From assembly GCA_002773835.1 (NCBI GenBank), contig PFAC01000005.1, forward strand, positions 1-57,657: a DNA stretch of 57,657 nt, written 5' to 3'. Positions 1-57,657 of the stretch are shown here, in pieces. Within the stretch, counting starts at the first letter, position 1; each line of letters starts with the position of its first letter. The notes below the pieces were generated by a model that searched no databases, was not told the DNA's origin, and saw nothing but the letters and a program-made list of their open reading frames with translations. The position numbers and the translations under genes are program-made. This DNA comes from Chlamydiae bacterium CG10_big_fil_rev_8_21_14_0_10_35_9. GTDB taxonomy: Bacteria; Chlamydiota; Chlamydiia; Chlamydiales; SM23-39.

Positions 1-1020
1 GCTTATGGATCTTGGATGGGAAATGTCAATTTTATTAATAACCAACAAAGTTTTTTGAGGGTCAAGCAAATTAAGTATGTCACTTTCTGGAATATTGTTA
101 GCTTCAGCCATGTAGATGGTAAAATCAGCTTCTTGCATTGCTTGTTTTGTTTTTTCTATGCCAATTTTTTCTATTACTTCATCAGTCTCTCTAATTCCCG
201 CTGTATCGATAAGATTTAATTGCATTCCTTCCAGGTGAACTTGCTCTTCAATAGTATCTCTAGTAGTTCCAGCGATATCAGAGACAATAGCTCTTTCCTT
301 TTGTAACAGGAAATTCATGAGGGTTGATTTCCCGGCGTTGGGAGGTCCTGCAATACATATCTTTATTCCTTCAGATAACTTTTTCCCTTCATCGAATGTA
401 TTAGACAAATACACCATTTTTTCTTTTGTCTTTTGAAGCCTGTTTAAAATGGAAGTGAAGCTTTCAAAGGCAAGGTCTTCTTCTGGGAAATCTACCCAAG
501 CCTCCAATACAGCTGCAATATCTGTCAGTTCTTTTTGAAAAGAAGTAATCACAGAAGATAGTGAGCCTTCCAATTGTTCTTGGGCAGCTTTAGTTGCTGT
601 TTTATTTTTTGCTGAAATTAATGACTGGACAGCTTCAGCTTGTACAAGGTCTATTTTATTGTTTTTGTATGCCCTATAAGTAAACTCGCCAGGCTGAGCA
701 AGCCTTGCTCCCTTATTTATTAGAGTCTGCAGGATGGTCTTAGCTATAAATGTAGAGCCGTGGCACTGGATTTCAATGGTGTCTTCTCCTGTGTAAGATT
801 TAGGACCTTTCATAAAGAGGAGAAGAACGTGATCTATGACATGGTTATTTTCATCAAAAATTTTTCCATAATGTGCCGTATGGGATTTCAAGGTCGTTAG
901 ATCTTTAGAAAAAATTTGATTAACAATGGGTACAGCTTTGTTGCCTGATATTCTTAAAATGGCAATAGCGCTTTCTGCGTAAGGTGTGGCAATAGCTGCA
1001 ATTGTGTCTTTATTAAACAT
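1..1020 (-). CDS. mnmE: tRNA modification GTPase MnmE/TrmE (3' end runs off the window)
   Basis: Not in the ORF track. Manual translation from ATG at 1020 gives MFNKDTIAAIATPYAESAIAILRISG..., G1 GPPNAGKSTLMN, G2 DIAGTTRD, G3 DTAG and G4 NKID. Confidence 0.95.
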   Translation of the reverse strand, partial: MFNKDTIAAIATPYAESAIAILRISGNKAVPIVNQIFSKDLTTLKSHTAHYGKIFDENNHVIDHVLLLFMKGPKSYTGEDTIEIQCHGSTFIAKTILQTLINKGARLAQPGEFTYRAYKNNKIDLVQAEAVQSLISAKNKTATKAAQEQLEGSLSSVITSFQKELTDIAAVLEAWVDFPEEDLAFESFTSILNRLQKTKEKMVYLSNTFDEGKKLSEGIKICIAGPPNAGKSTLMNFLLQKERAIVSDIAGTTRDTIEEQVHLEGMQLNLIDTAGIRETDEVIEKIGIEKTKQAMQEADFTIYMAEANNIPESDILNLLDPQKTLLVINKIDISHPRSIS

Positions 1021-1071
1021 AATTTTAAGTTGAATAATGTGAGAAAAATTGTAACAGAAAAAGCAAATTAA

Positions 1072-1656
1072 TTAAATTTTTCTCAAAGCAAGAGTAATTA
1101 ATTGAGCCAGGTCTTTCATTTCAGGGTTTTCTTTCTGTACCAGCTTAGCGGCCTTTTGTGCTTTCATAGGGTGATATCCTAGATTGATAAGGGCATTTAA
1201 AAGATCTTTTCCAATATGGTTATCTGAATTTTCCGAGGAGATGCTGACAAGATGATTTTTTAATTTGTCTTTCATTTCTAAAATGAGTCTTTCTGAAGTT
1301 TTTTTACCGATGCCGGGTATTTTAGAAATTAATTTTACATTGGCAGTGGCTATAGCTTCATAAAAGGCTTCTTCATCTAAATGGCCAATAATAGTTAAGC
1401 CAAGCTTAGGCCCTATGCCACTGACAGAGATAACAAGCTCAAATAATTTTTTTTCTTCGGGTTTTAAAAACCCATAAAGGGTTTGCTCATCTTCTTTAAC
1501 GATAAAGCTGGTATACAGCTTAAGTTGTCCTCCTAAATCAGTTAGTTTGGAAAACATATGCGAAGGTGTCATGATTTTGTAGCCCACGCCACTTACATCA
1601 AGGACGACATAGTGAGGGGTTTTAATTTCTAATGTTCCTTTTATATACTCGTACAT
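1072..1656 (-). CDS. ruvA: Holliday junction branch migration protein RuvA
   Basis: MYEYIKG start, LYGF motif, HhH motifs VSGIGPK and IPGIGKKT, C-terminal AL.NLGY domain. Confidence 0.96.
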   Translation of the reverse strand: MYEYIKGTLEIKTPHYVVLDVSGVGYKIMTPSHMFSKLTDLGGQLKLYTSFIVKEDEQTLYGFLKPEEKKLFELVISVSGIGPKLGLTIIGHLDEEAFYEAIATANVKLISKIPGIGKKTSERLILEMKDKLKNHLVSISSENSDNHIGKDLLNALINLGYHPMKAQKAAKLVQKENPEMKDLAQLITLALRKI

Positions 1657-2141
1657 ATATTCAAACTGTTGGCATGTGCAATGGCAATAGCTAGGGCATC
1701 AGCTGCATCTTCCGGCTCAGGAGGCGCTTTCAGTCCTAAAATTGCTTGGGTCATTTTCTGTACTTGTAGTTTACTCGCCTTGCCATTTCCTACAACAGCA
1801 AGTTTTGCTTTTTTAGGAGCATATTCAAATAAAGGGATGTTGTACTTTGCCGCAATGAGATAAACAACGGCTTTAGCCATGGCAAGCTTCATAGCGCTTT
1901 GTGCATTTTTCTTAACAAATTGCGATTCAACACAAATAGCATCTGGTAAATGTTTTTGAATAATAGATTCTAAAGACTGGTGTAAGATCCAGTATCTTTT
2001 ATGAAGAGGGTCGTTACTAGGCGGTCGAATGCAGCCAAAATCAATTGGCTCAATTTTTTGATTAGATTGAATAATTCCAAATCCGGTAATCCGAGTTCCA
2101 GGATCAACGCCTAAAATAATGCATGGTGATTTTGTGTTCAT
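1641..2141 (-). CDS. ruvC: Holliday junction resolvase RuvC
   Basis: ILGVDPG..ITGFG, central Glu (VESQF), G.G.A.K.QV, DAADALAIA. Confidence 0.96.
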   Translation of the reverse strand: MNTKSPCIILGVDPGTRITGFGIIQSNQKIEPIDFGCIRPPSNDPLHKRYWILHQSLESIIQKHLPDAICVESQFVKKNAQSAMKLAMAKAVVYLIAAKYNIPLFEYAPKKAKLAVVGNGKASKLQVQKMTQAILGLKAPPEPEDAADALAIAIAHANSLNICTSI

Positions 2142-2183
2142 AAAACCACCATATCGGAATTTCTGATTTAGAAAAAAGAGAGA

Positions 2184-3443
2184 TTAAACGATCTCAAAAA
2201 GTTTGTCGTATGTCTTATCAAAAGAAATATCATTAATTGATACTCTTTCCACGGAAGGTTCACCTTCACGGATTGCAAACTCCACTTGTATTTCTATCCG
2301 GCCTATTTGATTTGCTTCCATGCTCATGCTTTCGTTAATAGGCAATCGACATGTGCGTTTGATGAAGACGTCGTTTCCTTCATGGGAAACTTCAGTAAAA
2401 ATAGTTCCATTTCCAAAGGAGAGTTTTGGCGTTGTCTTTGACCTTTTAAAGATGCTAAGAACACCAGTCAAAGGATGTTGAGACATAAATTGTTGTATTA
2501 AGCGGCTGTATGATTGGTAGGGTTCTTTTGATAAATTGGCGGCCAAATATTTAGCGGCTTCCCCATTAAGCGGACCATTTTGATCTTCTTCATTGAACTC
2601 ACTAAAATTTTTCCAAGTTCCAAGATCAGAAAAACCATGCCTACTATCATTTTCGCTAAACTTAAATAATCTATTGTCTGTATTTTCTTTTACCAACTTG
2701 TCAAAAATATATATAGATTTATAATCTCCTACGAACCTTAAAGCAGGCTCATGCTCTGCTATTCCTTTGTGGTCTTCCATTAAATTACTATAATCTTGAT
2801 TTTTTAGAGAATCGAATAGAGCTCTGTCAAACTGAAATAATCTTAATGGAGAGCTTTTGCAAGCTTCCAGTAAACTTTCAATATGAGCAGGTAATGGCCT
2901 GTCGTAGTTTCTGAAAATGGCAAAAAAGGCATGCAGTTCTAAAAGACGCTGCTTATCTTTTGTGCTAATTTTCTGAGGAGGCTTCTTAACTAATTGGGAC
3001 AACTTATTTGCTTCTTGTGAACTAATTCTCATGGATTTGATTTGTTGCCAAAGTTCCATGTTACTAAGTTCTCTTCTTTTTTCAGGATGTATAGGGTTTT
3101 GCAGGAAATTGTAAATGTCTAAGTCACTGAAGATTTCTAAATCATCTTCTTTTCGAAGATCTGCAAAAATGGCATTTTGACTTGCACCTATTCTAGAAAG
3201 TGCATTTGTTTTTTGAACTAAAACGGATATTTTTTCTGCTTGTTGATTTAAAATAAAAAGCTTTATTTGTCTATTAATGACCCAGGTTCTAATAGGAATT
3301 AAAATGGCAGCAAAACCATTTGTTGACCAATCAAGCCTTTGAAAAATGTCTGTTATTAAAGAGGTTCTGTTTTCAGGTGATCTACAGGCTATTAAAACCT
3401 CATCATGATAACCATTAATTGCTTGATTTACATTATTAAACAT
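2184..3443 (-). CDS. Hypothetical protein (419 aa)
   Basis: Long ORF filling the gap; no recognisable motif. Confidence 0.75.
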   Translation of the reverse strand: MFNNVNQAINGYHDEVLIACRSPENRTSLITDIFQRLDWSTNGFAAILIPIRTWVINRQIKLFILNQQAEKISVLVQKTNALSRIGASQNAIFADLRKEDDLEIFSDLDIYNFLQNPIHPEKRRELSNMELWQQIKSMRISSQEANKLSQLVKKPPQKISTKDKQRLLELHAFFAIFRNYDRPLPAHIESLLEACKSSPLRLFQFDRALFDSLKNQDYSNLMEDHKGIAEHEPALRFVGDYKSIYIFDKLVKENTDNRLFKFSENDSRHGFSDLGTWKNFSEFNEEDQNGPLNGEAAKYLAANLSKEPYQSYSRLIQQFMSQHPLTGVLSIFKRSKTTPKLSFGNGTIFTEVSHEGNDVFIKRTCRLPINESMSMEANQIGRIEIQVEFAIREGEPSVERVSINDISFDKTYDKLFEIV

Positions 3444-3612
3444 ACAATAGCCTTTTTATTTTTTGATAAAAAGTATTTTATCAAAAGTAATTTAATTACT
3501 TGTTAAGTTTTTGTTAATATTTCTTAATAAAATTAATAGAGTAAGTTATTGAGGGCTTTGATGTTAAATGAGTTATATGGCATACTTAGGCTGAAAGTAG
3601 GGGGGATACTTT

Positions 3613-4665
3613 TTGCAGAAAATTGATTTTGAGCCTAAAAACATTATCGTGAGAATGCCGAATTGGATCGGTGATATTGTGATGGCTACTCCCGTTTTAA
3701 CCGATATCAAGGCAAAATATCCTAATAGTGCTTTAACGGTGATGTGTAGGTCCCCTATTTGTGAAATTTTGCAATATGACGAAGACATTGATGAACTTTA
3801 TTGTTTTACCAAACAATCTACAAAGTTTTTCGAAAGGAGAAAAGAGACCAAAAATATTATATCCCGCTTAAAGCAAGGGGAGTATGACTTAGGGATCTTG
3901 CTGACAAATTCTTTTTCTTCAGCATGGTGGTTTTGGCAAGGGGGAGTAAAAAACATCATAGGCTATGACTGCAACCTCAGGAATATACTTCTATCCTATC
4001 CCATAAAAAAATCAGAAAATCATGAAAAAGAGCATCAAGTCGTCTTTTATAAAAAGCTTTTAGCTCCTCTAGGTATTGAAGTGTCTGATACTTTTCCTAG
4101 ACTTCATATGTCAGATAAAGAGCTGAACAATGCAAAAACTCTTCTTTATCAAAGAGGATATAAAGAGGGCAGGCCTCTTATCGGGATTAACCCTACTGCC
4201 AGTTTTGGTCCGGCTAAGTGCTGGCCTAAAGAAAGATTCAGAGAAATTACTCAAAAGCTTATTGAGGAGAAAAATTGTTATGTCGTCTGTTTCGGGGACG
4301 TAAGTTCTGTAGACCTTGTCAAAGAAATTTGCTGGGGCCTTTCCGATAAGGTCATAAATCTGGCGGGGGTTACTTCTATTTGTGAGTTAGTAAGTGTTAT
4401 TCAGCTTTGTGATGTCTTATTAACAAATGATTCAGGTCCTATGCATATTGCGGCAGCTGTTAAAACCCCTTTAATTGCCTTATTTGGTTCGACAAACAGG
4501 CATAAGACAGGCCCTTATAAACATGGTAAAGTCATTCAAAAAAATGTAGACTGTTCTCCTTGCTATTTAAAAGTATGTCCTATTGATTTTAGATGCATGA
4601 AAAGGATTGCTGTAGAAGAAGTTTTACATGCCATTACAGATGCTTTAGAAAAGAAAAATGTTTAA
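3613..4665 (+). CDS. waaF: GT9 LPS heptosyltransferase II-like
   Basis: PNWIGDIVMATP, FGPAKCWP, TNDSGPMHIAAA, ALFGST, C-terminal CSPC..CP...RCM; TTG start. Confidence 0.85.
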   Translation: MQKIDFEPKNIIVRMPNWIGDIVMATPVLTDIKAKYPNSALTVMCRSPICEILQYDEDIDELYCFTKQSTKFFERRKETKNIISRLKQGEYDLGILLTNSFSSAWWFWQGGVKNIIGYDCNLRNILLSYPIKKSENHEKEHQVVFYKKLLAPLGIEVSDTFPRLHMSDKELNNAKTLLYQRGYKEGRPLIGINPTASFGPAKCWPKERFREITQKLIEEKNCYVVCFGDVSSVDLVKEICWGLSDKVINLAGVTSICELVSVIQLCDVLLTNDSGPMHIAAAVKTPLIALFGSTNRHKTGPYKHGKVIQKNVDCSPCYLKVCPIDFRCMKRIAVEEVLHAITDALEKKNV

Positions 4666-5545
4666 GACCATTCTTAGAAAAATTCAGCAAAATCCTTTCG
4701 AGAAACTCTTGCAAAAAAGTGCTCTAAAAAAAAAGAAAACCTTTCTTTTGGAGTGGAATCGGGGGCTTGGTGATATTCCCTTAGGTCTTTATGCCATAGT
4801 TCACCGAATTAAGAAATATGTTCCTGATGCCAAAATCACTTTTCTAATACGATCCGATTTAGAAGAGGGTTTTTCTTTTTTGAGAGATGTGCAGTTTTTA
4901 GTAGTGCCTTCTTGGAAAAGGCATGCTCAATATAATATTTATTCGGCTTTGCAAGAATTACATATAAATCCAGATAACTATGATGTAATTATTGAAAAAC
5001 CAGATCCAACTTATTGGGTACGTTGGCAAATAGGAGCTCTTACTCCCAGGCTTAAATGGGAGCAAAAGTATGATATGCTTTGGAAGAAATTTAATTTGCC
5101 TTCTTCCGATCTTATCGCAGTGCAGCCTGCAATAGAAAGTAAGTATAACTTGTGGAGGGGATATCCACCTCATAAATGGCAAAGCCTTTTTAACGCAATC
5201 AACTCGCCAATAGTCCTTTTAGGGCAGGAAAACACAAATAGCTTTTCTGGAAATCACCTAATAGATTTAAGAGGGAAAACAAATTTGTGTGAATTGCTTT
5301 CCATTCTTAAAAATGCATGTACAAAAGCGGTGTTGCCAGACAGTGGGGTCCTGTCTTTTATGTATTACCTTGACGTAGAGTTTCCCATTAAGGTGGTTTC
5401 TCTTTGGGCTGATATTGCTCAAGGAATTATGAAACAAAATGTTGCCTCTCCCAATAAAGGTCTAAAACATGTGCCTCTTTTAGGTCAGGATAAAAATGTT
5501 AATAATATCGATGTGTCAACTATTTGCTTTCACTTGAAGGAATGA
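4658..5545 (+). CDS. Divergent GT9-family glycosyltransferase
   Basis: RGLGDI, IDLRGKTNLCEL and PDSG motifs; overlaps the waaF stop. Confidence 0.7.
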   Translation: MFKTILRKIQQNPFEKLLQKSALKKKKTFLLEWNRGLGDIPLGLYAIVHRIKKYVPDAKITFLIRSDLEEGFSFLRDVQFLVVPSWKRHAQYNIYSALQELHINPDNYDVIIEKPDPTYWVRWQIGALTPRLKWEQKYDMLWKKFNLPSSDLIAVQPAIESKYNLWRGYPPHKWQSLFNAINSPIVLLGQENTNSFSGNHLIDLRGKTNLCELLSILKNACTKAVLPDSGVLSFMYYLDVEFPIKVVSLWADIAQGIMKQNVASPNKGLKHVPLLGQDKNVNNIDVSTICFHLKE

Positions 5546-6685
5546 ATGTTGTTTCAAAAACAAAAAGAGTTTTTTCAAACTTTAAATGAGCTTTCTAAAG
5601 AAGAAAAGAAGGCTATTTTAGACACAGTGCACAAGTTGTCTTGGCCTGATGTAGTTTTGCAGCAAGAAGCTTTGCGTGTTCCAATACATGAAAGTGAAGC
5701 TTTGCCTTTGAAAACATGCGAGCAAGCAATAGGAAAGTATCGAGATGAGGGAAAAGAAGCACTTAAAAACAACAAGGTAGCTTGCATTATCTTGGCTGCT
5801 GGAGATGGGTCGAGATTAAACTTTAAGGGGCCTAAAGGCTCTTTTCCTATTATGTCCGGAAAAAGTTTTTTTCACATCTTTGCAAGAAAAATTGCCCAGC
5901 TAAAAAATACTCATGAGTGTAAGCCGATTATAGCAGTCATGTGCTCTGATAAAAATCTATGCGATACCGTTAAGCATTTTGAAAATAATCGTTTTTTCCA
6001 TCTTGAACAAAATCAAGTTATTTTTTTCTCTTCAAAAAGTCTGCCGTTATTAGATGAAAAAGGAAATTGGTATTTAAATGAAAAAAAACAAATCGCTGTA
6101 GGCCCCTCTGGTAATGGGGAAGTTTTTTCAGCAGCAAAAAAGGTAGTTCAAAAATTTAAAGAAAAAAATGTTGAACATGTCTCAGTCATACAAGTAGATA
6201 ATCCTTTGGCAGATCCTTTTGATGAGGAACTTTTGGGATACCATTTGCATCAAAAAAATGAAGTTACCTTAAAATGTTTTAAGAGAGATATTCCTGAAGA
6301 AAAATTAGGCATTTTAGCTCGTTGTAAAGGAGCTATCTCGATAAAAGAGTATTTTCATTTGCCTGATGAAGCTTTTACTAAAGAAGGATTGTTAAATTAC
6401 CCTTTTGCTAATGTCGGTAATTATTTTTTTAGTTTGGATTTTTTTGAAAAAATGGAAAAAAAAATATTACCTTTTCACCTTTCTAAGAAAAAAGCAATTA
6501 AATATAGAGTTGGTAATATCAATATGTTAAAATGTGAAAGATTTATTTTTGATGTTTTGTGCTATTCTAAAAAAACAGGAGCTCTTTGTTTTTCAAAAAA
6601 GGAATGTTTTGCTCCTTTAAAAAGCTTAAGTGATTTAGTTAATGTACAAAACTTGTTATTAAAAAAAGAAAAGGTTGTTCAGTGA
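5546..6685 (+). CDS. Eukaryote-type UDP-N-acetylglucosamine/UDP-glucose pyrophosphorylase (UDPGP family)
   Basis: LAAGDGSRL..KGPKG, PSGNGE, QVDNPL, K.ERFIFD, FAPLK; adjacent to gpsA as in Chlamydia. Confidence 0.88.
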   Translation: MLFQKQKEFFQTLNELSKEEKKAILDTVHKLSWPDVVLQQEALRVPIHESEALPLKTCEQAIGKYRDEGKEALKNNKVACIILAAGDGSRLNFKGPKGSFPIMSGKSFFHIFARKIAQLKNTHECKPIIAVMCSDKNLCDTVKHFENNRFFHLEQNQVIFFSSKSLPLLDEKGNWYLNEKKQIAVGPSGNGEVFSAAKKVVQKFKEKNVEHVSVIQVDNPLADPFDEELLGYHLHQKNEVTLKCFKRDIPEEKLGILARCKGAISIKEYFHLPDEAFTKEGLLNYPFANVGNYFFSLDFFEKMEKKILPFHLSKKKAIKYRVGNINMLKCERFIFDVLCYSKKTGALCFSKKECFAPLKSLSDLVNVQNLLLKKEKVVQ

Positions 6686-7671
6686 AAATTTGTTATCTAG
6701 GTGCGGGCACTTGGGGATTTTGTTTGGCTTGCATCTTGGCTTCTAATGGTCATGAAGTTACTCTTTGGGCAAGATCTAAAGACTTAGAAGAAAAGCTTAA
6801 AACTACTAGGAAGCATCCAAAATTAGGGGATTTTGAGGCCCCAGCTAACTTGAAAATTACCTCAGACTTAAAAGAAGCACTGGCAGGTGCTGAAGCTGTA
6901 GTAGAAAGTGTGACATCATCTGGAATTCGAGAAGTTTTTGATAAGGTAGTAACTCTTTGGGATAAACCTTGTCCTGTTATTATAACCTCTAAAGGGATCG
7001 AGCAAAAAACAGGCCTTTTGTTTCCGGAAGTGATCAAAGAGAAAGTAGATGATAAACTTATTGGCTGTTTAAGTGGACCTTCTCATGCAGAGGAAGTCAT
7101 TGCTAATTTGCCAACATCTGTTGTCTGCTCGGCATACGATCCTAAAGTGATGATGATCATTCAGGATATATTTACTACGCCTACATTTAGAATTTATCCC
7201 AATGCTGATTTGATGGGTGTTTGTTTTGGCGGAGCCATGAAAAACATCATGGCTATAGCTTGTGGTATTTCCGACGGACTAGGGTTTGGTGACAATACTA
7301 AAGCAGCTTTAATGACAAGAGGGTTGCACGAAATAAGGAAACTGAGTGTTACCAAAGGGTGTAAAACAACAACACTAAATGGGCTTTCCGGAATGGGGGA
7401 CTTGTGCGTTACTTGTCTTTCGAAGTTGAGTCGTAACTATCGTTTTGGAAGACTGATAGCAGAAGGGCTAACTCCGGATGAAGCAAAGCAAAAAATTGCC
7501 ATGGCAGTGGAGGGGACATATACTTGTGTCTCGGCTTTAGAGTTGGGCCGTTATCATCATATTGCCGTGCCGATAACTGAGGCTACTTATTCTATTATTT
7601 ATGAGAACTTAAATCCAAAAGACGCTGTAAAAAATCTATTGCAAAGAGCAATTAAGGAAGAACATCTATAA
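6682..7671 (+). CDS. gpsA: NAD(P)H-dependent glycerol-3-phosphate dehydrogenase
   Basis: GAGTWG, SKGIE, SGPSHA, GAMKN, GMGDL.VTC.S..SRN. Confidence 0.96.
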   Translation: MKICYLGAGTWGFCLACILASNGHEVTLWARSKDLEEKLKTTRKHPKLGDFEAPANLKITSDLKEALAGAEAVVESVTSSGIREVFDKVVTLWDKPCPVIITSKGIEQKTGLLFPEVIKEKVDDKLIGCLSGPSHAEEVIANLPTSVVCSAYDPKVMMIIQDIFTTPTFRIYPNADLMGVCFGGAMKNIMAIACGISDGLGFGDNTKAALMTRGLHEIRKLSVTKGCKTTTLNGLSGMGDLCVTCLSKLSRNYRFGRLIAEGLTPDEAKQKIAMAVEGTYTCVSALELGRYHHIAVPITEATYSIIYENLNPKDAVKNLLQRAIKEEHL

Positions 7672-7680
7672 AGAGGTAAT

Positions 7681-9189
7681 ATGAAGATTGTTACTGCAGA
7701 TGAAATGAAAAGAATTGAAAAAATGGCTTTCGAAGAAGGCTTTTCTGAAAACCAATTCATGGAAATTGCAGGAACAAGAGTAGGCGAGTATGTACATGAT
7801 TTTGCTGAAAAAAATAAAATTCCTAAAAAAGTTTTTTTGTTAGTTGGCAAAGGCAATAATGGAGGCGATGCTTATGTTGCAGGAATGTATCTTTTACAAA
7901 AAGGATATACTGTAGAAGCGTTTCATCTTGCCGAGTTAGAAGATAGTTCTCCTTTAAATCAATTTTACTGTGAAAGATTCATTGAAAACGGTGGGAGAGT
8001 CGAATTTTTAAAAGATATAAAAAATCTTAGCCTTCCTTCAACAGGACTCATTGTAGATGGCCTTTTGGGTACTGGTTTTAAAGGGCAGTTAGAAGGTCTT
8101 TATCTAGATGTAATTGAAATAGCTAATGACTCATGCCTTCCTATTGTTTCTATAGATATACCATCAGGGGTAAATGGAACGACCGGGATTGTTCAGACTA
8201 AAGCTATTTTTGCTTCTATGACAGTATATTTAGGAATGGCAAAAATGGGTTTTTTCATTAATGATGGATGGAACCATGTGGGTAAACTTGTCTATGCTGA
8301 TTTTGGGCTTAGTGAAAAATTCCTAGAGCTAGCCAAAGAAGAGGCTAACCTTTTTACAGATGAAAATGTAACCTTGCCTAAGTTGATCCGAAAAAGACAC
8401 AAGTATCAAACAGGGTATGTTATAGGTATAGCAGGTTCTCCTAAAATGGGAGGAGCAGCCAAACTTTCTGCTTTAGCTTCCCTTAGAGCAGGGGCTGGAA
8501 TTATACGTCTATTTTATCCTGAAAATTCAATAAGTGAAATGGAAAATGCTCCTTTAGAAATTGTAAAAAATCCTTTTAACCTCGAGGATTTTGACCCTAT
8601 TTTACAAGAGTTAAAAAGAGCTAAAGCGTGTTTTATTGGTCCCGGTCTTGGAAGAGAAGAACATACTAAAAGGTTTTTATATAATTTTGTTCCGAAAATA
8701 GCAGTGCCAACTGTCTTTGATGCTGACGCTCTTTACCTCATTGATAATGATAGCTTTCCAAAAGGTAGTATTTTAACACCTCATCACAAAGAGATGATGA
8801 GACTACTAAAAATAGAAAGTGTAAAGGATGACGATGAGCTTTATGAGAAATGTCAGGCCTACGCCAAAAAGTATCAGTTGGTAATTGTCTTAAAAGGAGC
8901 TCCAAGTGTGATCTTCCACTATGAAAATAAGCCCGTTATAATCGCTCATGGCGACCCTGGTATGGCAACAGCAGGAACAGGAGATGTTTTGACAGGCATT
9001 ATTGCGGCAGTATTAGCTCAAAATGTAGAGCCTTATCAAGCGGCTTTGCTAGGAGTTTTTCTTCATGGAGTTGCAGGGGAATGGGCGGCAGAGAAAAAAT
9101 CTTCTTACAGTTTAATTGCTTCAGACTTAATTGACATGTTGCCACTTGTTTTTAAACAATTGCAGCTTCAAGTAGGTAAAATTCTTTAA
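7681..9189 (+). CDS. nnr: Bifunctional NAD(P)H-hydrate epimerase/dehydratase
   Basis: GKGNNGGD, DGLLGTG, DIPSG (YjeF-N); GPGLG, DADAL, LTPH..E, ATAGTGDVLTG (YjeF-C). Confidence 0.95.
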   Translation: MKIVTADEMKRIEKMAFEEGFSENQFMEIAGTRVGEYVHDFAEKNKIPKKVFLLVGKGNNGGDAYVAGMYLLQKGYTVEAFHLAELEDSSPLNQFYCERFIENGGRVEFLKDIKNLSLPSTGLIVDGLLGTGFKGQLEGLYLDVIEIANDSCLPIVSIDIPSGVNGTTGIVQTKAIFASMTVYLGMAKMGFFINDGWNHVGKLVYADFGLSEKFLELAKEEANLFTDENVTLPKLIRKRHKYQTGYVIGIAGSPKMGGAAKLSALASLRAGAGIIRLFYPENSISEMENAPLEIVKNPFNLEDFDPILQELKRAKACFIGPGLGREEHTKRFLYNFVPKIAVPTVFDADALYLIDNDSFPKGSILTPHHKEMMRLLKIESVKDDDELYEKCQAYAKKYQLVIVLKGAPSVIFHYENKPVIIAHGDPGMATAGTGDVLTGIIAAVLAQNVEPYQAALLGVFLHGVAGEWAAEKKSSYSLIASDLIDMLPLVFKQLQLQVGKIL

Positions 9190-10120
9190 ACCATTCGACA
9201 AATCTTTTCATCCCTTCGTTAAAAGGGATCTTAGGGGAGTAATTTAACGCTTGTCTGCTTTTATGAATATCTGCGTAAGTTTCTAGTAATTCTCCCGGCT
9301 GCATGGGAAGCATTTTAATGTTAGCTTTTTGACCAAGAAAGCTCTCCAATGTTTGCACCAATAGCATTAAATCAATAGGTTTACTATTACCCAAGTTGAA
9401 AACTTCAAAATCAGATTCTTTATCAATTGCTGCTATAGTGCCGTCGACGATATCATCAATATAGGTAAAGTCTCTTCGCATTTGCCCACGATTAAATAAA
9501 GGGATTTCTTTTTTCTCAATAATTGACTTAGCAAAGAAAAAATAAGCCATATCAGGGCGTCCCCATGGACCGAAGACGGTAAAATACCTTAATCCTGTGG
9601 ATCTTATGTTATAAAGGTGGCGGTAGGAAGCTGCCATTACTTCATTTGATTTTTTAGTAGCACCATATAAGTTGGCGGGATGATCTGTTTTGTCATCTTC
9701 ATGGAAAGGGGTTTTTTTATTTGTACCATAAACGGAAGAAGAAGAAGCATAGACTAAATAAACATCTGGAAATTTTCTAAGAGTTTCCATTAGCGAAGAA
9801 AAACCATTAATATTAGAGGCAATATAATCTTCTGGATGATTAAAGGAATGTCTTACGCCAGCTTGAGCTGCAAGATGAACGACATGAGTTATATTATGCG
9901 AAAGTAACAGTTTTTCCAGTTCACTTTGCTGGAGTATATCTATATTGAGAATGGAGATATCATTTTTAGATAATATCTTTTCGCGTTCTTTTTTTAAGGC
10001 AACATCGTAATAGGCGTTGAAGTTGTCTATTCCAATTACAAAGTTCCCTCTTTTTTTACATGCTAAGGCAAGATGAAATCCAATAAATCCTGCAGCACCT
10101 GTTATTAAAATTTTCTTCAT
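9152..10120 (-). CDS. UDP-glucuronate 4-epimerase (extended SDR)
   Basis: TGAAGFIG, HLAAQAGVR, YASSSSVYG, YGATKK, GPWGRPDMA. Confidence 0.9.
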   Translation of the reverse strand: MKKILITGAAGFIGFHLALACKKRGNFVIGIDNFNAYYDVALKKEREKILSKNDISILNIDILQQSELEKLLLSHNITHVVHLAAQAGVRHSFNHPEDYIASNINGFSSLMETLRKFPDVYLVYASSSSVYGTNKKTPFHEDDKTDHPANLYGATKKSNEVMAASYRHLYNIRSTGLRYFTVFGPWGRPDMAYFFFAKSIIEKKEIPLFNRGQMRRDFTYIDDIVDGTIAAIDKESDFEVFNLGNSKPIDLMLLVQTLESFLGQKANIKMLPMQPGELLETYADIHKSRQALNYSPKIPFNEGMKRFVEWFKEFYLLEAAIV

Positions 10121-10218
10121 TTACCTTCTTAAAATCTTTTTTACATATCTAACGTTATGCTATATAAGGTTAGCTTAAACAATTGATAATTTAAATTGGA
10201 CCGTAAGTTCATTTTTCT

Positions 10219-11289
10219 ATGGGGTTTTTAAAAAAGATTGGTTTTAGGAACATACTTTTAACAGGTTCTTTATTTTTTTCTTCTTGTTCAACCCCTTATA
10301 TGGGAAAAGATGTGTATGGAGCTGATGAGTTTGTTTTAGACTCTTATAAAATCAGAGAAGGCAAGTTTTCCATTTTAGAAATGGAAGGGAAATATCAAGA
10401 CGATCTCCCTGACGAGTATTTAGCCGAATACAAAGACACCATTCATGAAGATGATATTCTAAAAATCGAGGTATACCACCCTAAAAGAGATGATATTGTT
10501 CTAGCAGTTTCTAAGATTGGGACAAGCATTGGTTATAGGGTCATGGAAGGTAAAATTTATTTACCTGATTTGCCGCCTATCGAAGTACAGGGACTTACTT
10601 TAAAAGAAGCAAAAGAAGAAATTCAAAAAAAATACTTAGAGCAAATCAACGATATTGAAGTCTTTGTAACTTACAAAGATCGTATTGTCAAACGAGTGGA
10701 GCTAGCTGGGTTGGTTGCTGCCTCAAGTATTCCAGTAAATGGGAAAATTCGCCTTTTTGATGTGTTATCTATCGCCAAGCCACCGCCTAATGCAAATCTT
10801 TTTAAAAGCTACATGATACGAGATAATGATTTTGTGGCAGTCGACTTTTATAAGCTTTTAAAAGAAGGGGACATGTCTCAAAACATAGTTATGAGAGGAG
10901 GGGATAAGATTTATATTGCGGATACTTCTTCAGCGAATTTAATGGTTTTAGGGGAAGTCGGCTGTGAATCTGTTGTCCCATTGCCCAATGGATATATTTC
11001 TTTAAGAGAAGCTTTAGCGGCTGCAAGAGGGATTCCTTTTACAGGTGATAAGTCGTATATTCAAATTATCCGTGGCAATATTGTAAAACCTAAAATCTAT
11101 ACTCTGAGTTGGAAGCATGTCATTCATTTACCTAATGACAGCCTGCTTTTAATGCCAGGGGACATCGTATATGTTGCAGCTAAGCCAATTACTGAGTGGA
11201 ATAGATTTATCTCCCAACTCCTCCCTGCATTTACCGGATTTGAAGTTCTAGGAAACAAATGCCGAGGCTGGGGGCTATTTATACCATGA
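10219..11289 (+). CDS. wza: Wza-like polysaccharide export lipoprotein (OPX family)
   Basis: Lipoprotein-like FFSSC, polysaccharide-export/SLBB segments (G.I.LP....V.GLTL.EA), L.PGDIVYV...PITEWNR.ISQLLP. Confidence 0.85.
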   Translation: MGFLKKIGFRNILLTGSLFFSSCSTPYMGKDVYGADEFVLDSYKIREGKFSILEMEGKYQDDLPDEYLAEYKDTIHEDDILKIEVYHPKRDDIVLAVSKIGTSIGYRVMEGKIYLPDLPPIEVQGLTLKEAKEEIQKKYLEQINDIEVFVTYKDRIVKRVELAGLVAASSIPVNGKIRLFDVLSIAKPPPNANLFKSYMIRDNDFVAVDFYKLLKEGDMSQNIVMRGGDKIYIADTSSANLMVLGEVGCESVVPLPNGYISLREALAAARGIPFTGDKSYIQIIRGNIVKPKIYTLSWKHVIHLPNDSLLLMPGDIVYVAAKPITEWNRFISQLLPAFTGFEVLGNKCRGWGLFIP

Positions 11290-14117
11290 CAGAAGAGGTC
11301 ATTTTTTGTTTTTCTGACTTAGTAGCAATATTTCATCGCTATAAAAAATGGATGATTGGTGTTGGTCTACTTTGTGCCTCTGTCAGTTTTTCTCTTATGA
11401 TGTTAAAAGCTCCTAAATACGAAGCAACGGGTTCATTTATCGATTCCAGTACAAAAAAAGAAAGTTCAGGGGGGTTAAAGGATCTATTAGTATCGCTGGA
11501 TGCAAAATCTGACTCCAGTAAGGGTATTATGCTTTCTAAAGCTGTGATTAAAGATGTGTCTAAAAAACTAGGGCTGCAATTTTGCTGCGCTGAAAAAAAA
11601 AGAAATATTTTTTTAAGGGTTCTCCGAAGGTACAGAGATAATTGGTATGTGCAAACAAACAAATCTTTATCCGATTTAGACCAGTTCCGTTTTGCTAATG
11701 GCAGTTATGAAAAAGAAATTCCTTTAAACTTATATCTTCGGTTTTCTGACAAAGACTCTTTTGAAGTACTATCTAGTGAAAAAAAACTGTTAGCAAAAGG
11801 AAGAGTACACGTTCCTGTTAAACTGCAAGATGTTGAATTTACTTTAGTCAATGTTCCCAAAACCTATCGAAAAAAGTACTTATATACTTTGAGTGTTACT
11901 CCTTTTAATTTCATTTATGGAAGTATCAAAAGTAGCATTACTATCAAAGCAGATAAAGATGATCAACGCATGCTTCACATCTCCTATAAAGATAGAGACC
12001 GCTATTTAGCGAAAAATATCGTAAATACCTTAATGGAGTCCTATCAACAGTATCTAATAACACAAAATGAAAAGTTTGCTAAAGCGCAACTTACTTATTT
12101 GCAAAAAAGAAAGGAAGAAATTTCAGAGCAGTTCGACCATTCTTTAGATCTCTATTGTGAGTTTTTAAAAAAGAACCTGTCAGAAACAGGGTTTTTAGGG
12201 TTGGAAGAGCAATCGGAAATATTAATTAAGCCACAAGCAAGTTTTGCTAACCGCCTATTTCAAAATGATTTGGAAGAATCAAGACTTGATAAATGGAAAG
12301 GACAGTTCATCACAGATGGAACATTTAGTTCGGAAATCTCGCTTGTTTATCAAGAAATCAATAAGCTAAAACAGGACAAAGATGCTCTTGAGATAGCGTT
12401 GAATTCCAAAGAATCTTTAGACATTGCTGCTATGGAAAACCATTTACAACAGCTAGAGCAGTTAAGAGGGGACCAGCAAAATCTTGTCTCTTTAATTAAC
12501 TCTGTTGAGCAGGGAAAGCCTATATCCAAGAAAAATGCTTTTCTTACTGATAAGCCTAGAAATCTTGTTTTTTTATGGCTAGATAAGCTGCAGGAAGGCT
12601 CTGAAACAGATTCTATAAAAAAAGACCTGGTTTCTTATTTGAAAAATTATACCAGAGTACTTTCTTTAAAAGAGAAAATTTTATCGGAAAGAGTAAAGCA
12701 TTCGGAAAAAACTTGGCAGGATTTTGAAGGAATCGATTTAGATAGTGCTATGGGACTGTATGTAAACTATAATAAAAAGCTGGATGATGTACAGGCTGAA
12801 CTAGAGCACTTTACACATGTTTTGACGCAACTCAATGATGAGAGTTTTGATATTAGTTCTTTAAGCAGTGTATTGCGTGATGGCATTAGTCAAAATTTGC
12901 TTGTCAAAGCAGGTGATTGCTGCTTTAAATTAAATGACAGGCAAAACTTAAGTGAAAAAGATATTGTTCGGATAAAAGATGACCTTAAGCTTATTCGAAC
13001 CTTTTTAAAAGGGCATATTAAAGAGCTTCGTCATGTGAAGGAAATTCAGCAAAATATATTTAAAGACAAAATACATGCCCTTCAAATGGTCACGTTAGAT
13101 CGAGTAAACCAGAAAATTTCCATATTGAACCACAGAGTACAAGATTTTATCCAGGCTAGAAAAGTAGATTTGTTCCAAGAGAATAGTCTCATTCGAACTA
13201 AGATGGAAGAGCTGAAAGGAAAAATGGTGCATTTACCCACCAAATGGAAGTTAGAAAAAAAATTGACTCTTGATGCAGATATTGCCATCAAAATGATCCA
13301 GTCTCTAACAACATTGACAGAGTCTAAAACTATTTCTCATAATTTAGATCTTATTAATTCAAATACTTTGGACTTTGCATCTCTGCCATATCGGGCAGAA
13401 AAGAAAAACATTATCGTTTGGTTGATTGCTGCATTTGTTTTAGGGTGTTTTCTTGCTTTTTCATATAAATTTTTCCTCTTTTTTCAAAGAGGCTTTTTAG
13501 CTTCGCTAGATAATTTAAAAGCTCTTCAGCAAAATGCTTTAGGAGAGGTTTCTAGACAGTTAGACGACCCTAATTTAGAGTACATTCAGGACTCTGATTT
13601 GGAAACACTTCGTAATATATCGTATTTTATTGGGACAGATAAACCAAACATTGTTAGTATTATAGGAGGTAAAGGTCCTGACTTTTCTCATGGACTTGCC
13701 ACTATTTTAGGAAAGATAGGAAAAAAGGTTCTTGTTATTGATTGTGATTTTCATTCCAATTTCCCTTCAAAAGAGTCTACTGGGTTGTTGCAGTTCATAG
13801 AAGGTAAAAAAGGAAAGCATATAAAAAATGCTGGATGTTATGATTTCATGGAAAGTGGTGGTAAAACCAGGTTTGGCTATGAAATTTTACGTTCCTCTTC
13901 TTTTAAGCAATTGATAGAACAGATAAAAGAAAAATACGATATAATAATATTATTTACCCGAATGACGGCTCAGTTTGTCGAAGCAAAAGCTTATTTAGAT
14001 ATTTCAGATAAGATGATTGTTACTTTTGAAGAGGAAACATTGCAAAATTTACAACCTTTTTTCAATAAGGAAAATATCGGGTTTGTTAAAGTTTTAAGCC
14101 CTATATTAAGGAAGTAG
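11286..14117 (+). CDS. Wzc/PCP-like polysaccharide co-polymerase with degenerate kinase-like C-terminal domain
   Basis: Two TM helices flanking a long coiled-coil region; C-terminal KKVLVIDCD and YDIIIL; ATG at 11286 overlaps the wza stop (ORF track starts at 11259). Confidence 0.75.
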
Positions 14118-14118
14118 G

Positions 14119-15087
14119 ATGAGAAAAAAGCGAATACTAGTTACCGGAGGCGCAGGTTTTTTAGGGTCTCATATTTGTGAAAAATTAGTTAACGAAGGGC
14201 ATTATGTCTATTGTTTAGATAATTTTTTTACAGGAAAAAAAGAAAACATAGCTCATTTACTTTCAAATGATTGCTTTTCACTGTTGGATCGTGATATTTG
14301 CCTTCCTATCGATTTAGAAGTACAGGAAATTTATAATCTAGCATGTCCAGCTTCCCCTTACCATTATCAACTCGATCCTATTCAAACTTTGAAAACAAGT
14401 GTATGGGGAGCAATGCACATGTTAGAGCTTGCAAAAAAAAATAATGCAAAAGTTTTGCAGGCATCTACTAGTGAAGTTTATGGGGATCCACAAGTACATC
14501 CTCAAGAAGAAAGCTACTGGGGAAATGTTAATCCTATTGGAAGACGTTCTTGCTATGATGAGGGGAAAAGATGTGCTGAGACACTATTTTTTGATTTTAG
14601 AAGAGCCTATCGAATTCCAATTAAAGTCGTGAGGATCTTTAACACCTTTGGCCCTCGCATGCAGCCTAATGATGGAAGGGTAGTTTCTAATTTTATTGTG
14701 CAGGCGTTAAAAAATCAGCCATTAACCATTTATGGAGATGGAAAGCAGACGAGGTCGTTTTGTTATGTAGATGATTTAATTGAGGGGATATTTAAAATGA
14801 TGGATACCGACTCCTCAATTACAGGGCCTATTAATCTTGGAAATCCCCTTGAATATCGGATCATTGATTTAGCTGAAATAATACTCAAACTAACGGGTTC
14901 TAAGTCACCTATCATATCTCTGCCTCTTCCTTCCGATGACCCTAAAAAAAGAAAACCTAATATTGAGCTCGCTAAAAAAAACCTTAAGTGGCAGCCGACT
15001 AAAAAATTAGAGGAAGGACTTAAAGAAACAATTGAGTATTTTGCTCAAATACTGGAAGAAGATGCTTCTTTAAGCTCAGGTACTTGA
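14119..15087 (+). CDS. UDP-glucuronate decarboxylase (UDP-xylose synthase)
   Basis: [48 protein letters not shown]. Confidence 0.93.
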
Positions 15088-18000
15088 GGTCTATATTTTT
15101 TTTTCAGTTCCCTATACTTTTTAATAACTTCAGAGGCAATAGGCGCAGCTTCTTTTCCCGCATCGCCAAAGCGTAAATAAACAATTACTACAAGTTCAGG
15201 ATATTTGAAAGAGTCAATGGAGACTTGAGATTGCTTGGTTGGATCAAAACAGATTCCTCCAAACCAGATATGTTTATATAATTTAGAACGCTCTTTTGCA
15301 CTTATATAAGGATTATGAAAAACTTCTGCAGTAGAAGTCTTTCCTATGAGTTGAGAAGCAATTTCTTTATAATTTTTCATAAGATCTGGACTTTTGTACA
15401 AATTTTTAATAATTCCAGCCCTTGCTGTTCCTTTTTTACCTGAGATAACTCGTTTCATCCCTTCAAAAAGCTTTGCTCTTACATTTTTATCAATAGCTAA
15501 ATCTTTTCTTATAAAACTCGAAAAATTTTGCACACAAAGAAACTTGTCATTGTAAGAGCTTTCATCAAATATAGGAAAAAATATACCTAAAGCATTTAAC
15601 TCTTTTTGCAGAAGGTACTTTTCAGGGGAAAAGCTCAAATGAGGAGCCCTTTGTTTGCCTGCAATTTGTTGAATAATTTTAGGCTCAAGTACTTTCCCAA
15701 AGTTAGCTAGCGCCGATAAGAATACAGCTGTTTGAAGAGGGGTTACAATCAAAGTGTGGTGTCCAATTGCATAGGCATAAAGGCCTGTCTTGTTAGTGCT
15801 CAAATCACTGGGTAATGATCCTGAAATTTCACCAGGAAGCTGAATATGGGTTTTTTCTCCAAATCCAAAGTTTCTAGCTGCATAATTTAAATCTTCAGGG
15901 GTTTTAAGAAAGTCTCCGGCTAAAATAGAAAAGTAAGGGTTACTAGACTTTTCAATAGCATCTATAAGACTAACTGTACCAATATTGCTATGCGCAGATC
16001 TCGGTAGCCTACCGTGCTTATAAATTCGGTAAAAGGGTTGCTGGTTTTCCTTTAAGGCAACGATCAATCCTTTATTGTCAGCTTGTACTGTGTCTATAAT
16101 AGTAAAGTCAAAAGACGGCTTTTTTTCTAAAGCAGCGTAAGCTGTGACTAACTTGAAAATAGAGCCTTGTAAAGCAGGCTCTTGAAAAGAAGTGTCTCTC
16201 ATATAGCCATATCCGTCTTCGGGATAAAATTTGGCAGCAAGGTCTTTTTCAACAGGGTTTTCTTTGTACACTTTTCTGTACATTGCAAGAAGGGGCCTGG
16301 TAAGTTCTTTGAACGATCTAACGCTTTTGAAAAAAGCAAACTGCGTAGGTTGATTATAATCCTTTAAAAAGAGCTTTAACTCGTCATATGCTTTTTGACA
16401 TTTCTTATCGTGAAAAGTTTGCTCTTGGAAAAGCTCTTTCCATTGCAGAAACTGATCTTTCATGTCTTTTTCAAGATCTATTTCAGTATTGCCTAGAGCA
16501 GTCAACAAAAGCTTTTCTTTATTTTCTTGCCAAAAAGCTTCAAACAAACTGTTTTTTTTCTCATCTAAATAATCAATATAGGGTCTTTGATAGGTGTTTT
16601 TTTCTTTTTCTTCTTTTCTTTTTTCTTTTAAAAAAGCATGCAAGTTCTCTTCTCTCCACTTTTCAAAATAGTACTTTTCAAAAAGTGTGTATGCTTTTTT
16701 ATAAATGGCAGACTGTAAAACAAGAACATTTCTTGATTGGTTATGATAATCACTTAAGCTCAAGGTTTTTATTTGGCGGATGAGTCCATCACTAAAAGCA
16801 GGGCTAAATACAGCAATTTTGCAAAGGTCAATTATTAGAAGTTTATCTTTGTTATGTTTTACTTCTTGTAAAAAGTCTTTTAGCCTCTCTTCATAAGGAG
16901 CGATTCTTTCTTTTATTATTTGATAGATATTTTGATAGTTCTCTTTTTCAGCAAGGCTGGCTTTTTGTTCACACAAAATACCCTCACTAAAAATAGTATC
17001 AAAAATCAAAGGGGCATTTTTTGTTTTGAAAAAGTAAAAGATGGCTTCGATATCTTCTTGTAATTGAATAGCATTTTGGACAGTTTTAATTTTTTGCATA
17101 CACTGATAACAAGGAGAGCTTTCAGGAAATATCTCTTGTAAAAAAAACTCCCAGGTGACTGGTATGCTTTCTTTTTCAAAAGTTTTTTTAGAAAAGGAAT
17201 ACCAGCTTTTTTCCAATTCATTTTTGCCGTCCCAAATGCTGGCTAAAAAAGATTCTGTTTCTAGCCATTTTTCCACGTTTTGTTTTTTTTGTTCTTGGTA
17301 TAAAGGGTTAGTGGAGGGGATAAAATCATTTGGGTCATAATTAGGGTAGGAGGCCATAGCTATAATCTCACCAGTATTAGGATCCATGGCAACAACAGAT
17401 CCTCCTTTTACAATGGGCTGCTTAAGTGTCTCTCTTTTTTTCAACTTTGCATTATAACGGGTAGATCTGCCTTCCCGTATTTGTTCATCTTGTGCAAGAA
17501 GCTTTTCAGCAAACTCTTGCAGTTCTACTGAAAGGGCCAGTTTAATATTGCGGCCGTCAATAGCAGGTTTTGTAAGCGGAAGCTCTTTTACAAAAGTTCC
17601 CATGATATCTACCTCCATGCTCTTTTCTCCGTACGAGCCCCGAAGGTCTTCTTCAAACTGCTTTTCAATGCCGCTTTTCCCCACTAAATCATTAAAACGG
17701 TAAGACTTTTCCTTTAACTGTTTTAACCTGGTTAAAACTTCAAATTTACTTTTATACTCTTCAGGAAGAAAAATAGGTTCTAAGTTCGAGTCCTGCTTCA
17801 ATACATTTTCTAAAAACTTAATTTCATTAGCTATTTTCAAATATTCTTTTTTATTAATAGATCCCATATAACCAATGATTTTGGAAGCTGCTTTCTTATG
17901 GGGGTAGTATCTTTCTGATGTACTTTCCGCAAATAGGCCTGGCCAGTCTTTTTCTAGAAATTTCAATTTATAATAAGTTTTCTCGCTAATGTTCTCTTTT

Positions 18001-18440
18001 AAGATAAAAGGCATATGAGGGAATAAAGAGGCTTTGCTGTGAATTAAGTCGTCAACTCTTGTTTCATTCAAATTTAGCTCCTTGGCTAAGAGCTTGGATA
18101 GCTTTTCGATATACTCTTTCCTGGGATAGGTCTTAACTTTTTCCTTATTTTCTCCTTTAATCCACTTGACTCTTGGGATTTGAAGAATCTGCCCATAATA
18201 AATAGCTGCATTGTAACATATTCTGTTGATAGCCAAAGGAACCCCAAACCGGTCATGTATGGCCCCTCTTTCTGATTTTAAAAGTATAGTTTTTCTTTGA
18301 GGTCTTCTCGCTTCTAAAGCTTTTTCTTCTTTTTCATAAAAGCAAAGATGCCAAATGCGAAAAAGTAAAATAAAATTTATGATGAAAATGCCCTTAAGAA
18401 TTCTATGGGTCTTTAAATATATTTGTTCTTCTTTGCTCAT
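15045..18440 (-). CDS. mrdA: Class B penicillin-binding protein 2 (large chlamydial type)
   Basis: N-terminal TM anchor, RG.I.DR, GKSGIEK, SxxK (GSIFK), SxN (SSNPY), KTS motif; 1131 aa. Confidence 0.88.
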
Positions 18441-18580
18441 TTTCGCGTAATTTCCATAGCTGTTATTAATTTAAATTTTTTGCATTTAGCTTGTCATCAT
18501 AATTTTCCTTGGAAAAAAATAGTTTTTTAGAGTAAAAATGTTGTTTCACTATTTGTAGGTTATAAAGAAACTAAAATAAT

Positions 18581-18651
18581 GCGCCTGTAGTTCAATGGTA
18601 GAACAGTAGCCTTCCAAGCTACGAGTGTCAGTTCGATTCTGATCAGGCGCT
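18581..18651 (+). tRNA. tRNA-Gly (TCC)
   Basis: Acceptor stem GCGCCTG/CAGGCGC, anticodon arm GTAGC-CTTCCAA-GCTAC, T loop GTTCGATT; CCA not encoded. Confidence 0.95.
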
Positions 18652-18687
18652 TTTGAAAAGTTAAAAAAAAATTGAGGTAATCAAATT

Positions 18688-19491
18688 TTGGCGACAAGAG
18701 AAGACATCACTATAAAGGATTTATTAGAATCAGGAGCTCACTTCGGACATCAAAAACGACGCTGGAATCCAAAAATGAAGCGTTTCATTTTTGAAGAACG
18801 AAATGGCATTTACATTATTGACTTAGCTAAAACCATGCAGCAAATACGAGAAGCGATTAAAGCCGTCACCGAAGTAGTAGCAAAAAGAAAATCTATTTTA
18901 TTTGTAGGTACAAAAAATCAAGCAAAGTCAACTGTTCGAGAATCTGCTGAGTCTTGTAGTGAGTACTATGTCTCCGAAAGATGGTTAGGTGGTATGCTAA
19001 CTAACCTTACTACCATTCGTCAGTCTGTTAAAACCTTAGAACGCATTGAAAAGCAAATTGCAACAGGTGGAGAAGGGCTTACTAAAAAAGAATTATCTGA
19101 GCTATCCAAAGAACAGATTAAACTAGATCGCAACCTTTCAGGAATAAGGGCAATGAGAAAACCTCCAGGACTTCTTATTGTTGTTGACCCATCCAAAGAG
19201 CATATAGCTGTTAAAGAAGCAAAAAAATTAGGTATTCCAGTACTTGCATTAGTAGATACTAATTGTGATCCTGATCCCATTGACTATGTCATTGCCTGCA
19301 ATGATGATGCGTTAAAGAGCATCAAACTAATACTAGGAGCGATTTCTCAAGCTATCACTGACAAGAAAAGTGAAATGAACATAGCTCTTGCCAAAGGAGA
19401 TGAAAAAATCCAAGAAGAAAAAATTGCGCCTATGGGTGAAATGGAAAATAGCCCAGAAGTAGAGGAGAAAGGAGATGAAGACAATGAGTAA
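18688..19491 (+). CDS. rpsB: 30S ribosomal protein S2
   Basis: GAHFGHQ.RRWNPKM, RWLGGMLTN, VDTNCDP, NDDA. Confidence 0.98.
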   Translation: MATREDITIKDLLESGAHFGHQKRRWNPKMKRFIFEERNGIYIIDLAKTMQQIREAIKAVTEVVAKRKSILFVGTKNQAKSTVRESAESCSEYYVSERWLGGMLTNLTTIRQSVKTLERIEKQIATGGEGLTKKELSELSKEQIKLDRNLSGIRAMRKPPGLLIVVDPSKEHIAVKEAKKLGIPVLALVDTNCDPDPIDYVIACNDDALKSIKLILGAISQAITDKKSEMNIALAKGDEKIQEEKIAPMGEMENSPEVEEKGDEDNE

Positions 19492-20329
19492 TTTGACTAT
19501 GGAAATGATTAAAGAACTCCGCGAAAGAACTGGAGTTGGTATGGCTAAGTGTAAAGAAGCATTAGTAGAGTCTGATGGTGACTTAGATCGTGCTATTGAA
19601 TATTTGCGCAAAAAAGGGATGGCCTCAGCTGTAAAAAAAGAAGGTCGAGAGACTAAAGAAGGTTCTATTGCTTTTGCTGATATCGGCTCACATATTTCTT
19701 TAGTAGAAGTTTGCGCGGAAACCGACTTTGTTGTGAAAAACGAAAAGTTTCAACAATTTTTACAAAGCATCGCAACTCAAGCTGCAACAACAAACCCTTC
19801 TTCTCTTCAAGAGCTTTTAGAGCAACCTACTTTAGAAGATAAAGCCTTAACAGTCGATGCCTACAGAAATACAGTTATTCAAGCTCTAGGTGAAAACATT
19901 CAAATCAAAAGAATGGAAGTCATTCTTAAGAATGAGGCAGCATCTTATGGTATTTACTCGCATATGAATGGCAAAATTGTAGCTGTAGTTGAGATTGAAG
20001 GTTCTAATTTCGAACAAGACTTGGCAAAAGACATTGCTATGCATATTGCAGCGGAAGATCCAGATTACTTAAGTTCTGAAGAGATCCCAGCAGAAATCAA
20101 ACAAAGGGAAGAAGAAATCGCCAGGGCACAAATTCAAGGCAAACCTGCTGATATTGCTGAAAAAATCGTAGCTGGAAAATTTAAGGCTTACTGTGATCAA
20201 GTCTGCTTACTAGGTCAGAAGTTTGTAAAAGATCCATCTGTTACTGTGGAAAAACATGTAGCAAACCAAAGTCAAAAAGTTGGTAAAACTTTAAAGCTTA
20301 CTAAATTTTGGCGTTGGACTATTTCCTAA
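19475..20329 (+). CDS. tsf: Elongation factor Ts (alternative start at 19484)
   Basis: IKELRERTGVGM..CK.AL, ETDFV, IAMHIAA. Confidence 0.97.
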   Translation: MKTMSNLTMEMIKELRERTGVGMAKCKEALVESDGDLDRAIEYLRKKGMASAVKKEGRETKEGSIAFADIGSHISLVEVCAETDFVVKNEKFQQFLQSIATQAATTNPSSLQELLEQPTLEDKALTVDAYRNTVIQALGENIQIKRMEVILKNEAASYGIYSHMNGKIVAVVEIEGSNFEQDLAKDIAMHIAAEDPDYLSSEEIPAEIKQREEEIARAQIQGKPADIAEKIVAGKFKAYCDQVCLLGQKFVKDPSVTVEKHVANQSQKVGKTLKLTKFWRWTIS

Positions 20330-20348
20330 TCTTTCAAGGGTAAAAAAT

Positions 20349-20900
20349 ATGACCATTGAAAAAGAAACAAAAAGCAGCATGGAAGGTGCAGTTGCTCATT
20401 TGCAAAGTGAGTTGAAAAACCTGCGTACATCTCGTGCTAATCCCTCTATTTTAGATAGTGTTAGTGTTGAAGTGTACGGCGCTAAAATGAGATTACGTGA
20501 TGTTGCTAATATCACTGTCCCAGAACCTAGGCAAATTCTTATAACTCCTTATGATTCTAATAATACTGGAGTAATTGGTAAGGCTATTGAAAATGCTAAC
20601 TTAAATCTTCAGCCAATTGTAGAAGGTAATGTAGTACGTATTAACATTCCTCCTATGGATGCAAAAATGCGTGAAAGCATTGCCAAACAATGCAAAAGGA
20701 AAGGGGAAGATGCCAAAGTTGTCGTGAGGGAAGTGCGCAGAAAAAATAATGAACTCATCCGAAAACAAAAAGCTGATGGGGAAATTCCTGAAGACTTAAT
20801 GAAGTCTTTAGAAAAAAAGATACAAGAACTAACAGATAGTTATTGTAAGCAAATCGATGAGATTTGCGAAAAAAAACAAGAAGAAATCTTAGAGATTTAA
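20349..20900 (+). CDS. frr: Ribosome recycling factor
   Basis: RTSRANP.ILD.V.VE.YG, IPP, R.VRR, IQELTD. Confidence 0.97.
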   Translation: MTIEKETKSSMEGAVAHLQSELKNLRTSRANPSILDSVSVEVYGAKMRLRDVANITVPEPRQILITPYDSNNTGVIGKAIENANLNLQPIVEGNVVRINIPPMDAKMRESIAKQCKRKGEDAKVVVREVRRKNNELIRKQKADGEIPEDLMKSLEKKIQELTDSYCKQIDEICEKKQEEILEI

Positions 20901-20944
20901 TCTTGTTATAAATTAGGCAAAGAGGTTAAGATTTAACCATTCTT

Positions 20945-21019
20945 GGCCCCATCGTCTAGCCCGGCCTAGGACATCGGATTTTCATTCCGGTAACAGGGGT
21001 TCGAATCCCCTTGGGGTCA
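20945..21019 (+). tRNA. tRNA-Glu (TTC)
   Basis: GGCCCCA...TGGGGTC acceptor stem, anticodon loop TTTTCAT, T arm GGGGTTCGAATCCCC. Confidence 0.95.
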
Positions 21020-21023
21020 TAAT

Positions 21024-21096
21024 GAGGCTTTAGCTCAGTTGGTAGAGCATCTCCCTTTTAAGGAGAGGGTCGTTGGTTCGAGCCCAACAAGCCTCA
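21024..21096 (+). tRNA. tRNA-Lys (TTT)
   Basis: GAGGCTT/AAGCCTC acceptor stem, TAGCTCAGTTGGTAGAGC D arm, TCTCC-CTTTTAA-GGAGA anticodon arm. Confidence 0.95.
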
Positions 21097-21221
21097 TTTT
21101 TTCAATCAACATTCTCAAACTAAATTTAATTTACTTTCAACACATATATATTACAGTCATATTCCCATATGTGAAATTCTTTAGCATAAGATCTTGTTTT
21201 TGCATTTTTTTTTCAAAACAC

Positions 21222-21251
21222 TTGCTTGAAAAAATTTTTATTTGTTATACA
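21222..21251 (+). promoter_or_regulatory. Putative sigma70/sigma66 promoter of porin 1
   Basis: TTGCTT-N18-TATACA with TG extension; same layout upstream of the paralogue. Confidence 0.45.
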
Positions 21252-21271
21252 GCAAAAAAAACGAGGCTAGT

Positions 21272-22534
21272 ATGAAGCGTAAATTTATATCAACCGTATT
21301 CATTGCTGTAACTTGTATGGCAAGTATGGCTTTTGCAGGTGCTGATAATGACGTGCTTGCATCTTGTGACTGTCCACCAAATAGATGTGACTGTCCACCA
21401 CCCCCAAAAAAGGAATGTTGTCCGTGTCCGCCAAAATGTGTAAAGAGTCCATCAAAGTGTAGTTGCTGTGACTACATGACTTGCTGTCCATTATTACCAC
21501 TTCCCGTTAAGTGTGGTAACGTATTTGTGGAAGGCGAATACCTATATTGGAAAGCATATACAGAAGTTCCTTATGCAATAGCGAGAAGAACCGTTCCACC
21601 ATATACAGCTGGTACACAACTGGTGGTAGATGAGGATGTAAAATCGGTCAACATGAATGCGAGCTCTGGTTACAGACTTGGCATGGGTGCTTACCTTTCT
21701 GATTGCTCATTACTTTACGGAACATACAGACAATTTGCTACAGATGGTACAGATGGTATTTCAGCGAGCGCTACAACATCGATGCCACTTAGTGAACAAC
21801 AGTGGCTTATATTCGTCTGGAATAGCAATATACCCACTAGTATTTTTTCAACACCCGGTCCCCCTAATACTGCCAATGCGCGTCAACGACATAGAGAAAA
21901 GGTGTTAGATTTTGATTTTCTTAGGGAATTTGCTTGTGGTAGGTTTTCTATAAACCCATTTGTAGGAGTTCGATTTGCTTGGGTCAAATCGGATTTAAGT
22001 ATAGATTATTTTCGAGGTCGAGATCCAAACTCTTCGATTCCTATAGACGGATATTTAAATCATACTGACGTCAATAATCACATGAATTTTGGAGTGGGTC
22101 TTCACACAGGATTGCAATCCAATGTAGACCTTGGGTGGGGCTTTGGCCTTTTTGGAACTTCTTCAGTATCTGCTCTTGTAGGTCAATTCCAGTTTGAACA
22201 TAGAGAAGATGTAACTGATTTAGTTTTTGTTGCGCCTTTTCCTCCTATACCTTACACAACTACACGTTCTTTCAAAGTTACCGATTTTCAAACAGCTTGG
22301 GAGTTAGGAGTAGGATTGGATTGGGGTCATCATTTCTGTGATTGCGCTTATTATCTTGGGTTTAAGGTAGGCTATGAAGCCAATATTTGGCCTAACTTTT
22401 TTAGATCTTTTCATACTTTGAGACCTAATGGTAGCGTGCTTGATGGTGTGATTCAAGGTGGAGATAGAATGAGTCTTTGGTCAAGATCACTGCTAACCCA
22501 TGGTCTTAATGTAGGTGCAAGATTTGACTTCTAA
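21272..22534 (+). CDS. MOMP-like/Lpg1974-like outer-membrane beta-barrel porin with Cys-rich N-terminus (copy 1)
   Basis: GAGG RBS then ATG at 21272, signal peptide ending AFA, EYLYWK, GYRL..G, PF.GVRFAW, GYE..IW.N, C-terminal ARFDF. Confidence 0.8.
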   Translation: MKRKFISTVFIAVTCMASMAFAGADNDVLASCDCPPNRCDCPPPPKKECCPCPPKCVKSPSKCSCCDYMTCCPLLPLPVKCGNVFVEGEYLYWKAYTEVPYAIARRTVPPYTAGTQLVVDEDVKSVNMNASSGYRLGMGAYLSDCSLLYGTYRQFATDGTDGISASATTSMPLSEQQWLIFVWNSNIPTSIFSTPGPPNTANARQRHREKVLDFDFLREFACGRFSINPFVGVRFAWVKSDLSIDYFRGRDPNSSIPIDGYLNHTDVNNHMNFGVGLHTGLQSNVDLGWGFGLFGTSSVSALVGQFQFEHREDVTDLVFVAPFPPIPYTTTRSFKVTDFQTAWELGVGLDWGHHFCDCAYYLGFKVGYEANIWPNFFRSFHTLRPNGSVLDGVIQGGDRMSLWSRSLLTHGLNVGARFDF

Positions 22535-22558
22535 CAATTAAAGGCTATTAAAATCCTG

Positions 22559-22598
22559 AAAAGCTATAAATTCACCTGAATTTATAGCTTTTTTTTTT
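22559..22598 (+). terminator. Rho-independent terminator
   Basis: AAAAGCTATAAATTCA-CC-TGAATTTATAGCTTTT perfect inverted repeat running into a long T tract after porin 1. Confidence 0.85.
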
Positions 22599-22977
22599 GA
22601 TGTATGGCTTATAAAATTTCGGATAGCTCTAAAACAGGCAATGCTGAAGCTTTAAAAAAATCCATCAACTTTTTGTGTGTACAATAAGATATTTTTCTCA
22701 AAATAATACAGTCTGGAGGGAAAGGAAATGGGTAAAGTTATATTAAGGCTTTATTGTACGCTTAGAATAATGTTCCGGACTTGTATGAAGAACCTTGTAG
22801 GTCTTGAAAAAGCTGAAAACTTACATAGAGCTCATTCATCTGTGACTATAGTCTTGGAGTCTGAGCATTACATGTTTAAGATTGCCAAATTTCGATCAAT
22901 CAATTGAACTATTTTATAAAAAGCATGACAGTTTTCTTTCGGATCCTCTTAAGTAGAATGCTTTTTTCTAAAAAGTC

Positions 22978-23007
22978 TTGTCTAAAAAAAAAAATACCTG
23001 TTATATA
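22978..23007 (+). promoter_or_regulatory. Putative promoter of porin 2 with A11 tract in the spacer
   Basis: TTGTCT-N18-TATATA with TG extension; AGGAGG RBS downstream. Confidence 0.45.
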
Positions 23008-23027
23008 ACAAACAAAAGGAGGCTTTT

Positions 23028-24269
23028 ATGAGGCTTAAATTTATGATGGCTATATTTATTGCCCTATTTTCAATGGCAAATATGGCTTTTGCAGAAGCAG
23101 ATGATAATGCTTTAGCAATGAGAAATAACAAAGATTATTCAAATTGCAATACATGTCCACCAAAAAAAGAGGAATGTTGTCCATGTCCAAAGGAGTGTAT
23201 TAAAAGTCCATCAAAATGTAGTTGCTGTGATTACATGACTTGTTGTCCTATGTTGCCATTACCGGTGAAGTGTGGTAATCTTTTTATGGAAGGAGAGTAT
23301 TTGTATTGGAAGACTTACACAGTCGTTCCTTATGCAATTACAAGGACAGTTGTTCCTCCTTTTACTTCTGGACTTCGAACTATTGTCAATGAAGATGTAA
23401 ACACTGTTAAGATGGATGGGTCTTCAGGATACCGACTTACATTGGGAGCCTATTTCTCTGATTGTTGGTTTGGCCTTGGAACATTTAGACAATATGATAC
23501 GGATGGAACAAATAGTGTTTCAGTCAGGGGCGTTGATGGTTTCCCTCTTCCTCTACAGCAATGGATCTCTGCTGTTTGGGCCACAAACCCAGCTAATTCA
23601 GACACTAATAATGGAGGTCCTCCAGTTTCTGCCAGTGCTCGTCAAAGGCATAGAGAAAAAGTATTAGACTTTGATTTTCTTAAAGAATTTGCTTGTAGTA
23701 GATTTACTTTCAGTCCTTTTCTCGGAGTTCGTTTTGCTTGGGTCAAATCTGATTTAAGAGTTGATTATTTTCAAAACTTTACACCCGGAACTGGTACTGT
23801 GTCATATAATAACCATGTTGATGTGAACAATCACATGAATTTAGGTGTGGGTCTTCATACAGGTATGCTTTCTAATATAGACCTTGGATGGGGTTTTGGA
23901 TTTTACGGTACGTCGGGACTTGCCGCTCTTGTAGGCCAATTCCAATTTGAGCATAGAGAGGATGTGACAGATGAGTTTACTGGTACAGACTTTCCTGTTA
24001 CTTATACATCTACCCGTTCTTACAAAGTTACTGATTTTCAAACAACCTGGGAGCTTGGTGTAGGCTTAAATTGGGGACATCATTTTTGCGATTGTGGATA
24101 TTACCTTGGTTTGAAAGTTGGCTATGAAGCCAATATTTGGCCTAACTTTTTTAGATCTTTTCATACTTTGAGAACTACAAGTGTTCAAAATAATGCTGAA
24201 AGAATGAGTCTTTGGACAAGATCTATATTAACACACGGTCTTAACGTAGGCGCTAGATTTGATTTCTAA
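23028..24269 (+). CDS. MOMP-like/Lpg1974-like porin with Cys-rich N-terminus (copy 2)
   Basis: Clear paralogue of 21272-22534 with the same strand motifs and terminal Phe. Confidence 0.8.
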   Translation: MRLKFMMAIFIALFSMANMAFAEADDNALAMRNNKDYSNCNTCPPKKEECCPCPKECIKSPSKCSCCDYMTCCPMLPLPVKCGNLFMEGEYLYWKTYTVVPYAITRTVVPPFTSGLRTIVNEDVNTVKMDGSSGYRLTLGAYFSDCWFGLGTFRQYDTDGTNSVSVRGVDGFPLPLQQWISAVWATNPANSDTNNGGPPVSASARQRHREKVLDFDFLKEFACSRFTFSPFLGVRFAWVKSDLRVDYFQNFTPGTGTVSYNNHVDVNNHMNLGVGLHTGMLSNIDLGWGFGFYGTSGLAALVGQFQFEHREDVTDEFTGTDFPVTYTSTRSYKVTDFQTTWELGVGLNWGHHFCDCGYYLGLKVGYEANIWPNFFRSFHTLRTTSVQNNAERMSLWTRSILTHGLNVGARFDF

Positions 24270-24272
24270 CTT

Positions 24273-24297
24273 ATAAGGGCTCTTATTGAGCCCTTAT
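24273..24297. terminator. Hairpin between convergent genes (likely bidirectional terminator)
   Basis: ATAAGGGCTC-TTATT-GAGCCCTTAT; the loop and right arm overlap the last codons of the IspD-SDR gene. Confidence 0.6.
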
Positions 24298-25623
24298 TTC
24301 TATTATTTCACCACTCAGATTTTTAACTTTTAATATTTTAAGAACTTTTACTGCGATTGTTTTTGGATCTAGGAGATTTTCATTTTCCTTAGCAGAAAAA
24401 TGCATTCTTCTCATTTTGGTATCGGTGCGTTGGGGAACTATTACATTGACGCAGAGGTCCTTTTTTTCATCAGCCAGGCTTTGGGTAAAATTAACAAGGG
24501 CAGCTTTTGTGGAGGAGTATATTCCATAGTTTTTTCTTCCTTTAAAGTAAGAAGAGGAAGAAATATTAATAATATGTCCCTGAGCTTTGATTTTTGCCAT
24601 TTTGCAGGATAAAATGACGCCGGTAAGATTTACTTGTAGAATTTTAGTAATTTCAGTAAGGGTGATCTTATCAAGCGGCTTTTTAATGAGAATGCCTGCT
24701 GCATTAATAAGACCATCTACCATTCCATATTGGCCATGGATGGATTGAAAGGCTATTTCCATACTTTTTGTATCGTTTAAGTCTATGGTTATGGCAGTTT
24801 TTTTTCTTGCTAGAGGGATAACTATGGCTCCTGCTTGTTCTAACTGTCGGCAGATCTCTCTTCCCATGCCCCCATTGGAACCTATGACTATATATTTTTT
24901 TCCTCTGATGGAGGTATTAGGAGTTATTTCTTGTTTGATAGGAAGGCGAAACATTTGCTCAGCTAGAAACAAGTCCAGGCTGGTGGTAATTTTTATGTTG
25001 CGCTCATCACCTCGCACAATAGCTATTTTATGACCTAAATTATGAACAAGTTGACAATCATCTGAAGCATTTTCTTGTTTTGCATTAAGGGCATGCTCAT
25101 GCGCTTTACAAATAAGTTTATAACAAAAGCTTTGAGGGGTCTGTCCTCTTAAATAGGCAGACCTTAAGGGTATATCATCAATATGAGAGCCATTTTGAGT
25201 ATGCACTAATGTATCTGCGCTTGATATGCAGGTATCTACTGCTTTATGTTTAAGTACTTGTTCAAAATTTTCTTGTAAGATCCTTAAACTCACAAAAGGC
25301 CTTACTGCATCATGGATCATTACGAAATTAGAGTTGGCATGACAGGCTAGCAAGCCTAAATAAGAAGACTCCTGTCTTGTTTTGCCCCCTTCAATTACTT
25401 TACAGTTGGGGTAGTGGGCAACTTCTTTACATACTGTAGCTATAAAGTCTTTATCACAGACTAAGATGATTTCATAGAATAGGTTTGATTTGACAAAGGT
25501 ATCAAGTGTGTGAAGATAGACTTTTTTACCGGACAAGTTATGGTACTGCTTGGGGAGGGCGCTTTGAAAGCGGCTCCCAATTCCTGCCATAAGAAGTATC
25601 GCTGTCATTCTGATATTTTGCAT
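24283..25623 (-). CDS. Bifunctional IspD/TarI-like cytidylyltransferase-SDR reductase (Bcs1-like CDP-alditol synthesis)
   Basis: N-terminal AG.GSRF...PKQY, IHDAVRPF, QTPQ.F, NIKIT; C-terminal GSNGGMG, NAAG, YSSTK (YxxxK). Confidence 0.85.
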   Translation of the reverse strand: MQNIRMTAILLMAGIGSRFQSALPKQYHNLSGKKVYLHTLDTFVKSNLFYEIILVCDKDFIATVCKEVAHYPNCKVIEGGKTRQESSYLGLLACHANSNFVMIHDAVRPFVSLRILQENFEQVLKHKAVDTCISSADTLVHTQNGSHIDDIPLRSAYLRGQTPQSFCYKLICKAHEHALNAKQENASDDCQLVHNLGHKIAIVRGDERNIKITTSLDLFLAEQMFRLPIKQEITPNTSIRGKKYIVIGSNGGMGREICRQLEQAGAIVIPLARKKTAITIDLNDTKSMEIAFQSIHGQYGMVDGLINAAGILIKKPLDKITLTEITKILQVNLTGVILSCKMAKIKAQGHIINISSSSYFKGRKNYGIYSSTKAALVNFTQSLADEKKDLCVNVIVPQRTDTKMRRMHFSAKENENLLDPKTIAVKVLKILKVKNLSGEIIEIRAQ

Positions 25624-25950
25624 AGGGGATTCATTATATAGAGAGGTGATTATTTTTAGGTGAAAAACATGCGGTTATAACTTTTCAAAAGTTATATTTT
25701 TAATTTATTTTTTAGGGTCCCATGTTCTGAAGGCAAACGCTATCTGCTTAAAGTTGGAATGAAGGCTTTCTTCTTTTTTTAGGTCACGTCTTTACCTCAA
25801 CACTTTTGCATAAGATTAAGCAAACTATTATCTTAGCATATGCAAAACAGGGCTACGCTCTTGTAAAAGTGTTTGTTCCTCCTAATCAAATAGACTATAG
25901 ACCGAAAAATCAAACAAAACCACACCACTCAAAATTAAAGCATAGTCTTC

Positions 25951-28038
25951 TCATTTTAGTTGAGATGGTTCATTTTTTTGATAAAGATGGACATCTCGTG
26001 TTGGATATGGAATTACAATATTATTTTCTTTTAAGGCAGTTTCAATTGTCCAAAGATATTTAGCTGTTGTCGAACGGGTCCTGGTTCCTGTGGTATATTC
26101 ATTGACCCATACTACAAGTTCAAAATCAAGGCTGCTTTCTCCAAATTTCACAAGCCATACCTGGGGTTCTTTCTCTTCTATGGTTAAAGGAACCTTTTTA
26201 GCGGCCTCAATAATTATTTTAGATACTTTTTCTTTATCTGTGCCATAAGCAACTCCAAAGGGAACTCTAATCCTCCTTATTTTTTCAGACAATGTCCAGT
26301 TAGTGAATTTTTTCATGACAAGCTCGGAGTTGGGAATTAAGATTTCTAAATTGTCCAATGTTTTGATAAGAGTCGTCCTTACCTTTATTTCTTTTACAGT
26401 CCCAAGCTCTCCGCTTTCTAAGCCGATAAAGTCACCAATACGTACATTTTTTTCTAAAAGTACAATAATGCCTGCTATAAAATTATTAAAAAATGATTGA
26501 AGGCCAAATCCAATTCCCACTGAAAGGGCACCAGCAATATAGGCAAAAGCAGTAAAGTCAATACCTATTGTAGTAAATGCTATAATGACACCAACTGTCA
26601 TCATTATATAAAAAAATAGTCTTGAAAGTGTATAGATGCCAGCCTGGTTAAGTTTTTTATGCTTGGATCCAAGCCGGATAATTCCCTTTCTGGTAAGCCA
26701 CGATACTAAGTAAATAATAATAATCGTAATAAGGAATTTTATTAGGGCAAAAGGAGTAATAGAGGTCTCACCTATTTTAAAAAGCCTTTTTTCAAACCAT
26801 GAGGCATTTTCCTTAAAAAATCCGATGGTTGAGTGCCAACCTTGGGCGATTTTATCTTTAAAAGTTGCATAATGCTCACTAATAAGAAGCTTTAGCTGGT
26901 CTAAAAGAAACTCGGAAAGATATAACTCTTGTTCAATCTTTTGCAGTTGTACCAATGCTGTCTCATTCATAGTTAGAATGTGTTGATACATTTCTGTATC
27001 GACACTTGTCTGGGAAAGTTCTTCTAAGGTATTTTCCAGCTCTACTCGCGCTGTTTTTCGTCTAATCGTTTGTTCGTTTTGAATTTTTTCAATATCCATT
27101 CGCCAAACATCTATTTGTTGATAAAGAGTGCTCAAAGATATGTCTTCACTATTTAGTCCTAGCAAAACGATGTTTTTTTGGATTTGTAGATCGATAAGTC
27201 GAATTTTTTCTAAATTTTGCTGAACAAATGCATTTAATAGTTGTTGTTCAGTTACCCTATCTCGATGGGTTGACATACGAGATTGTATAAGTAACACTTC
27301 TTGTTGCGCAGCCTCGCTGTGGCTTTCTTGGGCATATAAAGCAGAATTAATACCTGTCAGGTCTTCTTTAGAAACAACTAGTACTTTTCTTGCATGTGCA
27401 ATTTCTTCTTCTAAAAATTCTTCTTCAATCTTTAAATTTTCCAAAGAGGCTTGCTGGATTTTAAGACGGATTTGATCGCTTGAAATGTTCATTCTTGTAG
27501 CAATGATTTCTAAGCCTAGTAAATACCTGGTGTCAGATGGATCTAGATCCATATATTCTGCTTTCAAAGTGTCTAGGTAAATATCTTCGCTTTTTATTTT
27601 AGAACTTTCTAAGTTTACTTTTGTGTGTAGAGCGTCAATTTTTTCACTTAAATCTTTTTGTGTATTTCCTAAAGCAATAAAGGAGGCAAGATTGTATGTA
27701 TTTTGAAATGCTGGCTTGGAAGGGGGGATAGGGGGCGTTGCTTTCTTTAAATTGCTTAATGTGTTTACAGCAATTTGGACTTTGTCCATTAAATAAGTTG
27801 ATTTTTGATAAGATGCCGAAGGAAGTTTTTCTTGCATTTGAGCAAAATAAGCCAAAGCTTTTTCAGCCCTTTTATCAAAGGCATCTCCTTTTACATCAAA
27901 AAAACTCCACCAATTTGAAGAAAGATCTGCAGGATTAGGGATGCTGACGGACTCTTGCCCTGATTCAGGTATAAAAGGGGAAGTATCAGAAAAAAGATGA
28001 GATTGGAATAAAATAAAAAGTAATAATAGCTTTTTCAT
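25951..28038 (-). CDS. Large MscS-family mechanosensitive channel (MscK-like, long periplasmic helical domain)
   Basis: Signal peptide from MKKLLL (28038; ORF track starts at 28086); GALSVGIGFGLQ..FNNF..G, IGD.I, IPNS, GVAYGTD, FG.SSLDFEL, IPYP.RD. Confidence 0.9.
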   Translation of the reverse strand: MKKLLLLFILFQSHLFSDTSPFIPESGQESVSIPNPADLSSNWWSFFDVKGDAFDKRAEKALAYFAQMQEKLPSASYQKSTYLMDKVQIAVNTLSNLKKATPPIPPSKPAFQNTYNLASFIALGNTQKDLSEKIDALHTKVNLESSKIKSEDIYLDTLKAEYMDLDPSDTRYLLGLEIIATRMNISSDQIRLKIQQASLENLKIEEEFLEEEIAHARKVLVVSKEDLTGINSALYAQESHSEAAQQEVLLIQSRMSTHRDRVTEQQLLNAFVQQNLEKIRLIDLQIQKNIVLLGLNSEDISLSTLYQQIDVWRMDIEKIQNEQTIRRKTARVELENTLEELSQTSVDTEMYQHILTMNETALVQLQKIEQELYLSEFLLDQLKLLISEHYATFKDKIAQGWHSTIGFFKENASWFEKRLFKIGETSITPFALIKFLITIIIIYLVSWLTRKGIIRLGSKHKKLNQAGIYTLSRLFFYIMMTVGVIIAFTTIGIDFTAFAYIAGALSVGIGFGLQSFFNNFIAGIIVLLEKNVRIGDFIGLESGELGTVKEIKVRTTLIKTLDNLEILIPNSELVMKKFTNWTLSEKIRRIRVPFGVAYGTDKEKVSKIIIEAAKKVPLTIEEKEPQVWLVKFGESSLDFELVVWVNEYTTGTRTRSTTAKYLWTIETALKENNIVIPYPTRDVHLYQKNEPSQLK

Positions 28039-28089
28039 GGACTTCTCCTTAACTCTGCAATATAAGAATTCAGAATTAAGGAGCAAGTA

Positions 28090-28713
28090 TTAAGCGCGTT
28101 CTAAGACTACTGGTTTATCAGCCACCACTAGATAAAAGTCTATCAGGTCTTCTTGGTAGTGCTTTTGCCATTTTACTCCGCTTGACCCTTGGAATACATA
28201 CTTGCCAAGTGGCTCAAAATGGATGTCTTTAAACCCTGTATTTTTCATCTGAGTTTTTACATCATCAGCGATAACAATATTCAGATCATTCGCTTTTTTG
28301 GCTAAAATAGTTGCAAAAGCAATTCTCCCATTTGGTTTTAAGGCTTTATAGGTGTCTTTTATAAAATCCTCAAAAGGGTGAAAGTTTTTGGGTTCATCAA
28401 CAACAAATATCTTTGTTGCTGACTGGCCTTTAAAGTCAAAGCTTCCAATGCCTATTATTTGACTTTCAGACAGGTTATATTCTTTAAAAATGCTAATATC
28501 TATGGCTGACTGATTTAAATCCAATACAAGATCTTCGTCATTTAAGTCCAAATGGTCTAATACATAACGAGTTAGGTTGCTCTCATAGTCATTTGCTTGC
28601 GCATGGGGGAAATAACTTTTGTCAAAAAAAGAATACTTATCTTGTTCTGCAAAGGACAATTGTACCCCAGTAATGAAAAATAAAGAAATTATTATTAAAA
28701 ATTTTTTTAACAT
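28090..28713 (-). CDS. Exported protein with degenerate class I methyltransferase-like fold
   Basis: Signal peptide ending SFA; LVLDL strand lacking GxGxG, LKPNGRI, M..TGF.DI, C-terminal DFYLVVADKP. Confidence 0.55.
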   Translation of the reverse strand: MLKKFLIIISLFFITGVQLSFAEQDKYSFFDKSYFPHAQANDYESNLTRYVLDHLDLNDEDLVLDLNQSAIDISIFKEYNLSESQIIGIGSFDFKGQSATKIFVVDEPKNFHPFEDFIKDTYKALKPNGRIAFATILAKKANDLNIVIADDVKTQMKNTGFKDIHFEPLGKYVFQGSSGVKWQKHYQEDLIDFYLVVADKPVVLERA

Positions 28714-28896
28714 ATTAAAACAATATTATTTAATTGCTTAATAATTATAACAAAAATTAATTTAAAGATAAAGTTAATAAAAACATTTAAATGTAAATTT
28801 ATTTTTTTAAATCAGGCTGGACAAAAAAAAATCTTGATTATACTTTGCGGGTTTAGAGGTTTATTAACTTTAACCCATTCAAGGAGAGAAAAAACT

Positions 28897-29274
28897 ATGA
28901 AGAAAAAGGATCTATTAAAGATAGCAATGATTGGATTGGCGTCAGGCGCTTGTATCGCAGCTCAAAATAATACTGATGATCTTGATTTAAACAGCTTACT
29001 AGCTATGTCTAAATGTACAAAAGATCAAAAACAAGATCGAGGATCTTGTGGTAACGGATCTTGCAGCAACAAAAGTTCTTGCAGCAACAAAAGTTCATGC
29101 AGCAGTAAAAGTTCATGCAGCAGCAAAAGCCCTTGTAATGGTGGAAGCTGTGGCAATGGTGGTTGCAATAATGGAAGAAATGACACAAGAAATAAAATCT
29201 TTGGAAGAGATACTGAAGAAAGTCAAAGTAAAAAATCAGATGATCAACGCTGCGGTAAATTCTATAACGACTAA
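28897..29274 (+). CDS. Cys-repeat exported peptide; putative MNIO (DUF692) RiPP precursor (125 aa)
   Basis: AAGGAG RBS, MKKK plus hydrophobic leader, core GSCGNGSCSNKSSCSNKSSCSSKSSCSSKSPCNGGSCGNGGC, directly upstream of DUF692. Confidence 0.8.
   Translation: MKKKDLLKIAMIGLASGACIAAQNNTDDLDLNSLLAMSKCTKDQKQDRGSCGNGSCSNKSSCSNKSSCSSKSSCSSKSPCNGGSCGNGGCNNGRNDTRNKIFGRDTEESQSKKSDDQRCGKFYND
29059..29130 (+). repeat. Four in-frame 18-bp tandem repeats encoding SCS(N/S)KS
   Basis: TCTTGCAGCAACAAAAGT x2, TCATGCAGCAGTAAAAGT, TCATGCAGCAGCAAAAGC. Confidence 0.95.
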
Positions 29275-29280
29275 CCTTCA

Positions 29281-29310
29281 TAAGGCAAAAAGGAAATCCT
29301 TTTTGCCTTA
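29281..29310 (+). promoter_or_regulatory. Intercistronic stem-loop between precursor and DUF692 gene
   Basis: TAAGGCAAAAAGGA-AA-TCCTTTTTGCCTTA perfect 14-bp inverted repeat ending 7 nt before the DUF692 ATG. Confidence 0.75.
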
Positions 29311-29317
29311 ACTGTTT

Positions 29318-30163
29318 ATGCGAAAAAATCAAAACATTAAAAATTTAGGAATCGGTGTTGGGTTAAGGCCGGTTCACTATCCGGAAATATTTGCCAAACA
29401 GTCAAATATCGACTGGTTTGAAATTATCAGTGAAAATTTTCTAATAGATGGCCCTCCCGTTAGAAATTTAGAAAAAATATTAGAAGCTTATCCTGTTGTT
29501 ATGCATGGAGTAACTTTAGCTATTGGAAGTCCTGATCCTATTGATTTTAACTATTTAAAAAAAATAAAAGAGCTGGCTCGTAAAACAAAATCACCCTGGA
29601 TTTCAGATCACTTATGCTGGGGCAGAGTTCCTGGCTCTCATTATCATGACCTTCTACCATTACCTTATACTAAAGAAGTCATTGACTATGTAGTAGAGAG
29701 GGTAAAGATTGTGCAAGATTACTTAGAAGTCCCTTTTGCTTTAGAAAATGTATCTTCTTATGCAGCTTTTCAAGAGGATGAAATGCCTGAATGGGAATTT
29801 TATACTGCCGTAGTGGAAAAAGCAGACATTTTCATGATGCTAGATGTAAATAATATTTATGTTTCCAGTAAGAATCATGGGTTTGAACCCCATGAGTACT
29901 ATAAAAATTTACCGTTAGATAGAGTCTTGCAAATTCATTTAGCCGGCCATTCAAATTACGATAAATTTATTATCGATACCCATAACAACTATGTTTGTGA
30001 TGAGGTATGGCAGATTTACAAAGAAGTGTATCCCAAAACAGGTGGAGTATCTACTTTATTGGAGTGGGATGATCATTTCTTAAGTTTTGATGATACTTGC
30101 AAAGAAGCCTTCAAAGCTAAACAATTTCAACAGGAAATAGAAAATGTATCTCCTAGATCCTAA
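29318..30163 (+). CDS. DUF692 multinuclear non-heme iron-dependent oxidative enzyme (MNIO; MbnB/HvfB/BufB-like)
   Basis: GVGLR, WFEIISEN, HG..L.IGS, SDHL.W, DLLPLP, LENVSSY, LDVNNIYV, QIHLAGH, IDTH, LLEWD. Confidence 0.93.
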   Translation: MRKNQNIKNLGIGVGLRPVHYPEIFAKQSNIDWFEIISENFLIDGPPVRNLEKILEAYPVVMHGVTLAIGSPDPIDFNYLKKIKELARKTKSPWISDHLCWGRVPGSHYHDLLPLPYTKEVIDYVVERVKIVQDYLEVPFALENVSSYAAFQEDEMPEWEFYTAVVEKADIFMMLDVNNIYVSSKNHGFEPHEYYKNLPLDRVLQIHLAGHSNYDKFIIDTHNNYVCDEVWQIYKEVYPKTGGVSTLLEWDDHFLSFDDTCKEAFKAKQFQQEIENVSPRS

Positions 30164-30968
30164 AGTTCCAGCAAATTTGCTTAAACTGCAAAGCTGGTTT
30201 GGAAAAGCCATTTCGGACACTACGGAAGGGTGGGACGAACTAAATCTTCCTGTTTTAAAAGCTAAGTATAAAAATACAGCTCAACAATATGTAAAACCAA
30301 GCAAGCATTTAACTTCAGCCCAAAGAGTTGCTATTTACAATGAACAGTACTGGCTTAGACTTATCAGCTGTCTAAAAAAAGATTTTCCTTTATTGGTTAG
30401 GCTTTTTGGAGAAGGAGATTTTGAAGATATGATCGCCAGAAGATATTTAGAAAAGTATCCTCCCAGCAGCTGGTCTCTCTATATATTAGGAGAGAACATG
30501 GCAAAATGGGTAGAAGATCATTATCCCAATGAAATAGATAAGCCACTTATTTTAGAGGCAGCAAAAATAGATTATGGATATATGCTCAGCTTTTTTTCAG
30601 CAGAATATCCTCCTTTGCAAAACTTAGAGTTAACAACAAAAATTTCTCTCCAGCCACATACCCATCTTTTTAGCTTGCCTTTTGATATTTTACCTTTTAG
30701 GCAAGAAGTTCTGCAAAATTCAGAAAATTTTTATTTGGATAATGACTTTCCAAAATTGGAAAAAGGTAATTTTTACTGCATATTATTCCGATGGGAGAAA
30801 AAGGTGGTTTATAAAAGTCTTTCAAAGAAGGAATATGAAACTCTTCAATTACTGGAAAAACAAATAACCTTTCAAGACTTCATTGAAAAAATAGATATCT
30901 CTTCCTTTGATCTGCAATCTTTTTTCGAAAAATGGTCTAAACTAAAATGTCTTTGTTCAGTACTTTAA
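30144..30968 (+). CDS. DUF2063-family MNIO partner (HvfC/BufC-like)
   Basis: L..LQ.WF, R.AIY..QY..RL...L..DFP....L.G...F......Y...YPP.S..L...G; overlaps the DUF692 stop. Confidence 0.85.
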   Translation: MYLLDPKVPANLLKLQSWFGKAISDTTEGWDELNLPVLKAKYKNTAQQYVKPSKHLTSAQRVAIYNEQYWLRLISCLKKDFPLLVRLFGEGDFEDMIARRYLEKYPPSSWSLYILGENMAKWVEDHYPNEIDKPLILEAAKIDYGYMLSFFSAEYPPLQNLELTTKISLQPHTHLFSLPFDILPFRQEVLQNSENFYLDNDFPKLEKGNFYCILFRWEKKVVYKSLSKKEYETLQLLEKQITFQDFIEKIDISSFDLQSFFEKWSKLKCLCSVL

Positions 30969-30990
30969 AAAAACAAGATTTAAGTCACAT

Positions 30991-31444
30991 TTATGCAACA
31001 GATTGCCATCCTTCTTTGGTATCTACAAAAAGAAGAGGCTTTTCATTAATTTTATCTTCTAAATCAGCAACTGCTTTTAAAAGCATAGAAATATTGCCGC
31101 TTTGATTATTGGTCTGTTCTCTATAAAGAATGCGTAATAAAAACTCCGACGGCTTAGGTATTCCAGTTTTCCCAGTTTCCCATCGCTGAACTGCTTGTTC
31201 GCTTACTCCCAACAATTTACCTAAAGTATACTGAGACATAAGCATTTCATTTCTCAGAAATTGGATTTCTTTTTTAGATAAATCTTTTTTGGAAGTTACT
31301 AGAAATAGTCCGATAGCTTTATGTAAGCCATCAATATTGTGAATAGCAACGGCCATTCCTCTTGAGGTCGTATTAAATTTAAATCCATTTGATAAATAAA
31401 TATTATCTAAACCACATTCTGTAATGATAAGAATTTTCTACCAT
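30991..31444 (-). pseudogene. Frameshifted XRE-family HTH antitoxin (YHYxECGLxN N-terminus)
   Basis: ATG 31444 reads MVENSYHY, then a different frame reads TECGLDNIYLSNGF...AVAIHNIDGLH into HTH MSQ..LG.LLGVS.Q.V.RWETGK; consistent with a 2-nt loss near 31420. The residual ORF is 30991-31356. Confidence 0.65.
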
Positions 31445-31452
31445 AATCTTAA

Positions 31453-31710
31453 TTAAATAACGGTTACAACTTCTAAGTGATTACTTTTTACAACAATTAC
31501 TACTTGCACAATCCTTCCAGCAGAAAAACGTTTTAGTTTAATTCGCCAGTCTCCGTACTTATCTAATTTTGGGCCATCTATTCCTTTGCCATTCCTCAAA
31601 ACATCAAAAATTTGTCTTGAGCTTACATTTCTTTCGCGCATTCGCATCTGTACGTGTGGATTATCAAACCATACATTTTCTGAAATTTTAGCTAATTCAT
31701 GTGTTTTTTC
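31453..31710 (-). pseudogene. DUF4258-like putative toxin, 5'-truncated (residual ORF 31453-31647)
   Basis: Open frame HELAKISENVWFDNPHVQMRMRERNVS..QIFDVLRNG...VVTVI with no ATG/GTG/TTG upstream of 31647; stop lies 8 nt before the antitoxin ATG. Confidence 0.5.
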
Positions 31711-31795
31711 AACATTTGTGAAAAATAAAAGAACTTTTATTTCAAAAAAAGTTTTACAATGTTAAAACTTCGTTTTTCATTTACCTAAAGGACAC

Positions 31796-32734
31796 ATGCT
31801 TACTTATCAAAAAGCTGGAGTTGATACAGCAGTTGCAAGAAAGTTTGTAGAAGCTATTAAGGAAAAATGTCCTGATATTGGGGGATTTTCTGGTCTTTAT
31901 CCTTTAGGAAATCAATTTCTAGCTGCATCTACAGACGGTGTGGGAACAAAGCTGAAACTTGCCTTCGATCTGAATATCCATAACACCATTGGCATCGATC
32001 TGGTAGCCATGTGTGTCAATGACATATTAACTTGTGGTGCTAAGCCACTTTTTTTTCTGGATTATTTTGCTACCTCTAAACTGGATTTGGATGTTTCAAA
32101 AAAAGTGATGGAAGGGATTTTAAAGGGGTGTGAGTTAGCAAATTGTGCCTTAATCGGCGGCGAGACGGCCGAAATGCCCGGGTTTTATCAAGAGAAAGAA
32201 TATGACCTTAGCGGTTTCGCTGTGGGTATTATAGATAAAGACAAAGTTATCGATGGTAAAGCAGTCGAAAAAAATGACTGCTTAGTAGGTATTGCCTCAA
32301 GTGGTGTACATAGTAATGGGTTTTCCCTTATCAGAAAAATTTTGGATGTAAAAACTGGAAGTTTAAATACTCCCTTTCAAAATACAACCTTAGGAAAAGC
32401 ATTATTAACACCTACTACTATCTATACTTCGCATGTGCAAGATTTACTAAAAAAACACTCCATTAAAGCTATGGCTCATATTACTGGCGGAGGTCTTCAG
32501 GAAAACATTGAGAGGGTAATACCAAATTATTTATCAATCGAATATGAACTTCCTAGCACGCCTGCGATATTTCAATGGATACAAGACATGGGAAACATTG
32601 GCTTGCAAGAGATGTTATCTACTTTCAATATGGGAATTGGTTTTGTACTTATCGTAGATGAACAAACAGCTGAAAAGATCTGTCAGGCAAGTTCAGACTA
32701 TTTTCTTTTTGGTAAAGTAATAAAAAAATCATGA
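31796..32734 (+). CDS. purM: AIR synthetase (phosphoribosylformylglycinamidine cyclo-ligase)
   Basis: Y..[47 protein letters not shown]. Confidence 0.96.
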   Translation: [312 protein letters not shown]

Positions 32735-35655
32735 TGCAGGCTTTAGAAAAAAAACAATCGCAAAAAATTATCATCTCTTTAAAAAATAATTTTCATGATC
32801 CAAAAGCACTTGAAATTGTCAAAGCATCTAAAGAATATTTAAATAAGCCCATTGAAGCTGTGCAAGTCAAACAAGTCTACGACATTCATAAAAAGCTCTC
32901 ACAAAAACAGCTAATAGAACTTTGTAGTGTTTTATCTGATTCTGTACTTAATGAAGTAAAAATAAATGATGCTGAAGAAAGGTCTTTTGACTGGAAAATT
33001 TTAATCTCTTTTAAGCCTTCTGTGTGTGACAACACAGGAAGGATTGCGCAAGTTGCAATAGAAGATTATTTAAATGAGCGCTTCTCAGCTAGTGAATCGG
33101 TACACTCACAAACTCTTTATCTTTTTAAAGGAAAGTTATCTTTTCAAGATATGCAATGCATAGCCAAAGAAATATTGGCTAATGATGTGATAGAAGACAT
33201 ATATATTGAAAAAATAGATTCTATTTTTGAAGAAATATCTTTTGATAAAACTTTGCAAGAGCTTTTAGATGTAAATGAAAATAGGCAGCTTGCTTTAAAT
33301 GAAAAAGAACTTCTTTTCATAAAAGCGTATTTTCAAAAGGACAGTGTTGCCTTAGAAAGAAAAAAACTTGGCCTTCCTAAGTGGCCGACGGATGTAGAAA
33401 TAGAGGCTATAGCGCAAACATGGAGCGAACACTGCAAACATAAAATCTTCAATGCAAAAATACTTTTTAACGATAGCTTAACCATTGATTCTCTATTTAA
33501 AACTTATATCAAAAAAGCTACGGATGAAATTTCTAAAGAAAAGGACTGGTTAGTTTCAGTTTTTTCAGACAATGCAGGAATTATTCGGTTTACAGACAAA
33601 TACAATGTTGCCTTTAAAGTAGAAACACATAACAGCCCTTCCGCTTTAGATCCATATGGAGGGGCTCTCACGGGAATATTAGGAGTTAATCGGGATATTT
33701 TAGGAGCTGGCATTGGGGCCAAGCTAATAGCTAATACAGATGTGTTTTGTTTTGCTCCCAATACTGTCAAAGAACTTCCCGAAAAAATAATGCATCCTAA
33801 AAGAATTTTTGAAGGAGTGCGTAAAGGGGTTGAGCATGGGGGAAACAAAACAGGAGTTCCTACAGTCAATGGAGCCATTCTTTTTGAGGAAAGATATCTA
33901 GGCAAGCCATTGGTATATTGTGGTTCAGTAGGTATCATGCCTCGCAGAATTGGAAATGTTTTCACTCATGAAAAACAGCTTCAAGATGGAGACCTGATTG
34001 TAATAGCTGGAGGGAAGACAGGAAGAGATGGTATACATGGAGCTACCTTTTCTTCTCTTGCATTAAGTGAAAATAGTCCTACCAGCGCTGTGCAAATAGG
34101 GGACCCCTTCACACAGAAAAAATTGCAAGATTTTCTCTTAGAAGCTCGAGATCTTAGTTTGTTTAGAACGCTAACTGATAATGGAGCCGGTGGTTTTTCT
34201 TCCTCTATCGGTGAGTTGGCTATTTTATCGGGTGGATGTGAACTTCATTTAGATAGAGCACTTTTGAAGGACGAGACGCTTAAACCATGGGAAATTTTAG
34301 TCAGTGAGTCCCAAGAAAGGATGACTTTTGGAGTAGATAAAAATAATCTGGAAGAATTTCAAAAGCTTGCAAAAGCTCATGAAGTAGATATCTGTGTTTT
34401 AGGAACATTTACTTCAAGTGGCTATTTCCATGTTCTATATAATAATAAGACAGTTGCCTGGCTGGATTTAAAATTTTTACATAATGCGACTCCTGTAATG
34501 GAGCTGGAAGCGCAATATTTCTCTAAAAACTCAGAAATGACCTATGACGAAAATGCTTTTTGTATAAAAGAAGAACTTATAAAAGTTTTATCCAATTTGA
34601 ATGTCTGCAGTAAAGAAAGCGTTATCCGCCAATATGATCATGAAGTGCAAGCTGGCAGTGTTATTAAACCTTTAGTGGGCCTAGACGGTCCTTCTGATGC
34701 TGCAGTAATAAGACCTGTAGAAACCATCAGGGATAACGAGAAAAAAGCAATTGTGCTTTCCAATGGTATTTGTCCAAAATTTGGGGATTTGGATCCTTAT
34801 AGAATGGCCGCAAGTGCTATTGACGAAGCTCTAAGAAATTATATTTGTGTAGGTGGGGATATTAAAAAAGCTGCTATTTTAGATAATTTTTGCTGGCCTG
34901 ATCCCGTATACGATAGCGAAAAAACCCCAGATGGAAAAGAAAAGCTCGGGGCTTTAGTAAGATCTGCACAAGCATTATATGATTTTGCTACCTATTTTTC
35001 TCTTCCTATTATTTCAGGCAAAGACAGCATGAAAAACGATTATAAGTTCAAAAACACTAAAATCTCTGTTCCTTATACCTTACTTATCTCCCTAATAGGA
35101 ACGATCAATGATTACGAAAAAGCTATTTCTATGGAATTTAAGTATCCAGGTGATGCGATATATCTGATTGGGACAACTAGAAAAGAACTAGGTAAAAGCG
35201 AGTGGGCTCTTCGAAATAAAATAGAAGGAGGAGAGGCCCCAATTGTGACTAGAACAGTTCTAGGCACTTATGAAAAACTAAGTGGCTCGATTCAAAAACA
35301 AGAAATTGCTTCCTGTCATGATCTTTCTGATGGAGGTCTTGCTGTAGCACTTGCAGAAAGTGCTTTTTCAGGAGGATGGGGTGCAAATATAGATCTTTCC
35401 CATCTTATCACAGATGAGTCTCTTAACTCTTTAGAAAAACTTTTTTCTGAATCCAATTCTAGATTTTTAATTACGACATCCCCAGCGAAAGAAGGTGCAT
35501 TTTTAAAGACGATGCAAGGACACCCAGTAACTAAGATAGGGGTAGTGAACAATACCACAACTCTTTCCATTAAAGAAAACGACCAGGTTGTAATGGTAGA
35601 AGATATTGATGTATTAAAAAAAGCATGGCAAAGGCCTTTTAATGAGCTCGATTAA
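32731..35655 (+). CDS. purL: FGAM synthase synthetase subunit with N-terminal PurS-like domains
   Basis: QTWSEHCKHK, DNAG, KVETHNSPS, DGIHGA, DNGAGG, SESQERM, QYDHEV, SGKDS, HDLSDGGL. Confidence 0.95.
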   Translation: MMQALEKKQSQKIIISLKNNFHDPKALEIVKASKEYLNKPIEAVQVKQVYDIHKKLSQKQLIELCSVLSDSVLNEVKINDAEERSFDWKILISFKPSVCDNTGRIAQVAIEDYLNERFSASESVHSQTLYLFKGKLSFQDMQCIAKEILANDVIEDIYIEKIDSIFEEISFDKTLQELLDVNENRQLALNEKELLFIKAYFQKDSVALERKKLGLPKWPTDVEIEAIAQTWSEHCKHKIFNAKILFNDSLTIDSLFKTYIKKATDEISKEKDWLVSVFSDNAGIIRFTDKYNVAFKVETHNSPSALDPYGGALTGILGVNRDILGAGIGAKLIANTDVFCFAPNTVKELPEKIMHPKRIFEGVRKGVEHGGNKTGVPTVNGAILFEERYLGKPLVYCGSVGIMPRRIGNVFTHEKQLQDGDLIVIAGGKTGRDGIHGATFSSLALSENSPTSAVQIGDPFTQKKLQDFLLEARDLSLFRTLTDNGAGGFSSSIGELAILSGGCELHLDRALLKDETLKPWEILVSESQERMTFGVDKNNLEEFQKLAKAHEVDICVLGTFTSSGYFHVLYNNKTVAWLDLKFLHNATPVMELEAQYFSKNSEMTYDENAFCIKEELIKVLSNLNVCSKESVIRQYDHEVQAGSVIKPLVGLDGPSDAAVIRPVETIRDNEKKAIVLSNGICPKFGDLDPYRMAASAIDEALRNYICVGGDIKKAAILDNFCWPDPVYDSEKTPDGKEKLGALVRSAQALYDFATYFSLPIISGKDSMKNDYKFKNTKISVPYTLLISLIGTINDYEKAISMEFKYPGDAIYLIGTTRKELGKSEWALRNKIEGGEAPIVTRTVLGTYEKLSGSIQKQEIASCHDLSDGGLAVALAESAFSGGWGANIDLSHLITDESLNSLEKLFSESNSRFLITTSPAKEGAFLKTMQGHPVTKIGVVNNTTTLSIKENDQVVMVEDIDVLKKAWQRPFNELD

Positions 35656-36466
35656 TATTTTAGTTGTCTCCGGTTTGGGGATCAATTGTGAGCAAGAAAT
35701 GGCAATGGCATTTCAGTTAGCAGGGGGAGTGGCTCACCTTGTTCATGTAAATGAGCTTTTAAAAAATGATTTTTCCTTGGAAAAGTATCATTTAATAGCT
35801 TTTCCAGGCGGGTTCTCTTTTGGTGATGAGTTAGGAGCTGGTAAAGTTTTTGCCAATCGCTTGCTGTACACCTCGCATTTATCAGCTAAGCTAAGAGAAT
35901 TTGTAAAAAATAAAAAATGCATATTGGGCATTTGTAATGGTTTTCAAGTCCTTTTAAAACTAGGTCTTTTTTTTCAAGAAAAGGAGCCTAGCGAGTTTTC
36001 ACTAACATATAATGAAAAAAAAATGTTTGTTAATCGTTGGGTTACTCATACGGTTACTTCTAAAAAATGCATTTTTTTAAAAGGTATATCTACCATCGAG
36101 CTTCCTATTCGACATGGAGAAGGAAAATTTGTAGCAAGCACTTTACAAGCGCTTCAAAAGTTAAAGAAAAAAGATCAGGTTGCGTTGCAATATGATCCAA
36201 CCAATCCCAATGGATCTGTAGATAATATCGCAGGAATTTGTGATGAAACAGGAAGGGTCTTTGCCATGATGGCTCATCCAGAAGCTGCCCTGTTTTTTAC
36301 TAATCACCCCCATTGGACAAAAAGAAAAGAACAATACTCAAGGGCTAATAAAAAACTACCTCAATATGGGGAGGGCTTAAAAATTTTTCAAAATGCCATA
36401 AGTTATTTAAAAGAGGTTTTTTATGGACAAGCTATCGATCAACACAGTCTTAGTCAGTGTCACTGA
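35642..36466 (+). CDS. purQ: FGAM synthase glutaminase subunit
   Basis: G.NCE.E, PGGFSFGD, LGICNGFQ.L, HGEG, NPNGS, MMAHPE. Confidence 0.95.
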   Translation: MSSINILVVSGLGINCEQEMAMAFQLAGGVAHLVHVNELLKNDFSLEKYHLIAFPGGFSFGDELGAGKVFANRLLYTSHLSAKLREFVKNKKCILGICNGFQVLLKLGLFFQEKEPSEFSLTYNEKKMFVNRWVTHTVTSKKCIFLKGISTIELPIRHGEGKFVASTLQALQKLKKKDQVALQYDPTNPNGSVDNIAGICDETGRVFAMMAHPEAALFFTNHPHWTKRKEQYSRANKKLPQYGEGLKIFQNAISYLKEVFYGQAIDQHSLSQCH

Positions 36467-38045
36467 TAAAACAAATATTTCTGCCTTACTTAAGGGTCTT
36501 ATTGCACTAAATCCTCAATTAAAAATTATAGCTTCAGGGGGCACTTCTTCTCATCTAGCAAAAGAAGGGATATCTCATACTTTTTTAAAGGATTTTACGG
36601 GGTTTCCTGAATGTTTTTCAGGAAGGGTTAAGACTCTTCACCCTAAAATTGCAGGGGGTATTTTATTTCGGAAAAATAAAGATGAAAGTCAGGCAAAAGA
36701 AGTAGGCATTGAGCCGATTGATTTGGTTGTTTGCAATCTCTATGACTTTGCTTCAGCCGCGCAACAATGTACTACAATGGATCAGCTTGTAGAGCATATG
36801 GATATTGGAGGATCTACTTTAATAAGATCTGCCGTTAAAAATTACAAAAGTGTAGCCCTGTTAACAGATCCTCTCGATTACGAGGACTTTTTACAAGAGG
36901 TTCGCACATCCCATGGGGCCGCTTCTATCCAAACAAGGGAAAAACTTGCTGTGAAGGGGATGCATGTAAGTGCTCAATATGAAGCGCTATTAGATGCAGA
37001 GTTTTCTAAAAGATTGTCCGATCGTATTTTGATAAAGCCTGATTTAGAAAACGGAAAAAGTTTGAGATATGGTGAAAATCCAGATCAAAAGGGCTGGGTT
37101 TTCTCGCTTAAAGACCACCATGGAATAGCTCAGAGCAAGCAGCTTTCTGGTAAGGAGCTTTCTTTTAATAATTATGAAGATGCAACAGTGGCCTTTAGCT
37201 GTATTGGGGATTTAAAAGGGGTTGTATCAACATATGGAGTTGCTATTGTAAAGCACGGCAGCCTGTGCGCCCTTGCAACGGCAAATGATTTACCAACTGC
37301 ATTTGAAAGAGCTTGGCAAGGGGATAGCAAATCTTCTTTTGGAAGTGTCATTGCTTTTTCTCATGAGGTAAAAGCAGATATGATCGGTCATTTGAAAAAC
37401 CGTTTCATAGAACTTTTGATTGCGCCAAACTTTTCTTCTGAATTTGTTTGCTGGGCAAAAGAAAAAAAACCACTTTTAAGGTTACTTTCTATTGAGGGGC
37501 AAAGTACGCCATATCACTATAAAAATATAAGTGGGGGGATGCTAGTTCAGTCCTTACCTAAGAAAATATCACAAGACACAATCGCACCTCTATTTCAAGC
37601 AAAAGAAGAAAGAAAAGGCATTGTAACTAAGCGAGTGGTGCCTATAGAAAAATTGAACCTTTTTGCATTTGGGCTCATTGCTGTAAAGTTTGCAAAGTCT
37701 AATGCGGTTGCAATTGTAAGAGAGATAGAAAGCAATTCTTTCCAACTTCTTGGGTTGGGTGCAGGGCAGCCTAATCGTGTAGACTGCCTGCAAAGACTAG
37801 CAATTCCAAAAGCATTAGAAAATATAGGAACTTTTAAGGAAGATCCTAGGCAAGTGTTATCAGAAGCTGTATTAGCAAGCGACGGTTTTTTCCCTTTTGA
37901 AGATTCTATCAATTTTGCAAGTGATCATTACATAAAATGGTGTGTCCAGCCAGGCGGATCAAAGATGGATGAAAAAGTAATTGCAGCAGCTGACGCAAAA
38001 GGAATGGGGATGATTTTTACTGGTCAAAGATATTTTTTTCATTAA
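36423..38045 (+). CDS. purH: Bifunctional AICAR transformylase/IMP cyclohydrolase
   Basis: SV.DK, GRVKTLHP, DIGG..L.R...KN, LRYGENP.Q, KH, KSNA, ASDGFFPF, QPGGS. Confidence 0.95.
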   Translation: MDKLSINTVLVSVTDKTNISALLKGLIALNPQLKIIASGGTSSHLAKEGISHTFLKDFTGFPECFSGRVKTLHPKIAGGILFRKNKDESQAKEVGIEPIDLVVCNLYDFASAAQQCTTMDQLVEHMDIGGSTLIRSAVKNYKSVALLTDPLDYEDFLQEVRTSHGAASIQTREKLAVKGMHVSAQYEALLDAEFSKRLSDRILIKPDLENGKSLRYGENPDQKGWVFSLKDHHGIAQSKQLSGKELSFNNYEDATVAFSCIGDLKGVVSTYGVAIVKHGSLCALATANDLPTAFERAWQGDSKSSFGSVIAFSHEVKADMIGHLKNRFIELLIAPNFSSEFVCWAKEKKPLLRLLSIEGQSTPYHYKNISGGMLVQSLPKKISQDTIAPLFQAKEERKGIVTKRVVPIEKLNLFAFGLIAVKFAKSNAVAIVREIESNSFQLLGLGAGQPNRVDCLQRLAIPKALENIGTFKEDPRQVLSEAVLASDGFFPFEDSINFASDHYIKWCVQPGGSKMDEKVIAAADAKGMGMIFTGQRYFFH

Positions 38046-38098
38046 ACTGTATTTTTAAAAAAATTTCTTTAATATGCTGTGATTATAAAAAAAACTTT

Positions 38099-39391
38099 AT
38101 GCAGCACAGTCTAACTAGTACATTTATTCCAGAGCTTGGTGATCAAACTGAAGGAAAAGTCAGAGGAATTTACTCCTATAATTCTGATCTTTTGATGATT
38201 ACAAGTGATAGAATTTCTATTTTCAACCGTTTGCTTGATCAACCAATCCTTGATAAGGGAAGGATTCTTACACAGCTTTCTTTATTTTGGTTCGAAAAGA
38301 CAAAAGATATAATTAACAACCACTTTATTTTCAGTCCTGATCCTAATGTAATGATCGTAAAAAAATGCAGGCCGATAAGGATTGAGGTTATTGTTCGAAA
38401 ATATGCAGTTGGCTCTTTATGGAGAGACTTTGTTGCGGGAAAAAGAAGTAAATGCGGTATCAAACTTCCAGAACACTTAAAAGAAAATCAGGAGTTTGTA
38501 GAGCCTATCATTACACCAACTACTAAAAACAGCGAAGGTAATGATGAAGACATCTCCAAACAGCAAATTTTAGAGCAAAAAATCGTTGATCCCGACCTTT
38601 ATTGTGAAATAGAAAGAAAAGCAATAGCTCTTTTCAAAAGAGGGGAAGCTATTCTAAAAGATAGTCAAATGATCTTGGTAGATACAAAGTATGAATTTGG
38701 TTTAGATGAAAACAACAATTTACTACTAATTGATGAGATTCATACACCTGATTCGTCAAGGTTTTGGTTTGCTAAAGATGTAAAAGAAAAGAACATCAGG
38801 TTTTTTGATAAGGAATTTACGAGAAACTACTTCAAGGAAAAAGGTTTTTTATGTAATTCACAGGTGGAATTTCCACAAGAACTTCAGGGTAAAATAAGAG
38901 AGGGTTATTTACTTCTTTATGAAAAAATAACTAAAAAGAAATTCACTCAAGAATACCTTTCTACTCCAAAAAGGATCTTGCAAAGATTAAAAAATGCTAA
39001 AATTCTTCGAGGATTCTTTGCTTTGGTCATTGCAGGCCTTGAAGTATCGGCTGAACTAAAAAAACTCACAGACACACTCAAAGAAAATCAAATACCTCAT
39101 AAGGTGATCACAAATCCAGGACCCCATGAGCTAGAAAAAATTTATAAAACCTATAATTTATCTATTGAACCAATGGTGTACATCACAATTTCCCGAGAGA
39201 ACTTGATTTTTGCCAGTCAGACATCTAAGTATGGAATATTTCCTCATATTGCCTGTGTTCTTAATCAAAATAGTGAAGGTGATGAATTTTTAGCTTCAGA
39301 CAGTAGAGCTAAAACCAAAGTCGTAGCAGATGTTGTCAGCTGCATAAACAACGTCCTTGCCACCTTACATAAAACAGAGGAAATGGTTTGA
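38099..39391 (+). CDS. purC: SAICAR synthetase with a C-terminal degenerate PurE-like domain
   Basis: GKVR, SDRIS, TPTTK, LVDTKYEFG, LIDEIHTPDSSRFW, DKE; ~125-aa C-terminal extension. Confidence 0.9.
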   Translation: MQHSLTSTFIPELGDQTEGKVRGIYSYNSDLLMITSDRISIFNRLLDQPILDKGRILTQLSLFWFEKTKDIINNHFIFSPDPNVMIVKKCRPIRIEVIVRKYAVGSLWRDFVAGKRSKCGIKLPEHLKENQEFVEPIITPTTKNSEGNDEDISKQQILEQKIVDPDLYCEIERKAIALFKRGEAILKDSQMILVDTKYEFGLDENNNLLLIDEIHTPDSSRFWFAKDVKEKNIRFFDKEFTRNYFKEKGFLCNSQVEFPQELQGKIREGYLLLYEKITKKKFTQEYLSTPKRILQRLKNAKILRGFFALVIAGLEVSAELKKLTDTLKENQIPHKVITNPGPHELEKIYKTYNLSIEPMVYITISRENLIFASQTSKYGIFPHIACVLNQNSEGDEFLASDSRAKTKVVADVVSCINNVLATLHKTEEMV

Positions 39392-40662
39392 AAATACTAG
39401 TACTTGGAAAAGGGGGAAGAGAACATGCCCTTTGTAAAACTTTTGAAAGGCAGGATCATACTGTCTATTCTTATCCCGGAAATGGAGGCACTCATCCTAT
39501 TCTAGCAGACATTAAAGACCTACACTTTGCTTCGATTGTTGAGTTTGTTAAAGAAAACAATATTGATTTGACAGTAGTAGGAGGAGAAGACCTTTTAGCA
39601 AGTGGGATTAAAGATTACTTTGAAAGGGAAGGTCTTCTTCTTTTCGGTCCGAATAAAATAGCGGCTCAAATTGAGTCTAGTAAAGCCTGGGCTAAGCAGT
39701 TTATGCAAGCCCATCATGTACCTACTGCTAATTTTGTAGTTTGTAAAACCATAAAAGAGGCTAAGAAAACTGTTGAAGCATTTTTCGAAAGTGGTAAGAA
39801 AGTGGTGGTTAAGCCAAGCGGTCTTACTGCGGGAAAAGGGGTAATTGTCTGCGATACATTAAGTCAGGCTCATCTTGCTATACAACTTATTTTGTCCGAT
39901 AAATGTTTTGATAGTGCGGGAGATACTGTAGTGATAGAAGAGAGACTTTTTGGTAAGGAAGTTTCTGTTATGGCTTTTTGTGATGGTGTAAGGGCTAAAA
40001 TCATGATTCCAGCTAAAGATCATAAAAGGCTCTTAGAAAATGACAAGGGGCCTAATACAGGAGGCATGGGGGCTTTTGCTCCAGTCGAGTTTTTAACAGA
40101 AAAGGATTTGCAGGAGATTGAGCAAGTCATTTTTCAACCTGTTATGCAAGGGTTTATTAATCAGAGTATCAGCTATCAGGGAGTGCTTTATGCAGGATTG
40201 ATGCTTACAGATGCAGGCCCTAAAGTGTTAGAATTCAATGCTCGATTTGGAGATCCTGAGGCGCAAGCAGTTCTTCCTCTTTTGCATAGTGATCTTGCTA
40301 ATATTATGATCGAGTGCTGCCAAGGAAAACTACAGAGTGAAGTTACATGGAAAGCAAAAGCTTCCTGCTGCATAGTTTTGGCATCTAAGGGATACCCTAA
40401 ATCTTATCAAACGGGTTTCCCCATATCCGGAATTTCAGAAGTAGAAAAAAGTCAGGACAGCTTTGTGTTCCATTCAGGAACAACAATAGATGACAGAGGC
40501 ACCATTTTTACTAATGGCGGAAGAGTTTTATCTGTCGTTTCACTTGGTGAGACAAGTGAAGAGGCAAAAGAAAAAGCTTATGAGCAAATAAAAAAAATTC
40601 GCTTTAAAGGAGTGTATTTTCGAGGCGATATTGCAGTGAAAGAAACGCTATGTCTTCATTAA
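39388..40662 (+). CDS. purD: Phosphoribosylamine-glycine ligase
   Basis: GGREHAL, PGN.G, ESSK, GL.AGKGV, DHKR...D.GPNTGGMG, EFN.RFGDPE, GGRVL. Confidence 0.96.
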   Translation: MKILVLGKGGREHALCKTFERQDHTVYSYPGNGGTHPILADIKDLHFASIVEFVKENNIDLTVVGGEDLLASGIKDYFEREGLLLFGPNKIAAQIESSKAWAKQFMQAHHVPTANFVVCKTIKEAKKTVEAFFESGKKVVVKPSGLTAGKGVIVCDTLSQAHLAIQLILSDKCFDSAGDTVVIEERLFGKEVSVMAFCDGVRAKIMIPAKDHKRLLENDKGPNTGGMGAFAPVEFLTEKDLQEIEQVIFQPVMQGFINQSISYQGVLYAGLMLTDAGPKVLEFNARFGDPEAQAVLPLLHSDLANIMIECCQGKLQSEVTWKAKASCCIVLASKGYPKSYQTGFPISGISEVEKSQDSFVFHSGTTIDDRGTIFTNGGRVLSVVSLGETSEEAKEKAYEQIKKIRFKGVYFRGDIAVKETLCLH

Positions 40663-40680
40663 ATAAAGGAGGAATATAGC

Positions 40681-41412
40681 TTGGTTAATCCAAGTAGGCC
40701 TCTCAATCTTGTTGTTTTAGGGTCAGGCTCAGGTACAAACCTTGAGGCTATACTTTCTGCTCAAAATAATGACCCTACTTTCAAAGTTAAAGCGGTCGTT
40801 GTAGATAGAAAATGTCAGTGTGTTGAAATAGCAGAAAAGCATAACGTTCCTCTTGTTTTTTTACCTTTTAAACAACTGTTGAAAATTAAAAAGATACAGT
40901 CCTCTTTTGACTATTTTTCCCTTGTAATACAAAGACTGAACTTACTCGAAAAAGAATATCATTTTACTACAGATCTTGTGGTATTAGCTGGATTTATGCG
41001 GATTATCACCAATCCTTTTTTAGAAAAGTATCCTTGTAAAATTATTAATGTTCATCCTGCGGATTTAACGGAACTAGATGAAAATGCTAACCGAAAATTT
41101 ATCGGAGCTAACAGTGTTTTTGATGCACTAAAAAGTGGAAAAAGAAAAACACGGTCTACTGTGATTTTTATCAATGAAGGAATAGATTCCGGCCCTATTT
41201 TAGTATCAGGCCCTTGGGTTGAATATAAGGGAGTTGAGCCTATAACAGAACAAAGCGCACAAAAGCACCAGGAACAACAAAAAAAGATAAGTGATCATTT
41301 GGCTTTAATTTTCGCCATTAAACTCATTAGCCAAAAAAGAGTAAGTTTTAAAAACCAAAAGCTGTTTGTTGATGAAAAAATAGTAAGTAAGGCAGGTCTA
41401 GAAATTAATTAG
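40681..41412 (+). CDS. purN: Phosphoribosylglycinamide formyltransferase
   Basis: SGSGTNLEAI, LAGFMRI, INVHP, D.GPI. Confidence 0.85.
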   Translation: MVNPSRPLNLVVLGSGSGTNLEAILSAQNNDPTFKVKAVVVDRKCQCVEIAEKHNVPLVFLPFKQLLKIKKIQSSFDYFSLVIQRLNLLEKEYHFTTDLVVLAGFMRIITNPFLEKYPCKIINVHPADLTELDENANRKFIGANSVFDALKSGKRKTRSTVIFINEGIDSGPILVSGPWVEYKGVEPITEQSAQKHQEQQKKISDHLALIFAIKLISQKRVSFKNQKLFVDEKIVSKAGLEIN

Positions 41413-41421
41413 GTTGGAAGT

Positions 41422-42843
41422 ATGTGTGGGATTTTAGGGATTGTAAGTAAGCAAAGTGTTGCTAAAAGCTTATATCATGGGCTTATCCAGTTGCAACATC
41501 GAGGTCAAGATGCCAGCGGCATATATTTATATGATGCAAAATTACAAAAAGAGCATTTAATAAAAGATACAGGTTACGTCCATCAAGTATTCGACCGGAA
41601 TGAATTGGAAAATTTCTCACATAACTGGGGGATTGGTCACGTCAGATACTCTACTATTGGCAAAGGGGACAAAAGTGAAGCACAACCTTTTGCGGCCTCT
41701 AAAATAGCAGTTGCCCACAATGGCAATATCGTTAACTACATTCCTTTAAAAAGAGCGTTAACAAAAAAGGAGAACTTTTATACAAATTCAGACGCTGAAG
41801 TTTTTCAATATTATTTAAATAAACGGCTAGAGGTTAATGATGACTTTGCCTCTATTTGTACAGCAATACAAGAAATTTATAAAAACCTTCATGGGGCGTA
41901 CTCTGTAGTATGCATTATTAAGAATAAGGGAATTATAGCTTTTCGAGATCCTAAAGGGCTAAGACCTCTTCTTTATGGAAGAAATGGTCCTTTTTTTCAT
42001 GCTTTTGCATCAGAAAGTGCTCCATTAAACTTGTATGAGTGTGAGACCATATATGACCTTGAGCCGGGCGAGGTCATGTTCATCGATCAAAATTTCCAGG
42101 TTCATAAAAAAATTCTGCAGCAAGAAAAAAAGACGACTTGCAGTTTCGAGTTTAATTATTTTGCCAAGCCAAGCTCTGTCATTGAGTCTAAAGAAATTTA
42201 TAGAGTTAGAGCAAATCTAGGTATTGAGCTTGGAAAGCAAGTATTAAAAAAAGGGCTTATTCCTGATGTTGTTATATCTGTTCCAGAATCAGGTAATCCA
42301 GCTGCCATGGCACTCGCACACTATCTTGGACTCCCCATAGAGGCTGGGCTTATTAAACAAAATAATGCCAATAGGACTTTTATTTTGCCTACACAAAAGA
42401 AAAGAGCAGAAGCTGCAAAAAAAAAATGGCTTAGTGTGAACTCAGTTTTTAAAGGTAAAAAAGTTTTATTAGTCGATGACAGTATTGTGAGAGGGACGGT
42501 TTCTAAGCGGGCTATTGAGCTGGCTCGACTTTGTGGAGCTAATGAAGTATATTTTGCCTCAACGTATCCTCCTATTAAATATCCCTGTTTTTATGGGATA
42601 GATTTTAATGTAAAAGAGCAGCTGATTTCAAATAATAAAACAGAAAGTGAAGTGGCAAGAGCAATTATGGCAGACGCAGTTATATTTAATGATTTATCTG
42701 GCCTACAAAAAGCAATAGGCACAAAAGACCTATGTACGGCATGCTTAGATGGAAATTATCCAACCCAAACAGATGGAAAAGAAGAGTTAATGTCTTTAAG
42801 AGAGCATGACTTAGCTCTTCTAGAAACCGTCTATACTGGTTAA
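41422..42843 (+). CDS. purF: Amidophosphoribosyltransferase ([4Fe-4S] type)
   Basis: N-terminal MCG, LQHRGQD, GHVRYST, HNGN, VDDSIVRG, Fe-S cysteines in CSFE, PCFYGID and CTAC. Confidence 0.96.
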   Translation: MCGILGIVSKQSVAKSLYHGLIQLQHRGQDASGIYLYDAKLQKEHLIKDTGYVHQVFDRNELENFSHNWGIGHVRYSTIGKGDKSEAQPFAASKIAVAHNGNIVNYIPLKRALTKKENFYTNSDAEVFQYYLNKRLEVNDDFASICTAIQEIYKNLHGAYSVVCIIKNKGIIAFRDPKGLRPLLYGRNGPFFHAFASESAPLNLYECETIYDLEPGEVMFIDQNFQVHKKILQQEKKTTCSFEFNYFAKPSSVIESKEIYRVRANLGIELGKQVLKKGLIPDVVISVPESGNPAAMALAHYLGLPIEAGLIKQNNANRTFILPTQKKRAEAAKKKWLSVNSVFKGKKVLLVDDSIVRGTVSKRAIELARLCGANEVYFASTYPPIKYPCFYGIDFNVKEQLISNNKTESEVARAIMADAVIFNDLSGLQKAIGTKDLCTACLDGNYPTQTDGKEELMSLREHDLALLETVYTG

Positions 42844-42847
42844 AATC

Positions 42848-44119
42848 ATGTTATTTAAGAAAAAAAATCCTATTGTAAAAAAAAAGATAGATAGTAGTGG
42901 GCGATATGGAGCTTTTTATGCTCTTTTAGAGTACGAAAAAAAGGGGCGAAAAGTAGAAAACACTTTAAGAGAGTGGCTAAAACAAGCATCTCCTAAAAAA
43001 GAAGAATATAACCTTGCTCAAGAACTTGCCTATGGCTCCATAAGAAGGAAAATCACCTTAGATTTTTATGCCTTCCAGCTTGCTTCAAAATTAAAGCTAA
43101 GAGAAAAACTGCTGCTTAGGCTTGCTATTTATCAGTTCTTGTTTGCAAAGAAAATTCCTTTATATGCTTTAGTCAATGAAACAGTGGATCTTGCTAAAAA
43201 AAATATTTCTTTAGAAACATCTAAATTCTTTAATGCAACACTTCGGAAACTTGAGACAGCCAAGTTTAAAGAACCTTCGGAAAAAGACTTAGAAAAAAAA
43301 TATTCTTATCCCAAAGTTTTAATAGATCTATTTGTAAAAGAATACGGACTTGTCGATACGATAGAGCTGTTAAAGGTAATGAATGAACCTGCAAAGGTAA
43401 TGGTCCGGAAAAGAGGCATTGTACAAGATATTACTTTGTCAAAAGAAGAGGCAAGAGTCATTCATCAAAAAAAATGGCAAGTATTAGAAATTATTAATAA
43501 AGAAAGAATTAGTGAACTTGTTGACAGTCCTGAGTATTATATACAAAATGTAACGCCCGTCTTTCTAATGGAAAACCTTTCTTTAAAGGTTAAAGGGCCA
43601 CAAAGAATTTTAGATCTCTGTGCAGCTCCAGGAGGCAAACTCTTGATGGCAGCAGACCTTTATCCGGAGGCCCAACTTTTTGCTAATGATATTTCTGAAG
43701 GGCGCTTAAAGAAGCTAGAAGAAAATATATCGAAGTATCATTTAGAGGCTGTTGTCAGTAATCAGCCAGCAGAAAAAATGCACAACAATAAAAAGTTTGA
43801 TTTGATCATTGTGGATGCTCCTTGTTCTAATACGGGTGTTTTGCATAAAAGATGTGAAGCGCGATATGTCATAACAAAAGATCATTTGAAAGGACTTGCT
43901 AAACTTCAATATGAAATCATGAAAAATGCCTTTAACCTCCTTGCTGATGAAGGAAAAATCTGGTTTATGACCTGCAGCATTTTATCTAGTGAGAATGAGT
44001 CTTTTATTGAAAAAATTCTGCAAAATTTTCCCCTTCAAGTAGATGGAAAATTTCATAAAGTTTTACCCACCAAAGAAGGATGGGATGGGGGCTTTGGTTG
44101 CGTGCTTAAAAGAAGCTAG
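42848..44119 (+). CDS. rsmB: 16S rRNA m5C967 methyltransferase RsmB/Sun (NusB-like N-terminal domain)
   Basis: LRLA.YQ, VNETV, F.NA.LR, LDLCAAPGGK, VDAPCS.TG, TCSI...ENE. Confidence 0.9.
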   Translation: MLFKKKNPIVKKKIDSSGRYGAFYALLEYEKKGRKVENTLREWLKQASPKKEEYNLAQELAYGSIRRKITLDFYAFQLASKLKLREKLLLRLAIYQFLFAKKIPLYALVNETVDLAKKNISLETSKFFNATLRKLETAKFKEPSEKDLEKKYSYPKVLIDLFVKEYGLVDTIELLKVMNEPAKVMVRKRGIVQDITLSKEEARVIHQKKWQVLEIINKERISELVDSPEYYIQNVTPVFLMENLSLKVKGPQRILDLCAAPGGKLLMAADLYPEAQLFANDISEGRLKKLEENISKYHLEAVVSNQPAEKMHNNKKFDLIIVDAPCSNTGVLHKRCEARYVITKDHLKGLAKLQYEIMKNAFNLLADEGKIWFMTCSILSSENESFIEKILQNFPLQVDGKFHKVLPTKEGWDGGFGCVLKRS

Positions 44120-44180
44120 CTCTTGCAATATAAAAATGCACAAGAGTAACATTTCCCCCAAATTTTTTAAGGAAAGTATT

Positions 44181-45140
44181 ATGACCAGTCCAGCCAACTC
44201 AGTTGCCCCATTAGCACCTTCACTGCAAAACATGCAGATAGAACCAACTCAAGATCAAGCAGTTATAAAAACGATACGTACGTCTACTGCTGCATTTAGT
44301 TTTTTCTCATACCCAGAAGAGCCTTTGCTAAACCGTTTTGATCAAATAATTCAAAGACAGTTATGTAAAGCAAATATTCGGGCAAATCTTGAGATAGAGT
44401 CTTTGGTCCATTTTCTTGCTGATCAGACGGAGTATGATTTTTCCAAAAAACCATTCTACTTATCAGGGCCTTTACGGGATTTTTCAGATAAGTTTTCTAT
44501 GTCACTGCCAGATGATATCAATAAAATTGAAAAGCTTTTTCCTTTGAACAAAAAACGAAAAGAACTTCTTTTGATCTCTCATAAAATATATATGAATTCT
44601 CAATCTTTTGATGGAATGTCAGAGAATATTTTAAAGCTAACTCTATTAGGTACGGATTATGAAAACAGCCCAATAAATTCAGAAATGGAAAAAACCTTAA
44701 ATGCTCTTATTTTTGTTCTTCTTGGGGGTACAAATACAAAACCTCGAATGGATCTAATTTTTTCGATTTTTTCTAATAAGATAGAACTCTTAGAAACTAT
44801 TTTAACAAATATATTTACTCAAAGGCTTTATTCTTTGTCTTTACTAGAAGAAGTTACAGTGAAACAGTTGACTGGCATTTACAATGCTTTAGGAGAAGAG
44901 TTTGACAAATCCAAGTTACTTTCTAAGCTACCACCAACCTTGAGAGAGGTTTATGTACGAGATCCAGGACCTAACCTTGGTTTTGGTGCAAGAGTAGAGA
45001 TGATTCCAACAGCAGCACCAACTCCTTATTTGGTACAAGCTGCAGTTGAAATAGCGCAAAGTCTGTACCACGATGGGGCAGAGCAAGGGCGTGATTCTGT
45101 TATGGAGTCTATTTTACCTGAGCCTGTTCTTCGTAATTAG
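44181..45140 (+). CDS. Hypothetical protein
   Basis: AAGGA RBS before ATG 44181 (ORF track starts at 44043, inside rsmB); S/P/A-rich N-terminus; no recognisable domain. Confidence 0.7.
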   Translation: MTSPANSVAPLAPSLQNMQIEPTQDQAVIKTIRTSTAAFSFFSYPEEPLLNRFDQIIQRQLCKANIRANLEIESLVHFLADQTEYDFSKKPFYLSGPLRDFSDKFSMSLPDDINKIEKLFPLNKKRKELLLISHKIYMNSQSFDGMSENILKLTLLGTDYENSPINSEMEKTLNALIFVLLGGTNTKPRMDLIFSIFSNKIELLETILTNIFTQRLYSLSLLEEVTVKQLTGIYNALGEEFDKSKLLSKLPPTLREVYVRDPGPNLGFGARVEMIPTAAPTPYLVQAAVEIAQSLYHDGAEQGRDSVMESILPEPVLRN

Positions 45141-45199
45141 GTTATAACTAAAGCAACATTTTAGGATTTGGTGATATAAGAAGAGTATTACCAAATTCC

Positions 45200-45369
45200 A
45201 GATATCGCGGTGGTGTGTTCACGGAAGAGATATGGGAAGATCTTTTTGAAATCTTCTCCGGCGTCTGCACCAGCCTCGAGGCAGCAGCAGACACCTCATT
45301 AGAATTGCTTTGCAATCTGCGTCTTATATCTCCATCCTAAAGGACGAAGTTTTACGGCGCTATTGATAA
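45200..45369 (+). mobile_element. Internally deleted IS200/IS605-family remnant
   Basis: Frame from 45200 reads RYRGGVFTEEIWEDLFEIFSGVCTSLEA (TnpA N-terminal-like), joined to QQQTPH* (TnpA C-terminus-like) and TTATATCTCCATCCTAAAGGACGAAGTTTTACGGCGC...TGATAA (right-end-like); locally GC-richer. Confidence 0.7.
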
Positions 45370-45517
45370 AAGAGCCTAATATCTTTTTTTCTGCAAAAAA
45401 CTCGAGCATAGATTACCTTCTTTTTCACAAATAACTTTTTGGAAGCTTTCTCTGCAAGTTAAGACATTGATCTTAATTTTTTAAAATGAGATCTTATGAA
45501 AAAAAAACAGGTTATGT

Positions 45518-46267
45518 ATGGAAGCTGAAGATCATAAAATTGAATGGTTGGAATTCGATCTTCTTTTAGAACATCCTAGAGTTCTCAACAAAGTTTTTCT
45601 ACGTCATGGTGGTACTAGTAAAAATGAATTTTCCACTCTTAATGCGAGCACAACTGTGGGGGATCACCCTGACTGTGTCAAAGCCAATCGAGAGTTGATG
45701 AAAAATTTAATTCAAGTAGATAAAATCCTTTTTGCCAATCAAGTGCATAAATCAGATATTTTAAAAGTATCCTCTAAGGACAACAACCTTCCGCCCGCAG
45801 ATGTTATTTACACTCTCGATAAAAATCTTGGACTTGCTGTGACTCATGCCGACTGTCAAGCAGCTATTGTCTACGAGCCAAATATTGATTTAATTGGAGT
45901 AATCCATGCTGGATGGAAAGGTCTAGTAGAAGGAATTTATGAAAAAGCTCTCAATATTTTTGTAAATAAAGAGGGGGCTAAAACAGAGGACATGATTGTT
46001 TGTATTTCTCCTAGCTTAGGTCCTGACCATGCAGAGTTTGTGCATTATAAAGAAGAGTTTCCAGAAAAGTTTTGGGACTTTCAAGTAAAAGACAATTATT
46101 TTGACTTAAAAGCAATTGCTAAAAAGCAAATGATGGATTTAGGAGTTGTAGAAGAAAACATTGAAATATCCGACATATGTACCTATTGCGACGCAAACGA
46201 TTATTTCTCGCATCGCAGAGATAAAAAATGTGGAAGGCATGCAACAATAGTTGGTTTGTTACCATGA
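45518..46267 (+). CDS. pgeF: YfiH/PgeF laccase-domain protein (peptidoglycan editing factor / purine nucleoside enzyme)
   Basis: R.GG.S, NQVH, ADC, HAGWKG, CT.C..D.FS.RR...GR. Confidence 0.9.
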   Translation: MEAEDHKIEWLEFDLLLEHPRVLNKVFLRHGGTSKNEFSTLNASTTVGDHPDCVKANRELMKNLIQVDKILFANQVHKSDILKVSSKDNNLPPADVIYTLDKNLGLAVTHADCQAAIVYEPNIDLIGVIHAGWKGLVEGIYEKALNIFVNKEGAKTEDMIVCISPSLGPDHAEFVHYKEEFPEKFWDFQVKDNYFDLKAIAKKQMMDLGVVEENIEISDICTYCDANDYFSHRRDKKCGRHATIVGLLP

Positions 46268-46803
46268 TAGTAGAAGAGAGCATATTAGAAGGGCTAAAAA
46301 TTATTCAGCCGAAAAAGTTTGAAGACTCTCGAGGCTTTTTTATGGAAAGCTATCAGAAGCTACGCTATATGGCCCAAGGAATTTCCTCTCAGTTTGTACA
46401 AGATAATTTCGTTTTTTCTCAAAAGGACACTTTAAGGGGGATGCATTTTCAATCAAGTCCTGGTCAAGATAAACTCATAACTGTTTTAAAAGGAAAAATT
46501 TTTGATGTAGCAGTTGATATTAGGCCAAACTCACCTACATTTAAGCAGTTTTACTATCTCATTTTAGATGACAAAGAGCATAAGCAGTTTTTCATTCCCC
46601 ATGGATTTGCCCATGGATATGCTGCACTAGAAGACTCATATATCCTATATAAGGTTAGTAACATCTTTGAAGCAAAAACAGAAAAGGGGTTTCAATTTGA
46701 TGACATAGCTATCCCATGGCCTGTAAAAAATCCTATTATTTCTGAACGAGATATAAATAGCCCTCATTTTGAAGAGCTGGATTTTAAAAAATGGTTCTCA
46801 TGA
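46264..46803 (+). CDS. rmlC: dTDP-4-dehydrorhamnose 3,5-epimerase
   Basis: D.RGFF.E, FVQDN, LRGMHFQ, DVAVDIR..SPTF, P.GFAHG; ATGA overlap with pgeF (ORF track starts at 46228). Confidence 0.95.
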   Translation: MIVEESILEGLKIIQPKKFEDSRGFFMESYQKLRYMAQGISSQFVQDNFVFSQKDTLRGMHFQSSPGQDKLITVLKGKIFDVAVDIRPNSPTFKQFYYLILDDKEHKQFFIPHGFAHGYAALEDSYILYKVSNIFEAKTEKGFQFDDIAIPWPVKNPIISERDINSPHFEELDFKKWFS

Positions 46804-47663
46804 AAGTTTTGCTTATTGGATCAAAAGGAATGCTAGGTGAATGTTTTGCTCGGCATTTTCGAAAAGTAGGCATTGCATTTGAAAGCCCTTCCAAAGAAAT
46901 GCTGGATGTTTCTCATAATTCTGCTTTACAAAGTTTTGTGCATAACCAGTCATTTACCCATATCATCAACTGTTCTGGTTATACAAATGTTGAAATGGCA
47001 GAAATAGAAAAGGAAAGGGCTGAATTGTTGAATGATAAATCTATGGAATTTTTGGGGAATGTATCTCAACAATTTTCTATTAAAATCATTCATTTTTCTA
47101 CAGATTATGTATTTGATGGAAAAAAAACGGCTCCTTACTTGGAAACAGATACAACAAACCCGTTAAATATATATGGAAAGTCAAAAGAAAGTGGTGAAAA
47201 AAGACTTTTGAAAATAGCTCCAAATTCTCTTATAATTAGAACTTCTTGGCTTTTTGGACTTTTCAAAAACCACTTTATTGCAAAGATATTGCATCTTATG
47301 GAAAACAAAAAAGAAGTGCAAGTAGTAGCTGATCAACTAGGTAGACCTACTTTTACTAAAGACCTAGTTGAAGCTACAATGAAATTAATCGATAAATCAG
47401 GAATATATCATTTTGCCAATGCAGGGCAGACCTCGTGGCATGGTTTTGCAGAAGGAATTTTAAAAAAAGCGCAAAAGTTAGGGCTTCCAATTCTTTGTGA
47501 AAAGGTTGAGCCTGTTTCTTCCCAAGCGTTTGAAACAAGAGCCGCAAGACCAAAATACTCTGTCTTATCTACAGAGAAGTATGAAAAAGAAACTTTATCT
47601 TCACCAAGGACTTGGACAGAGTCCTTAGAGGAATATTTCGAATCTCTTTATGTCAATTGTTAA
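46800..47663 (+). CDS. rmlD: dTDP-4-dehydrorhamnose reductase
   Basis: G..GMLG, YT.V..AE, STDYVFDG, YG.SK..GE, RTSW, DQ.G.PT, RP.YS.L. Confidence 0.95.
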   Translation: MKVLLIGSKGMLGECFARHFRKVGIAFESPSKEMLDVSHNSALQSFVHNQSFTHIINCSGYTNVEMAEIEKERAELLNDKSMEFLGNVSQQFSIKIIHFSTDYVFDGKKTAPYLETDTTNPLNIYGKSKESGEKRLLKIAPNSLIIRTSWLFGLFKNHFIAKILHLMENKKEVQVVADQLGRPTFTKDLVEATMKLIDKSGIYHFANAGQTSWHGFAEGILKKAQKLGLPILCEKVEPVSSQAFETRAARPKYSVLSTEKYEKETLSSPRTWTESLEEYFESLYVNC

Positions 47664-48660
47664 TCCAACTTCTACTATTTTAGTAACTGGCGGTTCAGGA
47701 TTTATGGGCTCCAGCTTTATACGCTATCTTTTAGGTAGCTCTTTTTTTACTGGGAAAATAGTAAATGTCGACAAGCTTACTTATGCAGGGAATAAGGAAA
47801 ATCTAAAGCTGGTAGAAAACAACCCTCAGTATGCATTTTTCCAAGAAGATATATGCAATCAAGGTAGAATAGAAGAAATTTGTCAGAAAGAAAATGTTAA
47901 TGTTATTGTTCATTTTGCTGCTGAAACGCATGTAGATAATAGTATTCATGACCCAAAAGGGTTTGTTCAAACAAACATCTGTGGGACATTTCACCTTCTA
48001 GAAGTTGTAAGAAAATATCCATCCATTCATTTTCATCAAATTTCTACGGACGAAGTCTTTGGTGATCTTCCTTTAGAGGGGAAATTTAAAGAAGAATCTC
48101 CTTACCTTCCCAATTCGCCTTATTCCGCAAGTAAGGCAGGAGCAGATCATTTAGTTAGAGCCTACTACAAAACATATGGATTAAAAGTAACTGTTTCTCA
48201 TTCCTGCAATAACTATGGGCCTTATCAATTTCCTGAAAAGTTTATCCCAGTTGTTATCGAAAGGTGTTTAAATAACCAACCTATTCCCATTTATGGCGAT
48301 GGTTCTAATATTAGGGAATGGATATTTGTAGAAGATCATGCAGAAGCTGTTTGGCGAATTTTAGAAAGAGGAACATTAGGGAATACTTATAATATTGGTT
48401 CGGGCTGTGAGTATACAAATCTAGAAGTAGTTCGTCATATAATAAATATTATGGCAAACATATTAGAAGTTCCTTCAAAAAAACTTAGCTCGCTTATGCA
48501 ATTTGTTCCGGATAGAAAAGGACATGACTTTCGCTATTCTTTGGACAGTACTAAAATAAAACAGTTGAGCTGGCAAGCTAAGACTTCTTTTTTAGAGGGG
48601 CTGCAAACAACTGCAGAATGGTATCTACAAAAATTTCTAGCTTTCAGCCTTAAAGCCTAA
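47650..48660 (+). CDS. rmlB: dTDP-glucose 4,6-dehydratase
   Basis: DKLTYAGN, FAAETHVD.SI, ISTDEVFG, PYSASKA, NNYGPYQFPEK, DR.GHD.RY. Confidence 0.95.
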   Translation: MSIVNPTSTILVTGGSGFMGSSFIRYLLGSSFFTGKIVNVDKLTYAGNKENLKLVENNPQYAFFQEDICNQGRIEEICQKENVNVIVHFAAETHVDNSIHDPKGFVQTNICGTFHLLEVVRKYPSIHFHQISTDEVFGDLPLEGKFKEESPYLPNSPYSASKAGADHLVRAYYKTYGLKVTVSHSCNNYGPYQFPEKFIPVVIERCLNNQPIPIYGDGSNIREWIFVEDHAEAVWRILERGTLGNTYNIGSGCEYTNLEVVRHIINIMANILEVPSKKLSSLMQFVPDRKGHDFRYSLDSTKIKQLSWQAKTSFLEGLQTTAEWYLQKFLAFSLKA

Positions 48661-48900
48661 TCCAGGAAAATCTTTATTAAGTTTTTGCGTGTCTTTTTTA
48701 AGCTTATCGATAGTAGTGTTTACTTTTTTCATCATATCCAAAGGCATATGCTTATTTTTTTGGATTTCTTCTGTAATTTCTTTAAGTTCTTTAAGGTCGT
48801 CTCTTATATTTTTTAATTCATCGATGTATTTTGTTCCTTCCTTACCTGTGGGAACCTTTTTCCCAAGGTAAGTGTCCTTATCTTTTTTAGGAAATGCCAT
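48637..48900 (-). CDS. Small Lys-rich hypothetical protein
   Basis: 87-aa ORF with AAGGAG RBS upstream; charged, helical composition. Confidence 0.6.
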   Translation of the reverse strand: MAFPKKDKDTYLGKKVPTGKEGTKYIDELKNIRDDLKELKEITEEIQKNKHMPLDMMKKVNTTIDKLKKDTQKLNKDFPGLGFKAES

Positions 48901-48952
48901 AAAGTGTGCTCCTTTATTATTTGTATGTGATTTTAGCTAACAAAGAATTTAG

Positions 48953-49213
48953 TTAAAGGTCTTTTAAAATTTTATCTGCCATTTTACGAATTTTTTCTGA
49001 AATGCCATCTTGCGGTCTATAATCTTTTTGCATATCTACTTGGGTACAAAAAAGAATAATGTCTTCTTGGATCTTTCTAGAAAATTTTTTAGAAACTCTT
49101 TTTAAAGAGGATATTTTTTTAGCTACTTCATCTACATTATGGTGATTAAGCTCATTTAATACCTCAGATATTGCTTTTATAAGAGATTCTTTTTGAGCTT
49201 TATTTACTGTCAT
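48953..49213 (-). CDS. Small hypothetical protein
   Basis: 86-aa ORF in the same orientation, filling the intergenic space. Confidence 0.55.
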   Translation of the reverse strand: MTVNKAQKESLIKAISEVLNELNHHNVDEVAKKISSLKRVSKKFSRKIQEDIILFCTQVDMQKDYRPQDGISEKIRKMADKILKDL

Positions 49214-49340
49214 ATAATTTCTTTTTTAATTTTAAATTAATCTATTTAATAGATTGATTTAAACTTAAAAAACTACCTTTGACAGACGAACTCTCTTTTT
49301 TGTAGACTTATACCCTTAAAATCTACTTAGAGAACTTAAA

Positions 49341-50777
49341 ATGGATGAAACATCATCTTTTGGAAGAGAAGATTATAAATATGGGTTCGTAACTCCTATA
49401 GAATCAGATACTTTTGATAAGGGGTTAACAACTGAAACTATACGTAAAATATCTAGTAAAAAAAATGAACCTTCCTTTTTGCTGGAATTTCGTTTAAAGG
49501 CTTTTGAAAAATGGAAAGAAATGAAAGAGCCAAAGTGGTCGAATTTGACATATGCGCCTATCAACTATCAAGATATTTCTTATTATTCAGAGCCCAAGTC
49601 AAAGCCTAAGTTAGAGTCATTAAGTGAGGTTGACCCAGAGATACTTAAGACATTTGAAAAGCTGGGGATACCTCTTGAAGAGCAAAAAAGGCTGACTAAT
49701 GTTGCGGTAGATGTAGTTTTTGACTCTGTCTCAATTGGAACAACCTTTCATCAAAAGCTAAAAGATTCTGGCGTTGTTTTATGCTCTATCTCTGAAGCTG
49801 TACAAAAGTATCCAGAGCTTATTGAGAAATATTTAGGATCTGTCGTTCCAATATCAGATAATTTTTTTACAGCTCTTAACTCTGCCGTTTTTACGGATGG
49901 TTCGTTTGTGTATGTGCCAAAAGGGGTAAAGTGTCCTGTTGAACTTTCTACTTACTTTAGAATTAATGAGAAAGAAACAGGACAATTTGAAAGGACTCTT
50001 ATTATAGCAGAAGAAGGATCTTATGTTAGTTATTTAGAAGGGTGTACTGCGCCGGCCTTTGATTCCAATCAACTCCATGCAGCTGTAGTTGAGCTAATAG
50101 CGCATGAAAAGGCTGAGATTAAATATTCCACCGTTCAGAATTGGTATGCAGGAGATCCAGAGACAGGTAAAGGTGGTATTTACAATTTTGTAACAAAAAG
50201 AGGCCTTTGTGAAGGAGCTTTTTCTAAAATTTCTTGGACTCAGGTAGAAGCAGGAGCTGCTATTACCTGGAAATATCCTAGCTGTATTTTAAAAGGGGAT
50301 CACTCAGTAGGAGAATTTTATTCCGTAGCTTTAACGAACGGGAAGATGCAGGCTGACACTGGCACAAAAATGATCCATGTTGGAAAGAATACTAAATCAA
50401 CGATTATTTCCAAGGGGATTTCGGCCGACCAGTCGCACAATAGTTATAGAGGACTTGTCAAAGTCTTACCTAATGCCAAAAATGCCAGAAACTATACTCA
50501 GTGTGACTCTATGTTAGTGAAAAATGAATGCTCGGCAAACACATTTCCCTATATTGATGTAGAAAATGACAGCTCACAGGTGGAGCACGAAGCCTCTACC
50601 TCTAAACTAAGTGATGAACAACTTTTTTACCTTCAGTCTAGGGGAATTTCAAGAGAAGATGCCATTCAGTTAATTGTAAATGGATTTTGCAGTCAGGTTA
50701 TTAAAGAATTGCCACTTGAGTTTGCAACGGAAGCACAAAAATTATTAACTTTAAAGTTGGAAGGATCAGTAGGTTAA
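49341..50777 (+). CDS. sufB: Fe-S cluster assembly scaffold SufB
   Basis: [53 protein letters not shown]. Confidence 0.97.
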
Positions 50778-50779
50778 CT

Positions 50780-51529
50780 ATGTTACACATCAAAAATCTA
50801 ACATCGAATATCGAAGATAAAACCATCTTAGATGGTTTGAATTTCGATGTTAACAAGGGAGAGGTCCATGCGATTATGGGACCTAACGGCGCTGGAAAAT
50901 CAACCCTGGCCAAGGTCTTAGCTGGTTATCCTGCCTATGAATCAAATGGGGAAATATGGTTTAAAGGACAAAATATTTTAGAACTGGAACCAGAAGAAAG
51001 AGCTTACTTAGGTCTTTTTATGGGATTTCAGCATCCTATTGAGATTGCAGGGGTCAGCAATTCCCTTTTTCTTTTTTCTGCCTTAAATGCAAAAAGAAAA
51101 GCAGAAAACAAGCCAGAGTTAAGTAAAGAGGCATTTCAAGGTCTTTTAGATGAAAAAATGGAAATTATGCAAATCAAAAAAGAGTTCCAGGACCGCTCTA
51201 TTAATGAAGGGTTTTCAGGTGGTGAGAAAAAGAGAAATGAGATTTTACAGATGCTCATGCTAAACCCAGATCTTGCTGTCTTAGATGAAACTGATTCGGG
51301 CCTTGATATTGATGCGATGAAAGTAGTTGCTAAGGGAGTTAATCTTATAAGGGCACCTGAAAAAAGCTTGGTTCTCATTACTCACTACCCAAGGCTATTA
51401 GAGTATGTAAAGCCCGATTTTGTCCATGTCATGATGGAGGGAAAAATTGTGCACTCAGGGGATTTTTCTTTAGCGAAACAGTTGGAAGAAAAAGGGTATG
51501 ACTTTTTAATTAGTGAGGCTCATTCATGA
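50780..51529 (+). CDS. sufC: Fe-S assembly ATPase SufC
   Basis: GPNGAGKST, FSGGEKKRNE, LDETDSGLD, ITHY.RLL. Confidence 0.97.
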   Translation: MLHIKNLTSNIEDKTILDGLNFDVNKGEVHAIMGPNGAGKSTLAKVLAGYPAYESNGEIWFKGQNILELEPEERAYLGLFMGFQHPIEIAGVSNSLFLFSALNAKRKAENKPELSKEAFQGLLDEKMEIMQIKKEFQDRSINEGFSGGEKKRNEILQMLMLNPDLAVLDETDSGLDIDAMKVVAKGVNLIRAPEKSLVLITHYPRLLEYVKPDFVHVMMEGKIVHSGDFSLAKQLEEKGYDFLISEAHS

Positions 51530-52767
51530 GCGTGCCTTTTATTCAAGAAGGATTGATTCCCAGTGATCTGCTGCATAGCTTAAGAATTAAAGCGTGGGAT
51601 CGTTTCCAGGAAGTAGGCCTTCCAAGTCGTAAAAATGAATCCTTTAAATATGTACCTTTGGCTAAAATTTATGCTCATGAATTTTCGTTAATTGATAATT
51701 ATTCATTAGATAAGAAAAGTTTTTCGTCTTTTTTACTAGAGGGGCATGATCACTTAGTATTTGTTAATGGAGCGCTCAGGTTAGATTTAAGTAGTTTTTC
51801 ACCTGACTTAGAAATAGTTTCCTTAGATCAGGCAATGAATAGCTTTGCTATGTTTTTACAAAATAGATTAACTAAATCTCTAAAGGAAGATACTGATCCT
51901 TTCAGCCTTTTGAACTTTATATTTCATAAGCAGGGAGCTTTTTTATTTCTACCATCTGGCGTGAGCCCTGAAAAGCCTCTTCAAATAGTAAACCTTACTG
52001 TTGGACTTGAGCCAGGCCCTTTTGTTTCCATGCCGAGAATCCAGGGGGTTATAGGAAAAGGAAGTTCTTTAAATATCACTATCACTTCTCATCACATAGG
52101 AGAGTATGCACACCACTGGTCTATTCCTGTCGTGGACATAGTCCAAGAGGAGAACTCGCACTTAAAAGTAGTAGATATCATTCAAGAGCCAGTAGAAAAT
52201 TGGTATTTCGGATCTTGTCATTATTATTTAAAGAAAAATGCTTCTTTAAAAACAGTAGATTTGGGGTCTGGGACAAAAGTAGCGAGAAGAGACTATCAAA
52301 TAACTTTAGAAGAGCCTTATGCCAATGCTAAAGCATATGGGCTTAATTATCTTACTCAAAAAAGTCAGTCCCATACACATGTCCTGATGAAGCATTTAGC
52401 AGAAAGCTGCACTTCAAGCCAGCTTTTTAAAACAATCTTGGATGATGAAGCAGTGTCTTCTTTCGAAGGAAAAATTTATGTGCATAGCAAAGCGCAAAAA
52501 ACAGAGAGCTATCAACTCAATAAAAACTTAATTTTAAATGAAAAAGCAAAAGCACATTCAAAGCCTAACTTAGAAATTTTTGCTGACGATGTAAAAGCCT
52601 CTCATGGTGCAACAATCGGCCAGCTTTCACGAGAAGATTTGTTTTATATGCAGTCTAGGGGAGTTACTTTGCAGGAAGCTAAAAAGCTTTGTGTGCAAGG
52701 ATTTTTAACTGAAATTCTTGAAGAAGTTGATGTGTTGGCGTTAAAAAAATCTTATCCAGTGATATAG
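51526..52767 (+). CDS. sufD: Fe-S assembly protein SufD
   Basis: P.RKNE.FKY, F.GKIYV...AQKT, P.LEIFADDVKASHGAT, FY..SRG. Confidence 0.95.
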   Translation: MSVPFIQEGLIPSDLLHSLRIKAWDRFQEVGLPSRKNESFKYVPLAKIYAHEFSLIDNYSLDKKSFSSFLLEGHDHLVFVNGALRLDLSSFSPDLEIVSLDQAMNSFAMFLQNRLTKSLKEDTDPFSLLNFIFHKQGAFLFLPSGVSPEKPLQIVNLTVGLEPGPFVSMPRIQGVIGKGSSLNITITSHHIGEYAHHWSIPVVDIVQEENSHLKVVDIIQEPVENWYFGSCHYYLKKNASLKTVDLGSGTKVARRDYQITLEEPYANAKAYGLNYLTQKSQSHTHVLMKHLAESCTSSQLFKTILDDEAVSSFEGKIYVHSKAQKTESYQLNKNLILNEKAKAHSKPNLEIFADDVKASHGATIGQLSREDLFYMQSRGVTLQEAKKLCVQGFLTEILEEVDVLALKKSYPVI

Positions 52768-53967
52768 ATGAAACATTTTAAGTCTGAATTTCCACAAGCA
52801 GATAAAGTTATTTATTTTGATTCTGCGGCAACTACTTTAAAACCTAAAAAAGTAATAGATAAGCTCTATCAGTTTTACCTTAATGAATATGCAACTATTC
52901 ATAGAGGTGCTTATAGTTTATCAGTTGAAGCTTCTGAAAAGTATTATAACACTAGGCAGGCTGTTGCTAAATTTATTAATGCCAATACAGATGAAATTAT
53001 TTTCACAAAAAATACAACGGATGCGATTAATCTAGTTGCTAGATCTTTTGGAAGTCTTTTTCAAGAAAATGACGAGATTATATTAACTGAGCTGGAACAT
53101 CACTCTAATATTGTCCCGTGGCAGATTCTTGCTAAAGAGAAAAAACTCCAGATCAAATACATCCCTGTCAACGATAAGAACGAGCTAATTATAGAAGAAT
53201 TTGAAAAGCTTTTAACCCCTAATACGAAACTTGTTTCTTTAGCCCATATTGCCAATGTAACCGGAACAGTTAATCCTATTGCCAGCATTGTTCAAAAAGC
53301 CCATAACATGAATGCTAAGGTGTTGGTAGATGGAGCTCAGGCAATTGCTCACCTTCCTGTTGACGTTAAAAAGTTAGATGCAGATTTTTACTGTTTTTCA
53401 GCCCATAAGGCATATGGGCCGAATGGAGTGGGAGTTCTTTATGGAAAGTATGAACTTTTAGAAAAAATGCCTCCCGCAGTTTATGGGGGAGATATGATTG
53501 AAAAAGTATCTTTTGAATCTGCCATTTTTCAAAAGCCGCCTTATCGTTTTGAGGCAGGAACCCCTGCTATTGCTGAGATAATTGCCTTTAAAGAATCTAT
53601 TGATTTTTTATCTTCTATTGGCATGGCTAACATCCAAAAACAGGAAAATGACCTTTTTAGTTATCTGCATCAAGAAATGATAAAGATTTCTGATATAGTA
53701 CTTCCAATTGGGATGCCTTCTCAGCAAGCATCCATTATTAGTTTTACACATAATCATTTGCATCCGCTAGATTTAGCTACTTTTTTAGACTTAAAAAAAA
53801 TAGCTATTAGAACTGGAAAGTTATGTGCTGAGCCACTAATGCAAAAATTGAATGTTACCTCTTTGTGTAGAGCATCATTAGGTATTTATAATACTGTTGA
53901 AGATATTGATAACTTTATTCAAGCGATTCAAGAGATAAGTTCAAAACTCAGTTCAATTATCCGGTAA
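52768..53967 (+). CDS. sufS: SufS-type cysteine desulfurase
   Basis: YFDSAATT.KP, IHRG, EHHSN.VPW, DGAQ, SAHK, FEAGTP, R.G..CA. Confidence 0.92.
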   Translation: MKHFKSEFPQADKVIYFDSAATTLKPKKVIDKLYQFYLNEYATIHRGAYSLSVEASEKYYNTRQAVAKFINANTDEIIFTKNTTDAINLVARSFGSLFQENDEIILTELEHHSNIVPWQILAKEKKLQIKYIPVNDKNELIIEEFEKLLTPNTKLVSLAHIANVTGTVNPIASIVQKAHNMNAKVLVDGAQAIAHLPVDVKKLDADFYCFSAHKAYGPNGVGVLYGKYELLEKMPPAVYGGDMIEKVSFESAIFQKPPYRFEAGTPAIAEIIAFKESIDFLSSIGMANIQKQENDLFSYLHQEMIKISDIVLPIGMPSQQASIISFTHNHLHPLDLATFLDLKKIAIRTGKLCAEPLMQKLNVTSLCRASLGIYNTVEDIDNFIQAIQEISSKLSSIIR

Positions 53968-54589
53968 GTCCTGGAAACATTTCTTTTAAAGCGACAGATA
54001 AAGAGTCTAAAGCATTGGATGCTACCACAAGCCCTCCAATTCTAGTAAAGATATTCAACCCCACTCTACCCAATATATTTTCCACCTTGGTAGCAAAGTA
54101 AAGTATAGTTCCCATAAAAAGAGCTACAGCAATGGCTACAAAACTTAAAATGCCATGATTTATTAAGCCAGTATACTGGCTTGCCTCTACTATGATGGCA
54201 CTAATTGCTCCTGGTCCTGCAATTAAAGGAATAGCTAAGGGAGTAATGGCAATAGAGGACTTAGTAATGGCTTCGACTTTTTCTTCAGAAGTTTGTTTAA
54301 GTCGCGTATCTTCTGCTCTTAGCATTGAAAATGCGAGCATTAAAACTACAAGCGCTCCTGCAAATCTAAAAGGAGCTAGTTTAATTCCCAAGATAAGTAG
54401 AACTGGCATGCCTAACCAAGTTGCTCCCACTAAAATGCAGGCTACCGCAAAAGTTGCTATTAAACTTGTTCTTCTCCTTTCTTCGAAAGTGTCAGCAGCA
54501 GTTAATTTTAAAAAAAGAGGTAGAACGGCAAATGGGTTGCAGATCATTAACAGAGCTATGAAATAGTTAACAAACCTTAAAATATTCAT
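53957..54589 (-). CDS. marC: MarC/NAAT family membrane protein
   Basis: NPF..LP.F, PLAIPLIAGPGAI, multiple hydrophobic segments, RI.GL. Confidence 0.9.
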   Translation of the reverse strand: MNILRFVNYFIALLMICNPFAVLPLFLKLTAADTFEERRRTSLIATFAVACILVGATWLGMPVLLILGIKLAPFRFAGALVVLMLAFSMLRAEDTRLKQTSEEKVEAITKSSIAITPLAIPLIAGPGAISAIIVEASQYTGLINHGILSFVAIAVALFMGTILYFATKVENILGRVGLNIFTRIGGLVVASNALDSLSVALKEMFPGLTG

Positions 54590-54666
54590 AAACTTTAGAT
54601 GTAAAATATTTTTTAATAGAAAACAATTCCCTTTTGAGAAAATTCACCTATTAAGAGTTAAAAACT

Positions 54667-55947
54667 CTAAGCTTTATTTAATAAAGACGCAAGATCTCTT
54701 TCAATAGAAGCCTCAAATAAAGAATCAAATACACCTTGAGAGCCTTCTTGGAATTTTTCAAGGGTACTTCTGATATTTTCAATCCAACTAAGCCTATCTT
54801 CATCACGCTCAATAAGTTTTAGAGGAGGGAGCTGTTTTTCTATTTCCTCATCAGAAAGATCAGGATTGCTTTGAATAGCTCGAATAATAATAGAGGTGCT
54901 TTGCCATGTGTGAAAATATCTATTCATATAAGCATTATTTTTAGCTGTATTACTTTTTTTCTTAAAAAATTTGGAAACATCGGAGACAGCTTTTCTTATA
55001 TTTTTTTCTGACAAAAATTCAAGTGGAGAAAAATACTTTAATAGTTTAGCCCCAGAAAGACTTTTTAAGTGCTGGAAAATGTCCTTTAGCGCTTTTTGAG
55101 TTAAAAGTTTGATAAGAAGAGTTTCATGCAAGCTCTTGTTAAAACTAGAGATTTTTTGGAATTCCTGATTAGAAAGATCCTCAGATAAAAGCTGCTTAAT
55201 TTCTTGGCTAGTTGCTTGTTGCAAAAATGTTCTAGCAGATTCTAGAGCCTCTTTTCTAATTGTTTCTGTAATATTATGCATATCTCGATCTTTTTTGATT
55301 ACACGATCCATAACTTTATTATGGAGTTCTAATGTTATTGTTTTTGAGGAGTAGTCTTTTTTTTTGGTTGAAGACATCGTAAGTACAAATTCGTCAATCA
55401 AATCTTCTCGCATTTGAGCCAAAAATTCCCGTATTTTTACCCTTGCAGAAAAACGCATCGCAGCTCGACATCGCAGTAACTGTGAAGGAGTTAGATAAAG
55501 GTTTGCCTCAAGATAGCTTCTAAGTTTAGCGATCTCTTGATTTTGTATATCTGATATGAATGAAATGGCTTCCTCTTTCGAAAAATAATGAAGGTTTTCT
55601 TTAACTTGCATGTAAACTTTTTCTGCTGAAGTCCCCATAGGAAGTCGTTTATACATATCAAATAAAAGAGTACTTTCAGGTTTTCGATCTTGAAAATATT
55701 TAATTTTTTTCACAACAAATGGAAGTAGTTCATCAATGCTCATTGCTTCATAAGAAATTCTTTCGTTTACAAGTATTTGTTTAACATCAAGGCATGAACT
55801 AACAGGAAGCTCAGGGTGCTGTTTTAAAATGGTTGTTGTTAATTTATAAATTTTTGCGTCATTTGGATCAGTAAGCATAGCCAATGAAGGATTTACTTGA
55901 ACCACAGTAACGCCAATTGGACGCACATAAAACGGGGTAGGTGTCAT
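54667..55947 (-). CDS. Hypothetical helical protein containing one or more copies of an unrecognised repeat
   Basis: 426-aa ORF; LPMGTSAEKVY...SKEEAISFI segment shared with the neighbouring gene. Confidence 0.75.
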   Translation of the reverse strand: MTPTPFYVRPIGVTVVQVNPSLAMLTDPNDAKIYKLTTTILKQHPELPVSSCLDVKQILVNERISYEAMSIDELLPFVVKKIKYFQDRKPESTLLFDMYKRLPMGTSAEKVYMQVKENLHYFSKEEAISFISDIQNQEIAKLRSYLEANLYLTPSQLLRCRAAMRFSARVKIREFLAQMREDLIDEFVLTMSSTKKKDYSSKTITLELHNKVMDRVIKKDRDMHNITETIRKEALESARTFLQQATSQEIKQLLSEDLSNQEFQKISSFNKSLHETLLIKLLTQKALKDIFQHLKSLSGAKLLKYFSPLEFLSEKNIRKAVSDVSKFFKKKSNTAKNNAYMNRYFHTWQSTSIIIRAIQSNPDLSDEEIEKQLPPLKLIERDEDRLSWIENIRSTLEKFQEGSQGVFDSLFEASIERDLASLLNKA

Positions 55948-56030
55948 AATGTTAAGCCGTTAATATTTTAAGTTGTTAAGATAAATAGTAATAATTCCTA
56001 CCGAGAAAAGATAGAAAAAGGGAGTAAAGT

Positions 56031-56052
56031 GAAACCCCATTTAAGGGGTTTC
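56031..56052 (-). terminator. Probable terminator hairpin
   Basis: GAAACCCC-N6-GGGGTTTC just downstream of the stop at 56069; T-rich tail on the minus strand. Confidence 0.55.
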
Positions 56053-56068
56053 TAAAATATTTTGCATT

Positions 56069-57657
56069 TTAAACAAGGCCTTCAATGCTTATGCGTTGCA
56101 TAATCTCACGTTGCTTTTCCGCTGAACCTCTTCGTTTTACCAATTCTCGCACTTGAGAAATGCTCTGTCTAGAGTAAGAGATGGCATAGCTCAAAGTATC
56201 TTTGGAATAACTTTGAAGCATTGCAAAGTCTAACTGCTCTTCTATTTCTCTATCAGAAATTTCAGGAGATGTTCGAATTATGTCAGTAATAGATCTAAGA
56301 TCTTGTTCCATTCTTGCTAAACGACGTATAAAGTCACTGTCAGATCCTAATCCATGCTCATCTAAGTAAAGTCTTATATGTGCTGGCGAGAGCATAATAA
56401 AGTTGTCATCAAACTCAGCAAGCGAAAGAGCTAGTGCAGCTTCATTTTTTGCTTCAGAAATTCTCTTTAGTGTTTCAGGAGAAGCGGGGTGCTTGGTAAT
56501 TTCTTCTGCGCCTTTAAGTTTTGAAATTTCCTCTGCGCTTAAATGCCAATTTCCTTTGCAGATCCGAGATAAGAGAGCATTTTCATCAGTTTTTAAAGCT
56601 GTTAAAAACTGACGGGCTTCTTTTCGGTTAGAAATTTGATCCTTCAATGCAGTCATGATTTTACTTACAGTAGTACCCACAGGGTGCTGGTAAAATGCAT
56701 CGCGCAAAATTTGATTAAATAATGGCTCATCTGATTCAATAGTGGCTACGTCAGATCCAACGGAAGATGCATCTGAAGAAAAAGCCTTATGTCTCTTAAT
56801 ATCTGGAAAGAAAGCAAACTTTCTAGCTTCAGGAAGCTTTAAAACCTCATCTGCATGTAAGTTGGGATTATTTCTGCAAATGTTTTCTAATCGCTTTTCA
56901 TGTGATTGAATCATCTCGTTCACATACTTAATGGCATCTTTTGGAGCAAAAGCTGAAATACGATGACTGATTTGACCATAAATATTTTCTGCTGGAGTCC
57001 CTAGAGGCATTTTTGAAAACTGCTTTATTAACGTAGTTTTCTCATTAGCTATTTGTTTTTCTTTTTTAGCTGCCTTTTTAGCGGCTAAGGCATCGATATA
57101 TTTACACGCTTCTTTTTCTGTAAGAGATATAGAACCGCCACATTCAGCATAAATATCTTCGGGTGGACGAGTTGGATTCATTTCAACTATGAATTTTATG
57201 AATTCTTTATCTGTATTTTGAGATCTTGCGCGCTCCTCTTGAATAATACGTCTTTTTTCTGGATCCAGCTTTGAAATAGCCTCTTCTAGCATCAATTCTA
57301 TAAACTCACTAATATTTTGGTGACCTATAAACTCTTGCATTTTAGGAAGAAGTAAAAATTCACCTATTGGTAATGAAGGGTGGTTTGCACAAATTAATCG
57401 TATCCTTTCAATATTAGCTTCTCTCTTAGCATTAATGAATGCGATGGCCTCTTCTTTAGAAAGTGAGCTTATAGATTTGTTTACGGCCTTATAAACTTGT
57501 TCTGCAGAAACATCTATAGGAAGCTTGTTATAGGCTTTTAATAAATAAGATTTATCTCTTTTCGAAAAAAAATTAAGGTTAAGGTATTCAATAGCCTCTT
57601 TTTTTGAAACATAATCTATAGAGTCTTTAACGGTTTCATAAACTTCTTTTGCAGATC
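56069..57657 (-). CDS. Hypothetical repeat protein (5' end off the window)
   Basis: The frame stays open upstream of the track's ATG (57340) to the window edge: SAKEVYETVKDSIDYVSKKEAIEYL...LPIDVSAEQVYKAVNKSISSLSKEEAIAFI...PKMQEF. Confidence 0.8.
   Translation of the reverse strand, partial: SAKEVYETVKDSIDYVSKKEAIEYLNLNFFSKRDKSYLLKAYNKLPIDVSAEQVYKAVNKSISSLSKEEAIAFINAKREANIERIRLICANHPSLPIGEFLLLPKMQEFIGHQNISEFIELMLEEAISKLDPEKRRIIQEERARSQNTDKEFIKFIVEMNPTRPPEDIYAECGGSISLTEKEACKYIDALAAKKAAKKEKQIANEKTTLIKQFSKMPLGTPAENIYGQISHRISAFAPKDAIKYVNEMIQSHEKRLENICRNNPNLHADEVLKLPEARKFAFFPDIKRHKAFSSDASSVGSDVATIESDEPLFNQILRDAFYQHPVGTTVSKIMTALKDQISNRKEARQFLTALKTDENALLSRICKGNWHLSAEEISKLKGAEEITKHPASPETLKRISEAKNEAALALSLAEFDDNFIMLSPAHIRLYLDEHGLGSDSDFIRRLARMEQDLRSITDIIRTSPEISDREIEEQLDFAMLQSYSKDTLSYAISYSRQSISQVRELVKRRGSAEKQREIMQRISIEGLV

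Follow-up and report, generated by a model that had tools for sequence, protein, structure and literature searches.

A probable bufABC-type RiPP cluster with a precursor outside the curated models in an environmental chlamydia-like bacterium

The window analysed here, that is, the whole stretch of 57,657 nucleotides, comes from an environmental chlamydia-like bacterium (order Chlamydiales) and carries, at positions 28897-30968 of the plus strand, a unit of three co-oriented genes that is probably a RiPP cluster of the bufABC (bufferin/captophorin) type, with an exported, cysteine-modified, metal-binding peptide as the predicted product. Clusters of this type form a large, known class; what is new here is the precursor variant, which belongs to a family without a curated model. 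The ORF list of the window confirms the arrangement given in the original prediction, with all three ORFs on the plus strand, and the profile matches agree with its reading as an MNIO, a DUF2063 protein and a cysteine-rich signal-peptide precursor of the HvfBC/BufBC kind. Of the overall interpretation, the bufBC-type unit and the uncurated precursor stand, but the novelty of the enzyme and a precursor class defined by its repeats do not.

The maturation enzymes and their surroundings

The second gene, bufB (29318..30163, plus strand), encodes an MNIO (DUF692) peptide maturase of 281 amino acids (PF05114, E = 4.3e-102, 341.3 bits against a cut-off of 25). The enzyme itself is not novel because the protein passes the cut-off of the NCBI equivalog model for MNIO_BufB, NF050167 (319.1 bits against 310), and falls below every cut-off of the HvfB, ApyH, ChrH and MbnB models (243.8 bits against 360 for HvfB). 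The nine predicted metal ligands of BufB (H63, H98, E143, D176, N179, H207, D220, H222 and E249) are invariant in 31 aligned MNIOs, as is D251, the Asp that follows the last Glu and is the proposed catalytic base, so that the iron-ligand motifs of the DUF692 enzyme are indeed intact. The same nine residues align in 3BWW, 8HCI and 7DZ9, and the identity of site 3 is supported by N175, D242 and H244 of HvfB. The specificity site is Asp (D252) in the window BufB, compared with Phe in a locus of the EGKCG type (L108) and in 3BWW, and agrees with the site described in PMC13097082, where Asp versus Phe separates the Cys-Lys from the Lys-Cys MNIOs.

This is the sole MNIO found by profile search in the source genome, which is 92% complete. 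Among the nearest non-chlamydial BufB loci, 49 of 70 have a precursor of the BufA2 type. In a quick BufB tree, from which two loci with a short BufB (L105, L106) and one duplicate (L099) were left out, the window protein groups with those of G001, a genome of the same genus, and G043 (SH-aLRT 95), with 18 of the 34 inner branches unresolved. The precursor-family label requires 4 changes on this tree, only 1 of which is forced by well-supported branches, and the number of switches of precursor type cannot be read from it.

The third gene, bufC (30144..30968, plus strand), overlaps bufB by 20 nt and encodes a DUF2063/RRE-type protein of 274 amino acids (PF09836, E = 1.4e-14, 54.6 bits against 27.2). 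The AlphaFold2 model of BufC (pLDDT 94) was matched by Foldseek to TglI (8HI7_A, E = 1.7e-7) and NGO1945 (3DEE, E = 1.8e-7, TM 0.71 by target). Judged by the above-cut-off DUF2063 match and this predicted partner fold, BufC is a partner of the PME type 1 kind and not an HvfC equivalog (19.2 bits against the cut-off of 142 for NF050145). The resulting gene order, A-B-C with overlapping B and C, is the order described as strictly conserved in bufferins (PMC12452194).

The surroundings are as originally noted: in the ORF list and the Pfam and NCBIfam matches of the window, no DoxX, sigma factor (ECF or other), protease or transporter gene adjoins the cluster. Because neither DoxX nor a copper regulator is adjacent, nothing at the locus indicates copper specifically. 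The neighbours all lie on the minus strand: upstream, a gene for an MscS-type channel and another with weak resemblance to methyltransferases; downstream, a pair of genes that are MqsA-like and DUF4258. The upstream methyltransferase-like gene (207 amino acids) was considered as a part of the system and rejected; it is common to G001 only. Elsewhere in the source genome, DoxX is found on two contigs, both unlinked to the cluster, two matches to P1B-type ATPases exceed the cut-off and a genome-wide profile search found no HMA domain; this gene content is not informative about the cluster. The seven sequencing runs listed for the stretch are all DNA metagenomes.

The precursor and its family

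The first gene, bufA-like (28897..29274, plus strand), encodes a peptide of 125 amino acids with 11 cysteines, at positions 19, 40, 51, 56, 62, 68, 74, 80, 85, 90 and 119, eight of them (51-90) within the repeat core, which is in line with the original description. A Shine-Dalgarno sequence, AAGGAG (28881..28886, plus strand, read directly), lies about 10 nt before the ATG, and the 100 nt upstream of the gene are almost identical in G001. A longer, TTG-started ORF from 28834 is an unlikely precursor start because all homologues begin at the MKK/MNK position. The putative signal peptide, called by eye and from the N-terminal homology to other precursors, covers approximately residues 1-23, including Cys19, and consists of a KKK n-region, a hydrophobic stretch of 14 residues and IAA|Q. 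Several relatives carry LSGC/IIGC sequences that resemble a lipobox. The rest of the peptide comprises an LLAMSKC motif with Cys40, a Cys/Ser/Gly-rich core (residues 50-92), a GRNDTRNKIFG tail motif and a C-terminal extension ending in RCGKFYND. With a putative Sec signal peptide, cysteines and a gene directly upstream of the MNIO gene, the peptide has the general features of the bufferin/captophorin precursors. In codons 1-57, the gene differs from that of G001 at 10 synonymous and 0 non-synonymous sites; the indels between the two genes (3, 27 and 6 nt) are all in frame, so that the ORF is a real gene; its N-terminal half is under purifying selection.

The precursor matches 0 families in Pfam and NCBIfam at E <= 0.1 and lacks the signatures of BufA1 (DUF2282), BufA2 (NF050166) and HvfA, none of which is matched by any of 66 aligned family members either; thus, as predicted, it lies outside every curated precursor model. 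The Atlas model has a pLDDT of 0.39, with the core predicted to be disordered. Feature matching in the ESM Atlas gave best scores of 0.79-0.78, below the level that shuffled proteins also reach, and the cluster ranked third was named HvfA family, which is taken as a lead only.

The core includes an 18-nt tandem repeat encoding SCS(N/S)KS (29062..29129, plus strand; 3.8 copies with 92% matches by tandem-repeat detection). These SCSNKS/SCSSKS repeats had been proposed to define a new class, but among the family members they are restricted to the window and G001. Copy number differs between these two: through indels of 3 and 27 nt, the aligned repeat and core region of G001 is shorter by 10 codons. 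One metagenome contig of 320 nt (X2, record 2) extends across the repeat and is identical to the window; no variants in repeat number were seen among the low-depth contig fragments of four metagenome runs. The residue after each core cysteine is Gly, Ser or Asn, and Pro and charged residues are absent from this position, which is compatible with the substrate rules described for FonBC (PMC13097082), and the core holds three C-x4-C spacings.

A scan for terminator-like structures detected, in the gap that separates the precursor gene from bufB, a stem-loop with a 13-bp stem and a weak T tail (29281..29310, plus strand; MFE -18.6 kcal/mol, z -5.0, with 0 of 200 shuffles equally stable). It is retained in G001, where one A-to-G change yields a G-U pair, and is possibly an attenuator or a transcript-stabilising hairpin. 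A hairpin in this place is not universal, being clearly stable in about a third of 23 loci.

A search with the single precursor sequence finds 1 relative, and the family came into view after the upstream ORFs of related loci were gathered. It includes at least 120 sequence clusters, with the window peptide matching the family profile at E = 6.8e-16; the two members with a named organism are both from Chlamydiota. Conservation is concentrated in the signal peptide, which includes Cys19, in the AMSKC motif, at Cys56 and in a tail motif that is C-terminal in most members and is followed by about 25 further residues in the window peptide. In the 66 aligned sequences, only C19, C40 and C56 are conserved at >= 90%, and the variable, Cys-rich core is barely conserved.

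The bufBC genes are patchily distributed, occurring in 28 of the 81 sampled Chlamydiales genomes (about a third), and the chlamydial loci combine them with at least two unrelated precursor types: among 36 distinct chlamydial loci of the bufB clade, 10 have a member of this family, and in 12 its place is taken by a divergent precursor of the BufA2-like type. Between the two types, hhalign aligns the signal peptides (probability 94.6, 25 columns) and nothing past them. The alignment of the signal peptides fits the proposal in PMC12452194 that BufBC recognizes its substrates in part by the signal peptide. The loci with BufA2-like precursors (for example L003, L005 and L008) share with the window the gene order, homologous signal peptides and a BufB that is 64-77% identical, but differ in the core domain; in L008 a BufA2 domain and a Cys/Gly repeat region are fused, and in L010, L084, L090, L091 and L093 a separate gene for a low-complexity Cys peptide lies upstream of bufA2.

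Among the known systems, buf2ABC of Caulobacter vibrioides (a BufA2/BUF_6/12Cys bufferin; PMC11626156) shares with the window a BufB-type MNIO, a DUF2063 partner, a signal-peptide precursor encoded first and the lack of DoxX, and the Asp at the window specificity site suits the Cys-Lys/BufB2 type. The window precursor, however, has no BufA2 domain (NF050166 matches nothing in the peptide or the whole genome) and is predicted to be disordered, of low complexity, with Ser-Cys-Ser repeats instead of the CKGxNxCKG motifs of buf2. The captophorins, HvfABC/oxazolin, FonABC/fontiphorin and NgoABC/gonophorin, described as multi-site 5-thiooxazole copper binders made by an MNIO and PME1 (PMC13097082; PMC11252979), have in common with the window tandem short Cys motifs, a signal-peptide precursor, MNIO plus PME1, and a Lys-Cys dyad, here inside the AMSKC motif; they are set apart by the HvfB and HvfC scores given above, the EGKCG repeats, Phe at the specificity site and a DoxX neighbour. 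Of the same layout are the small ORFs, with a signal peptide and 1-18 Cys, of which 'hundreds' are described as unclassified upstream of the MNIOs of the large bufferin cluster, along with the 'CxxxxC' and 'adjamnio-3' groups (Antoine et al. 2025, PMC12452194): these, too, are short signal-peptide Cys ORFs directly before an MNIO of the bufferin cluster with a true DUF2063 partner. The three C-x4-C spacings of the window core are a further likeness. By the main-text descriptions, those groups are from Pseudomonadati or come without sequence detail, which would set the window apart. Hence the predicted new precursor class holds up in part: no curated model matches, but the family is a variant within a landscape already recorded in PMC12452194. 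The methanobactin system, MbnABC, is similar in that an MNIO and a partner act on Cys of a ribosomal peptide and the nine ligand positions align, but its MNIO is only distantly related (E = 1.6e-9), the leader is not a Sec signal, the product is an oxazolone/thioamide and serves copper acquisition, and export is dedicated.

Proposed maturation and alternative explanations

By homology to the characterized systems, the BufB (MNIO)/BufC (DUF2063-RRE) heterodimer would bind the 125-residue precursor in the cytoplasm, where the iron cluster of BufB would use O2 to turn some of the cysteines into 5-thiooxazoles. The likeliest targets would be cysteines that precede a small residue, that is, Cys-Gly and Cys-Ser of the core, and perhaps Cys40 of AMSKC. 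The modified peptide would leave through Sec, lose its signal peptide and, as a disordered multi-site product in the periplasm, chelate a soft metal such as copper. Copper binding and 5-thiooxazoles are common to bufferins, oxazolin and fontiphorin, and by analogy a copper-binding and host-stress role is proposed for this product as well.

The alternative that survives best, albeit an unlikely one, is that the peptide works unmodified as an exported Cys-rich protein, either buffering metals or redox state in the periplasm in the manner of a metallothionein or forming a disulfide-linked component of the envelope, in which case adjacency to bufBC would not reflect an enzyme-substrate relationship, or BufBC would act on Cys40 and Cys56 only. 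The distribution of the family bears on this in both directions. Among ten related genomes with profile matches at E <= 1e-9, eight have the member directly upstream of bufB, the canonical precursor position. In G054 and G060, the matching peptides are not linked to the MNIO gene. Strong members, however, are also present in two genomes where a PF05114 search finds no MNIO (G004, E = 6.6e-19, 97% complete; G026, E = 1.9e-15, 79% complete), and weaker ones in two more (G037, 97% complete; G012, 98% complete), so that members of the family can persist where the enzyme is missing, and the expectation that homologues co-occur with DUF692 holds for most strong matches and not for the family as a whole. 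The orphan genes in G004 and G037 adjoin a confirmed EamA transporter gene and that in G026 adjoins an ORF of 362 amino acids; these orphans are no strong argument against precursor status because Legionella, too, is described to have genes for bufferin precursors that are not linked to an MNIO (PMC12452194). The poorly conserved core, predicted to be disordered, and the very Cys/Pro-rich members P0016, P0017 and P0101, in the style of envelope proteins, are consistent with an unmodified peptide, but a Pfam search with the 66 members matched no envelope Cys-rich family, giving just 2 single stray matches, and the source genome, with its single MNIO and no BufA2 match, offers no other candidate substrate. 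Unmodified HvfA likewise binds 2-3 Cu(I) (PMC11252979), so that metal binding alone would not prove modification.

Modification by BufBC, as in the preferred reading, but through chemistry other than 5-thiooxazole formation, or with a product that binds a metal other than copper, is quite improbable. The window repeats are Ser-Cys-Ser, and modification has been demonstrated for Lys-Cys and Cys-Lys motifs; the reactions described for MNIOs also include carbon excision, macrocyclisation, hydroxylation and cleavage, and some bufferin clusters are described as linked to mercury genes (PMC12452194). Against this, the enzyme is an equivalog-level BufB, the BufA2-type precursors prevail among the nearest relatives of its clade and every characterized MNIO-PME1 system with a signal-peptide precursor yields 5-thiooxazoles.

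That the cluster is a decaying relic is very improbable: the patchy presence of the MNIO in the order, stops within the MNIO match of some relatives and the fast evolution of the core would fit, but the three ORFs are intact, the ligand positions are retained, the 57 N-terminal codons of the precursor differ from those of G001 by synonymous changes only, and that genome also conserves the regions of the promoter, the RBS and the hairpin.

Implications for the biology of Chlamydiae

Bufferin-type metallophores are a recently recognised, very widespread copper defence that, to our knowledge, has been studied almost only in Pseudomonadota. Chlamydiae inhabit eukaryotic cells, and hosts deploy copper and oxidants against bacteria. 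The chlamydial loci are natural material for the question of whether BufBC recognizes the core, the tail or the signal peptide of its substrate, and how far it tolerates different residues next to Cys, and the orphan peptides of the enzyme-free genomes bear on whether modification matters. The practical gain is modest: a family profile could name about 100 'hypothetical proteins' in annotation pipelines, and the compact three-gene system is suited to expression in E. coli. A speculative and rather doubtful extension is that the family, as one so far seen in Chlamydiota only, is recognized in another way than the described bufferins: the cleaved Sec signal peptide with its near-invariant Cys and the conserved RKSAAxKVxxG-type tail would serve as handles for BufBC, the core would expand and contract by tandem repeats and so tune the number of metal sites, and the orphans would work unmodified. 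If so, obligate intracellular bacteria would repeatedly have gained and lost an enzymatic upgrade of a thiol peptide of the periplasm, and the family would be the record of it.

Gene cluster and its enzymes

The cluster (28897-30968) comprises, as originally predicted, three co-oriented ORFs, all on the + strand: a precursor peptide gene (28897-29274; 125 amino acids, 11 Cys, 8 of them at residues 51-90) with AAGGAG 5' of its ATG, the MNIO gene bufB (29318-30163; PF05114, E = 4.3e-102), and the DUF2063 partner gene bufC (30144-30968), which overlaps bufB by 20 nt. The precursor ORF is a real gene. Its counterpart in the same-genus genome G001 (BufB 95% identical to that of the window) differs in codons 1-57 by 10 synonymous and no non-synonymous changes and beyond codon 57 by 7 synonymous and 16 non-synonymous ones; every indel is in frame. 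Most of the 43-nt gap between the precursor and MNIO genes is occupied by a 13-bp hairpin (29281-29310, +; MFE -18.6 kcal/mol, z -5.0, equally stable shuffles 0/200). Similar hairpins follow bufA in part of the related loci and are absent in others; such a hairpin may increase the precursor:enzyme transcript ratio.

The genes directly 3' of bufC, at 30991-31647 (-), likely form a toxin-antitoxin pair: one encodes an MqsA-like HTH antitoxin, with a TIGR03830 score under the cut-off (E = 6e-13), and the other a DUF4258 protein (PF14076, E = 2.6e-10). The segment 25951-28713 (-) encodes two proteins: an MscS-type mechanosensitive channel of 711 aa, whose long N-terminal domain is coiled and bears a signal peptide, and an adjoining 207-aa protein, shared only with G001, which begins like a signal peptide and gives no more than a weak methyltransferase-like match.

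The MNIO passed the NCBIfam BufB equivalog cut-off (319.1 bits vs 310) and fell under those of the HvfB, ApyH, ChrH and MbnB models. Nine positions (H63, H98, E143, D176, N179, H207, D220, H222 and E249), which we take to be the MbnB ligands, are invariant among 31 aligned MNIOs, aligned also with the structures 3BWW, 8HCI and 7DZ9, so that the predicted His/Asp/Glu ligand motifs are indeed intact. In HvfB, N175, D242 and H244, equivalent to the site-3 trio, are reported as essential by mutagenesis (bioRxiv 10.64898/2026.07.17.739211). D251 of BufB is invariant as well; at position 252, 26 of 29 chlamydial BufBs have Asp, and the EGKCG-linked locus L108 and 3BWW have Phe. Gadgil et al. describe a position beside the catalytic Asp that is Phe in MNIOs of the Lys-Cys kind and Asp in those of the Cys-Lys kind (BufB2-type; PMC13097082); judging by the residue pattern in an alignment without FonB, D252 would correspond to this site. 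The partner matches PF09836 above cut-off and scores far below the HvfC equivalog cut-off; its model (pLDDT 94) matches TglI and NGO1945/3DEE (E about 1.8e-7), and 3DEE is also the structure to which Gadgil et al. refer for PME1 (PMC13097082).

A family of putative Cys-rich precursors

The novelty proposed for the precursor is supported to the extent that the 125-aa peptide has no match among Pfam or NCBIfam models and none of 66 family members matches precursor or envelope families. The ORFs 5' of bufB in related loci include two recurrent precursor types, namely, divergent BufA2-like proteins (NF050166, E from 1e-10 to 2e-4, all under its cut-off) and window-like peptides, which share the signal peptide MKKDLxKLAxIGLAAGxCLSAQ, an (E)IAM(S/T)KC(S/T)K motif followed by a variable Cys/Ser/Gly core, and the C-terminal tail RKSAA(Q/R)KVxxG. 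An hhalign comparison of this family with the chlamydial BufA2-like precursors gave no alignment outside the signal peptide.

A profile built from 12 window-like peptides retrieved 18 proteins from a 5.8-billion-sequence set and matched at least 120 representative clusters at E <= 1e-3, including 34 at E <= 1e-10; all matches are unnamed or 'hypothetical', with the organism known for two (Parachlamydiales, Chlamydiota). The 129 retrieved proteins have a median length of 106 aa and a median of 5 Cys (range 1-20); the A[MF]x[KR]C motif occurs in 73, the tail motif in 57 and both in 42. Across 66 aligned sequences, C40 never varies, and C19, A36, M37 and C56 are each conserved in at least 90%. 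The window peptide, its G001 counterpart and the retrieved proteins P0032 (60% identical) and P0055 form a subgroup with the tail GRNxTRxxIFG, which on our reading aligns with the RKSAA tail, and an extension ending in (K/Q)RCG(K/R)F. The SCSNKS/SCSSKS motifs of the original prediction are a real tandem repeat (29062-29129, +; 18-nt unit, 3.8 copies, 92% matches) but are limited to the window and G001, where the aligned core is 10 codons shorter.

Lipobox-like ISSC, ITSC, LSGC and IIGC replace a plain signal-peptidase I site in the precursors of loci L094, L096, L095 and L097, and in P0111 and P0113; these N-termini suggest that some chlamydial bufB-linked precursors are lipoproteins. Some members or neighbours (L102, 352-801, +; P0016, P0017, P0098, P0101) are very rich in Cys and Pro, having 15-21 Cys and repeats of CPCP or CCPTPKPK; they retain the family signal peptide and tail, and their style is that of Cys-rich envelope proteins. 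At locus L008 (3145-3927, +), a Cys/Gly repeat region is fused to a BufA2 domain; at L010 (3182-3505 and 3571-3987, +), a low-complexity Cys peptide gene stands separately 5' of bufA2, as also in L084, L090, L091 and L093. Three different precursor genes lie in tandem ahead of bufB in L098 (genome G042).

Linkage to bufBC and distribution

The genome of the window (1.74 Mb, 61 contigs, 92% complete) has one MNIO and no BufA2-like sequence. Across contigs C20, C57, C52 and C32, it also has two matches to P1B-type heavy-metal ATPases that exceed the cut-off and two DoxX genes, the latter on contigs other than that of the cluster; the HMA metal-binding domain was not detected there and is present in 14/14 control genomes. 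DNA near-identical to that of the window occurs in groundwater metagenomes. The nearest BufB loci belong to MAGs labelled Chlamydiales, Rhabdochlamydiaceae or Parachlamydiaceae (65-77% identity), and beyond chlamydial MAGs identity is at most 55% (Acidobacteriota, Planctomycetota and others). Within the order, 28 of 81 genomes, including that of the window, have an MNIO match; one single-contig genome (G064:C1) carries five BufB-type copies, 50-59% identical to that of the window.

The peptide profile matched in 20 of the 81 genomes at E <= 0.01: 11 matches are adjacent to or near bufB, 7 fall in genomes where no MNIO was detected, and the remaining 2 are unlinked; similarity in the signal peptide alone may explain the weakest matches. 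The expected co-occurrence with DUF692 is borne out for 8 of the 10 matches at E <= 1e-9, which lie directly upstream of bufB (the window's own genome G000, and G001, G002, G005, G015, G023, G041 and G042), but not for the other two, G004 and G026; PF05114 detected no MNIO in these or in G037 and G012 (97, 79, 97 and 98% complete, respectively). Orphan peptides are encoded in G004 (L112, C21, 3929-4342, -), G026 (L113, C82, 3996-4280, -) and G037 (L114, C32, 3981-4286, +). A 307-aa EamA transporter gene adjoins those in G004 and G037; the G004 peptide, which has the KSAA tail motif twice, is also near Cu-oxidase_4 (YfiH/PgeF-type) and AdoMet decarboxylase genes.

Forty loci were scanned with HMMs, which, less one duplicate and three outgroup loci, gives 36 distinct chlamydial loci including the window. 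Upstream of bufB, 10 have this family, 12 a BufA2-like precursor and 14 neither clearly, 3 of the latter being cut off by the end of the contig. Outside the chlamydiae, a BufA2-like ORF is present at 49 of the 70 nearest BufB loci, compared with two weak partial matches to the new family (E = 5.7e-5 and 0.008), both short of the tail; therefore, BufA2 appears to be the earlier partner of this BufB clade and the new family a chlamydial replacement.

Class assignment and proposed maturation

Antoine et al. 2025 report megacluster MNIOs without Buf1, Buf2, EGKCG or CxxxxC precursors (PMC12452194), upstream of which they count hundreds of short ORFs encoding a signal peptide and 1-18 Cys (Table S2; PMC12452194); no word beginning 'Chlamydi' occurs in the main text of that paper (PMC12452194). 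The relevant passages of the bufferin paper name Planctomycetes/Verrucomicrobia/Chlamydia merely as an MNIO-holding group (PMC11626156), and our literature search found no paper on chlamydial MNIO systems. Thus, the original interpretation is supported in part: the locus is an MNIO/DUF2063 RiPP cluster of a known class, and its precursor family is, as far as the main text of PMC12452194 and the literature search show, undescribed.

Formation of 5-thiooxazoles and copper binding are reported for bufferins (PMC11626156) and for three further products, oxazolin, fontiphorin and gonophorin (PMC13097082; bioRxiv 10.64898/2026.07.17.739211). FonBC is described as requiring a small residue after Cys and rejecting Pro or charge there (PMC13097082); in the core of the window peptide, the residue after Cys is Gly, Ser or Asn. 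By homology, BufBC would bind the precursor ahead of export and convert selected Cys to 5-thiooxazoles, and Sec export with signal-peptide cleavage would subsequently yield a disordered metal binder with multiple sites.
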